Source: Octopus sinensis (taxonomy: Eukaryota). From it: DNA of 64,000 nucleotides. A program made the translations under genes and the position numbers. The notes beneath the pieces were generated by a model. That model saw only the letters and a list, made by a program, of their open reading frames with translations. It was not told where the DNA came from and ran no database searches. Shown piece by piece: positions 1-64,000 of this stretch. Location: assembly GCF_006345805.1 (NCBI RefSeq), contig NW_021825710.1, forward strand, positions 186,001 through 250,000, given 5' to 3'. How positions within the stretch are numbered: the stretch's first letter is position 1; each line of letters starts with the position of its first letter.

Positions 1-2157
1 GTTGATCCAACAAAGGGACCAGAAATCCGAATAGACAGTAGCGTTGTAGACAAAGCCATGAAGGATATGAAGACAGGGAAAGCCCCCGGCCCATCAGGAA
101 TAACCGCTATGATTCTTATAATATCTGGCGGTGTGGGTTATAGTCTAATCACTCAAAGTCATACCCAGTGACTGGTGTAGCAGCACCATAGCCAATTGTT
201 ACAAAGATGAAGGTGACGCCTTAGATAGAAATAATTATAGAGGTATCAAATTGTTGGATCGGGGGATGAACGTCATTGAGGGGATCATACCTCAAATAAT
301 TAGGAAGAGAGATAGTCTAGATGAGATGCAGTTTGGTTTTGTGCCAGGTAGAAGCACCACTGAAGCTATATTACCGGCAAGGCAGCTGCAGGAGAAATAC
401 CAAGCCGAAGATAAACTTCTGTACTTAGCTTTTGCTGATTTGGAGAAAGCTTTTGACAGGGACCCCGCTCCCTTATCTGATGTCAATGCGGAAAGTAGGG
501 ATAGGCGAGTGATTGGTGAGAGCTGTACAAGCCATATACAGGGATGCAGCCAGTAAGGTGAGGATTGGCAACGAGTATAGCGATGATTTCAGGGTACAAG
601 TAGAGGTTCACCAAGGATCAGTCCTCAACCAACTCCTGTTCATCACAGTCCTCCAGGCAATAACAGAGAATTCAAGACGGGCTGCCGTGAGAGCTCCTCT
701 ATGCTGATAAGCTTGTTCTTATAGCCGAATCACTACAAGAACTAAAGAAATTTCAGGTGTCGAAGTAAGGTCTAGAATCGAAGGGCCTTAGAGTCAATCG
801 AGCAAAAACCAAAGTCTTAGTCAGTAAGAAAGCGAACAAATCAAAAATCCTTTCAGGTAGATGGTCCCGCTCGATATGTGGGAAAGATGTAGGTAGAAAT
901 TCTATAAGATGTACCCGGTGCAAGCAATGGATATATAAGAGGTGCAGCAATATCAGACGAAGGTTAACCAGGAAAATAGTTTTTGTTTGTGGAAGGTGCA
1001 CAGGTACAATAAGCACTAAAAATGTACAGAAAAAAGACTCCAACAAATGACAGTGGGGTAAGCTAGAAGTAGTCGATAGCTTCCGTTATCTAGGTGACCA
1101 AAGCAGTAGCGGAAGTCGCTGCTCCGAGAGCGTAGCTGCGAGAATAAGAACAGGCTGGACAAAGTTCCTAAAGCACCTACTTTTGCTGGCAACGAATGGC
1201 CTCTCTCTCTCTCAGAGTGAAAGGCAAACTGTATTATTCCTGTGTGCGAACAGCTATGCTACACAGCAGTGAAATATGGGCTGTGACCGCCCAGGATATG
1301 CGTAGGCTTGAAAGAAATGAAGCTAGTATGCTTCGTTAGATGTGCAATGTCAGTGTGCATGTACGACAGAGTGTGAACGTCTTAAGAAAAAAGTTGGACA
1401 AAAGAGGCACCAGATATGGTGTGCAAGAGAGACGACTGTGCTGATATGGTCATGTGATGCGTATGGATGAGGACAGCTGTGTGAAGATGTGCCGATCTCT
1501 CACTGTGGAAGGAATAGAGGTAGACCCAGGAAGACATGGGATGAGGTGATGAAGCATGATCTTCGAACGTTGGGCCTCACAGAGGCAATGACTAGTGACC
1601 GAAGACCTTTGGCGATATGCCGTACTTGGGAAGACCCATCAAGCCAAGTGAAATAGTAGTCGTGGCCGATGCTAGTGTCACGTAACTTGCACCCATATAG
1701 GTGGAACATAAAAAGCACCTTTTGAGCGTTGGGCCACGCGGAGGCAATGTGGCCGATGCCGGTGTCGCGTAACTAGCACCTGTGCCGGTGTCAACATAAC
1801 TAGCACCTGTGCAAGTGGCACGTAAAAAGCACCTTTCGAGCATTGGGCCTCACACAGGCAATGACAAATGATCTAGACCTTTGGCAATATGCTGTACTTG
1901 AGAAGATACTCATCAAGCCAAGTGAAGTCGTAGTCGTGGCAAATACTGGTGTCATGTAACTGGCACCTGTGCTGGTGGAACTAAAAAGTATCCACTACAC
2001 TCTCGGAGTGGTTGGCTGTAGGAAGAGCATCCAGCCGTAGAAACCATGCCAAATTTGACTGTAGTCTGGTGCAGCCCCCTGAGCTTGCCAACCTTGGTCA
2101 AACCGTCCAACTCATGCCAGCATGGACAACGGGCATTAAATGATGATGATGATGATG
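1..2157 (+). mobile_element. RTE-clade LINE, degenerate (RT + PHD-like finger + 3' UTR with (GAT)n tail); runs off window start
   Basis: ORF fragments QFGFVPGRST / AFADLEKAFDR / VHQGSVL with frameshifts; clearly homologous to 57313-60333 and 62211-64000; ends in (GAT)n at ~2140-2157. Confidence 0.9.
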
Positions 2158-2421
2158 AGGAGGAGGAGGAGGAGGAGGAGGATATACTGTCAGAGTTACC
2201 TACATCGATATTCTTCCTTATATTGTCCTGGAATGAAAACTTCTAGCCATTTCCCATAATGTTCTTTGTTTTGGTGGCCTGTATCCGAATGATTTTTGTT
2301 TCGAACAACCGATTAATTTAAATAAGATATTCTTTCGTTCTACAAGTATGCCAAAATCTTTTCAGCAGAACGTTTTTCTTACATTCCACTGCTTGAAATT
2401 TTTGAAAAACGAAAAGAGAAA

Positions 2422-2428
2422 CAGCAGC

Positions 2429-2517
<89 letters not shown>

Positions 2518-2563
2518 CAGCAGTAGCAGCAGCAGTAGTAGTAATAGTAGTAGTAGTAGTAGT
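2422..2563. repeat. (TAG/CAG)n microsatellite
   Basis: direct reading; source of the poly-S/L/Y ORFs. Confidence 0.98.
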
Positions 2564-3279
2564 AACAACTTGTTGGTGACGGTGTTGTTGCCATCAGAAG
2601 TCTTCGATATTCTCGTTTATTTTCATCGAAACTTTATTGCCAATTAGATTTCGATTTTTCCTCTTTTGTTAAATAGAAACAGAAATAAAAGCCGATGTTT
2701 TAGTAAAGAAACATTTCAAAGAACAGGAGGCTGAGAGGAAGAGTGGCGGCGAGTCAGAGAGAGAGAGAGTGGGGAGAGAGTTAAGAAGGAAACAAGATGA
2801 CGGAGTGGGTGAATTTAATAAAAGAAAAGAAAAAGAGATAAAAGGGAGAAATATTTTCAAATTCATATTATTTCTGTGAATTGTTTATTTGCAAATCTAT
2901 TCACACATTCTTCCAGCCATATTATTATTTACCAATTCACCTTCTTCCATCTTACAGGGAAGCAGTTCAATAACTTGTTACTATTGATTATGCTGTTCTT
3001 CAATATTTATAGAATACTTTTCTGATCCACCGCTGCTGTTTTTCCCTTCAGCGTCACCTCAATCCTCAGTTCACTTAGTTTATTTACCCTGAGATTTTCA
3101 TTTCTTTCACTTTTGATAGAAAATGAACTCCTTTAACGAACCCGTATAAAAGATACATACATACGTACTTTTGAGGTACATACATACGTACGTAAGTATG
3201 TACCTCAAAAGTAGCGAGAATATTTTCGAGTAAAAGTTCGTGTTTTCATATGTGTATGCATACACATATTTTTTTCTAA

Positions 3280-3905
3280 TCAAGGCACAAGGCCTGAAAT
3301 TTTGGGGGAGGGGGCGGTTGATTAGATCGACTCCAGAACCCAACTGGTACTTACTTTATCAACTCCGAAAGGATGAAAGGCAAAGTTGACCCTGTCTTTA
3401 CTCAGAACGTAAAGACAGACGAAATACTGCTAAGCATTTCACTCGGCGTGCTAACGTTTCAGCCAGCTCGTCGCCTTTGTGTGTACACATATCCTTTTAA
3501 ATTTCGGATCTTGTGCCTAGAGGCACAAGGTCCGAAATTTTGGGGAAGGAGACCAATCTATTAGAAAGATTCCAGTACACAACTGGTACTTATTTTATCC
3601 ACTCCGAAAGGATGAAAGGCAAAGTTGACCCCGGCAGAATTTAAACTCTGAACGTAAAGACAGACGAATACCTATTTCTTTACTACCCACAAGGGTCTAA
3701 GCACAGAGAGGACAAACAAGGACAGACAAACGGATCAAGTCGATTATATCGACCCCAGTGCGTAACTGGTACTTATTTAATCGACCCTGAAACGATGAAA
3801 GGCAAAGTCGAGCTCGGCGGAATTTGAACTTAGAACATAGCGGCACACGAAATACGGCTAAGCATTTCGCCGGCGTGCTAACGATTCTGCCAGCTCGCCG
3901 CCTTT
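3280..3905 (-). mobile_element. Three adjacent/nested copies of a tRNA-derived SINE
   Basis: repeated block CAACTGGTACTTA..GATGAAAGGCAAAGTYGA..AACGTAAAGACAGACGAA at ~3340, ~3580, ~3760; minus strand begins GGCGAGCTGGCAGAATCGTTAGC with B-box-like GTTCAAATTCC. Confidence 0.85.
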
Positions 3906-5710
3906 GTGTCTACACATATTAACATCACATGTACTCAAGATTTTGATTGTATACAGTCGGTTGGTTAAATTCAAACATCGACAAATACAGAGTTTAGAAA
4001 CAAAATATCTTTGAGGTATTTCAACCAAATATAACTGGGAAATTAAAACAATATCAGAGGAAATATTGCTACCTAAGATATTTGCTCAAATAAAAATCGT
4101 TAACATTTTCATTGCTAGTTCATTGTATGCAGGTTTATGACTAGTTCATTGTATGCAGGTTTATGACATTGTCACAAACTGGTGGCAAATCACTATGTGG
4201 TACTAATAGAGTTGTACTCTATGTTAACAGATAATTGTAACTTATTTTCTTGACCTCAGGTGGATTAAAGTCCACATAAGTGGGAATGAAAAGAAACAAA
4301 ACTAAATGTTAATACAATCGCTTTACTGTTTTCGCCATCCATCGCTTTGCAGCAATTTACCCAGCCATTATTTTAAGTTTATTCACTAAAACTTTAAAAC
4401 CGGTTAGAATGTGCCCCATTGATTATGTCGAATATTACAGAAACGTTCTTCTGAAGACCCACTTTCGCCTGCATTCAATGTTTAATTAATTTCTATTAAT
4501 CTAAATTTCAAGGTTGTCTTCCCTGCCTGTTTGACTAAAATTAGCTACTAACACAAAATGTTGTGATTCGAACACTACCCGCTAGATACTCGGTTAGACA
4601 TCACTTGTGAACCACCACTGTTTCACGAGATTGATCTATAAATCGACCAACCAGCGTGAATCTGTGGCGTAATATGGCTTTTCGAATATTCTAGAATTTA
4701 CCCTTTCTTTGTTACCCCATAACAATCGTATGGCACCTAACTCAGCAGATAGAAGGTGCATTCGAGTAGACGACTTTGGGTACTTGGACAGACCAATTCT
4801 GATCTTTCACACGATGTCCCATAATTAGCTTTCTACGGACACGGTGTGGTTTTTGTCTCCTCCCAGTCGGTAATTATATCATTAACATCTTGCATTAGAA
4901 ATAGCCAACGCAAAATATTATGTTCAACAGTAAATTTAAAGGTTCGTAAGTTTTCTTCAGTTATTATTCACGCTGCTATCAACGCCCCACATTGCTAGTG
5001 TAAAACACTAACAAGCACACCACAGCAATGGTGATAAAGCCACCCGTAGCAACGATGGCGACTCGGACGTTAACAATATTGACCACCTTGACACAAGCGA
5101 CCAAGCAGCAATGATTTTATCCTCACTGTAGATGTAAACTTAATGACGTGAGCCATTTCTTGGCACACAACATTAAATATGTTGACACCAACTTTACTCG
5201 AAACACACAAACCAATGAAGGATTCTCCTTACCGACACTGAAATTTCTCTCAAATCACATCTTATCATTTTAGGAAAAAAAAAACAAAACAGAAGCAAAA
5301 TCAACACTGCAAAGATCTACAACATGAAGAGAGGGCTATGACTAGAATACTCTCGATCGTAAGTTTACCTAATTAGGGACAATCTGCAGCTAAACAATTA
5401 CAAAATGGATTAGATAAAAAGCTGCATTTAGGCAACATTTAGAGATTTTCCATAAGCATTAGAGAAATTATTGCACTTCACACAAAGGAAACTGATCGCT
5501 GGTTGGCTGGCAATTGATCCCTGTACTATTTAATATTTCCATTCATAGGCAAAACAATACTTAGGGAAATAGGAATAGTCTTATGGATAATATTTCATGT
5601 CACCGGCAAGTTCATCTTCATTGGCTCTATGTGAATATCCTTTATGCAAGATGTGGCATGAGCTCGGTTTCTGCAGAAAACATTTGCATAATGTTTTTAC
5701 ACAAAAGAAC

Positions 5711-6397
5711 TATAGTTTCGAGGTTTTTGCCTCTCGTCAACGTACGGTAATCACGGGTTTTCGATGAGGATAGACCTGTTTGCGAATATCTATTTAATGT
5801 TTTTCCCAGCAACCGCTGTCACTGATTTCGAAAAACTGTCTGAAAGCAATAATAAATCTCTGAACGAGATGTAAACAGTAACCCCTCGACAACGTAACGT
5901 ATACTAACCATCTCAATATGGCTAACCACTAAGGGTGGGTGTTACTGAAGCTTTTAGCCCCAGGAGATCATCGTCTCCAGCTGGCTTTAGACACACTTTC
6001 TGTGCCCACCCACCCTTAGTGGTTAGCCATATTGAGATGGCTAGTATACTTTACGTTGTCGAGCGTTACTGTTTACATCTCGTTCAGAGATTTATTATTG
6101 CTTTAAGATAGTTTTTTGAAATCAGTGACAGTGGTTGCTGGGAAAAACATTAAATAGATATTCGCAAACAGGTCTATCCTCATCGAAAACCCGTGATTAC
6201 CGTACGTTGACGAGAGGTAAAAACCTCGAAACTATAAGTCCGTGCGTATCACTTAGGTTTACGAGAGGGGATGACCTCCCTTTGCGAATATCATAAGGGT
6301 ACAGAAAGTGTGTCTAAAGCCAGCTGGAGACGATGATCTCAGTAACACCCACCCTTAGTGGTTAACCATATTGAGATGGCTAATATACTTTACGTTA
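5711..6397. repeat. Inverted + tandem repeat cassette carrying a hammerhead-like motif (Penelope pLTR/retrozyme-like)
   Basis: 5711-5940 is the reverse complement of 6008-6236; 6299-6397 is the reverse complement of ~5900-6005; a further partial copy lies at 7030-7140. Confidence 0.9.
6201..6246 (+). ncRNA. Minimal type-I hammerhead ribozyme-like motif (U3 variant)
   Basis: CGTACG-TTGACGA-GAGG taaaaa CCTC-GAAAC tataa GTC-CGTGCG: stems I, II and III all pair; core UUGACGA instead of CUGANGA. Confidence 0.7.
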
Positions 6398-8252
6398 TAT
6401 ATATACAGTAAATAAGAAAATGGTGAGGATGCAAAAACGACATACATCAGCCGGTTGACATTCTAGTATGTCTATTTATTCAAAAGTATTAAAAAGTAAT
6501 AGAATACATGCACATATAATAACTATGTGTTACATACACATGTACTAATATTACAGAAAAGAGAAAAAGAGCAAAAGATCAGATTGTCAGCAGGTTCTAG
6601 TTCCTTACGGCTGTTTCTGCCAAATCCTCCATGCCATCGCCATCTCTTCGGTGTTCTGCAGGGATGGGCAGATAAAGTTTGGATGATGAATGTGCCTCTA
6701 CGCTTGGACGAAATAACATGGATCTTGGAATACATCACGGGTAATCTGTAGTTTATTCTCCTTCCTATACCCAAATAATTTTAATAAGTTGTGCTTCACT
6801 AACATCCTCATGTTTGCTCCTATTCTTTTTCTGCCCTTTCAAAAAGACAAACACACTGCACCTATTGTTAACTGTTTCTTATTTGTATTAACCCTCCCAA
6901 CCACTTGGACCCTCAGAAGAAGCCTAGAGGCACATTCATCTTCCAAATACTATCTGCCCATCCCTACTGAGGGATGAAGATGGCATGAAGGATTTCGTTG
7001 CCTCTTGGCAGAAACGGCCATCTTTTGCTCAGTGACAGTGGTTGCTGGGAAAAGCATTAAATAGATATTCGCAAACAGGTCTATCCTCATCGAAAACCCG
7101 TGATTACCGTACGTTGACGAGAGGCAAAAACCTCGAAACTATATATATATATATATTTCAATGGATGAATGAATTATCCTATGTTTACCGTTAACATGGA
7201 AAATTCAATAAACCGTTACCAGGGTAGCAAAATTCACGTCAGAAACACGGTTGAAGCGACCTATCCAAAGGTAGAATGTGCAGTAATTTGTGTGTTATAA
7301 ATGAATAAATAAATAAATGGAGTTGAACGAAGATGTTAATAAAATTCTTTTACTTTCGACATATGTTTCGAAGACAACATGGTTTTATTCCAAAGGAATA
7401 AACGGTGTAAAATGCAATCTTCTCATCAGGAAAGAAAGAGAGCCTCTCTCAACAACAAGACATTATAGCAATTACGATGACTGCCTACATGATAAACAGA
7501 ACGTTATTAAGTATTTAAAAAAGCCGTTAGTAGATTTGACATCAAATATATAATATATAAGAGAGAGAGAGAGAGAGAGATCCAATGAAAGATGAATATC
7601 AGTTTATTACACATTACGAAAGAGCTACTAATAGTTTCATACTTTTAGGATATTTTAAATAGGTAGATTTATAAAACACGTTATGTATCTTCAAGCAATA
7701 TTTCAGGTTCTGTTTATGCGTTAGATATAGTTTAAAAACCAGGATGCTGGACAGTAAGAAGATAAGAAAAAACAAGAAGACAAACGCAAAGAAGATTGAT
7801 GCAAAAATAGAACGAGAAGGAAACGAAAGCAAGAAAATCAACATTCTCGTCCTCTCTCATTGCAGAAACCAATTAGTGCAGCCAGTGTAGAACAAAATAA
7901 CAGAAAATATACCAAATTCTACGAGACAGCAACTCAATCCGGAGTGGGTGGTGTCCTCTAGTTTGACAAAAGAAACCCGTCCATATGTTTGCAACTGCTA
8001 AAAAAATTACAGATCTGGAATTAAGCTGTGTGATGGAATTCTTTGTCTAAGAAGAATATGAGATCTTTCTGCTACTCATAAGTAGCAGAGGCATTAACAT
8101 ATGGCTTGAATTTTGATACGATTCTCCACTTAATAGTATGTGGTGTGGAGTTGGCCTTCAAACCCCATACGTGGCTAGCCAACTTAATTGCATAACTTTG
8201 GTCGATGTACCGGAGAGAAGATAGGTGGTTTGCACATATATATATATGCATG

Positions 8253-8303
<51 letters not shown>

Positions 8304-8689
8304 GCGTATGTGTGTGTGTGTACTCGGAGATGAACGGTTTTGACAGAAAGTCTAAAAGAAGTATAGCTTGTAAACCTGTAATTGTTTGCGTTGTAAGGCC
8401 ATGAGGTGATAATGCTTATAGAGGGAATGTTTATTGATTTTAACAATGGCTGAATGATTTAAAACAGCAGTAAGAACTGAATCGATCATTAATAAACTGT
8501 AATCTTAGTTTGTTCTAATATGAAAACTTCGGCCCATTATAGTCAAGTCCTGTGACCAGTATTTACAACGTTTATATATTATCTTGTGTGTCCGATGTAA
8601 CCAAAGTGATCAGAGGGCCCAGTAAACCTAGTATCTCGAACAAAACTACAAAAAATAAGTTACTATAGTGTCATTTTGATTAATATTAA

Positions 8690-8880
8690 TTTCAAATTTC
8701 GGGAGAGGGTTAAGTCGATCCCATCGACCCCAATATTCAACTGGTACTTATTTTATTGACCCCAAAAGATTGAAAGATAGAATCTACCTCGGTGGAATTT
8801 GAACTCAGGAAGTGAAGACAGACGAAACGCAGCTAAGAATTTCGCTTGGCGTGCTAGCGATTCTGATAGCTCACAACCTT
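8690..8880 (-). mobile_element. tRNA-derived SINE (same family as 3280-3905)
   Basis: CAACTGGTACTTATTTTATTGACCCC...GAATTTGAACTCAG...GACAGACGAAA. Confidence 0.8.
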
Positions 8881-9649
8881 GTAAGTTTGGCTAATATTGA
8901 TATTGGTTATTTACATTATCAGAAGGCCACGAATTTGAAGAGATACTATCTACTGAACCTTTCTATGCGAGGAAGGATGAAGAACAAATTGACCTTTAGT
9001 TGATTTGAACTCTCAACGTGGAGGGATGAAGTTTCTGCCAGCCCTTGTGCTTGGCTTCTAAATCATATTAAAGCTGTCTATTAAGTGAAATTATCTAACG
9101 ATAATTGCAGGCTGGATTGCATTGACACACACTCCTAGGAGCACTCTGCTACTATGGACTGTTAGGTTCTAAGTAACGCAGGGTCATACTTGACTTATGC
9201 GATTACTATTTAGAATGTTCTGTCTGTTAAAATGACAAACATTACAAATCTTATTACCAAATGACGCTTGAATTTTCACCTTTGGTGAACCACTAAAAAC
9301 ATTCGTACATTCGTACATTTTAGGAACAATCTTCTCTAGTGATTGTAAAATATCAATTTCATTACATTTCTACCATAAAATAACAAAACAAAAAAACAAC
9401 GCATTTTTAGTTTTGGGCATGACTGTATGAATTTTTCGTGCCTGCTGTATGAATGAGAACTTTGTAGACACTGATTTCGTATTCAGCATGAATAATCTTG
9501 TTTCGCTGATTTTCTGTGGATATTTCGTGTAATGTAACATTTGAGTCCCTCTTGGTTTTGTTCAGCGCTTAGGTTGTAATATCAGAGTCGCTAGACAAGT
9601 AAAGTTTACAATCATAAACAAATTTAAATGTCAATTCTTATACTAAATA

Positions 9650-12600
9650 CGTGATTATGTCTACATGGCCGGCTTCAGCTCGTGTCCGAGCATTGGGTTC
9701 GTCAGTTTCCATTCAGTGTCCTCGGCTGATGTTTGTGCTGAAAGTGACTTTGGAGTCCAAGTCGGAAGTGAAAGAGTCGTGGGCAGAACTCGCACGGGAT
9801 GGTCGGTGCAGGTCAAGGATGTTGAAGACGCTATTTTCTTCTCCTGTGTTTTGCCTCCTCATTCTGTTGTCTGTTCTGCTCGAAGGAGCTGGCTCCATTG
9901 CAGATAGCAGTCCTCCAGGCTGTCCTATCCATGGCAATCTGTTCCCATCAGGATGGCTGGATGTTAGCTTGAGCCAAGGTCCATTTGAGCTGGTCTTTAA
10001 AATGGAATTTCGGATCTCCTCTGGGTCTTGTTCCGATTGCAGGTTCTCCATAGAGCATGATTCATAGGAGACGAGAGGGCTCCATACGCTGGACGTGACC
10101 TGCCCAGCAGAGACGATGGCATAGAATGGTGGCTTTGATACTTGATAGTGAGGCGCGGCGAAGAACTTCGTTGTTGGTAACGTGATCTTTCCATTGTATG
10201 TTGAGGATCTGTCGTAGCTTCGATTGCTGGAAGCATTCAAGGCGCTTGAAATCACAGCGGTACAACGTCCAAATCTCACAAGCGTAGAGTAGAGTTGACA
10301 GGACAATAACACGGAAGACCATGATCTTTGTCCGGGTGGTCAGCGCGTGATTGAAGAATACACGTTAGCTGAGTCTGCCGAAAGCGGAATGGGCAGCCCC
10401 AATCCGGTTCCTCACGTCCCTTTCACACGTGGGGATCTTCGAAAGGATACTTCCAAGGTACTTGAAGTGTTCAACCTCTTCTAGGGGTTGGCCGTTGATG
10501 CTAATGTTTGTTAGTGGACTGTTCTGGCCTGGTGCAGGTTAGATCAGTGTCTTGGTCTTTAATGTGTTTACCTGCATCCTGAAGCGTTCGTAAGCCGAGT
10601 TGTAAAGATCGGCCGTCCTTTGTAGGCCATCTGTGGTCCGGCTCGGAGTGGCATTGTCGTCGGCATACTGCATCCTACAGACTGAGATAGCGGATGTCCT
10701 CGTTATTGCACGGAGGCGTGCAAGATTGAAGAGCCCGCCAACCAAGCGATAGTGCATGTTGATGTAAGGCTAGTCTAGTGAGATTTCGTTGAACATGGCG
10801 GCCATGTACAAAGAGAAACAGGTTGGTGCCAGGACGCATCCTTGCTTAAGACCCCCCCCCCCAACGATGGTAAACGGGTCTGTGAGGGCATTTTGATGAC
10901 ATACCCTACCCATCATACCATCGTGGAAGAAGCAGACCATGGCAATGAAGTCCTCCGGACATCCAAACTGGGCAAGTACGGCCACATTGCAGGACGGGGG
11001 ACTTTGTCAAAGGCTTTCTTTAGATCCCAGAAGATGAGCTTTGCAGGCTGTTGTTGTTCCTGACACTTCACCTGGGGTTGACGGGCACAAAAGATCATAT
11101 CGATTGTGCCTCAAGAGAGTCGAAAGCCACACTGGAACTTAGGGAGGGCGTCTTCCGCGAGGATGAGGAGGCGATTGAGTAGGATACAGTGAAGATTTTA
11201 CTTGCAATACTCAGGAATGAGATGCCCCGATAGTTGTTGCAATCCTCTCGGTCTCTCGATGATAGGTGCAGGGTCTTGCTTTCCCAGTTCTTGGGGATAA
11301 AGAAGCATCAGATGATTTCTCAGTTCAAGACCTCCGTGCGGAAAAAACTCAAACGGGATGTTGTCTGGTCCTAGAGCTTTCCCCGGCTTCATGCGTGCAA
11401 GTGCCTTGTTGAACTCATGGCATGAGGACAGCAGGGACAGCCAATGGCGGATGGGGAGCTGTGGGGTTTTTGGAGGAGATCGTCAGGAGTGCGTGAGTGG
11501 TCGTTAAGTAGGCACTCGAAATGGGACCTCCAGCGATCGAAGATTCCTTGGGTATCGGTTATCGTAGAGCCAGTTGCGTTCTTCGACATTGTGGAGCCAA
11601 AGATCTCCTTGGTTGCGGCATAAAAGCTGCACAAGTCTCGTTGGTCTGCATAGTTTTGCATCTCCTTTATTTTCCTCTGCCACCAGAAGTTCTGAGCTTC
11701 TCGAATTCCTTGCTGGCATTCCGCTGATGCTTGCTGGTGTTTTCTTTTGTTCACTGCAGTGGTATGATTTTCGCGTCCGGAGTTTGGCTTATATAACACG
11801 GGAGATGGTTTCATCATTCTCGTCAAACCAGTCTTGGTCCTTCTTCCGAACAAAGCCGATCGTCTCCTCGGCGGCAGTGGTCATGGCTTCACGAAGGCTG
11901 GTCCAGCGATCCTCAATGGAGGTTGGCTCTGGGAGGTCCATCAGGTGTCTCTCAATGAATTCCCTGGAGTCTTGGGATGCCTGTGAGCTCCGGAGTTTGG
12001 CGCAGTCGAAGCGTCGGCAAGGGATGTTTGCTGAGACCCGCTTTGGTGGGCGGCGGATTTTGATTCAAGGCGAGAAATAAGAAGACGGTGATCAGTCCAG
12101 CAGTCATCTGCACTAGGCATGGAGCGGGTGATGCGTACATCTCGTCTGTCCCTGGATCATGTCAGAACGTAATCGAGGATGTGCCAGTGTTTAGACCGTA
12201 GGTGTTTTCAAGCTGTTTTTTGTCGGGTAGGGAGACGAAATAGGGAGTTGGTAATGACGAGCTCATGTTCGGCGCAAATGCCCAGAAGGAGCTGGCCATT
12301 GGCATTGCATTTCTCAATGCCGTGATGACCAAGAATGCCATTCCACAGACAATGTCGACTCTACCGTTAAAGTCCCCCAACACAACGAGTTTGTCATGCG
12401 CGGGGACTGTCGGGATAGTGCAGTCCAACAGGTTGTAGAACGAAGCATTGACGTCGCCTTCAGATGTGAGGGTAGGGGCATACACAGAGATCAGCGTAAG
12501 AAATCTATCCCGAATGAGTGGGATCTGAACATTTATCAGGCGCTCACTGACGGCAGTTGGGACGAGTCTGTGTTGGCCCACGAGTTTCGTTTTGATGGCA

Positions 12601-13567
12601 AGGTCAACTCCATGGATGCATAGTTCGTAAGGATTCTTCACCTTCCAAAAAAATGGTGTATTTGGAGCCAGCTTCTCTGATGCTATCTTCTCCGTGAAGT
12701 CTAGTCTTGTTCAAGGCTGCCACGGGCAAGTTCGTTGCAGACGAGGACTGTACGTCGCTCTGGTCGATTACTGTCACTCTTGTCTTGGAGAGTACGGATA
12801 TTCCAGGCCCTGAAGGTAAGATGTTGTGAAACAGAGGATTTAGTAGAGTTCCGACCGGTAAGTGGGAGGTCTGCCAGCCGCGGTATGCTGGCCAGATCGA
12901 GTTACCGTGTCCGATGTTTACCCCACCTTTTCTAGGGGCTTCTGTTGAGGGGTGGGCTGCGGTAATCCTAAAGAGGCCAGCCCAGTCACGATTCTAGCTT
13001 CCGAACTCCAATGTCACGGCTATTCATTGGTGAGCGACTATCTGAGATTTGCTGCCAATGAGTAGTCACAGACTAGAGGCTTCCAGCTTTCCAGGCCTGC
13101 CTCCGATGCCCACGATATCATCATCATTGGGTTTTTTGAGACAGATTAGAAAGACGAAGCCATTCGCTGAGTAAATTGTTTGAGGTGATCGTCGCTGCGC
13201 GACGGCTACTCGCACGCCCTTCGTCAGCAACTGCTCCACTGCGGCTCAAGAATTGAGACATACTGTTTTGATGAGGCTAGTTGCAACGAGCTGCCGGAGT
13301 CTATCCGCCTTTGTTACGCCTGCCCGCCAGGCGTTGCCCTCTTCCGCTGGAGTCAATCCTTGGGAGCTTGAGGTAGCCCTCCTCCGCTGGCTCCGCCGTT
13401 GGGGTCTTGATGTTGGTGTTTGGTTGTGTTTAGTTTGGGACCTCATCCTCGACCTTCCTGCCATGGGTGGCCCAACCAGGAGTCTAAGACTCCAGACAGT
13501 ATCGCTCTCAATATCATTGGAACACACAGGCTCTTCCACCACGACAAGGGACATCGGAAGAGATGTG
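9650..13567 (-). mobile_element. Near-full-length RTE/BovB-like LINE, frameshifted (5' UTR, APE endonuclease, RT)
   Basis: EN motifs LISVYAPT / [11 protein letters not shown]; RT motifs KALGPDNIP, DLKKAFDKV, GLKQGCVLAP, QYADD; C-terminal LLYACEIW, LCWAGHVQRM. Confidence 0.92.
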
Positions 13568-14929
13568 TACATACATACATACACATATATGCACGTATAT
13601 CTGCAAACATGTACATTTCTTTTCCTGTAAAAGGTGAATAGAAAATTCTCAGGTTCTGAAATTTTTTGAAGGAATATTCAAATGTTACAATTCACAGGCG
13701 TATTTCTTAATTAGTTCTTCATCAGTGTAACTTTCCAGGCTTTAAATTATTTTTCCTTAATTCCTTGATATATTTAAGACTTCCGAGTTATTAAAACACG
13801 TAGGGTTTTTTTTTTTTACCATATCTTAAACAGAAATCTATGACAAAAGATTGTAAATCGAACATCGTTAAATGTTAAATCATAAACTAATATATTAGCG
13901 ACATAGATCAAAAGTGTTAGACAGAAGAAAGGAAATATATACACATAGTAATACTTATTCATCTTTCGATCTCGGGTAGATAGATAAAGTTCCAGCAACT
14001 CTAGTGAAGTCTTTAGGCTTCTGAAGATTAGTGAAAGCTATGTAATGTTTCTAATAATTGTATTTTTCGAGAAGGTACCTAGCTATATTGGTAGTAACTT
14101 AAATCAGATCGACAGATGACTTGATAAGACATTAAATTAACTGCAGCGTCTTAAGTTTCCAGCTGTTTTGAATTCAAACAAGAAGTTTGCCAAAGTAATT
14201 AAACTTCAACACTAACGTTTTATTATTTTGTTCTCTGATAATCTCTCACGCATAAAAATTTTCGAAACATTGTACTCAAAATTATATTGAAATAAAATTG
14301 GATATTTATATCGTATTTGCACTGCTTTTAACTGTTATGGCAAATAATTAACCTCGACTAGGTTATTTTACACCGAAGTGCTTGCAAGTTTTAGCATCTC
14401 TATTTCAACCCCACCCCTCATAAATTTCCATCAGTATTTCCAAATAATTAATTTCCTGTAAGACTGACAAAATTTTTGTTCTGACAAAATGACCAATTAA
14501 ATACCAAATGTCACAGCTTCTTTTCTATTTTCTCTTTTTCTTAAAGTATCAACACACACACACATATATATTTTTTTTCCTCCCTTTTTTCAATACGTTT
14601 CTCCTCAAAGTACCCTTCACATTCATCTCTCCTGTTCTCAAGAAATCTCACATCTCGAGAAAAAGTTTAAAAAGTTCTTCAGTTATCTGAAATTAGCATA
14701 ATTTTCTTGCCTTAAAATTCTCATTGTCAGAGTTATTTCAACATGCACTCATTATATTCGATAATTAATCAACTTCGAAATTACTCATAGATACACAGTT
14801 TAAGGAATGTTAACAGGGAACAGGAATATTTATGTCGTAAAATTTCCGGAATATCATTAATTTAACTACCACTTTCACTAAACCAGAGTTCATTAATGTG
14901 TGTGTGCGTACATATATACATATTGTGTA

Positions 14930-14991
<62 letters not shown>

Positions 14992-16879
14992 GTGCATGCG
15001 TGGATTATACACGCACACACAAAGCATACGGTATATACATATATTCTACCGATTTTCTGGAAACTGATGATTCGGTACCTCCTTAATCGGGATATAATTA
15101 TGTGAAGACACTTAAATTTACTGTATTTGATATTTTTTCGCTGCCAAGCCTTAACGACACATATTTATTTATTCATCAGTAATGTATCATGAAGGCGGAA
15201 ACACTCTCCCCAAATATTGCAATATAGATGAAAATGTTTAAAACTGAAACTAATGTAACTTACTAACTCACTAAGAATCCTTTCTTAATGAAGAACATAT
15301 TAATAAACGACTCACCTTCACTTCAGAGAATACTGTGTTTCGGCATGAAGGCAAAAGGATAAATATATACCTTTCACAGTTATGTTACAAGAGAAGGCTG
15401 GTGGAGGTCCAATTTATTTGGAATGTTACCGAGGAACAAGATTTAGTTTTGAGTATTTGTACCTTCATATTATCGCAGTTGAAGGCTGTAATAATGTTTC
15501 CAACTCTATTATATGTTGCAAGTGAATAACAAAGATTTATCGTGAAGATTTAGCAATTAAAAAGTTATGAATAACGTGGATACTGTCCTCTAGGAATTTA
15601 GTCAGAATTACACTGAGGTAACCTCTTTTGATCCGACAAAATGATTAATCCAGAACGGGTCTGGAACCAAGGATATCAGAATGTGAGTGTGCGTCCGTAT
15701 GCGCGCGTGTGTGTCGGTGTACGTGCATTTTGGTGAAGGATGTAAAATGGCACCACTTGTCATTTTTGATGATTCCTGATCGCACCGAAGCCGAATAACA
15801 CAGGAGTTAATTAAATTAATTTAGTTTTTCCCAAAAAATATTTACACTTGTGGCTAATTTAAAAATCTATTCTAGCGAACTGATGACGGAAGAGTGATAG
15901 AAATGTTACAGTACCGGCACTAAACGCCTTAGTATTCTACATATGCACCTCCCTCGTTCTCCCAAGAAGAGACTTTATCATTAATTTCCATCCGTTGAAA
16001 GTCAATATAAATAAGTACTTGTAGTGTACTAAACGTCGCATGTTCCTTTTTCCTCATATATTTGTGGGTTTTGTATTTCTTACAGAAATGATTTTATTGT
16101 GGTGAACGATGTACGGTATTTTTAAGTCATTCACATTATTAAGACTCTGGATTAGGAGAGGCAGGAAATATTTGCACCAATATATAGAACAGGTGGGGAA
16201 AAGAGAAACAATAGAAGAAAACAAGAAACCATTATTATAAACAGTCTGCTTCTAAGTGCAATCAGTATGGTACTGAACCAATCGCTTTACAGTATCTATT
16301 TTGAATGTTGGAGTTCAAATTAGTCGGGCCGTTTGTCTGGCCATTAATTATCATCTTTCTTGGTTTGATAAAATCTCATCAATGCAATGTGGCCAATTCA
16401 ATTAACAACACTTTTTTTTGTGATAACGCTCATTGTAGGGATTCAGACTGATAAAACATGTTCAGAGTGTTTTGGTAGGCTGATATCTACAAGAAAAACA
16501 TAAGCAGAAAAGAGAATTCTAGTAGCATCCATTCTGAGAATGAAGGATTGAACGAAATGTTTAAAATAGGATGTAAGAGGTAAAGTACGACAAGAATGAT
16601 GTGAGGATGAGAGTCGTGTGTGTAAGGATGGAAAGCGATGCAGCTGGTTAGTTCAGAGCAGAGTTACCTATATACATGGACACATACCTATATATATGGG
16701 CATTACTTCAAGGGTCAACAGCTGATCTGGGCTAAAATAGTTCCTGATCTCAAAGAGAAAGCAGATGCTGTCTTTGCAATAAATTTACTTCCTGCCAAAA
16801 CAATGGGAATTTCATTGCAATTTCACTACTTTTCCGTAAGCCCATGATTAAATTTAGCTTGAGCAGTTTGATTACTCTG

Positions 16880-18071
16880 CAACTCTTCCTAATGAATAAC
16901 AAAGGTTTGCTTGTAGTCTGATATCAACCCAAATGGGTCTACCACCCAGATTAGAACCTTCATCTCCAGGAAATCTTTGAGCCTAATTTCCATATCATAA
17001 TGCAGTTTCTTCAAATGCTTAATGTACTCTAAAATGTCTTCTTGCAGCTGCTCTTCAATAGTGGGAAGGATTGGAAAATGCATCAACTCTTCACGCCCAA
17101 TATCTATCTCGAATAGATTAATTTTTCAAAAAAAAAAAAAAGAAAAACACAATTAGCTTTTTTTTATAAAATTTGTATTTTTGCCTTACAGCTGTTTGTT
17201 TGCCAAATTTAGCTTCTCAAATTTGCCTGAAGGTAGAATATGTCACGTCTGAGGCTAGGATTTATTCTCCCAGCTGTTTACCATTCAAGACATTACAACA
17301 CTGTCCCAAAGTTCAAGGAAGCGATCCAGGCAATTATCTTTAGAGATAATCACCAGATATATGAACTTTAAAGCAGTAACACTTATTTCATACAAGATTT
17401 TCCAATGCCAACTTGATGCTTTATTCGTCAATGATAAATTAATATCAAAGTGCCAAATTAATCTTTTTTTTCTCCTGTTATGACCGAGCTTAAGACACTG
17501 AAAATGCATTGTGATCTTCACAGTGCACACGAAAATATCCAGGAGGATATCCAGAAAATATCCATCGAGATAAATGTAATGATGAATTTCAAATTAAGTT
17601 CAAAAAAGAAAGATTGTCTGAATTTTGGCAATCAGACACTGCAAAAATCAGTATATCCAAATTTGTGGTCACAAATGTCGAAAATCCTTTTGTGTTTCCT
17701 GACATCATATCTTGTCGAAATTGGATTTAGCTCTGTCAATCACATTTTGCGGCAGGAAAGAAACAGATTTGACATTATTTCACGTGGAGATATTCGTATC
17801 TGTTTGAGTAGCATTAAGCCTGACATGCAATTTTTAGCGGAACAAGGCCAATCTCAGGACTCACACTAGATAAATTTAGAATTTAGAATAAAGTTTGATT
17901 TTAATTCGTTTTTCTTTTGCATTTACATGCACAATTTTTTTTTAGTTTTGATTAGTCGTAATTACATTATATTTAATATTTGTTATCATTTTTTGGTGGA
18001 CAATTATCAATTAGCTTACGTCAAAAATAGCTTTTAGGGGGCGATGGCCGGGAAAAAGTTGAGAACCACTG
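16880..18071. mobile_element. hAT (Charlie/Buster-type) transposon relic with internal inversion
   Basis: plus strand 17480-17869 FLTSYLVEIGFS..RNRFDI..RGDIR..QSQDSH (hAT dimerisation end) followed by TIR-like TTGAGAACCACTG ending 18071; minus strand SKDNCLDRFLELWDSV and WVVDPF are upstream parts of this transposase type. Confidence 0.85.
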
Positions 18072-18399
18072 ATCTAGCCCATCACATCCACACCATTTCA
18101 TTTTTCAGCCTGACACTTATTTTATTGTCTCTACTCCTCGGATGCTAATTTACAGGACAACGGAACTCAACATTAATACATTATACATGTATATTCATAC
18201 GGATACACAGAGACACACACATGCAACACATACACATACGGTGGAGGCACCAATGTTTTATAGCAACCCAGGCATGGATTGGGGCCAGAAAACTATGGGG
18301 GAGAGCAATAATGTTAAATTTTATGTAATTTAATTGTAAAATCACAAAATAGAATGAAATACGAAAGATGGCAATATCTATTACAAATTAGGAACACAA

Positions 18400-19720
18400 A
18401 GTATACGACAGTAATTCTCGTGTAATCGGTATTTTACCACGAAACGAAGAATGATAACATGGTTCGGGTTTTTTGGTACATACCTATTCATGGTAATTTT
18501 GCCTAATTTGTCCGGTCTGTTGTGCATCATCGAACTCCACAAATAAATTTCAATCATCCGCAGCTTGCATTCAATCCTGCACATTTTACAAGCAGTGTTA
18601 CAGAGATTTGAACTAGTCTGAGCAGTTCAAAGAAAGTATCCCTATAGAAATGCAAAAACTAAAATAACTCGGTCAATAAGTTAAAATGCATAACTTCTGC
18701 TCGTTGAAATATTTTGCACTGTGGCACTCTCTCTTCAAGTAGTTAAAATTCAGCCGACATGTTTGCCACGAGTTTGAAACCATCAAAGTTGAAAAACTGG
18801 CTTCTTTGCAGGTTAAGACGAGGAAGGTTGTTTATGATAATACAGCTTTGTGTTGAAAAGCGATTTTGAAGTTCAGAGTAAATCTTACCCGAAAAACGAA
18901 TGAAGTCTTACGGTGAAAGTTGGTGTAAGGACTCTTCGCTACTTGGCTGGTTTCCAACTACTTCACAAACCATTGAAACTTCCAAATGCTGTAGCAATTT
19001 TCCTCATCGTTTTAGATTCTTCCAAAGCTCAATGAAAGGGGATATCAATTGCTTTTAACATTTATATCCAGTAAAGAAGACAACAACTTATTTATCAAAA
19101 GTTCGTTTCGTAGCAATATATGTCCACAGATGACGTGGAAAACAAACTTTTGCAGAAAAATATGATAGAATCAACTTGGTAATCATGACTGAAATCTGTC
19201 CAAAATAAATTACAACGTACAATGCACAGCATAACATGATGTATACTGACAGATCCCATGTATCAGCATGCTGAAAACAAACTCTTCAACTCTACTAAGA
19301 GTTCACTTTTTCTTTCTGTAACAGCAAGAACTGATCGACATTGGACCAAGCTAGCGAAATATTTTACCGCACTCTTCACATTTTTATGCAGATAACAACT
19401 ACCAAGCTGAGTTAGAAGGTGTAGTGGTGAACATGGAATGCAAATGCAATAACAGTTTCACTTGAAAACCAGTGATGTGAATATGATGAGAATGCTATTT
19501 CTGACATCAAGTTATGGTGTAGAAATTTCTTTGTTTATTCATATGAATAAGTTTGTATGTCATGATATAAACGTGAATTCTAAGTTGCGGGCGCCACAGC
19601 ATGCGAACGTATTCCTATTTGCAAATAATCATCGTAGTTTATGCTACAGCAATGACCAATTTCGAATTTTTCATAATTCTGTGTATCAGACATTTGGCTC
19701 ATTTTTTAAACGAGGAGTTG
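18400..19720 (-). pseudogene. Possible highly decayed hAT (ZMYM1-like) transposase relic
   Basis: only weak motif echoes on the minus strand near 19240-19440 (IPCS.LH, KYF, LFSA..WDL); no open frame. Confidence 0.3.
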
Positions 19721-19726
19721 AGATAT

Positions 19727-20858
19727 TGTAGCAATATCGCTTCTCCATTGCTATCTTCACTGTTGGAGGAAAGCAAAAAGAATGATCTCGTTTGAGATAA
19801 CAAACATCTTTGGCTGGTTTAACGCTGTGGTAGACACTAAGCTGATTGGTTGGCAGTTGACACGTGGTCTCTACATAGTCCGCGCCACGTGACACGAATT
19901 GTCTCAACTTATTTTCGCGCCACTGTCGCTAAACAGCCAATCACAGCCTTGGATTAAGATCCCATTTCTGAGGTTCGTTTGAGACCAGCCAAACAATATA
20001 AAAAGGAGAGCTTTCAGACACTTTTCGTCTGTCGGCTTAAGACCTTCTAAGGTCTTGGTCGGAGACCATATAACCAGACATAACGGCATCACCAACTCCG
20101 TCGCTACCTACGAAGATTTAGCTCGTACATAAGATGGCTACAAAACCAACTCATACTGTTTGTGTGAAAACCACACCACGGAAAAACAGCTGCAGTAATC
20201 TATATCAAGAGGAACAAAAACCAAGCAAACATCGTCCCTAGCTACGAAGTTTTAAATAGTACACAAGACTATCACAGATTCAACTCAAGCGGTTAGGTGA
20301 AAATCTCACCACGAGAAAAACGGCTACAGTGAATATATCTGAAAGGAATTCATATCAGGAAGATAAACGCAACAAGCGATTCAACAGATGTCAGCTCTGA
20401 GACACAACATCTTGATATGAAACTCTTACACCTCGTGTACCTCATAAACAGTAAATCAATTACCTGTCTTTAGTTCTTGTAAGAACTAGCTTCAGAGACA
20501 GCGCTAAACAACAAAATGATACAATGGTTCCTTAACCACTATGCCAATGTACGCTCAACAACCAAAGACTGCTATCTTCCACCATCAGGTACTTTTCAAT
20601 GTCAACCACATTCATTGTTCTGTCACGCACTAACACACAGACACAAACACGTGTTGCATGCTCCCATACACTTCCAACCTTAACTTCATTGTAAATAAAA
20701 TCTTATCTTGCCTCTCAAACAGTGACTTGTTCTCAATCCCTTATGTTCTATTGTGCTGCATGTATAAATGGTTTGACTAACTCAGTAAGAATGGGATCGC
20801 GTGCGATTGTATTATCTATATGAAACGACCACATGTGATCCCGTTTTAATATCATACA
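19727..20858 (+). mobile_element. Possible solo-LTR-like element
   Basis: TGTA...TACA ends, CCAAT (~19937), TATAAAAGG (~19997), AATAAA (~20694), internal diverged direct repeat ~20103-20200/~20241-20330; no TSD found. Confidence 0.35.
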
Positions 20859-21705
20859 TAAATTGTAGGCATTTGAATAACCCCTGGCCTTGAATCAATC
20901 ATTTATAACTTGTCTGTTTGGAAACTCCGCAAAGGTACCTAATGCGCAGCTGCTAAAGTGAAAGAGGGGAACAGAAACAGAAAGTGTGTTTTATGTTTCC
21001 CTAGAGAAAGATAAATAGAATTGATGAAACCGAAAGTAAGACAAAAAGAGCATAGAAGGTCAACGTATTACACTACACATACAAAGATAAATACTGTCTT
21101 GTGTGTGTGTGTGTGTGTGAATAGATATTCTGAACACACAAATAACGGTATGTTTGTATGCGAATGTGTACATGTAGGAATGCGTGTGTGTGTGTAAATA
21201 AAAAAGTTCCGTAACCCTTTCATGAATCATTGAACTACCAATGAAGGCCTCTTGTACACATACCACTCCTCTCTAACATTTCCACTGGTCCGTCAACTTC
21301 TACCCTCCCCCACACCTACACTACACTGTTGAACACACTACCCAACACCACACCAAGCGGCGTATATATACGCTTACATATGTAAGATAGCCTCACGCAT
21401 ACACACATAGGCAGAAACACACACACGCACACATGCGAATACGCTTACAAACACACGTGCACTCGTATACATACATAATAATACACACGCATACATACAT
21501 ACATACAGACACGCTTCGTGTTATTTATCATTTTTGCACCATATATATGGATAGATGTATTTGCTATCATTTATAGTTTTATCTACTTCAAGTTCACCCC
21601 TCCAATATACATATAAAATCGACAGTAAAAGTACATGAAAGTTTGTTTACAAAGACAACTACGAACTAATTATAGTTCTTAAACCTGACAGAAAAAAAGC
21701 ATGTT

Positions 21706-21780
21706 AGTTCACTGGTGTAATCGGTAGCACACTTAGTCGCGTAAACAAAGAGCTGTGGGTTCGAGTCGTGCGGGAAAACC
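21706..21780 (+). mobile_element. tRNA-like SINE head / tRNA pseudogene
   Basis: A-box-like TGGTGTAATCGGTAGC and B-box GGTTCGAGTC; no good acceptor stem. Confidence 0.5.
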
Positions 21781-22710
21781 TGCTTCTTTTTCTGTCGAGG
21801 GCTGATATGCCCCATTATTGCGTGGTGATTGCTAAAAGCTTTGGGTTTATAAAATATTATTATTATTTACAGAATTTTAAAAATCGACACTGCTTAACAA
21901 AACGATATATATGACTCCCGTTTGCGCCGTGAACAAGGATTAATCTTCTCTCTTCGCTCCTTTATGCCATATAGGCTCAACTCTCCTTCCCTCTTCATCT
22001 AACCTCCTCCCCTTGCCTCTCTCCCCTCCCTCCTACTTCCTCCCACCCACCTCTCCTCTCTTGCTCCGACTCCTACATCTCTTCATTCCTACTTCTCTTC
22101 ACCCCTACTCTCTTTCTCTCTTCTCTCTTACTCGCTTTCTCTCTTCTCTCTTACTCTCTTCTCTCATACCCATCTTCCCCTTCCCCCTTCATCCTCCACC
22201 CTCCCCCATAAGCCCACCCACCCTACACATTCCTACTCTACCTTCCCTATCCTTCCCATCCCATTCCTTACACCCTCTCCCACATGCCCCACCTCTACCC
22301 CCACATACCTCAACCCTCGGCCTAACCCACCCGTGCTTTCCCCACTCTCGCCTCCTCCACCTCCCAACATCACACCACACCATATCACACCACTCTGCAC
22401 CATACCACACTACACATCACATCACAACACACCATCCACACACAAGCACTGACCAATTCCCATCCCCACATCTTCACACCTACACATACACACACGCACA
22501 CGTCAAGACCACCAGCCCTCTTTCACACGCACATACGTACTCTCTTACACACACACGCACCTTCGTTTTGGGGATCATCTTTACTTTGTTATCTCCTCTA
22601 CTTCTTCGCTCTCCTGTGTGACCCTTCTGTCCGGCAGTCACCATGATAGATCGGTAGCCACTATACACATTTTTATACACATTTTTCTCTCCTTGTTTCT
22701 TTCTGTGTTC

Positions 22711-22746
22711 CTTTCTGCAGAAGAGCGTAGGCTTGAAACGTAAAAG
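22711..22746 (+). ncRNA. Degenerate minimal hammerhead-like motif
   Basis: CTTT-CTGCAGA-A-GAGC gtag GCTT-GAAA CG TA-AAAG; core A6 altered; followed by a palindrome centred on (TA)n at ~22804-22888. Confidence 0.45.
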
Positions 22747-22909
22747 ACTTTTTCAATTCCTGAGCGTTATACTAATATATCTGTTTGTTTCTACACCACC
22801 TGACTTCGTCTTTTGTTGGGGTTTTTTTTCGAGAATTCTCCCTATATATATATAGGGAGAATTCACGAAAAAAAACCAAAAGACGAAGACATATTTTATA
22901 CACATTTTT

Positions 22910-23176
22910 ATCATGTGATCACGTGATCGACTAGGCTATCAAATGCTGTTACACATCGCTGGTCACAATACGTTTTGCATTGTTTTAGCCTTCAAATGAC
23001 GCTATTCCGCTGGCTAGGTGAACAGGCCGACATTCACCCCTGATCGAAAGGCCTGGAGCAACGTGAAATTAAGTGTTTTGCTCAAGAACACAATGCACCA
23101 TCAAGTCAGGGAATCGAACCCACGATTTAGCGATTGTGAATGCAGCAGCATAAACACTAGGCCACGTGCCTTCACA
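22910..23176 (-). mobile_element. tRNA-derived SINE
   Basis: minus strand GGCACGTGGCCTAGTG...GGGTTCGATTCCC...GTGTTCTTGAGCAAAACACTT. Confidence 0.75.
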
Positions 23177-24088
23177 ATATGCACATTATGTGGATGAGTT
23201 TGACCTTTCAGTGGAAGGGCAGGCAGGTTATAGGCAGAGATGATACGATGGCCGAGATCGACAGGTTTGTGAATTTTAGGGACAAAGTAGATGGCGTAGT
23301 TTTGGGTTGTGATTACAATGAATTTGTGGCAAAGGGTACCCTCATATACTACATCATCTGCATACTTGCAGTACTTTTTACATTGGAGAAAAGGGCTGGT
23401 GTCTAGTTGATAGCTTTTGGGAGCACATTCAAAGCAACGACCACTTCAGTTCAGCAGGCCATTCCATGACTCACCTATCAATATGCGGCATCTCCGCACA
23501 CTGTGGGTTCATATGCTCAAAGAAATGAAAGGAACAACGTTCTATATTTAAACGTGGTACCATGTCACCAGCAGGTTTAAATGAACATTTTCCCTTCTAC
23601 TCCTACACTGGCTTTTAGTTCAGAATTTCCTTTCTTATCCCCCCTCACTTCGGCTTTTCTTTCCACTCCTCCCGCACCTTCACTCGCTTTACGTCTTTGT
23701 TTCATTTCTTTTTCCTTCTACTTCTTTCACCAAGTTTCTCTCTCCTACGACTTCTTGTCATCGTATGAAACTCACGCAGTCTTGTGTTCCTCATCACTTG
23801 CAATTAGATGAAATAAACCTCTGCTGCCTTTCTTTAATTAAACTCCTATCAACTTTTCCCTAGGAAGAACTCTGAAACATTGGATTTTTCACTTCCCATG
23901 ACAATTTCACTGTACTCTTTCTGCCAGTTTTCCTAAATAATACATATATTGTCAATACATACCAACTCCAGTCTCTTTCGGCTCAGTTTTGTCCTATATA
24001 TATGTATATAACAGAATCCAAAGAGATTGCGGGTGGTCTGCATTGGCAGGATATGTATTAGTAAGAAAAAACGACAGAATATGTAGAG

Positions 24089-24176
<88 letters not shown>

Positions 24177-24438
24177 TTATATGTTTTTGGTTTTATTTTT
24201 ATAAAGCAAATTAGTTATTCGATGACGTGTTTAATGGTTGAACAAATGAATGTCGTAAGTTGAATTTGATTTAAGCGTTTCTTTATGCTAGCGTTTATTA
24301 ACTGCTAAAATTTTTCAGATGTTCAGTTAGAATTTCACCAAATTGGATTACCTTGATAATGTTGTATTAACATATATTTTCGAGGATATTATTATTAATT
24401 TATAATATTGTCTATATCTATGTATATGTGCATGTATG

Positions 24439-24500
<62 letters not shown>

Positions 24501-24508
24501 CATGTATG

Positions 24509-24555
<47 letters not shown>

Positions 24556-25318
24556 TAGTGGAAAGAAACTAGGGGAGAGCGTAACAGAAGGTGGTCCTCA
24601 GAGGAGAAAACCTCTTTAGGCAAGTGTTTCGGACCTTAACTTCTGATACTCTAGGTGGGAGGATCATCCGAGTCATGACTCCCGGATGTCCACCTGCTGT
24701 CCGTTTTAGTACACTTTAGGTGGGGTTGGTTTCTCTGGTTTCTAGCAATTTCTGTCTGTCGATCTGTCTGTTACTATTTTGCTGCCTCCACCAGTGAACC
24801 AATCTTGAAGAAACTTTGCGTACATATTAAACTAACATCCAGTTCAATAGTAGGCTATTTGGATTTCAATAAAATTCTATAATCGGCCTCCTAAAATGAG
24901 AAGAGTGCAAGAGTGTTAGTGTGAGGGGAATGTGATGGCATAGTAATTGTGGTTGATATCAGGGAAGGAGAGAATAGCGCCGTGTAAGTGACAAATATAG
25001 AGTAGCAGTGGGATAGTAGCGTTAATATAGCTGTCATTCAGGGATATACACGCGACGCTGCATACATACCTTCGTAAATACATACAGTATTTCACGGAAG
25101 TATGTACACCCCTAAAAAATTTCAGTAGAATTGCCATTACTCTGATAATATCGAAGGAAATCAAACGAAATTTATACTGAAAAATATATTATACATGCAA
25201 ACATCATACTAACTTGGAACACCAAACAATAAACATTTTCAAAGATATGAACGAAATATTAATTTTTAAACGTTACAAAAATATGTACACTCTAAAGTAT
25301 TATTTGCTATATTCAATA

Positions 25319-25703
25319 CTAGTAGTATCGCCCGGCGTTGCTCGGGTTTGTAAGGGAAATAACTATAAAGCATTTTTAGAGAGTTATAGCCAAAAAATAG
25401 CAAAAAAATAGAAAAAAAAATTATGGTAAATTTTTTTGAGAGTAAAAAAGGTCGAGTTGCGTCCCCTAGACAGTCTGTGGTTTGTGTTTCTGATTCTCGA
25501 CCCCATGTCGAATTTATCGATTTTTTTGAGAACTTGGGGGAACTTTTCAAAATTTTCGCTGCGTTAGTTTTGAATTATGACATTGGGCTATGTGTGTGTC
25601 AAGTTTCATCAGAATCGGTTGAAAGCCGTGGTCAGGGTGAGGGTACAACCTAACAGACACACAGAAACACACACAGACAAACTGCCGTTTATATATAGAG
25701 AGA
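25319..25703 (-). mobile_element. Non-autonomous Helitron-like element nested in Tc1
   Basis: minus strand starts TCTCTCTATATATAAA, ends with hairpin CCCGAGCAACGCCGGG and CTAG; inserted between A and T. Confidence 0.8.
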
Positions 25704-25857
25704 TTTTATCCACTTTTTTTTTTACTAAATTCAGATATTGCTGATAATTTCAATCCTAAGAAATTATTTCTCCTGGCATTTTTGCACTGGTCATTGTTAT
25801 TGCATTTTCAGGAATTCTGATTTGTGTACCGTGGTGAAAATCTTCATTGTAATTAAA

Positions 25858-26809
25858 ATGGCACCAAAAGGAAAAGAATTGTTTGAAGATTTGAAGAAAA
25901 TCATTTTTAATTTGCACAAGAATGGTTTAGGATACATGTTAATTAGCAAACGAATACATATTTGCGTAAATACAGTTGCCGAAGTAATTCAGAAGTACGA
26001 AGCTACTGGATGGCTAACCAACAAACATCGTCCAGGTTGTCCTATTTTAACTGCTCGTAATATTCGCCACATCCAACGTCGCGTGATGGATGACATGCGT
26101 CGTACCGCTTCATCTTTAGCCCAAGAAGTGTCTTCTCAAACAGTTCGCCGAAGTTTGAACCAGTGTGGTCTTCATGGACGCATTCCTCGTAGGAAGCCTC
26201 TCCTCACTACTAGGCATAATATATCGATTCTTCATTCTTTTGCTGAAACCTATGTGAGTAAGGGGAAGTTTTGGAATGAAATTCTTTTTTCTGACGAGAC
26301 TAAAATCAACTTGTTTGGGTCACATGGTATTAAACGAGTATGGCGACGGCAAGGTGAAGATAATAGCGACAAATGCACTGTGTCTACCGTGAAACACGGC
26401 GGCGGAAGTATTATGCTTTGGGGATGCATGAGTGCGGCTGGTGTGAGAGGACTCACATTTATTGAGAGAACAATTGATTCAAGGCATATTGCAGAAAACA
26501 TTGTTAAAAAGCATCAAGGAACTAGGGACCTTAAACACACTTCAAAGATGACGACTAAGTTTTTATCAGATAAAAAGGTAAAGGTATTGCCTTGGCCTAC
26601 CATTTCATCTGATTTAAATCCAATAGAATATCTGTAGCTTGTTTTGAAAAGGCAAGGTGAGGAGAAAAAATCCCCGCAATGTAACACAGTTGAAAGACAT
26701 CAGGATGAATGGAGGTCGATTTCATCGGTTATATGAGAAAATTTAGTTGACTATGCCCAGAAGACTTAATGCAGTCAATGAAAGCAAAGGCGGTCGCACC
26801 AAATATTGA
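25858..26809 (+). pseudogene. Tc1 DD34E-type transposase, disrupted
   Basis: MAPKGKEL..RRKPLL..FSDETK..VKHGGGSIMLWGC..WPTISSDLNPIE; premature stop at 26637, remnant GGRTKY* at ~26809. Confidence 0.9.
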
Positions 26810-26816
26810 ATATAAC

Positions 26817-27389
<573 letters not shown>

Positions 27390-27849
27390 ATTGAATATAA
27401 CCAATAATCCTAGAGTGTACATATTTTTGTATTGTTTGAAAGTTTTTGTTTCGTTCATATCTTTAAAAATGTTTATTGCTTTGTGTTTGCATGTATTTTA
27501 TTCAGTATAAATTTCGTTTGATTTCCTTCGATTATCAGAGTAATGGCGTGCACATACTTCTGTGAGATACACACACACACACTGCACATACATACACACA
27601 CATACACACTCACATGCACGTAAGTAATATTTAAAGCGCCGAGAAAGAAAGAAAGAAAGAAAGAAAGGTGGGTGTGAGGAATACGTAGCTTTAAGGAGAG
27701 AGGGTGCATCGCAAAGAAACACTCATACACAGACACACACACATACATATATATACATACGTACATACATACATACATACATACATACATACATACATAC
27801 GTCTACTATACACCATTTTAAATTCGTGATTACCTGTGTGTACGTTTGT

Positions 27850-27907
<58 letters not shown>

Positions 27908-27924
27908 TGCCCTATAACTGTCAG

Positions 27925-28459
27925 TCTCTCTCTACTTTTGTAGAGTCTTTCCTGTTGCTGTCACATATTGTGAAATTTTAAAATTACGTCAAAATTTTCA
28001 AATTTGTTATATTGAAATGATTTTTCACGTTAAATCCGATTTTGTTATTTATTTCATCCAGAAAAATTGAAGAAAATGTTACTGAGTTTTAAAAGTTAAG
28101 GAAATCAGAAAACAGGATTTGGAAGCTGGCATTTTCTACATGATAGCTGTCTATCACAAAATGAAAGCAAAATCATTACGAGGAGGAAATTTTAATATAA
28201 TTATTTTTGTATTACGACAGCCAAAGTTGTAAGAACTGAATTTTTTAATAAGTTTTAATGAATAAAGTCATGTGAGACGGCCGAAGAGACATGTAAATAA
28301 TTAAAAAAGGAAAAAATCCTCAACGAAGATTTTTGCACAAATCTGTCCTGATCAAGAGGCTTATCTATCGGGGAAGGAATGGTCTGACATGGAATAAACA
28401 AAAATTTACATGATATTCTATTGTATAAATTGTCCAGCAACGACGGGATATTCTGCTAG
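27925..28459 (+). mobile_element. Helitron-like element (3' end recognisable)
   Basis: ends GTCCAGCAACGACGGGATATTCTGCTAG|T, similar to the 3' end of the 25319-25703 element; 5' boundary uncertain. Confidence 0.5.
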
Positions 28460-28576
28460 TGTGTATAAGTGTGTGTGTAAATAGAAACATTATTATTTCT
28501 AAATCTCTCAAAGAGAGCTATTCAGTAACAGTACTGTAAAGTAAAGGCTATTTGCCAACATAATGTAGCAGTCCTG

Positions 28577-28906
28577 AATGGGACGAATGTTACTGTTGTT
28601 TAGCCCCAGAAAACATCGTTTCCAGCTGGCTATACGACACAATATCTGAGTCCTTATATTTTCGAACAGAGATAATCAGCGACCCCATCCAGCACAAAGC
28701 AACATCTGTGGACCGGTTTCTGGGTTATTGCTCTTTCTCAGCACAGAGTAGCTGCTTGGTTAGATGACGCTACTGAATTCCTGTTCGAAAATATAAGGAC
28801 TTAGATATTCTGGTTCGAAAATATAAAGACACAGATATTGTGTCATATAGCCAACTGGAAACGACGTTTCCTGGAGTTAAACAATAGTAACATTCGTCCC
28901 ATTCAT
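28577..28906. repeat. Inverted repeat cassette with degenerate hammerhead-like motif (minus strand, 28706-28745)
   Basis: 28577-28670 is the reverse complement of ~28780-28906; minus strand CTGTG-CTGAGAA...GAAACCGGTC-CACAG. Confidence 0.7.
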
Positions 28907-29075
28907 TCTTTTACTCCTTTACTTGTTTCAGTCATTTGACGGTGACCATGCTGGAGCACCGTCTTTTAGTCGGAGAAATCGACCCTTGGACTTATTCTTT
29001 GTAACCCTGGTGCTTATTCTATTGGTCTCTTCTGCCGTAACATTAATTGTCAAACGATGGTGGGGGACAATCACT

Positions 29076-29138
<63 letters not shown>

Positions 29139-29189
29139 GACGGGGTTCTTTCAGTTGTATGTTGTCTTCAATAAGATTGATGTAAGTCC

Positions 29190-29600
29190 CACATCAACTG
29201 TCAAAAAGTGTGGCCGCCCCAATTGTGGGATTTGCATCGATCATATTGAAGACACAACACATAAATTCAAATCAGGACAGATTTTTACGGTAACAAATCA
29301 CTTTACATGTTCTTCAAGGAATTTAATATATGCTATCAAATGTCAAGGATATAATGAAGATGACATAAGTCAATCGAAGCTTACTTTAAGAAAGACTGAC
29401 CATTCACCGACAACAAATACGAGATCCCAGTACTAGACAGATTCTACTGAGTGGACACATAGATATATGTGCAAAAATAAGTCCCCCCCAAATTCCAGGT
29501 CTTCCCACTCTACCTATGTTCAGTGAATACCACAGATAAAGCACGGATAAATAAAGAGAATACTTTCATTTAAAAGTGCAAACCCAGACTTAAACTTTAA
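29190..29600 (+). pseudogene. Penelope-like GIY-YIG endonuclease relic
   Basis: KCGRPNCGIC..FTCSSRNLIYAIKCQG..SQSKLTLR. Confidence 0.75.
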
Positions 29601-30537
29601 CAAAGTACATACACAAATAACTATTCACACGAGGAACCTACATAGCTAACAACCTAAACTTTAGCCACTTGACTACATACAAATGACTCCTGTCTACTCT
29701 TACCTCAGACAGATTAAATTTGGAGAGCCTTGATTGCAACTAAACATGTTCATTCAACTGTGTCAGCCTTCATTTTAGGTGCAAGATGTACTACCACGTG
29801 ACACTAATACACGGATGTAGCGGGAGACGTACAGAAGGTTCTAAACTTAATCATGTGTTCATTCTCTACAAACACTTGACACAAAACATTCAGAGCATTG
29901 ATTATTTAGTTCTACCACCAGATTTGTTCAGTCGACCGTATCAGCCTTAACCTAGGACATTAACATTGTCCGGGACCTACAAAATTTTCTAAGACCAGTC
30001 ATGTGACTATCCTCTACCAGTGAAACCCTATTCATAACATATACTAATTTGAACCATGAACTCCCTATAAAAATTGGGCAAGCTTCAAACACCAGTCAGA
30101 AGCAAAACAACAGCGACATAAGCAACATGTTTCTTTTTCAAATTTTTTTTAATCAGTGTATACAACGGGCTACTTTCTGTTTCTGTCTGACAAATACATT
30201 CACAAGGCTTTGGTTGGCCCAAGGCTATATAGTACAAAACACTTGCTCAAGGTTCCACACAGTGAGACTGAACCTAGAGCCATGTGGTTGGGAAGCAAAC
30301 TCTTTACAGCAGAGACATACCTGTTCCTATACATATATATTCTATCTTTATCTTTTACTTGTTTCAGTCATTAGAGTGTGGCCATGCTGAGGCAGCAGCT
30401 TCAAGAATTAACTCAAGCACTTTTATTTTTAAGCCTTGTACTTGTTCTCTTGGTCTCTTCTGCTGGACATAAACACACTGGCACCAGTTGTTGAGTGGCA
30501 GTAGAGACAAACACAAATACACATATCGATATATATA

Positions 30538-31418
30538 CAGAGTGTGGGAAATAAACTGTCGTGTAAATTACACAAAAATGAAAATAACACTGACATCTCA
30601 TTTTAACAGATATATTTACCAAAATTACATAAAAATATCTTGAAATACTAAGGAGTAAATTTATTCTATAAATCGCTATTGGCTTCAACCATGGCCTCCA
30701 GATGACTTCGGAATCTCTTGCAACTCTTCTGAACTGTCTCCTTGTTTAAGCTGGTGAATACTACCATAATCCTTGCTTTCAGTTCATCTTTGGTGTTACA
30801 AAGAGTTTTGTTGGTCTCTCATTCAACTGCGCCCAACACAATAATCAAGGGGGTTGCAGTCTGGAGAATTAAGAGGCCAGATGTTAGAGGTGATGTGATT
30901 GCAGAAATTGTCTGACAGCCATGACTGGGTGTTCTTGCTTGTGTGGCGTGATGCAGAGTCCTGTTGCCAGACACAGGATCTTCCAACAGCCACCCTCTTG
31001 ACCTAGGGCCACACTACCTCCTCCAGGCACTCCCAAGGTTCAATAGTATTTCTTCCATGTAGGAAGATGAATGGAAGCCTAACGTTGCCATCACTTGTGA
31101 TCACTCCAAACACCATGATGTTGACTGAATATTTGATTTCTATCACTCTTGGTATATGTCTTCAGATTGCACTGTCCTCAGATTGACACCCAAACACTCT
31201 GAGATATTCGTACTGGCACTTCCAACATGAATTCCAAGCAGTACAGCATGTCATTTCCAAATTTCTGGCAGAGTGAATTGCATCACAATGCTGTTTTTTC
31301 TCATAGATGGTGCCCAACTGACCCTACTATACTGTGTAGTTGACAAAATCAAAGACAAGCAATTCACATGCACAAAGGTAAAAATATAGAATTGTGACAA
31401 TTTACCCATCACACTCTG
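30538..31418 (-). mobile_element. Internally deleted maT/Tc1-mariner-type transposon
   Basis: TIRs CAGAGTGTGGGAAATAAACTGTC / GACAATTTACCCATCACACTCTG; minus strand WQQDSA..HTSK and WPLNSPDCNPLDY. Confidence 0.8.
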
Positions 31419-31420
31419 TG

Positions 31421-31454
<34 letters not shown>

Positions 31455-31463
<9 letters not shown>

Positions 31464-32870
31464 ATTAGAGATAAAACCACTACTAAGCAAATCAAACAGT
31501 GAAAACCATAAGCCAATACATAGAAATAAAATTAATTAAAAAATATATAAAAAATATAAAATATAAAATATAAAAATCCAATTAAAATATTTAAATTAAA
31601 GTTAAAAATTTTTTTAATTATTTAAATTAATAATTTAAACTTATAAATTATAAATATATATATTTTTATTATTATTTTATTTAATTATTTTTTTTTATTT
31701 ATATTTTTTTTATTTTTCTTCTTATTTTTTAAAAATATTTTTATATATTTTATATTTTTATATTTTATATTTATTTATTTTTTTATGAACTATCAAAAAG
31801 TATTAAAAGTTTAATAAGATAAAGAGTAAAAACACTACGATTGTTTCATGCCGGTAACCAATTCGAATAACAATAATTTAAATTCAATTAATAATTCGAG
31901 TTATGGTTACAGTCAATCTTCTGGTTAATTGTAATATTTTTATAAATAATCAAAAATATTTAAACAACACTTTTTAAGAAATAAATAATATAATAAATTT
32001 TCTTATAAAACCTCTATTATCAAACTAGAAACTTAACGATTATGATTATGTCAAAACAACGATTATAATGTTAAATATTAATTTTAAGTTTTAAGTATTA
32101 ATTTTTAAGGTAAGAAACCCACCAATAATCTAATATCAGTAATAGTCAATATCTAATTACATAAATATTTTACAAAAAAAATGATTATTCATATTATTAA
32201 AATATAAAATTTAAATAATATATAAATTATCAATGAAAATATATAAATGCATATAAATATATAATTAAGATCTAAATAATCTCTATAAATAAATATATAT
32301 GCACATATAATAAAGACCTAATAAATTAATTTTTCATATTTAAAGATGAAATAGCTAATTTCAAAAATACAAACAAACCATCTTAAACGAACGCTATAGT
32401 AAATTAACTATCTTTATCTCTTTGGCTAAATAATAACTTTCAAAAATCTTATCTTTAAAGTACTTAAAGAAATAATCAATTCGTAGTTATATAGTAACAA
32501 ATAAATACTATAGATATATTTATCAATGGGAATAATGTAACTAGCAAATAACAATTTAAAAAGACAATATATAAGTTAAAATAATAATTATAAGAAATTT
32601 AAAACTACAATTAATGCTATTAATACATGTATATACATGAATCTAACTTATACAAACTCATATACTTGCTATCAAACAACTTATCTATCGCTAAGTAAAT
32701 TCTTACGAATAAACTTAAAGTTAATATCTAATAATTAAATAGAAAATTACGATAATTGGATAAACAACGATATATACATAAAAAAAAACAATAATATTAT
32801 ACCATAAGACTTATAAATATTAAAATTTAAAGATCTTAAATATAAATATATACTTATCTTAGCGAGGTTT
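31455..32870 (-). mobile_element. Very AT-rich non-coding repeat, diverged copy of 44535-45640
   Basis: shared blocks ATTAAATTAGAGATAAAA, TATCTAATTACATAAATATTT, AAGATGAAATAGCTAATTTCAAAA, CTTAGCGAGGTTT; degenerate hammerhead on minus strand ~31833-31927. Confidence 0.8.
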
Positions 32871-32957
32871 TGTAATGAAAAAATTAGGTGGAGAGATATG
32901 TTCAATTATTCCAGTACCTTCGAATTTAATATTGAAATATTAAATTATTGTTGGAGT

Positions 32958-33040
32958 CCCATGCTGATGAAGAAAATGGTTGGTAAAGTATAATTCTATA
33001 TTCTTTATACTGATCTAATTCCAAAACGTGCGTACATGGG
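32958..33040 (+). ncRNA. Degenerate hammerhead-like motif (relative of the 39719 family)
   Basis: CCCATG-CTGATGA...AAAAC GTGC GTA-CATGGG; G12 appears mutated to A; downstream 33120-33220 resembles 39905-40005. Confidence 0.6.
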
Positions 33041-33233
33041 TGACCAGATATTGATTGATTTTCGTTACTTTTCCTCTCTGCCTGTGTGGATTGTTTTCAA
33101 GTATTTTGGTTTTTCTGGGAGTCCCTTTTTAAAGTAGAAGAAATAGCTAAGGTATTTTGGCTGCTATTTCTAAACTTCAGTATGTGGTAAAGCAAATCTT
33201 TGCTGAACCCTAATTATTAAGTATATATATATG

Positions 33234-33384
<151 letters not shown>

Positions 33385-33489
33385 ATTTAAATTTAAAATA
33401 ATAAGTGTGAAGAATTGAATATTAATTTGATTGATATGAATTGAAAACCAGTTAATGGTTCATCCCTGTTATATAATACTTTCACTTTA

Positions 33490-33755
33490 ATAGTTTCAGT
33501 ATTAAAGTGAAAGCATGTGACATTACAATAGAGAGATGTTTTTGTTTCACTTTTAACACATAATACTGAAATAGTGGAGAAGATATGACATTACTGTAGG
33601 CTCGCCCTAGGCAAGAAGTTAAAGATTTTTATGCCCATGACACTACATGGACCCTAAGTAAGGCATGTGTAAAATTCGAATGAAATTGATTGAGTAGATC
33701 TCAAGTTTTAGGGATTCACAGACAGACACACACACATTCTCAGTTTTATATATAT
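33490..33755 (-). mobile_element. Helitron-like element 5' portion (same family as 55750)
   Basis: minus strand TATAAAACTGAGAATGTGTGTGTCTGTCTGTG..AAAACTTGAGA matches plus strand 55757-55815. Confidence 0.6.
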
Positions 33756-34002
33756 ATATATATATATAAAGTAACAAACTAAGGAAAGGAATTCCTTCAA
33801 AGGGGTGTGTAAAACATCCAATTCACTGGTACATTAGTTGAATACCACATAAATATGGGTATAATGCAAATTACAAACAATAAACTGAATAGAGAGATAC
33901 AATTGACAATCCAGTAAGTTATTTATATTATAAGATAATATACTATGAATATAATATAAGTTAACATAAAAAAATCATTAAAAAACCAAAATAGCCAACA
34001 AT

Positions 34003-35274
34003 TTGGGTCATTCCCTAAATAATGCAGTTTTTCAATTGCATGAATTAAAAGTCAGAGTGGGGTGGGATAAATTACCTGCACCAGCTTGCTATAAAAGCAG
34101 GTAGTAATTTTACTTTGTACTTATTCTTAGTGCAAGTTTTGAAGAGTGCAGTACGATTTTAACAGTTATTTTTTCCAAGCTATAATGGAAGTGACAAAGG
34201 AGCATATTTGGCATATTTTGCTTTAAGACTTCAAAAAAGGCAACAATGCAGCGGAATGTGCAAGGAGTATAAATGCAATATATGGCAATCAGACAATAAG
34301 CATAAGTCAGTGCCAACGGTGGTTCAAGAAATTCCAACCCGGAAACTACAGTCTAGAAGCCAAGCCTCATTCTGGAAGATTTGTAGTACTCAATGACAAT
34401 GTCCTGCAAACCCTGGTGGAACAAAATCCCATTGTAACAGGTGTAGGAACTAGCAGAGAAGCTTGGATTTGGTCATTCAACCATTCATCGACACTTGTGT
34501 GCCATTGGAAAAGTCAGCAAATTGGGTCTATGGGTTCCTCACAAACTTTCTGAGTCTAATCACACACACACAGAAAGCGAATGTGTGCTCTTCTTCGCTG
34601 CCATATCTCAGGAATGAATCTTTTTTGGACCAAATTGGGACTGATGATGAAAAATGGGTTCTCTATAAAAATGTCAAATGCCAAAGACCGTGGGTAAGGA
34701 AAGGAGAAACACCAGCACCCCAGGCTAAAGAAGGTCTTCACACACATAAGGTGTTGTTATCTATTTGATGGGATATGAAAGGTTTAGTCCACTTTGAATC
34801 TTTAAACCCAAACTAAATGATAACAAAGAAGATCAAGCAGCTTAAGTCAGTGCTAGAAAAACAACCATCTTTGGTTTCAAGACAAAAGGTGTTCTTCCAT
34901 TAGGATAATGCTTGGCTACATACAGCAAGGATCACATTCCAAAGGCTGGAGCAGTTTGAATGGAAAATGATGCCCCACCCACCCTATTCGCTGGACATTG
35001 CTCCATCTGATTATCATTTATTCTGCAGTCTTCAAAATCATTTGGACGGAAAAAATATGAATTCTATAGACAAGGTCAGAACAGTACCAGAGGAGTATTT
35101 TTCATCATGGACAAGTGAATTTTGGAAGAAAGGTCTTGCAAGTCTGCCAGATAGATGGAAGATCATTGTAGAAAATGAAGGAAAGTATATTTTAGATTAA
35201 AAAAGAACTTTGTTTATCTTAATTTTGAAAAATAAAAGAAGTATAAAAACTGCATTATTTATGGAATGATGCAA
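34003..35274 (+). mobile_element. mariner transposon, full-length but decayed
   Basis: TIRs TTGGGTCATTCCCTAAATAATGCAGTTTT / AAAACTGCATTATTTATGGAATGATGCAA; motifs TDDEKW, HPPYSLDIAPSDYHLF. Confidence 0.92.
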
Positions 35275-35793
35275 GGTGATTGAAAAGTAACTCATTATTT
35301 TAAAATACTTATAAACTATTTGTTAATTACAAATTTTTCTCAAATTTTTTGAAGTATGAGAATTTATTCTGCAATCATATTGCTCTTGTTGCTTATGAAT
35401 GGCTGAATGCCCACTTCCCTGGGAGATGGATGGTTTGTATAGTTCACATGAGTGGGCAGCCAGGAGTCCTGAGTTAACACCCTGTGACTTCTATTTTGGG
35501 GTTTGATAAAGGAACAAGTCTACTGGACCAAACCAAACCAAACCAAACTAAAGACTTTGGAAGAACTTGAAGAGTAAATACAAGAAGTCGTCCATCCCAC
35601 AAGAGTTCCTAATGAAATCAGTTGACATAATTCTTGGGCAACTCAAGAAGCTGGTGGTGACATCTGAAGCCCATATTGAATTTTAAATAAAATCTCATAC
35701 TAAAAGCTTTCCTCTCAAATCCATTTTTTTGTAAAAATTACAATTAATAAATAATTTATAAGTATTTTAAAATAGAGAGTTACTTTTCAATCA
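35275..35793 (+). mobile_element. Short Tc1/mariner-superfamily deletion derivative
   Basis: TIRs TGATTGAAAAGTAACTC..TATTTTAAAATACTTATAAA at both ends; internal WAARSPELTPCDFY remnant (~35453-35495). Confidence 0.75.
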
Positions 35794-37577
35794 TTATATA
35801 TATATATATATATTTATTTATTTATGTGTGTGTCTTTGTGTCTGTGTTTGTTCTCCCACCATCACTCGACAACTGATGTTGGTGTGTTTACATCCCTATA
35901 ACTTAGCAGCTCAGTAAAAGAGACCAATAAAATAAATACTAGGCTTACAAAGAATGAGTCCTGGGGTCGATTTCTTTGACCAAAACACTTTAAGGTAGTG
36001 CTCCAGCATGGCCGCAGTCAAATAACTGACACAAGTAAAAGAATAAGAAATAAAAGAATATGATACATGTTGTTGTTGTCATTATTGTCATCGTTGTTGT
36101 TTAGCCCCAGGTCAGCTGTGTTTGAGATAATGATGGTAGTGCAAGTTTGACATTTTTCAGGAGGGTGAAGGATCTTCTGGGCTAATAATTTTGCAGGTAG
36201 GGAGGTGGTCAGGTTGAGGTCAGGAAATTGACACATTTCACTGACATACAACCACCATCACCACCACTTACAACAACAAGCTCCAAACCATCACCATTAC
36301 AATTATTGTCACTATGACCACAACACTACCTCCATTACTATCACTACAATAACCACCACCACCACCATCACCACAACAAGCTCCATCACTACCACAACTC
36401 AATCATGGTAAAACCACTACCAATCAAAGGAAATCTCAACTCAGTCAATCAACCTACTATAAATCAAATTTTCCCCAGATCACACCCCACCCTCTTGGGT
36501 ATGTATTGGTATGTAGGCCCTTATATGGAGAAGAAAAAGACAGTTATGATAGGAACTCCTTTGATCATAAGTCTGGTTGACCTTGGGTTAAATAAAAACT
36601 CATGTAATGCACACATAATATTTTGCAATATAACCAATATGATTATTTCAGCTTCAGTTAATTTTGGAACATAGTGCATATTATTCTTATTTTTTGCTTA
36701 AACCTTCATCATAGTCATGTGTAACACAAAGGAATAGATTTATGCAATACAAATTATATTCCCTGTTAGGTAGGTGATGATTCATCAGACAGATGTACAG
36801 CAGCAATACAATTCTACACCACGGAAACTAATTCTCGGACTCATGACAGTCTCAGTGATAATTTCACTCACATTGCAATCTAATTTCAACCTTTTTTTTT
36901 GTGAAATCGAAAAAGCGTTTACAACTGTCATTATCAAAGGCCATAAAATAGTTTTTTTCTGCTGAAGTAAGGACATGCATTACATTAGAATTTGATGAAA
37001 ATTGGACAGCTTGCTCTGTGGTGTTTTATCTGCAGACATCTTGATCTCCAGCCAATAATATAGCAATCATGATTGGTCAATTGATTTATCAGTGTCATTA
37101 TGTTGCTGCTGCTGATTAGCAGAACAAATGACTTCTATGAAAATGTAGGAATCAAGAAATAGCAGATAATCTTTTTTTTTTTGTTTTTACACATCTATGT
37201 GCAACTTCTATTGATGGAAGAATCAGTTTGGAGAGATTTATAATATTTTATGAATTATCAGGTATGAATTAAGTTCCTCCCAGTGTTGTCACATGGAAAC
37301 CTGCAAATAAGCATATATTTAGTACATGCCCTATAACTGACATGGGTATAAATTGGAATAAACCAATAATTTGAATTATCCATATCCTTTAATGAGCTTT
37401 GAAATGTTGCAGATTCAGACTTCAAGTATGTGATCAGGAATTGATTTTTCCTTTTAGTGGACACCACTTCTTTCTTTTAAATATGAATGACGAAATAATT
37501 TTATTACAAATGAGATATAATTAGAAAATAAACACAACCAGGGGAACAAGATAATAGGTAGAATAACACTCATAAAC

Positions 37578-37646
<69 letters not shown>

Positions 37647-37884
37647 ATATATATTGATAAAAATGGTAAGACAACAAAAGAATGAAAGAGACCTTGATAT
37701 TATGTAAATAGAGGAATTTATTTGTAAATGTAATATGTGACAATTATTCGATAGCCATTATAAAACTCCGAGTTTTGGATGCCGAGATGGAAATCCATGC
37801 CAGTTATCCAGCCATCGGAAAAAATGAGCATGTATATATATATATATATATATATATGGTTTGTGTGAGTGTCATATAAATATA

Positions 37885-38135
37885 GGCACAGGAGTGGCTG
37901 TGTGGAAAGTAGCTTGCTTACCAACTACATGTTTTCGGATTTAGTCCCACTGTGTAGCACCTTGGCCAAGTGTCTTCTAATATAGCCTCGGGCCAACCAA
38001 AGCCTTGTGAGTGGATTTGGTAAATGCCAACTGGAAGACACCCATTGTGTGTGTGTGTGTCTTTGTCCCCCCACCATCGCTTAACAACTGATGTTGGTGT
38101 GCTTACATCCACATAACTTAGCAGTTTGGCAAAAG
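37885..38135 (+). mobile_element. tRNA-derived SINE (partial copies at ~30170-30330 minus, ~35825-36050)
   Basis: GCACAGGAGTGGCTGTGTGG..GCACCTTGGCCAAGTGTCTTCT..CCAAAGCCTTGTGAGTGG. Confidence 0.75.
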
Positions 38136-38258
38136 GAACACATATACTTGTGTGTATACATATGTATTTTTTATGTGTGTGTATGTATATATATATATAT
38201 ACACACACACACAACCATACACTCACACATATATATGTTCACACATGAATATATATAC

Positions 38259-38322
<64 letters not shown>

Positions 38323-38964
38323 TAAATAATGATGAAAGGAAGAAAAGGGAGAATTATGGATGTATTAATAATATATTTGTATGATACAAATAAATTATAC
38401 ATTATAAAGCTCTAAAAGAAATGGCAGATGCCAAAAACCTACATATATGTTTTGATTCATGCCCCTAGATGATCTGTAATTCTATGCATTTGGGTAGGGT
38501 CATATACTAAGAATTGGGCACCATTTTTGACTATATAGGGAAGAATCTCAGGGCTTTATGAGCTTATACTACAAAGGTTAACATATTTCTTGAAAGGATG
38601 CTGATGAATTACTCTGCCTAAATGCTTATGAATTGAAACATATGTGTAGGTTTTTAGCATCTGCCATTTCTTTTAAACTTTATAATATATAATTCATTTG
38701 TATTGTTTTTTTAAAAAAAACTGTCAACCTCATTATATCATGCAAATAAATTATCTATACAATCATAATTCTCCATTTTCTTTCTTTTATTATCAACAAT
38801 ATGTATTACAATTATAATCCCTAACATATTGTCAAGACTTTATCCTTATATGATACTGATTAACCAGTGAAATTTTGGGACTATTTAATCCCTAATGAGG
38901 ACTTGACATCTTCGAATTGACTATACACACACACACACACATTCATATATATGCATACATATAC

Positions 38965-38999
<35 letters not shown>

Positions 39000-39085
39000 T
39001 ACATGTAGATATATATATATAAATGTATACACATATATATGTGTGTATGTATATATTATATATATATATTATATATATATATAAT

Positions 39086-39345
39086 ATCATCATCATCATC
39101 ATCATCATCGTTTAACGTCCGCTTTCCGCGCTAGCACGGGTTGGACGGTTCGACCGGGTCTGGGAAGCCAGGGGCCGCTCCAGGCTCCAGTCTGAATCTG
39201 GCAGAGTTTCTACGGCTGGATGCCCTTCCTAACGCCAACCACTCCGTGAGTGGATTGGGTGCTTTTTACGTGCCACCTGCACAGGGGCCGGAGGGTCCGG
39301 CATCGGTCACGATCGGTTCGAGCTTTTAACGTGTCAGCGGCACGG
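39086..39345 (-). mobile_element. 5'-truncated 3' end of the RTE family
   Basis: (CAT)n-CGTTTAACGTCCG..GGATGCCCTTCCTAACGCCAACCACTCCG as at 57313 and 62211. Confidence 0.85.
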
Positions 39346-39718
39346 GGGCAACGAGGTCCGGGGTACTTTGGGGATCGGGGTACTTTGGGGATCGGGGTAC
39401 TTTGGGGATCCAGTATATATATATAATATATACATACACACATATATATGTGTATACATTTATATATATATATATATATCTACATGTATGCATATATATA
39501 TATATATATATATACATTATACATTATAAAGCTCTAAAAGAAATGGCAGATGCCAAAAACCTACATATATGTTTTGATTATCTGGTGACACAATCTTTTC
39601 ATTCACACATTGAATTTGGTGATACTAGTTGCGGATTCTAGCTCGCTCTGATACTGAGTTGAGTTGGTGCCTTCTAGTATCTCAAAATTCAATATATAAT
39701 CATTTATGATTATAGTAT

Positions 39719-39818
39719 TCTACGCTGAAGAGAAAAGAAGTTTTGGTAAGGTAGAATTATTTAATATTTAATTCTTATGCTTTCCTAAAAACTTGATTTC
39801 GAAACGTGCGTCCGTAGA
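39719..39818 (+). ncRNA. Type-I hammerhead ribozyme-like motif, intact core
   Basis: TCTACG-CTGAAGA-GAAA..AAGTTTT...AAAACTT..TTTC-GAAAC GTGC GTC-CGTAGA. Confidence 0.82.
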
Positions 39819-40310
39819 TAACTTAAAATTGTATGATAGATTGCCGTCAATTCATTCTCTCTTACCTGTTTGTGTCTGCCTTCCAATTGCTGTTTTTACT
39901 GAGATCTCCCTTTTTAGTAGAAGAAATAGCTATAACTCTTTGACTGCTATTTCTAAATTCGGTATGTGGTAAGGCAATTCGTTGCTAAACCCTTTATTGC
40001 TTAGTATTACTTAAATTTTCCTCGAATGAGGCTTTTACATGCCAAAGACTACTTGGTGTAATTGATAATTATTCCAAATTAATTAATTTCACCCTTCATT
40101 ATTACGGATAACCATATTTTATCTCAGTAGATGACCACAGCATCTGTTTTGGCTACACGCGGGTGGGAAGGGGCTGGTGACACAATCTTTTCATTCACAC
40201 ATTGAATTTGGTGATACTAGTTGCGGATTCTAGCTCGCTCTGATACTGAGTTGAGTTGGTGCCTTCTAGTATCTCAAAATTCAATATATAATCATTTATG
40301 ATTATAGTAT

Positions 40311-40410
40311 TCTACGCTGAAGAGAAAAGAAGTTTTGGTAAGGTAGAATTATTTAATATTTAATTCTTATGCTTTCCTAAAAACTTGATTTTGAAACGTG
40401 CGTCCGTAGA
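40311..40410 (+). ncRNA. Type-I hammerhead ribozyme-like motif, second copy
   Basis: same as 39719-39818 with C>T at the base of stem II (G-U pair). Confidence 0.78.
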
Positions 40411-40595
40411 TAACTTAAAATTGTATGATAGATTGCCGTCAATTCATTCTCTCTTACCTGTTTGTGTCTGCCTTCCAATTGCTGTTTTTACTGAGATCTC
40501 CCTTTTTAGTAGAAGAAATAGCTATAACTCTTTGACTGCTATTTCTAAATTCGGTATGTGGTAAGGCAATTCGTTGCTAACCCTTTATTGCTTAG

Positions 40596-40639
<44 letters not shown>

Positions 40640-40706
40640 GTATATGTTTATATATGCATACATGTAGATATATATATATAAATGTATACACATATATATG
40701 TGTGTA

Positions 40707-40759
<53 letters not shown>

Positions 40760-41309
40760 CATATATATATATGCACACATACATACATATATATAATATG
40801 CATACATACACACACACACACATATGTATACTTGTACAATTATGCACACACCAGAAAATGAAGTATTAACAGCAAGTTTAGATTTTAATTATCAAAAATA
40901 ATGAGTCATCTTTCTTAAGTTAATAGAAAAACCAACATGGAGAATCTTAGTATTTTAGAAAATACAATAGAAAGAAGAAATAAATTGTAAATTCATTGTG
41001 TTTATTTTAATAATTCCATATTTTCAAAGCATTAATTATATATAATTATGTTTAATCTGAAGTTTCAAATGATATTCTGTATTAAAAAAAATAAAAGCTT
41101 TGCTATGAAGTTATCAACTATTATCACCCAAAATTAGATCAGTTTTGAATAGAAAAGAAGATACAGGAATGTACTTACTTCCTTTGAGATATTTATAAAA
41201 TCCTCCTTTTTGTGAAGACAACTTGTACTTCATATATAGGTATGTGTGTGTATATAAATGTAAATAAGTAAAAGGATGTACATCATATTTTTAACTGAGG
41301 GTAATCTTT

Positions 41310-42720
41310 TGACAAAGACGAAATCACGAAGTACTGGACAGAGCATTTTTCAAATGTGGTAGCAACCTCCTGCTGAACAAATTACATGAACTCTTCTCCT
41401 TAATCTGGGAATCAAGATCAGTCCTACAGTAGCTTTATTGCTTTTATTGTCCATCTTTATAAACACAAAGGCAACAAATGAGAATGTAACCATAGCAGTA
41501 TCTCCCTTTTGTCTGTTGTCAGGAAGATCTTTGGAAAGGTTATCTTAAACAAACTAAATGATACCTTTACCAGCTTTGTGTTACCTGAATTCCAGTGTGG
41601 ATTTTGGGCTGGTGGAGGCACAGTGGATATGATTTTTGGCCTGAGGCATCTACATGAAAAGGCTCATGAACATAACCAAGACCATATTATCACTTTTGTA
41701 GATCTAACTAAAGCTTTCAGTACCATATCTAGCGATGCTCTTTGGGTTGTCATTAGAAAGCTAGGTGTTCCTGAAAAGATACTCAATGTCATAATTTCTT
41801 TCCATCAAGGGATGATGGCTTCTGTCAGATCTAGCAAGGAAGTGTCCGATTCATTCACAGTCTCAGATGGGACAAGGTTGTGTTCTTGCACCACTCTTAT
41901 TTGCTTTAAATTTCTCTGTCATGTTGGAAACAGTGTTTGATGGTGTTAAAGAAGGAGTAAAGTTTGAGTACAGAACTGGTGGTGGCATGTTCAACCAACT
42001 GTGTTTCAAAGTAAAAACTAAGACTCTGGTGCAAACTGTTCAAGATCTGTTCTTCGCAGGTGATTATGCACTTGTAACACACACTCTTGAGGACATGCAA
42101 TGGATTCTTAACAATTTCTCATGTACACCAAAGGCTTTTGGTCTGACCATCAGCATTAAGAAAACTGAGCTTGTCCATCAGCCCATTCATGACCATGCTC
42201 CTGTTGTTGCCCCTACTATACATGTTGATGGGAAAGCATTAGAAACTGTTTCCCTCCTTCACTTATCTTTGTTCCATTGTGTCCAATGATGCTAAGATGG
42301 ATAAAGAAATTGAGTTCAGAATCAGGAACGCTAGTTCCACTTTTGGTAAGCTTTATCACAGGCTTTGGAACAGCCACAATGTATTGTTGAAGGTGAAAGT
42401 TGATAATTTTGACATCATTGCTTTAAGATGCTGAATCTTGGACTCTGTACTAAAAGCATATCAACCAGCTTGACACTTTTCATATGCAATGCTTGCATAC
42501 TATCTCCAGTATAAAACCAAGTGAATATATTTGTAACAGTGAGGTACTAACAAAATGCAACATATCAGGTATTGAAGCCATCCCCATCAAAACACATCGC
42601 CGACAGTCCTGTACCAGTCCCACAGCATCCTCCTAGGTGATATTGAGCCTCTGGAGATCTTCCTTAATTACATCCAGCCATCTGGTGTGGGCCTGCCATG
42701 AAGCCCCCTTCCAGCTCATA
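41310..42720 (+). mobile_element. Old RTE/BovB-like LINE RT fragment
   Basis: LPEFQCGF..TVDMIF..FVDLTKAF..QGCVLAPLLF..LFFAGD..FGLTISIKKT. Confidence 0.85.
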
Positions 42721-43324
42721 ACTGCTGCATTGAATGAGAATAAAACCCTGGTATATGAGAATAAAGCCCTGTCTAGTGGGAGGTGGAGGACATATCTGTT
42801 GCAGCACATGCAACAGATAGTAGTTCTTTGTTGGAAATGTGATGGTACCATCTGATGTTCTCGATGGTTCACAGGGCTCAGCCACTGAAGTTGTCAATCC
42901 TCTATAAGAATGACAAAATGGAATAAGCAGAACAAGGAGACATATGGGATAGAGACACACCAAAGAGGATGCAGAATGTGTGATAAAACAACTGTGACAA
43001 GAAACTAAAATTATAACAATAAAGTTGAAGTGAAGACAAAATACATAGTGCATGCGTTTAATTGGCAAAATATGACCATCTCCAAGTATAACAAAATATA
43101 TTTATAAATACACACACACACACACACATACACACATACAAATACACAAGTATGCACAGGTGCTCTTGGAAACATAAAATACTTCTAGATTCATTCACTG
43201 CAAAAAGTAAACAGACAGATGCATGCTCTTAGATTTAAAATCTGTCAAATACTCTTTGAGTTAGTGTAGAACTTAGACATTAAGTAATAATCTGTTTCTT
43301 TGAGAGCCAGAATTTAAGAAATAA

Positions 43325-44337
43325 AGATTTCATTCAATATAGGAGACAACGCAACAGAAAGTGTAAGGAATATTAATGCAATATATGAGGATCAAACAAT
43401 AAGCATAAGCCAGTGTAAATGGTAGTTCAAGAAATTCCGAGCCAGAAACTACAGCCTAGAAGATGACCCTCATCTGGAAGATCTGAAGAGCTCGATGACA
43501 ATGTCCTGCAAACCCTGGTGGAACAAAATCCCATCGTAACTGTTGAGGAAGTAGCAGATTAGCTTGGATTTGGTCATTTAAAAAAAGTCAGCAAGTTGGG
43601 TCAATAGGTTCTTCACAACCTTTCCAAGTCTAATCGTGTGCAGAGAGTGAATGTGTGCTTTTTTTTTTTTTGCTGTCATGTCTCAGAAATGAATCTTTTT
43701 TGGACTGAATAGTGACTGTTGATGAAAAATAGGTTCTCTATAAAATTGGCAAGTGCCGAAGACAGTGGGTAAGGAAAGGAGAAACACACGAACCTCAGGC
43801 TAAACGTATTCACCCGTGTAAAGTGTTGTTATCTGTTTTAAGTTTTTAAACCCAAACCAAATGATAATAAAGGAGATCTACTGCAAGCAGGTTGAGCTGC
43901 TTAAGTCAGTGCTAGAAGGAAAATGACCATTTTTGGTTTCAGATGAAAGGTGTTCTTCCATCAGGATAATGCTTGGCTACATACAGCAAGGATGACAGTC
44001 CAAAGGCTGGAGCAGTTTGAATGGGAAACGATGCTCCACCCACCATATTTGCCGGACATTGTCCCATCTGATTATAATTTTTTCTGCAGTCTTCAAAATG
44101 ATTTGGATGGAAAAAATATGAATTCTGTAGACAAGGTCAGAACAGTAATGGAGGGGTAATTTTCATCACGGACAAGTGAATTTTGGAAGAAGGGCCTTGC
44201 AAGTCTACGAGATAGATGGAAGATCATTGTAGGAAATGAAGGAGAGTATATTTTAGATTAAAAAAGAACTTTGTTTATCTTAATTTTGAAAAATAATAGA
44301 AGTATAAAAAAACTGCATTATTTATGGGATGACCCAA
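43325..44337 (+). mobile_element. mariner copy 2, 5'-truncated
   Basis: homologous to 34003-35274; FHQDNA..HPPYLPDIVPSDY; right TIR ends GGGATGACCCAA. Confidence 0.9.
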
Positions 44338-44534
44338 TATATATATAATGTACTGTTCCGTGATAGAAAATTCAACAAAAAGACTACTCCATCTGGTGAG
44401 AGATAAATATTATTCATTTAAAGGGCACAATACATATATTAAAATGCTACTAATAGTTCCTCAACATATGAAACTATTAGTAGCACTTTAATACATGTAT
44501 TGTGCCCTTAAAATAAATTTATATATATATATAT

Positions 44535-47110
44535 TATATTAAATTAGAGATAAAACAACTATTAGGCAAATCATACAATGAAAAACTTAAGCCAATACAT
44601 AAGATTAATTAATTTATATTATTTTAAATATATATCAAAATTATTAAAAAAAGATAATTAGTATAACACTACGATCGTTTCATGGCTGTCCAATTCTTAA
44701 AATTTCAAGTTACAGTCATTCTTCAGGTGATTTAAATATCTAAAATATAATCAGAAATATTTAAACAATATTTTAAAGATATAATAATATATATAATATA
44801 ATAATTTTACTTATAATAAACTCTATTATCAACTAGAGACATAGAACTTAACAATTATGATTATATCCAAATCGACTATAATGTTAAATATTAATTTTAA
44901 TTTATAAGGTAGGAAACCCGCCCATAATCTAATATCAATATTAGTCTATATCTAATTACATAAATATTTAAAATGACTAATATATATAAATTATCAATGA
45001 AAATATATAAATGTATATAAATATTATAATTAAAATCTAAAATAATCTCTATAAATAATTGTATATGCACATATAATAAAAACCTAATAAATTTAATTTT
45101 TCATATTTAAAGATGAAATAGCTAATTTCAAAATACAAATAAACTAACTTAAACGAACTTTCAGAAATCTTATGTAAAATACTTTTAGAAATAATCAATT
45201 CGTAGTAATATAGTATCGAATAAATACTATAAGTACTATAAATATAATTATGAATGGGAATAATTATCGAATATAAATTTAAAGAAATAACTATGTTATG
45301 CTATTAAATTAGACATGGTCTGGACCAATCTTTAGTTGAAACATATCTAAGTTTATCAAAGTTTATCTAATTTAATTATAAATTTAAAACTACAATTAAT
45401 ACTATTAAAACATGTATATACAAAGCCTTCGCTATCAAATAATAAATCTATCGCTAAGAAGTATTTTACGAATAAACTTAAATTTAATATCTAATAATAT
45501 AGAAAGTTACGATAATTAGATCATTACATAAACAACGATATTTACATAAGGAGAATATTATTACTCCAAAGGCTTATACAATATTAAAATTTACAATTTG
45601 AAGATCTTAAATAAATACATACTTAACTTAGCGAGGTTTAATCAATGAACTAAAATTTTGAATCAGAAAACGTCTTTTACAGCGTTTATAAGAATACTCG
45701 TGGAATTACGTTATTAGCAAAAAAAAGAATAAATTGTTGAAGAATTCATTACGCATGAGGAACCTACGTTTTATTAAAGATTGTGAATGGGAAAATTATT
45801 TGTTTATCATTGTAAAAAGTATGAAGTCACAAATAAAGAATAAAATCTCTCAATACTATAATATTTATTAATAAAAATGATAAATGAAACTTAATACAAA
45901 ATAAATTAAATGATTTAAATGATTAAAAAGCACTAATTATTAAATATATTCTAAAAATCTTATAAGATTAATAAATATATAAAAAAATTAATTTATATAG
46001 TAACCCCTCTACATACTATAAATTCTTTCCCATGCCCTTATAATTATAAGCTAAAATTAGTGATCATAAGAAAATCTATAAATACTTATCAAAATTTGTA
46101 GTATAACTATACATATGTATACATAAATATATAAGAAAATATACATACATATACATTTATATATACATATATATATACATATATATATATATACACATAC
46201 ATATACATACACATATACACATACATACACACATATATACACACACATACACATATGCACACTCATACATACAATACTCAATATATACACTTACACCTAT
46301 ATATACACACCCACACACATAAATAAATGTATATACATATACATATATATACACACACATCAAAGGTCCTCTATTTTGTATTGTAGTATGATTATAGACA
46401 TTTATATATCTATTTATTTTATAATATATGTGCATGTGTGTGTATGTATATATGTGTATATGATGATGTGTGTGTATATATATGTATATGTATATACATT
46501 TATTTATGTGTATGTGTGTGGGTGTGTATATATAGGTGTAAGTGTATATATTGAGTATTGTATGTATGTACATGTATGTATGAGTGTGCATATGTGTATG
46601 TGTGTATTAAAAAAAGATAATTAGTATAACACTACGATCGTTTCATGGCTGTCCACTTCTTAAAATTTCGAGTTACAGTCATTCTTCAGGTGATTTAAAT
46701 ATCTAAAATATAATCAAAAATATTTAAACAATATTTTTCAGATATAAATAATATATATAATACAATAATTTTACTTATAATAAACTCTATTATCAAACTA
46801 ATGTCTCTAGTTTGATAATAGAGTTTATTATAAGTAAAATTATTATATTATATATATTATTTATATCTTAAAAATATTGTTTAAATATTTCTGATTATAT
46901 TTTAGATATTTAAATCACCTGAAGAATGACTGTAACTCGAAATTTTAAGAATTGGACAGCCATGAAACAATCGTAGTGTTATACTAATTATCTTTTTTTA
47001 ATAATTTTGATATATATTTAAAATAATATAAATTAATTAATCTTATGTATTGGCTTAAGTTTTTCATTGTATGATTTGCCTAATAGTGGTTTTATCTCTA
47101 ATTTAATATA
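44535..47110. mobile_element. AT-rich element bounded by ~300-bp inverted repeats, three hammerhead motifs
   Basis: 44535-44842 is the reverse complement of ~46801-47110; extra direct partial copy 46606-46800; motifs at 44667-44729(-), 46630-46692(-), 46916-46978(+): CAC-CTGAAGA-ATG..CAT-GAAAC GATC GTA-GTG (loop AATC in the plus copy). Confidence 0.85.
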
Positions 47111-47215
47111 ATATATTTTACTATAAAATTGGATTCAATCCTAAATCTGATTTTTCTCTGTAAGTTTGGATTTATTCCCTAATATTTTATTATTAATTTA
47201 TATATATATATATAT

Positions 47216-47301
<86 letters not shown>

Positions 47302-47304
<3 letters not shown>

Positions 47305-47607
47305 ATCACATCAAAACTAACTATGACTTAATTTTTCCTCTCACACCGTTTACGATGAAGGGATATTATTATTAATTAATATCCTAGAAACAGCTGTAAG
47401 ACCTTTTATCTATAAATGCTCTAATATCTATACAGCCTTGTTTTTTTTTTATCTCATTACGCAAAAAATTTATATATATGTAGTCTTACAGCTGTTTCTA
47501 GAATATTAATTAATAATAATATCCCTTCATCGTAAACGGTGTGAGAGGAAAAATTAAGTCATAGTTAGTTTCGATGTGACTTATGTAGTTAGTTTTGATG
47601 TGATACA
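47302..47607. repeat. Inverted repeat with hammerhead-like variant motif
   Basis: 47306-47402 is the reverse complement of 47483-47579; GTTT-ACGATGA..GGATATT/AATATCC..GAAAC AGCT GTA-AGAC. Confidence 0.75.
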
Positions 47608-48179
47608 AATAGAGAGTGAGGTTGGGGAAAGAAAATAGATGTAAGATATGTATGGTTATTGAGTTCATAAATCCGTTTTATAGGCATAATGGTATATATG
47701 TGTAATATTCCAAAATCCTTTGAGTAAAATCCAAAAGTCCAATAGAGTTTAATATGAGTCCATCCAGATATAAAGTTTATAAGCAATGTAAGATTCTCTT
47801 AAAGTTGGTCATTCCCAGTAGGGAATTTATGTAGAGTGTAGTAGATTCGACCTAGAAATAGGGAGTGTATTAGTTTGGTGAAATTGAAAACAGGAAGAGA
47901 GGAATGACAAAGAAGAAAAAAAGAGAGATAAAAGGAGGAGAGAAAGAAAGAATTAAAGAGAAGGAAGAAAGAAGATTAGTAAAAATAAAGAATAAAACTC
48001 CTGAAGGTGTGAATAAAGAGAATAAGGAAAAGAAAAAAGAAAAATTAAGATATAGGTTGGTCAGTGGTCAGTGGAGGTAGTTTGAAAGTAGGAGTGGGGA
48101 TAGAGAGAGAAAGGTATTAATGTATAAATGATAGAGGAATGGGGGGTTAAGAGGTAGAGGAGGTACTAAGTGTAGTACT

Positions 48180-48810
48180 AAGTGGGTCACATTTTGGCTA
48201 AGTTTTCTGATTCATTCACCTGCAAATCTAGTAAGATGGAAGGCTCAGAGAATGATATGTGCAAATGCAGAAAGGTCAGAACACTGAAACATATTCTTTC
48301 CAGCTGTTCACTAGCATTGAATAGGTATACATGGAGACACAACCTGGTCCTAAAGGTTATCTTCAATGCTATAAAGAACCAAATTGATTTCAACAACAGT
48401 GCTGAAAAAAAGAGATTTCATATACATTTCAAGAAGAAGAAGAAGAAACTTCCTGTGAGCAATGGAAAGTGAGATGGCTACTGGGGGGTGGCTGCAAATT
48501 TACCAGGTACCAGGGACTCTTTCCCATCCCAGTTACAAAAAAACAGGACATCTTAATGTTGTGTGTTGTGTGAAAGAAAGAAAGTTTGAAACCAGTTGAG
48601 TTAATGGTTCCTCATGAAGAACCACTCAGGCTTGAAAGATTGACCATTATGTAAACCTCCTTGAGGAATGTGAAAATGCAGGCTGAAAATCGGCCTAACT
48701 CATGTAGAGTGTAGTAGATTCCATCGTGACCAATATCCAAACTACAATGGAAAAGGCTAGCTACTGGATTTGGTAAAAAAGAGATGATGAGCAATGGCTA
48801 GAAGAATATT
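48180..48810 (+). pseudogene. RLE-type non-LTR retrotransposon relic (HERO/NeSL-like C-terminus)
   Basis: CKC..TLKHILSSC..RYTWRHNLVL zinc knuckle and downstream VELMVPHEE. Confidence 0.7.
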
Positions 48811-49199
48811 GAGCTTTATTGATAACCAGTTTTATCTTGCAAGTGGGGTCAGTGAGGTGGGGCTGATGTACAATAGTGCCATTGAGAGGTCGGTCCTGAA
48901 ACAGCACGCATTCTCTCCTTATGACCCCATACACTTGCTGGCTTCTGGTACATGGAACTTTCACCTGGTAACACTTGCATGTGCAAGTTGTTTGCAAAAC
49001 ATCTAAGAGGTAGAGAAAACTTATTGGAATAGACTGGGTGCAGGGCTGGGTTTGGTGAGTGGATAGACCCAAACCTTATGCTTGTAAGACCTCACTTTCA
49101 GCATGTTGGTTTGGTCTTATCAAGCACAAGGAAATGCCAATAATTTCAGTCATTTGAGCATTTTGAGATCCACCTTTACAACTTTGTCTCATGTTTTTC

Positions 49200-50327
49200 T
49201 GAGTCTCCCTCTTCTACAAGTTCTATCCACTTGAAGCAAGTAGCACTTCTTTATACAGCTGTCATCCATACACATCCTATGACTGTATCAGTTTAGCCTT
49301 CTGTTTCGCACATGATATCTGATTCCCTCTTATACCCAAGTTTTCTCTCTACACATTTGCACTTTGTCGTAAATGCACACTGATGCTGCATATCCATTGG
49401 AGCTTACCAGCTTCATTCCTTTCTAATCTTTGCATGTCTTCTGCATCCAGGGCCCACATCTCACTATCATATAGCTTTGTTGTTTGTACATAAAAATTAT
49501 ACGCTCTACCATTCACTCTGAGGGAGAAACCTTTTGTTACCAATAGAGGTAACAACCCACTGAACTTCTATCCTATTCTATTTCTAGCAACTATACTTTC
49601 AGAACACCCTCCTTCACTAATAATTGAGTTGTCTAGGTAACAAATTATCTACTACCTTTAAGGAACCTCCTGAGCATTTGAGAGAATCTGTTTCTTGTAT
49701 ATATTTAATGTTTATTACTCCAGTACATTTGTCACAAAGTCTACTTTCTCCTTATATACATCCAGTGGCATCGGCCACGTTTGGATGGTGCCTTTTACGT
49801 GCCACCGGCACTGGTATCACAACTACAATTTCCATTTGATTTTTTGATGTTGATGTACTTGACTCAATAGGTCTCCTTAAGCACAGCAGGTCGCCCTACA
49901 ATCCAAGGTAAGTACAGCAGGCCGTCCTGTGGTCCAAGGCACTTTGGATGGGCTAGGGCTTCTATGTGAAGCTGGTGCAGGAAACAGCTATGAACTCACA
50001 TTATTTGTTGGGTCTTCTCAGTCACAGCATATCTCCAGAGGTCTCAGTCTTTCGTCATTGCCTCTGTGAGACTCAATGTTCAATGGTCCTGCTTGACCAC
50101 CTCATCCCATGTCTTCCTGGGTCTACCTCTACCCGGATTCCTTCAACTATTTGAGAGTGGCACTTCTTCACACATCTCTCATCCATCCGTAGTACATGAC
50201 CATACCAGTGCAGACGTCTCTCTTGCACTCCACATCCAATGCTTCTTATGTCCAGCATTTCTCTCAGGGCACTTACACTCTGTCGTGTATGCACACTGAC
50301 ATTACACATCCAGCAGATCATGCTAGC

Positions 50328-50330
<3 letters not shown>
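49200..50330 (-). mobile_element. Two adjacent fragments of the RTE family
   Basis: LLPLLVTKGFSLRV..ERNEA..; EASMICWMCNVSVHTRQ..VQERRLHWYGHV. Confidence 0.85.
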
Positions 50331-50389
<59 letters not shown>

Positions 50390-50659
50390 TAGAAGTGGGT
50401 AACAGAAAAACCATAGATCGAAACAAAATAAACAGTGTGTGATGAATTGTTGTGATGATGAATGATAAAATCTCCTCCATAACAGGCACAGGTCCAAACA
50501 GCACCACACCATTAATAATGTAACCCATACCAAAGGAAAATAAGAACACACTTGCAGGAGAAAGAAGGAGTGTGAGCTCTAATAATAACTCTGTTAACAG
50601 CTAGAACACCAATGTGCACAACATAAATGCAGATGAGGAACAGGAAAACAACTGAACTA

Positions 50660-51060
50660 GAAAAGACACTGTAGCAACTGCCAAAGGAAAAATGAATACA
50701 AATTTAATAACAACTGTATGGTAAAGTACATAATTTACAAATGTGAAGAGAAGATGAGTGTACAAAAATATGTGTACACTGGCGCAACCAGAGACACCAT
50801 GAAAAATCGCCTATGTCATTTTCCAATGAAAACATAAGTCACTGCACATCATTATCTAACCTCATCTGGAGGCTCAAACAGAATGGAGTGGAACAGACAA
50901 CTAACTGGTCTATAATAAAAAGCACAAGACTATATGATAAAATATCGCAGGTATGTAACTTATGCCAAGAGGAAAACTCTGGAGATCGTTACATTCACAA
51001 ACCACATAATTAATAGGTGTTCCGAAATAATTGTATCATGCAAACATAAGATCATAGCAT
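50660..51060 (+). pseudogene. Penelope-like GIY-YIG relic
   Basis: IIYKCE..YTGAT..TSLSNLIWRLK..WSII..CNLCQEE. Confidence 0.75.
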
Positions 51061-51929
51061 CCTTCCCAGGATTTGACCAGAACATAATGAAACAGGGAAA
51101 CACTAACCATTATTAGCATCTATCTGAACAATAGAAGGACCTTGTAAATGAGCTAAACAATGGTGCACATCCATCCCTGTGAACAATGAAAACAATATAG
51201 AAAATACGGTAAGTGCTTGATATTACAAAACTGAGCATACTTGGTAATCAACAGTTGCTGAACCTACTGGATTAATGCAAGCATGAGCAACATCGAAGAA
51301 CTAATTGTACCACCAGAAGTAATTAACATTACCCTTTCAGGGAACAACTCTTCTCAACTCAAACTTAAGGATATCAGGCAATTCCTGATTTGTGACTAGC
51401 AAATATCAGGCAATTCCTGATCTGTGATTAGCAAATACTTCAAACCAGTAACATCAAAATAAAATTAGCCCCTTTGCCCTGCAGCATCTGAATTCATTAA
51501 GAAAGCACCTGCTGTGCCTAAACTTAAACCAATGACCTATGTTCCCCCATCCCATTCTTCTCTATCATTGATATTCCTTTCTCTCTACTTGACTCTAACT
51601 TCCCTTGACAACATAAATATCACTCTATCTTTAATAGATCCACCCTGAAACTATCTTATTCAAACTCACCTAACTTTGAATCTATTGTAGCAGCCTCCAA
51701 TAAGCAAAAGCTCTCTCTTTACTATCAAAACTCACATAACAACAACTCTACTAATACTAATAATCAACACTCATACATATATAGCATAGATACTATCACA
51801 CCTGGTAATAATCGCAACCCAACCTATTCTACCGACAATGTCCAGAATACCACCACAATCTCTAATGCCCTGACAAATAGCAGAAGTAACAGTAACAATA
51901 GTAGTAATGGCGGTGGTAGTAATGATAAC

Positions 51930-51999
<70 letters not shown>

Positions 52000-52079
52000 T
52001 AGAAATTTTCACATCCTTCTATAACCTCTCTTCTGATGATACTACCTCCTCAGTTACCGGACACGATCCTCAAAATTCA

Positions 52080-52500
52080 CCTAATTGTAATTGCCGTCCT
52101 GGAACAACCTGCCTGCTACAAACCCATTGCAGAAGATATAATGTAATCTACAAATGCACGGTCCTTAACCAATTACACAACTCTACAGCCATATATATAG
52201 GATCAACAAAAAACTTTAAGCAACGATATGCCACTCAATTCCACTCTTTTAGATACGATAAACATAGTAAATCTACAACACTCGCCAACCACATACATCA
52301 TCTCAAAAATACAAATATTCCCTACTAGACTCAGGGACTTCCCTACCGAGGTCAACACTCAATCTCCAAGCTTTGCCTGAAGGAGGCACTCCAAATATTG
52401 AAGCACAACTCTCCAACACTGCTTAATAAACATAACAAAGCATTAAGCACACGCAACCACTGCTTTTATCACACATTTAAATTCTATCACAAATCCAAAT
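52080..52500 (+). pseudogene. Penelope-like GIY-YIG relic
   Basis: CNCRPGTTCLL..C..NVIYKCTV..IYIGSTKNFKQRY..HSFR..STTLANHIHHLK (translated by hand). Confidence 0.8.
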
Positions 52501-53445
52501 GCCAGAATAACTATATGGTGCACTAATTCTTAGGTAATCCCATTAACCAATAAATTTACACTCTAACTTATAACCCATATCTAGTTTCTCACATATGCAA
52601 CCATCTGATTATATACACATGCAAAATATAGATAACTGCATATGTAGGAACGATGAAACATGAGAATTGTATTTGTAACTTATCTGATATACATATATAT
52701 ACATGTTCACATAAATATTTTCTCAGAATAATTAACACTGCTATTTCCTTAATTCTTCATACATTTGCCTCCATATCTCATTCCAACTTATTTCATCTTT
52801 CTGACACACATCCCTCTTTCACTCTTCTAACTACAGCACTATTCAGCTGCTATAATCATATGAAAGCAGAATCTGTACATATTTCTTCCAATTGGTGGTA
52901 CTAGTTACTTCTCATCTTCAATATCATCCCTTTCCACTTTATTTTTCACATCCACAGTTATCTCTCCTCTGAGCTACATCTTAGAACTGTCATATCTCAT
53001 CTCTGACACATTCTCACATCTGCTATCATTCTCAATGCACCCAGATGCTAGCTGTTAATGCTCCCCCTACCTTTGTCCCCACTCACTATGTGCCTCTGAC
53101 CTTTCATCCCTCTCTCTCACCCCACCTATTTTCTCATCTATTTATAGGTTTGTCATATTGCTGCTCTCTACTCATTTCCTGTATTGCCACTCATCACCTC
53201 TTTCCTGAACTCTTTCTTTTGCCTTCTCCCCTATTTACCATTGACAACACCCTCCACCTTTGTACATCATCCACTAACATTAACCTCCTGTTACTCTTCT
53301 GTGAACCCACACCTTTCACCTTCAGGTCCTATTCTTATACCCACCTTTCACCTTGACAGTATGCTCTGACATCTTGTCACTAACATCTCTATCATCTTCC
53401 CTACTAATCCCACCTAGTCCTAATGAATGGTCTATACCTGGTAGC

Positions 53446-53830
53446 AGTGGAGGCGCAATGACCCAGTGGTTAGGGTAGTGGACTCACGGTCGTAGGATCG
53501 CGGTTTCGATTCCCAGACCGGGCGTTGTGAGTGTTTATTGAGCGAATACACCTAAAGCTCCACAAGGCTCCGGCAGGGATGGTGGTGATCCCTGCTGTAC
53601 TCTTTCACCACAACTTTCTCTCACTCTTACTTCCTGTTTCTGTTGTACCTGTATTTCAAAGGGCCGGCCTTGTCACTCTCTGTGTCACGCTGAATATCCC
53701 CGAGAACTACGTTAAGGGTACACGTGTCTGTGGAGTGCTCAGTCACTTACACGTTAATTTCATGAGCAGGCTGTTCCGTTGATCGAATCAGCCGGAACCC
53801 TCGTCGTTGTAACCGATGGAGTGCTTCCAC
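53446..53830 (+). mobile_element. Complete tRNA-derived SINE with 12-bp TSD
   Basis: TSD ATACCTGGTAGC at 53434-53445 and 53831-53842; A-box CAGTGGTTAGG, B-box GGTTTCGATTCC. Confidence 0.88.
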
Positions 53831-54553
53831 ATACCTGGTAGCTTACTGGTAAAGCATGATCATTTCCACAGTGTTTGTTATGTATTTGGTCAATGAGAGA
53901 TGTTATTACCATGTTAGCTATATCAATCATTTCTACTATCACAATTTGGTGACTTAAGGAAAATAAAATTAAGTTTAACATTTGGTTCATAGTAAGGCAT
54001 GCAAAACCATAATATCATTTCCAGGAGATGCCGACTCTGTTCTGAGGAATCCTTGTCTATTCTGTGGACCAATGAGAAGATCATTAATAGAATTTCTGAA
54101 AGACTATCAAGATGTTTACATGTATATAAATGTACTTCCACACAATGCAGTGGGAATGAATTTGAGTAACTGTTAACATAACTTATTTTAAGGTATGGAT
54201 GAATTAAATTTAGCTGTTACCTCTCCATTCTTATAAACACCAAGTAGCTATTGAACTTGTTATGTGCATGTATGTACACCAAACCACATGTATATATGCT
54301 TACATCTTTGTGGATGTTTGTATGAGTGAGTGTACATGGGCCATACAACCTATGCACGGGCATTTATGTATCCATATCTATTAAGTTATATTTAATACTT
54401 TTTGCATTGTATTGCATGTTTGTTTCTTTTTGCTTCTGTTATTTTATTATTGATCTTCTATATAAATGAAGCTATATCCTTTAATTTGCTGCATTTCTTT
54501 ACACAAGCTAAGATACATTGTGGAACTATTATTTTAACGAGTTATATCTATTT

Positions 54554-54656
54554 ATCACCTGAAGAGACACATTTGCATTGTTGGATGCTCCTGAACCAGT
54601 TAAGTACCCCACCCATGAAGGATCGATGCTAGATGTGTCAAAACAATTATAGTGAT
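54554..54656 (+). ncRNA. Degenerate hammerhead-like motif downstream of Penelope relic
   Basis: ATCAC-CTGAAGA-GACACAT...ATGTGTC-AAAAC AATT ATA-GTGAT, then AATAAA. Confidence 0.6.
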
Positions 54657-54741
54657 TAATAAAAATTCCCGTGTCTTCCATCAATCATTAACCAAATATA
54701 TATATAACAGTAGTATAGTTTTCATGAAACATTGTCTCATG

Positions 54742-54780
<39 letters not shown>

Positions 54781-54868
54781 CAAAAATTTAGATTCAAATG
54801 AATATGGTACTTAATTTAGATGCACCAGAATTTTGTATGGTGTTATCCATAAAAATCCGTGAGGTGAT

Positions 54869-55289
54869 TATAATCAAAATAAGCAACAAGAATGACTCTG
54901 GTAATTTGGTACGATCGTTTCATACTACATTCTTTTATTAAATGTTGTAAGTATTACAACAGATTTAAGATGCTGAGTACTCATCAGCCAATTATAGAGG
55001 TTTTCATTAATACAAAAATTTTCAAATCAAGTGGCAACATTATAGAGAAGGTAGATATACAGACAAAGATGTGGATTTAAATTTTAAGAACATATGAGGT
55101 ATGTTCTTAATACAAAAATTTGCCACTTGATTTGAAAATTTTTGTATTAATGGAAAACCTCTATAATTGGCTGATGAGTACTCAGCATCTTAAATCTGTT
55201 GTAATACTTACAACGTTTAATAAAATGATGTAGTACGAAACGATCGTACCAAATTACTGGAGTCATTCTTGTTGCTTATTTTGATTATA
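54869..55289. repeat. ~170-bp inverted repeat pair, each arm with a hammerhead
   Basis: 54869-55037 is the reverse complement of 55120-55289. Confidence 0.93.
55167..55252 (+). ncRNA. Type-I hammerhead ribozyme-like motif, canonical core (inverted copy 54906-54991)
   Basis: TTGG-CTGATGA-GTACT...AGTAC-GAAAC GATC GTA-CCAA with extended stem II (GTTGTAA tac TTACAAC). Confidence 0.85.
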
Positions 55290-55476
55290 TATATATATAT
55301 TCCAAGAAAGTTAGAGGTTGTGAATCTAATCAACTAAGGGATAATATCTATCCAATATACTGCTGGTAGAATACCCAATTATTAATACACAAGTGTTTTT
55401 TATTGCATTGAAATTACATTACCGAGTGTACTAAATGGGTGAAGGTAAAGAGATATTCTACTATTAATTTATAGAG

Positions 55477-55712
55477 CAATAAGAAAATGGAGGGGATCAA
55501 TAGGTGGTTCATCAACTTTTAGACATTATATTATGTCAACTTATTTATATAAAATAAATAAATAAGAAAATGGAGGGGATCAATAGGTGGTTAATCAACT
55601 TTTAGACATTATATTATGTCAACTTATTTATATAAAATAAATAAATAAGTTGACATAATATAATGTCTAAAAGTTGATGAACCACCTATTGATCCCCTCC
55701 ATTTTCATATTG
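55477..55712. repeat. ~83-bp unit: two tandem copies followed by an inverted copy
   Basis: AATAAGAAAATGGAGGGGATCAATAGGTGG twice, then its reverse complement. Confidence 0.9.
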
Positions 55713-55749
55713 CTCTCTCTCTCTCTCTCTCTCTCTCTGTATATATATA

Positions 55750-56010
55750 TCTATATATATAAAACTAAGAATGTGTGTCTGTCTGTCTGTGTGTTTCCTT
55801 AAAACTTGAGAACTACACAACCAATTTCATTCAAATTTTACACATGCCTTACTGAGGGTCCATGTAGTTTCATGGGCAAAAAAAATGTTCAACTTCTTGC
55901 CTAGGGCGAGACCATAGCAATATCATATCTTCTCCACTATTTCAGTATTACATGTTAAAAGTGAAACAAAAACATTTCTCTATTTTGTCAGATACTTTCA
56001 CTTTAACAAT
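55750..56010 (+). mobile_element. Helitron-like element 5' portion
   Basis: A|TCTATATATATAAAACTAAGAATGTGTGTCTGTCTGTCTG; homologous to 33490-33755. Confidence 0.65.
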
Positions 56011-56662
56011 AAAAATTAGAGATAATAATAACAATTGAATTATATGTGGTAAGTAATAATTAAAATCAAACTAAATTAAATCGTAACATAACAATTAAAA
56101 GTAAAAATAGCAATTGGTATAAAATTGCATCAATGACTCGAACTTGAATAAGTGGTTTCACATGAATGGGAATAAATTAAAAATAAAAATAGTGTGCAGA
56201 AATGGAATAGTCTAGATGGAGCTGTGCACATACCCTTTACCATGGCTTTTACATTAGATTATCTGCTAATTAGCTAGCATTAAGTATCTATATGAAGTTT
56301 GGCTGTATGTAATGTCTGTTTTCTCGAACAGCCACTTCTACTGAGTACAGCTGTTGGTTTATTTCTTATACATAAAGTACTATAGCTTCAACTGCGTATT
56401 GCTTTTTGATTCACCGTAAGGTTTGTTGTTATTATTATTACTCTTTAACTATTGTTATCATGTTTGTTGGTTCCTCATAAGGGAAACGTTGTGTTGCATT
56501 TGTTAAATAATTGTAAAACGTAACCCTCCCCCTTTGGGAGAAGGAGCTTTGGTTATTGTTTAAAAATTGAATTGTGTCCCTGTTTGAGGAAATTGACAAT
56601 ATTTTCACCGTTTGTACGGAAGCATTTTTGTTAAAATACCTTCGATAGAAGAAAGTCCAAAA

Positions 56663-57162
56663 ATGAATTTCGCTGCAGCCGTCGGCGGGCGTGAACTCAT
56701 TAAAATTAAAATGGAAGAAATACAAACCTATTTCGGATTGATCACCGACAAAGACAGTGAATCTAGGATAACACCACCATATGAAATAAAAAATAAAATT
56801 AAAGAAAAGACTATTGTCTATAAAGTATACAATGTAGAGAAAAAAAAAGATTTGAACACCTGGAGGAAAGCACCATCGAAAAGTGTCTTGGTGCGACTAT
56901 GAAATTCGCCACAATAGAAGCAAGGTTCGAGTTAACGGAGCGTGCAAGGGAGTACTTGACTCAAACCTTGCAAAGTGAAAATATTTTATTTTTACCTTTA
57001 TATCTGGGATGTAGGACGTCCCGTATAAAAATTAAAAATGCACCCCCAGAAGTAGAGGTAGGCTGGATTGTAGCCACACTTCTATACAAGAGGGAGGACA
57101 AGATACAATTGATCGAAATTGCAAGAGAAGGGCCTACAATTCCAGTCTCTTATATATTTTGA
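56663..57162 (+). pseudogene. Frameshifted ORF fragment, possibly LINE ORF1 (RNA-binding) N-terminus
   Basis: two overlapping complex ORFs, MNFAAAVGG... and ..RIKIKNAPPEV..; family assignment is a guess. Confidence 0.35.
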
Positions 57163-57312
57163 ATATTGTTATCACTAGCGATATCAAGATATAACTTTGT
57201 ATTTTGTATTTTATGTGCAGATGTATATATATATAGATGTACATGTAATATGTACGCATATATACATGCACTAGCACTATGACCTGGGAATGATGGGTCA
57301 TAATGCTAGTAT

Positions 57313-60300
57313 ATCATCATCATCGTTTAACGTCCGTTTTCCATGCTAGCATGGGTTGGACATTTCAACTGGGGTATGGGAAGCCAGAAGGCTGCACCAG
57401 GCCCAGTCTGATCTGGCAGTGTTTCTACAGCTGGATGCCCTTCCTAACGCCAACCACTCCGAGAGTGTAGTGGGTGCTTTTTATGTGCCACCTGCACAGG
57501 TGCCAGACGAGGCTGGCAAACGGCCACGATCGGATGGTGCTTTTTACATGCCACCGGCATGGGGACCAGATGAGGCTGGCAATGGCCACAATCGGATGGT
57601 GCTTTTTAGGTGCCACCGGCACAGAGGTCAGTCGGGGCAGCGCTGGCAACGGCCACATTCGGATGGTTCTCTTACGTGCCACCGGCACTAGTATCTCAGC
57701 TACAATTTCCATTAATGTTGAACGATTTCGATTTCAATTTTCGCTTGCCTCAACGGGTCTTCACAAGTAGGGTTTGTGTCACAAGAAGGAAAGGTATGCA
57801 TAAGTGGGCAGGCTACGTTCCAGGTAGAGGCCACAGGTGATGGTCTCACTTGTCCTGCCAGGTCCTCCCACGCACAGCATACTTCCAAAGGTCTCGGTCT
57901 CTGGTCATTTCCTCGGTGAGACTTAAAGTTTGGAGGTCGTTCTTCACCACCTCGTCCCAGGTTTTCCTGGGTCTACATCTTCCACAGGTTCCCTCAACCG
58001 CCAGGGTGTGACACTTTTACACACAACTATCTTCATCCATTCTCGCTACATGACCATACTAGCACAAACGTCTCTCTTGCACACCACAGCTGATGCTTCT
58101 TAGGTCCAACTTTTCTCTCTAGGTACTCACACTGTCAAGTATGAACACTAACATTACACATCCATCGGAGCATACTGGCTTCATTTCTTGTGAGCTTACA
58201 CATATCCTCAGCAGTCACGGCCCAAGTTTCACTGCCATGTAGCATGGCTGTTCGTACACTTGCATCATACAGTCTGCCTTTTATTCTGAGCGAGAGTCCT
58301 TTTGTCACCAGCAGAGGTAAGAGCTCTCTGAACTTTGCCCAGGCTATTCTTACTCTAGCAGTTACACTTTCAGCACACCTGCCCCCGCTACTGACTTGGT
58401 CACCTAGGTAACGGAAGCTATCAACTACTTCTAGTTTTTCTCCCTGGAATGTGGCAGAAGTTGGTCTCTGAGCATTTTCAGTGCTTATTGCTCCTGAGCA
58501 TCTGCCACATACAAAAACTATCTTCCCAGTTAGCCTTCCTTTGACATTGCTGCACCTCTTATGTGTCCATAGCTTACACTTGGTGCATCTTATAGAGTTT
58601 CTACCTACGCCTTTTCTACAGATCGAGCAGAGCCATCTACCTGAAGGCGTTTGTGATTTTCCTGCCTTCCTACATATTAGGACTTTGGTTTTAGCTAGAT
58701 TGACTCTAAGGCCCTTCGATTCTAATCCTTGTCTCCATACTTGAAACTTTGCCTCTAGTTCTGATAGTGACTCAGCAATTAGAGCAAGGTCATCAGCATA
58801 GAAGAGCTCCCAGGGGCATCCTGTCTTGAATTCCTCTGTTATTGCCTGGAGGACTATGATAAGTAGGAGGGTGCTGAGGACTGAACCTTGGTGGATCCCT
58901 ACCTCTACCCTGAATTCTTTAGTGTACTCGTTGCCAACCCTCACCTTACTTACAGCGTCTCTGTACATGGCTTGCACAGCTCTCACTAACCATTCATCTA
59001 TCCCTAGTTTCCTCATTGACCACCAGATAAGGGATCGGGGGACCCTGTCAAAGGCTTTCTCCATGTCAACGAAAGCCAGGTACAGGGGCTTATCTTTGGC
59101 TAGGTATTTCTCCTGCAGCTGTCTTACCAGAAATATGGCATCAGTGGTGCTTTTCCCTGGCATGAAACCAAACTGCAGCTCATCCAAGCTGACTCTCTCC
59201 CTAATCAGTTGGGATATGACCCTCTCCGTAACCTTCATTACCTGATTCAACAGCTTGATACCTCTGTAATTATTTGTATCTAAAGCATCACCTTTACATT
59301 TGTAGCAGTTGACTATTATGCTGCTACACCAGTCATTGGGTATGACTCCTTCGTGTATAACCTGGTTAACTATATGGGTGACTAGGCTATAGCCGACATT
59401 ACCAGATATTTTGAGCATCTCTGCAGTAATTCCTGATGGGCCTGGGGCTTTCCCTGTCTTCATGCTTCTAATTGCCTTAACTACTAAGGAACTATCAACT
59501 CGGATAGCTGGTCCCTCTGTTGGGTCAACATTCGGCAGACTCTCTTTATCCCATTCATTTTCCTTATTTAGCAGCCTCTCATAATGGTGTCTCCAAACCT
59601 CTCTCTTTGCATCCTCATTCAATACAAGTGAGCCATCATCCATGCGAACACATTTCCTCCGACCACATCACGATTCTCTCTCACACACTGTCTTGCAACA
59701 TGGAATACCTCAAGTCTTTGGTCCTCATGGCGCAGAACATTGGCAAATTTTTTCTTATCTGCTTCCCTTCTGGCTAAATAAACCTGTCTCCTAGCTTCTC
59801 TTTTGGTAGTCTGATACAATTCCCTGCTACCCCCATTCTTCCAGTCCTTCCAAGCCTGTCTCTTTTCTCTAATAGCCCTGTCTACAACATTATTCCACCA
59901 CCACGTTATTCTAGGTCGAGAGGGGACTTTGCACCAGCCACAGATCTGGTCAGTGGCTCTCAGCAGGTTGTCCCTTAGAAACCTCCAGTTGTCTTCTACC
60001 CCATGTGAAGCTCTATCCCCTTCTACTTTGTCAAAGGCTTCAAGTAATATGTCCCTAAGTCTCTGTCCATTCGCAAGATCTTTAAGCCTCCAGATCCTTC
60101 TCTATGTTGGTCGTCTTCTGGTTGTCTTCTTAGTCCTGATCCTAAAGTCACTAACTACCAGTTTATATTGTGGGGTACATTCTTCGCCTGGGAAGGTTTT
60201 GGCATTTATAAGCAGCCATCTTTCCCTTTTTCTGGCAAGGATGTAGTCAATTTGGCTGGTGTGTCGGCCCGATCGGTAAGTGACTAGGTGGCTGGTAGGT

Positions 60301-60332
60301 TTCCTGAAGTTAGTGTTGCAAACCATAAGATC

Positions 60333-60333
<1 letters not shown>
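57313..60333 (-). mobile_element. RTE-clade LINE, 5'-truncated, 502-aa open RT segment
   Basis: EN end SQIDYIL..YKLVVSD; RT KAPGPSG, YRGIKLL, DMEKAFDRV, HQGSVLS, YADD; (GAT)n tail. Confidence 0.95.
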
Positions 60334-60365
<32 letters not shown>

Positions 60366-60374
60366 AATGGTTAT

Positions 60375-60605
60375 GGTTATATTTTTTAAACAATGCTATC
60401 TATAAAAATAAAACATGTTGGTAGATTTACCTGGTATTTCAATATTTCAGTGTTAGGATCTTTATCCTCAGGCAGTCAGTGAATACCAACTTTTCTCCAA
60501 AGATTTCCTGAGAGTGGGGTCCTAACTCTGAAATACCAGGTAAAACTATCAACCTGTTTTATCTTCATAAACTGCATCATTTTGAATTTAAAAAATATAA
60601 TTATA
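60375..60605. repeat. Diverged inverted repeat
   Basis: GTTGGTAGATTTACCTGGTATTTCA vs TGAAATACCAGGTAAAACTATCAAC. Confidence 0.6.
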
Positions 60606-62210
60606 AATGTAATCTCTCTCTCTCTATATATATATAGTATAGAACTTGAAAAACAAACTACTCAAAATTATGTGGAGTGTACATGTGTGCATGAGTGAGT
60701 GTGTATCTATATCTATGTAGTGTAGTAGAGCAAATACATTGAGCATAAGAAAAATCAGATACATTGTGCAAGAGAGAAGACTGTACTAATATAATTATGT
60801 GATGCACGTGTTTGAGAACAGTTATATATATAAAGAGTGATGATCTCTAAATGTGGATGGAATTTGTGGAAGAGAGGGACCTAGGATGACAATGGGATGA
60901 ACTAATGAAGGTTGCTTTCATGCTTGACCTCACAGGGAAAATGATAAAGGACTGAGATGATTGGTGACCCAAAATGACCTGTGGCTTGATGTGAGGTCCT
61001 GAAAGCATTATGCTTACTTCTACACACTCATTGGGCCCTGTCCCTACACTCAATCTGTCTTCATGAAGCCTTCCCGAAATCTCATCTTCCTAACACCCAT
61101 CCCTCCACTCCACTAACTAGGACACTATTCAGTTGCTGGAACCCTATAAGAACAAAATCTGCACATATTTCATCCTCTTTTGTGTTGCCAGTAATCCCAG
61201 CTCTCCCTGGAATCTTTAATATCCATCCCTCAAACTCAATATCATCTCTTTCCACCAATCCCCTCTTTCTATGTTTCTAGTTATTTCTCCCTTTCCTCTT
61301 AATTATATCTTATACCTAATCTCTAATACACTTTCTTATCTGCTATCATTCTCATCATCCTCACATATCTGTCATCAAAAGCCTTCCTCATTACCTTTGT
61401 CCCCCTCTCACTATAGTAACTCATATGTATGTCTGATAAACATCTCTCTCCTCCTACACCTCTCTCCCAGTTTACTCATCATCTCCCTATTCTCTACTCT
61501 GTCTACAGGTTTATTATGCTTCCTGTACTACCACTTATCACCTTCTCCCCACCATACTGATATTTACCATCAATCATATTTCAACCCTTATTCCATTCTC
61601 TATATTCACCTCTACACCTGTCACTGTCTGCCACTCTCCTCTCCTCTCACACTCTAATGAAATTATCCATCCACCCTTCCAGAGTTTTTGCCCCAATTCT
61701 ACTATACTCACCTTCTTGTATCTTGAGACTAAGCTTCGATAACTCATTACAATTATCATTGTCTTCTTTTCAGCTACTAATACTCACCCTTATATAATGC
61801 AAGAAAGCCACGTATCTCCTATATAGCAAATCGCTTGTTTCTACCCTCTATAATACTCTAGACATTTGGCATAGAGCCACCTCCCTTTTTACTATACCTC
61901 CATTCAGTTGTATAGTCTTTTCCTATGTCTTGTGAGTTACTCGGTGATCTCACTAGTATTGGTGTTATGAAATAAAGCACCTGCTACACTCTGTAAAGTG
62001 CTTGGCATGAGGAAGGATATCCAGTCACAGAAACCATATCTAACAGACACAGGAGCTGAAAACTAACCTCTAGCTCACTGTCAAACTGTCCAACCCATGC
62101 AAGTATGGAAAACAGATGTTAAATGATGATGATGCTTCTATGTGTACAGAAATATTTAATTAGGCTAAAACAGTATTTCACAAATGTCTAATACATTTTT
62201 AAGCAATATC

Positions 62211-64000
62211 AACATCATCATTTAGCATCCGCTTTCCATGCTAGCATGGGTTGGATGGTTCAACTGGGGTCTGTGAAGCCGGAAGGCTGCATCAGGCCCA
62301 GTCTGATCTGGCAGTGTTTCTACGGCTGGATGCCCTTCCTAACGCCAACCACTCCGTGAGTATAGTGGATGCTTTTTTACGTGCCACCCGCACGGGGGCC
62401 AGGCGAGGCTGGCAACGGTCACGAACGGATGGTTCTCTTACGTGCCACCAGCACTGGTAACTCAGCAGCAATTTCCATTGATCGATTTCGATTCTGATCC
62501 TCACTTGCCTCAACAGGTCTTCACAAGTAGAGTTTTGTGTCCCAAGAAGGAAAGGTATGCATATGTAGGCTGGCTCCATCCCATGTAGAAGGCCACGGGT
62601 GATGGTCTCACTTGTCCTGCCGGGTCTTCTCGCGCACAGCATACTTCCAGAGGTCTCGGTCTCTAGTCATTTCCTCAGTGAGACCTAAAGTTCGAAGTTC
62701 ATGCTTCACCACCTCGTCCCAGGTTTTCCTGGGTCTGCCTCTTCCACAGGTTCCCTCAACCGCTAAGGTGTGACACTTTTTCACACAACTATCTTCATCC
62801 ATTCTCGCCACATGCCAATACCAGCGCAAACGTCTCTCTTGCACACCACAGCTGATGCTTCTTAGGTCCAGCTTTTCTCTCACTTACACAGAGGTACTTA
62901 CACTCTGTCGAGTATGAGTACTGACATTACACATCCATCGGAGCATACTGGCTTCATTTCTTGCGAGCTTATGCATATCCTCAGCAGTCACGGCCCATGT
63001 TTCACTGCCATGTAGCATGGCTGTTAGTACACACGCATCATACAGTTTGCCTTTTACTCTGTGTGAGAGGCCTTTTGTCACCAGCAGAGGTAAGAGCTCT
63101 CTGAACTTTGCCCAGGCTATTCTTACTCTAGCAGTTACACTTTCAACACATCCGCTCCCGCTACTGACTTGGTCACTTATGTAACGGAAGCTATCAACTA
63201 TTTCTAGTTTTTCTCCCTGGAAAGTGACGGAAGTTGGTCTCAGAGCATTTTCAGTGTTTATTGTTCCTGAGCATCTGTCACATACAAAAACCATCTTCCT
63301 AGTTAGCCTTCCTTTGACATTGCTGCACCTCTTATATGTCCATAGCTTACACTTGGTGCATCTTATAGAGTTTCTACCTACACCTTTTCTACAGATCAAG
63401 CAGGGCCATCTACCTGAAGGCGTTTGTGATTTGTCTACCTTCCTACATATTAGGACTTTGGTTTTAGCTAGATTGACTCTAAGGCTCTTCGATTCTAATC
63501 CTTGTTTCCACACCTGAAACTTCTCCTCCAGTTCTGATAGTGACTCAGCAATTAGAGCAAGGTCATCAGCATAGAGGAGCTCCCAAGGGCATCCTGTCTT
63601 GAATTCCTCCATTATTGCCTGGAGGACTATGATAAATAGGAGGGGGCTGAGGACTGAGCCTTGGTGGACCCCTACCTCTACCCGGAATTCTTCACTGTAC
63701 TCGTTGCCAACCCTCACCTTACTAGCAGCATCCCTGTACATGGCTCGCACAGCTCTCACTATCCATTCATCTATCCCTAGTTTCCTCATTGACCATCAGA
63801 TAAGGGATCAGGGGACCCTGTCGAAGGCTTTCTCCTGCAGCTGCCTTACCAGGAATATAGCATCAGTGGTACTTTTCCCTGGCACAAACCCAAACTGCAT
63901 CTCATCTAAACTAACTCTCTCTCTGTAATTAGTTGGGCTATGGCCCTCTCCGTAACCTTCATCACCCGATCCAACAGCTTGATACTTCTGTAATTATTTG
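62211..64000 (-). mobile_element. RTE-clade LINE copy, runs off window end
   Basis: 301-aa ORF with YADD and PHD-like finger; highly similar to 57313-60333. Confidence 0.95.

Follow-up and report, generated by a model that had tools for sequence, protein, structure and literature searches.

The question raised by this locus is whether a short non-coding tandem carrying two hammerhead motifs is the footprint of reverse transcription around a circular RNA, as a preliminary description of the window (the whole 64,000-nucleotide stretch of Octopus sinensis DNA analysed here) had proposed, and which enzyme would then have copied it. The window belongs to a small, unplaced contig of a 2.72 Gb genome that is rich in TA microsatellites. 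The answer that we favour, and regard as fairly probable, is that the tandem is a copy of a young, non-coding, non-LTR retrozyme in which paired hammerheads would cut the RNA, a circle would form, and a borrowed enzyme would copy it into (TA)n in the manner of Penelope elements (PLEs).

The tandem and its paired hammerhead motifs

The element occupies positions 39582-40598 on the plus strand and is a single-arm, 5′-truncated insertion of 1.7 units, here assigned to family A, whose 3′ end coincides with the first of two start sites (site I). Its repeated portions, 39582-40007 and 40174-40598, are 99.5% identical over 426 columns, with one substitution and one 1-nt gap, at a period of 592 nt. 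The longest ATG ORF on either strand of the circular family A unit is 36 aa, and the reading of the locus as a non-coding 1.7-mer with a 592-nt period holds. The predicted cut-to-cut monomer (39813-40404, plus strand) is 592 nt long, non-coding and 34% GC, and its circular fold, at -152.5 kcal/mol, is far more stable than those of 40 dinucleotide shuffles (z = -5.5). Across the loci fetched, the commonest period is 593 nt (26 loci) versus 592 nt (17 loci); because matching contigs from all four sequencing runs compared share an extra T at 40144, the window copy is probably one base short. A scan of the window against Rfam gave zero matches at the gathering score.

To the right, the insertion adjoins its (TA)n-rich target tract (40599-40743, unstranded). 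The TA-rich portion from 40604 to 40743 is 93% like 38945-39083, and the 64 bases immediately preceding the element's 5′ end repeat 38394-38457 without a mismatch; these flank copies possibly go back to duplication of the locality or to templated insertion at that 5′ junction. Elsewhere, the window contains what we take to be a three-copy SINE-like repeat (39096-39267, 57311-57482 and 62206-62377), fragments of LINE-type RT ORFs (58135-59667, 62884-63795 and 149-556) and a transposase-like ORF (25729-26637).

Hammerhead motif 1 (39719-39818, plus strand), recognised by sequence, motif scan and folding, combines a 6-bp stem I (TCTACG at 39719-39724 with CGTAGA at 39813-39818), CTGAAGA (39725-39731), a stem II region of 69 nt followed by GAAA, a self-complementary stem III, ACGUGCGU, and GAAACGTGCGTC, which ends at the predicted cut after 39812. 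Stem I is the open stem, which makes the motif a type I rather than a type III hammerhead. Motif 2 (40311-40410, plus strand, predicted cut after 40404) is alike except for G10.1·U11.1 at 40392, where C11.1 has become U, so that stem II is closed by a G·U wobble instead of a G-C pair; among the 37 insertions compared, all others lack this change. Stem I, CTGAAGA, GAAACGTGCGTC and both predicted cuts were recovered at the positions given in the preliminary description, each recurring 592 nt later. That description also spoke of two intact hammerheads: both motifs are indeed present, but neither is expected to function without the other, and stem II of the second closes with the wobble pair.

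Alone, stem III amounts to two pairs and a 4-nt loop (+2.4 kcal/mol); its 8 nt paired with a second copy give -8.8 to -13.3 kcal/mol. Because stem III is self-complementary, both window hammerheads look dimer-dependent in these models and are predicted to be functional only when paired. The minimum-energy fold of the unit is predicted not to form hammerhead stem I. A self-complementary stem III is found in 127 of 133 distinct motifs upstream of a shared 3′ module, a set defined by linkage to that module and picked for at least five of six stem I pairs. Stem III reads ACGUACGU in 73 of these motifs, ACGUGCGU in 32, ACGCGCGU in nine and ACGCGU in eight, while stem I is altered on both strands between families; such conservation of the motif across families suggests that the ribozyme has been under selection.

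Canonical metazoan type I dimer hammerheads, as presented in the accessible text of PMC4209133, likewise have a 6-bp helix I, a short helix III with a palindromic loop and a G10.1-C11.1 pair, and are reported there to permit cleavage in multimers and avoid it in monomer circles. They differ in helix II, which is 4 bp against a far longer one here, and in the palindrome, which spans 8 nt in both family A and family B. Two of the three supplementary files of that paper do not mention cephalopods. According to the portion available of a survey that includes Xenopus (10.64898/2026.07.22.740005), only one of nine predicted Xenopus retrozyme dimers was cleaved, which counts against the cleavage predicted here. 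An unrelated type I hammerhead lies on the minus strand of the window at 7353-7435, with CUGAUGA, GAAA, a self-complementary stem III (ACAUAUGU) and a TA tract about 200 nt later; it has close relatives at two loci (L210 and L305) and is probably a member of another HHR-bearing repeat family.

Copy number, sister families and insertion ends

At least 463 exact site-I ends followed by TA are present in the genome, and the sequence just after the cut site has 687 exact genome matches. The best copies are 96-100% identical (best 40 of 1,200 candidates scored), and arrays reach 8.4 units. Judged by these matches, family A is a large, young, dispersed, high-copy family.

A second family, family B, is 60% identical to family A, and its period is also 592 nt. 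The window holds one truncated copy (32884-33222, plus strand), with a hammerhead at 32958-33040; this copy stops at the corresponding site I, within (TA)n. The preliminary description had placed a diverged relative at 32958-33220, with a different but still pairing stem I; the relative exists and its CCCATG/CATGGG stem is there, but its real start is near 32884, it belongs to this second family, and its core is broken. AAAAC stands in place of GAAAC, and because of this core G12A change (33023) the hammerhead, and with it the copy, is probably dead; GAAA is kept in the 21 other family B motifs listed. An extremely AT-rich stretch (31600-32880) lies upstream of the window copy and is absent from other family B copies.

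Families A and B share a hairpin, AGAAATAGC...GCTATTTCT, located in the window at 39922-39954 with a second copy at 40514-40546 (plus strand). It has 4,683 exact genome matches across families versus none for a reversed control, so the motif is not due to chance, and it is a candidate recognition site for the enzyme. Families C and E also carry the shared 3′ module, and older sister families (L125-L154, L003, L072 and L112) have the hairpin and two start sites at periods of about 500-600 nt with differing hammerhead stems, the palindrome of family E being ACGCGU, 6 nt.

Two start sites define the 3′ ends of family A. Site I (40003-40016, unit 422-435, plus strand) is read through in the first unit of the window copy, and its equivalent in the second unit is the 3′ end at 40598. 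Site II lies at 40099-40117 (unit 518-536, plus strand), and the interval between the two is the "tail" of about 100 nt found on one arm of two-armed insertions. A first set, drawn from the first 100 matches to the hairpin on one contig (C1), comprised a single locus per insertion and 57 loci in all, and 45 of the 57 were accepted as family A at 88% identity, including one (L122) that is probably family B. Their 75 arms have the 3′ end at site I (unit 412-435) in 43 cases, at site II (518-536) in 29 and elsewhere in three; 72 of the 75 end in TA, and the 5′ ends are scattered. The 45 insertions include 28 inverted pairs, of which 25 join a site-I arm to a site-II arm, none joins two arms of the same site and three have an odd end, a pairing that gives p ~1e-8 over the 25 classifiable pairs.

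A second set covered 80 regions from entries 15-100 of the site-I-plus-TA matches, and was hence chosen for a site-I end (two entries were already sampled, two were merged with neighbours and two others were omitted). It yielded 45 inverted pairs: 41 I+II, one I+I and three with an odd end. Arm II lies wholly beyond arm I in four of the 45, and these pairs are therefore not fold-back products, i.e., both arms would have been primed on RNA. In 20 of the 45, the two 5′ ends lie no more than 20 nt apart; fold-back copying could account for these, and agreement between their arms would then be trivial.

PLE insertions are described, in the available parts of 10.1101/2021.04.23.441226 and PMC8557442, as having a tail on one end, an inverted 5′ copy and a bias towards (TA)n, and in vitro two internal start sites define the tail (PMC11167929, in part). 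Because family A has the same one-end tail, inverted truncated arm, (TA)n targets and two internal start sites, a PLE-type mobilisation is very probable on sequence grounds. The likeness to the EN+ PLE clades, within the accessible text of PMC8557442 and PMC11167929, extends to 5′ truncation of the inverted second arm, variable 5′ ends, partial tandems and a hammerhead upstream of the start sites. Family A differs in having no RT/GIY-YIG ORF, in its many whole-unit repeats and in its tail of about 100 nt, against 30-40 bp in those papers.

The preliminary description had looked for varied circular permutations among genomic copies and had counted fixed ends as evidence against a circle. Neither expectation was borne out: the 3′ ends are fixed at two sites, and only the 5′ ends vary, through truncation. 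Fixed ends do not refute a circle, because they would be set by the start position of a PLE-type enzyme and are compatible with a circular template. Two apparent regularities of the 5′ ends were rejected: a fixed end at unit 544 was a listing effect, the loci themselves continuing further, and a step in the number of 5′ stops that coincided with the cut (first set: 28 in unit 232-331 and none in unit 132-231) was not repeated in the 80 regions of the second set. In short family A copies, 5′ ends cluster at the foot of the hairpin (unit 329-342, about 39910-39923 in the window), where a structure-induced stop or TA microhomology may be responsible.

Circular or linear template

Clonality was tested on 126 of 129 insertions, represented by 322 pieces longer than 60 nt and no less than 95% identical, at 17 diagnostic sites away from gaps. 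Site-by-insertion calls were mixed in three of 813 cases versus 248.5 expected under random drawing of units, the 17 sites being linked and the 813 calls thus not independent. Within the same arm, three of 690 calls were mixed, and between arms none of 377 was discordant versus 82.8 expected. The 56 arrays carry 40 haplotypes, and in 17 of them a private variant is found in every unit (for instance, 8/8 and 9/9); in L093 (8/8) and L091 (9/9), private variants are fixed in multi-unit arms on both sides of the inversion. Some variants are confined to a few adjacent units (L090, L091, L094 and L192), a pattern that suggests either duplication of neighbouring units at a later time or noise in the assembly consensus; each of these could also give arrays a more uniform look.

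The cut site itself leaves little trace in the copies. Crossings are free of indels in 47 of 49 cases at the cut, 56 of 58 at site I and 43 of 47 at site II; 98 of the 100 listed matches to the sequence just after the cut extend upstream through it, and 56 of the 124 arms of the second set cross it. Among the cut-site matches and the arms of the second set, 5′ ends did not accumulate at the cut. Because read-through is free and scarless, the template appears to have been continuous at the cut, either uncut or ligated. The uniform haplotypes imply repeated passage through a single unit followed by regrowth, since a linear template cannot lengthen an array; a circle provides both. The circular reading rests on arrays whose several units are clonal and on copies that pass the cut unscarred, and copying around a circular monomer seems likely. 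The original proposal of a retrozyme copied round a circle is thus supported in part, by these features of the family rather than by those it had looked for, although the 1.7-mer of the window alone shows no circle.

The alternative that survives best is PLE-type insertion from an uncleaved, linear multi-unit transcript, in which case slippage or unequal crossing-over would enlarge the arrays afterwards and the hammerhead would serve RNA processing or stability, or act only at a later stage. Its precedent lies in vitro, where, in the available text of PMC11167929, uncleaved RNA is the main PLE template and hammerhead mutants inserted normally. The absence of a 5′-end pile-up at the cut fits it as well as it fits a circle, and the variants found in a few adjacent units suggest that some local duplication has occurred. 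However, a linear template keeps or shortens arrays, yet the 40 haplotypes among 56 arrays include private variants fixed in all units, and this route would require that most lineages of a family with just 1-4% divergence passed through a single-unit bottleneck and then grew again. The retention of a self-complementary stem III across families also speaks against it, and we consider it unlikely.

Copying of a cut linear monomer, with the RT jumping from the template's 5′ end to its 3′ end, would mimic a circle, since it also gives clonal, seamless-looking arrays, and a few 5′ ends at unit 234-239 do lie beside the cut. Such jumps should nevertheless leave stops or small indels, which the clean crossings and continuing matches counted above do not show, and the step in stops at the cut disappeared in the second set. 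Jumps between molecules would moreover mix haplotypes, as seen in only the three mixed same-arm calls. This reading is very improbable, and copying around a ligated circle remains the one that we prefer.

Other signals in the unit were examined and discarded. An excess of A>G among array-fixed variants (p = 0.03, hand tally) was gone in a larger set (6/29 vs 17/127, p = 0.38), and RNA editing at unit 383 and 390 was rejected because the A>G differences between contigs match letters that occur in sister families. Contigs matching the unit come from 20 datasets of eight studies, none recorded as RNA, and hence are no evidence on transcription. An intron through the hammerhead, suggested by donor- and acceptor-like motifs, found no splice joints in these contigs, which show presence only.

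Coding PLEs, the proposed cycle and its meaning

If the ends are of PLE type, the copies might be pLTR remnants of a coding PLE still in the genome rather than an independent element. Their ends are exactly PLE-like, Xenopus retrozymes match PLE pLTRs (in the available part of 10.64898/2026.07.22.740005, such a match to a coding PLE is given for 24 of 57 families), and a rare coding master could be missed, since the genome searches score best candidates. For family A no such match was found; its longest arrays, up to the 8.4 units noted above, are non-coding and without an ORF, and five young coding families lack the unit. A PLE protein match lies at 11 of 235 family loci, and the four of these read by eye are separate insertions set apart by TA tracts. 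A remnant origin is accordingly a remote prospect. Attachment to a coding Penelope body, which the preliminary description would have counted against its reading, was not seen: the RT plus GIY-YIG ORF of an autonomous PLE is joined to no copy examined at the 235 loci. An assembly artefact or chance motif, suggested by the small unplaced contig and its locally duplicated flanks, can practically be dismissed, being refuted for the family by hundreds of copies whose sites and flanks differ and by overlapping contig pieces from four independent studies that span the whole unit and the cut site.

Candidate helpers were sought among the coding PLEs of the genome. Five families are young and intact: three Neptune-like (N1, N2 and N3, with two ORFs), reached from a Neptune-like GIY-YIG fragment at 29047-29436 of the window, and two Hydra-like (H1 and H2, with a single ORF). 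These clade names are provisional and follow the motifs described in PMC8557442. In the Neptune-like PLEs (L081-L089 and L305-L324), an upstream ORF1 of about 450-480 aa overlaps the RT-EN frame, and no hammerhead core was found in the repeats read of N1-N3, whereas published descriptions treat hammerheads as typical of canonical PLEs. The two Hydra-like families (L337-L366 and L325-L336) have intact ORFs of 727 aa and 717 aa, with 96-99% protein identity within each; H2 carries a canonical hammerhead, and H1 a core variant, CCGAAGA (U4C, in 11 of 12 loci), that may inactivate it. The window also holds a decayed Hydra-like fragment with RT thumb and GIY-YIG (51543-52487), whose family copies are about 88% identical and carry, about 1 kb further downstream, a hammerhead of their own (stem III ACAGCUGU); smaller pieces of the same kind lie at 8084-8230 and 50813-50974.

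TA is the target of all five young families, and their tails measure about 33-70 nt, short of the roughly 100 nt seen in family A. Profile and BLAST searches detected no sequence shared between the start module and N1, N2, N3, H1, H2 or an older Hydra-like family, the only matches to the module in these searches being separate retrozyme fragments nearby. In ten shuffle tests of the start module against PLEs, the best p was 0.013 (family B vs N2), which is not significant after correction. The search covered the Neptune-like and Hydra-like families, the Penelope/Poseidon, Nematis and Naiad clades lying outside it, and it scored best candidates.

Altogether, the preferred reading can be laid out as a cycle. 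Tandem copies would be transcribed, and neighbouring hammerheads would pair via their self-complementary stem III and then cut, a step for which conservation of the motif is observed and cleavage is expected. The 592-593-nt monomer would be ligated, and the lone hammerhead of a monomer circle would be slow, which, in the model of the literature, protects the circle. A PLE-like RT-endonuclease would cut (TA)n and start at one of two internal sites about 100 nt apart; both DNA ends would be extended, one from site I and the other from site II, yielding an inverted pair with a tail on one end. Copying would run round the template, through the cut, for up to eight units and stop variably, so that the units would be copies of one monomer. 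Of these steps, the (TA)n targets, the fixed ends, the joining of one site with the other in inverted pairs, the run-on through the cut with variable stops and the clonality of arrays are seen in the copies themselves; transcription, cleavage, ligation, the circle and the helper enzyme are inferred, though likely. More tentatively, and with somewhat less than even confidence, a dimeric PLE enzyme placed at both ends of the (TA)n break might use the two starts on a ribozyme-made circle and roll around it. It would act in trans, through the conserved hairpin and start-site module that several retrozyme families share with one another, and not detectably with coding PLEs, while unit and hammerhead stems diverged; arrays would then be clones of one circle.

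Family A adds a new family to the animal non-LTR retrozymes already known and does not amount to a new kind of element. As in those retrozymes, it has a hammerhead in consecutive units, is non-coding, low in GC and dispersed as mobile multimers, with a unit size in the known range. In the accessible text of PMC7229834 and 10.64898/2026.07.22.740005, the animal elements are non-coding tandems with one type I hammerhead per unit and a GC content below 45%, dispersed as dimers to multimers, which co-exist with PLEs and have a highly self-paired predicted circle; the dimer-type hammerhead resembles that of axolotl. The unit of 592-593 nt is larger than the 170-400 nt of invertebrates (PMC7229834) but within the survey range of 51-972 bp (10.64898/2026.07.22.740005), and a stem II of about 70 nt is unlike those of the animal non-LTR retrozymes described in these portions. 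Circles of animal retrozymes have been shown by northern blot, whereas family A is known here from genomic sequence alone. Plant LTR retrozymes (PMC4918200), as summarised in 10.64898/2026.07.22.740005, are also non-coding with a hammerhead-defined monomer of about 600 nt, but have a type III hammerhead, two LTRs and 4-bp target duplications, where family A combines a type I hammerhead and tandem units with PLE-type ends at TA targets.

Rolling-circle copying by a PLE has been proposed in PMC7229834 and 10.64898/2026.07.22.740005, with the helper as a candidate or hypothesis; insertion ends, start sites and array clonality are not mapped in the parts of these papers that were available. Our literature search yielded no publication that deals with retrozymes in this animal group or with the ends of their insertions in any organism, although subscription papers and some supplements were outside its reach, so that a prior listing of the family is conceivable. 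Two steps of the retrozyme cycle, mobilisation by a PLE enzyme and the circle as template, thus still stand as proposals in the accessible literature, and family A speaks to both. Young and abundant, it offers, through PLE-type ends in almost every copy together with clonal arrays, unusually clear genomic evidence for the proposed life cycle. It also supplies a defined RNA of 593 nt, with a conserved hairpin and two start sites whose positions are mapped, together with five young coding PLE families as candidate helpers, and its strict rule of one site per arm bears on how any PLE makes a one-sided tail. If the proposed cycle is true, the genome would be a direct fossil record of it.
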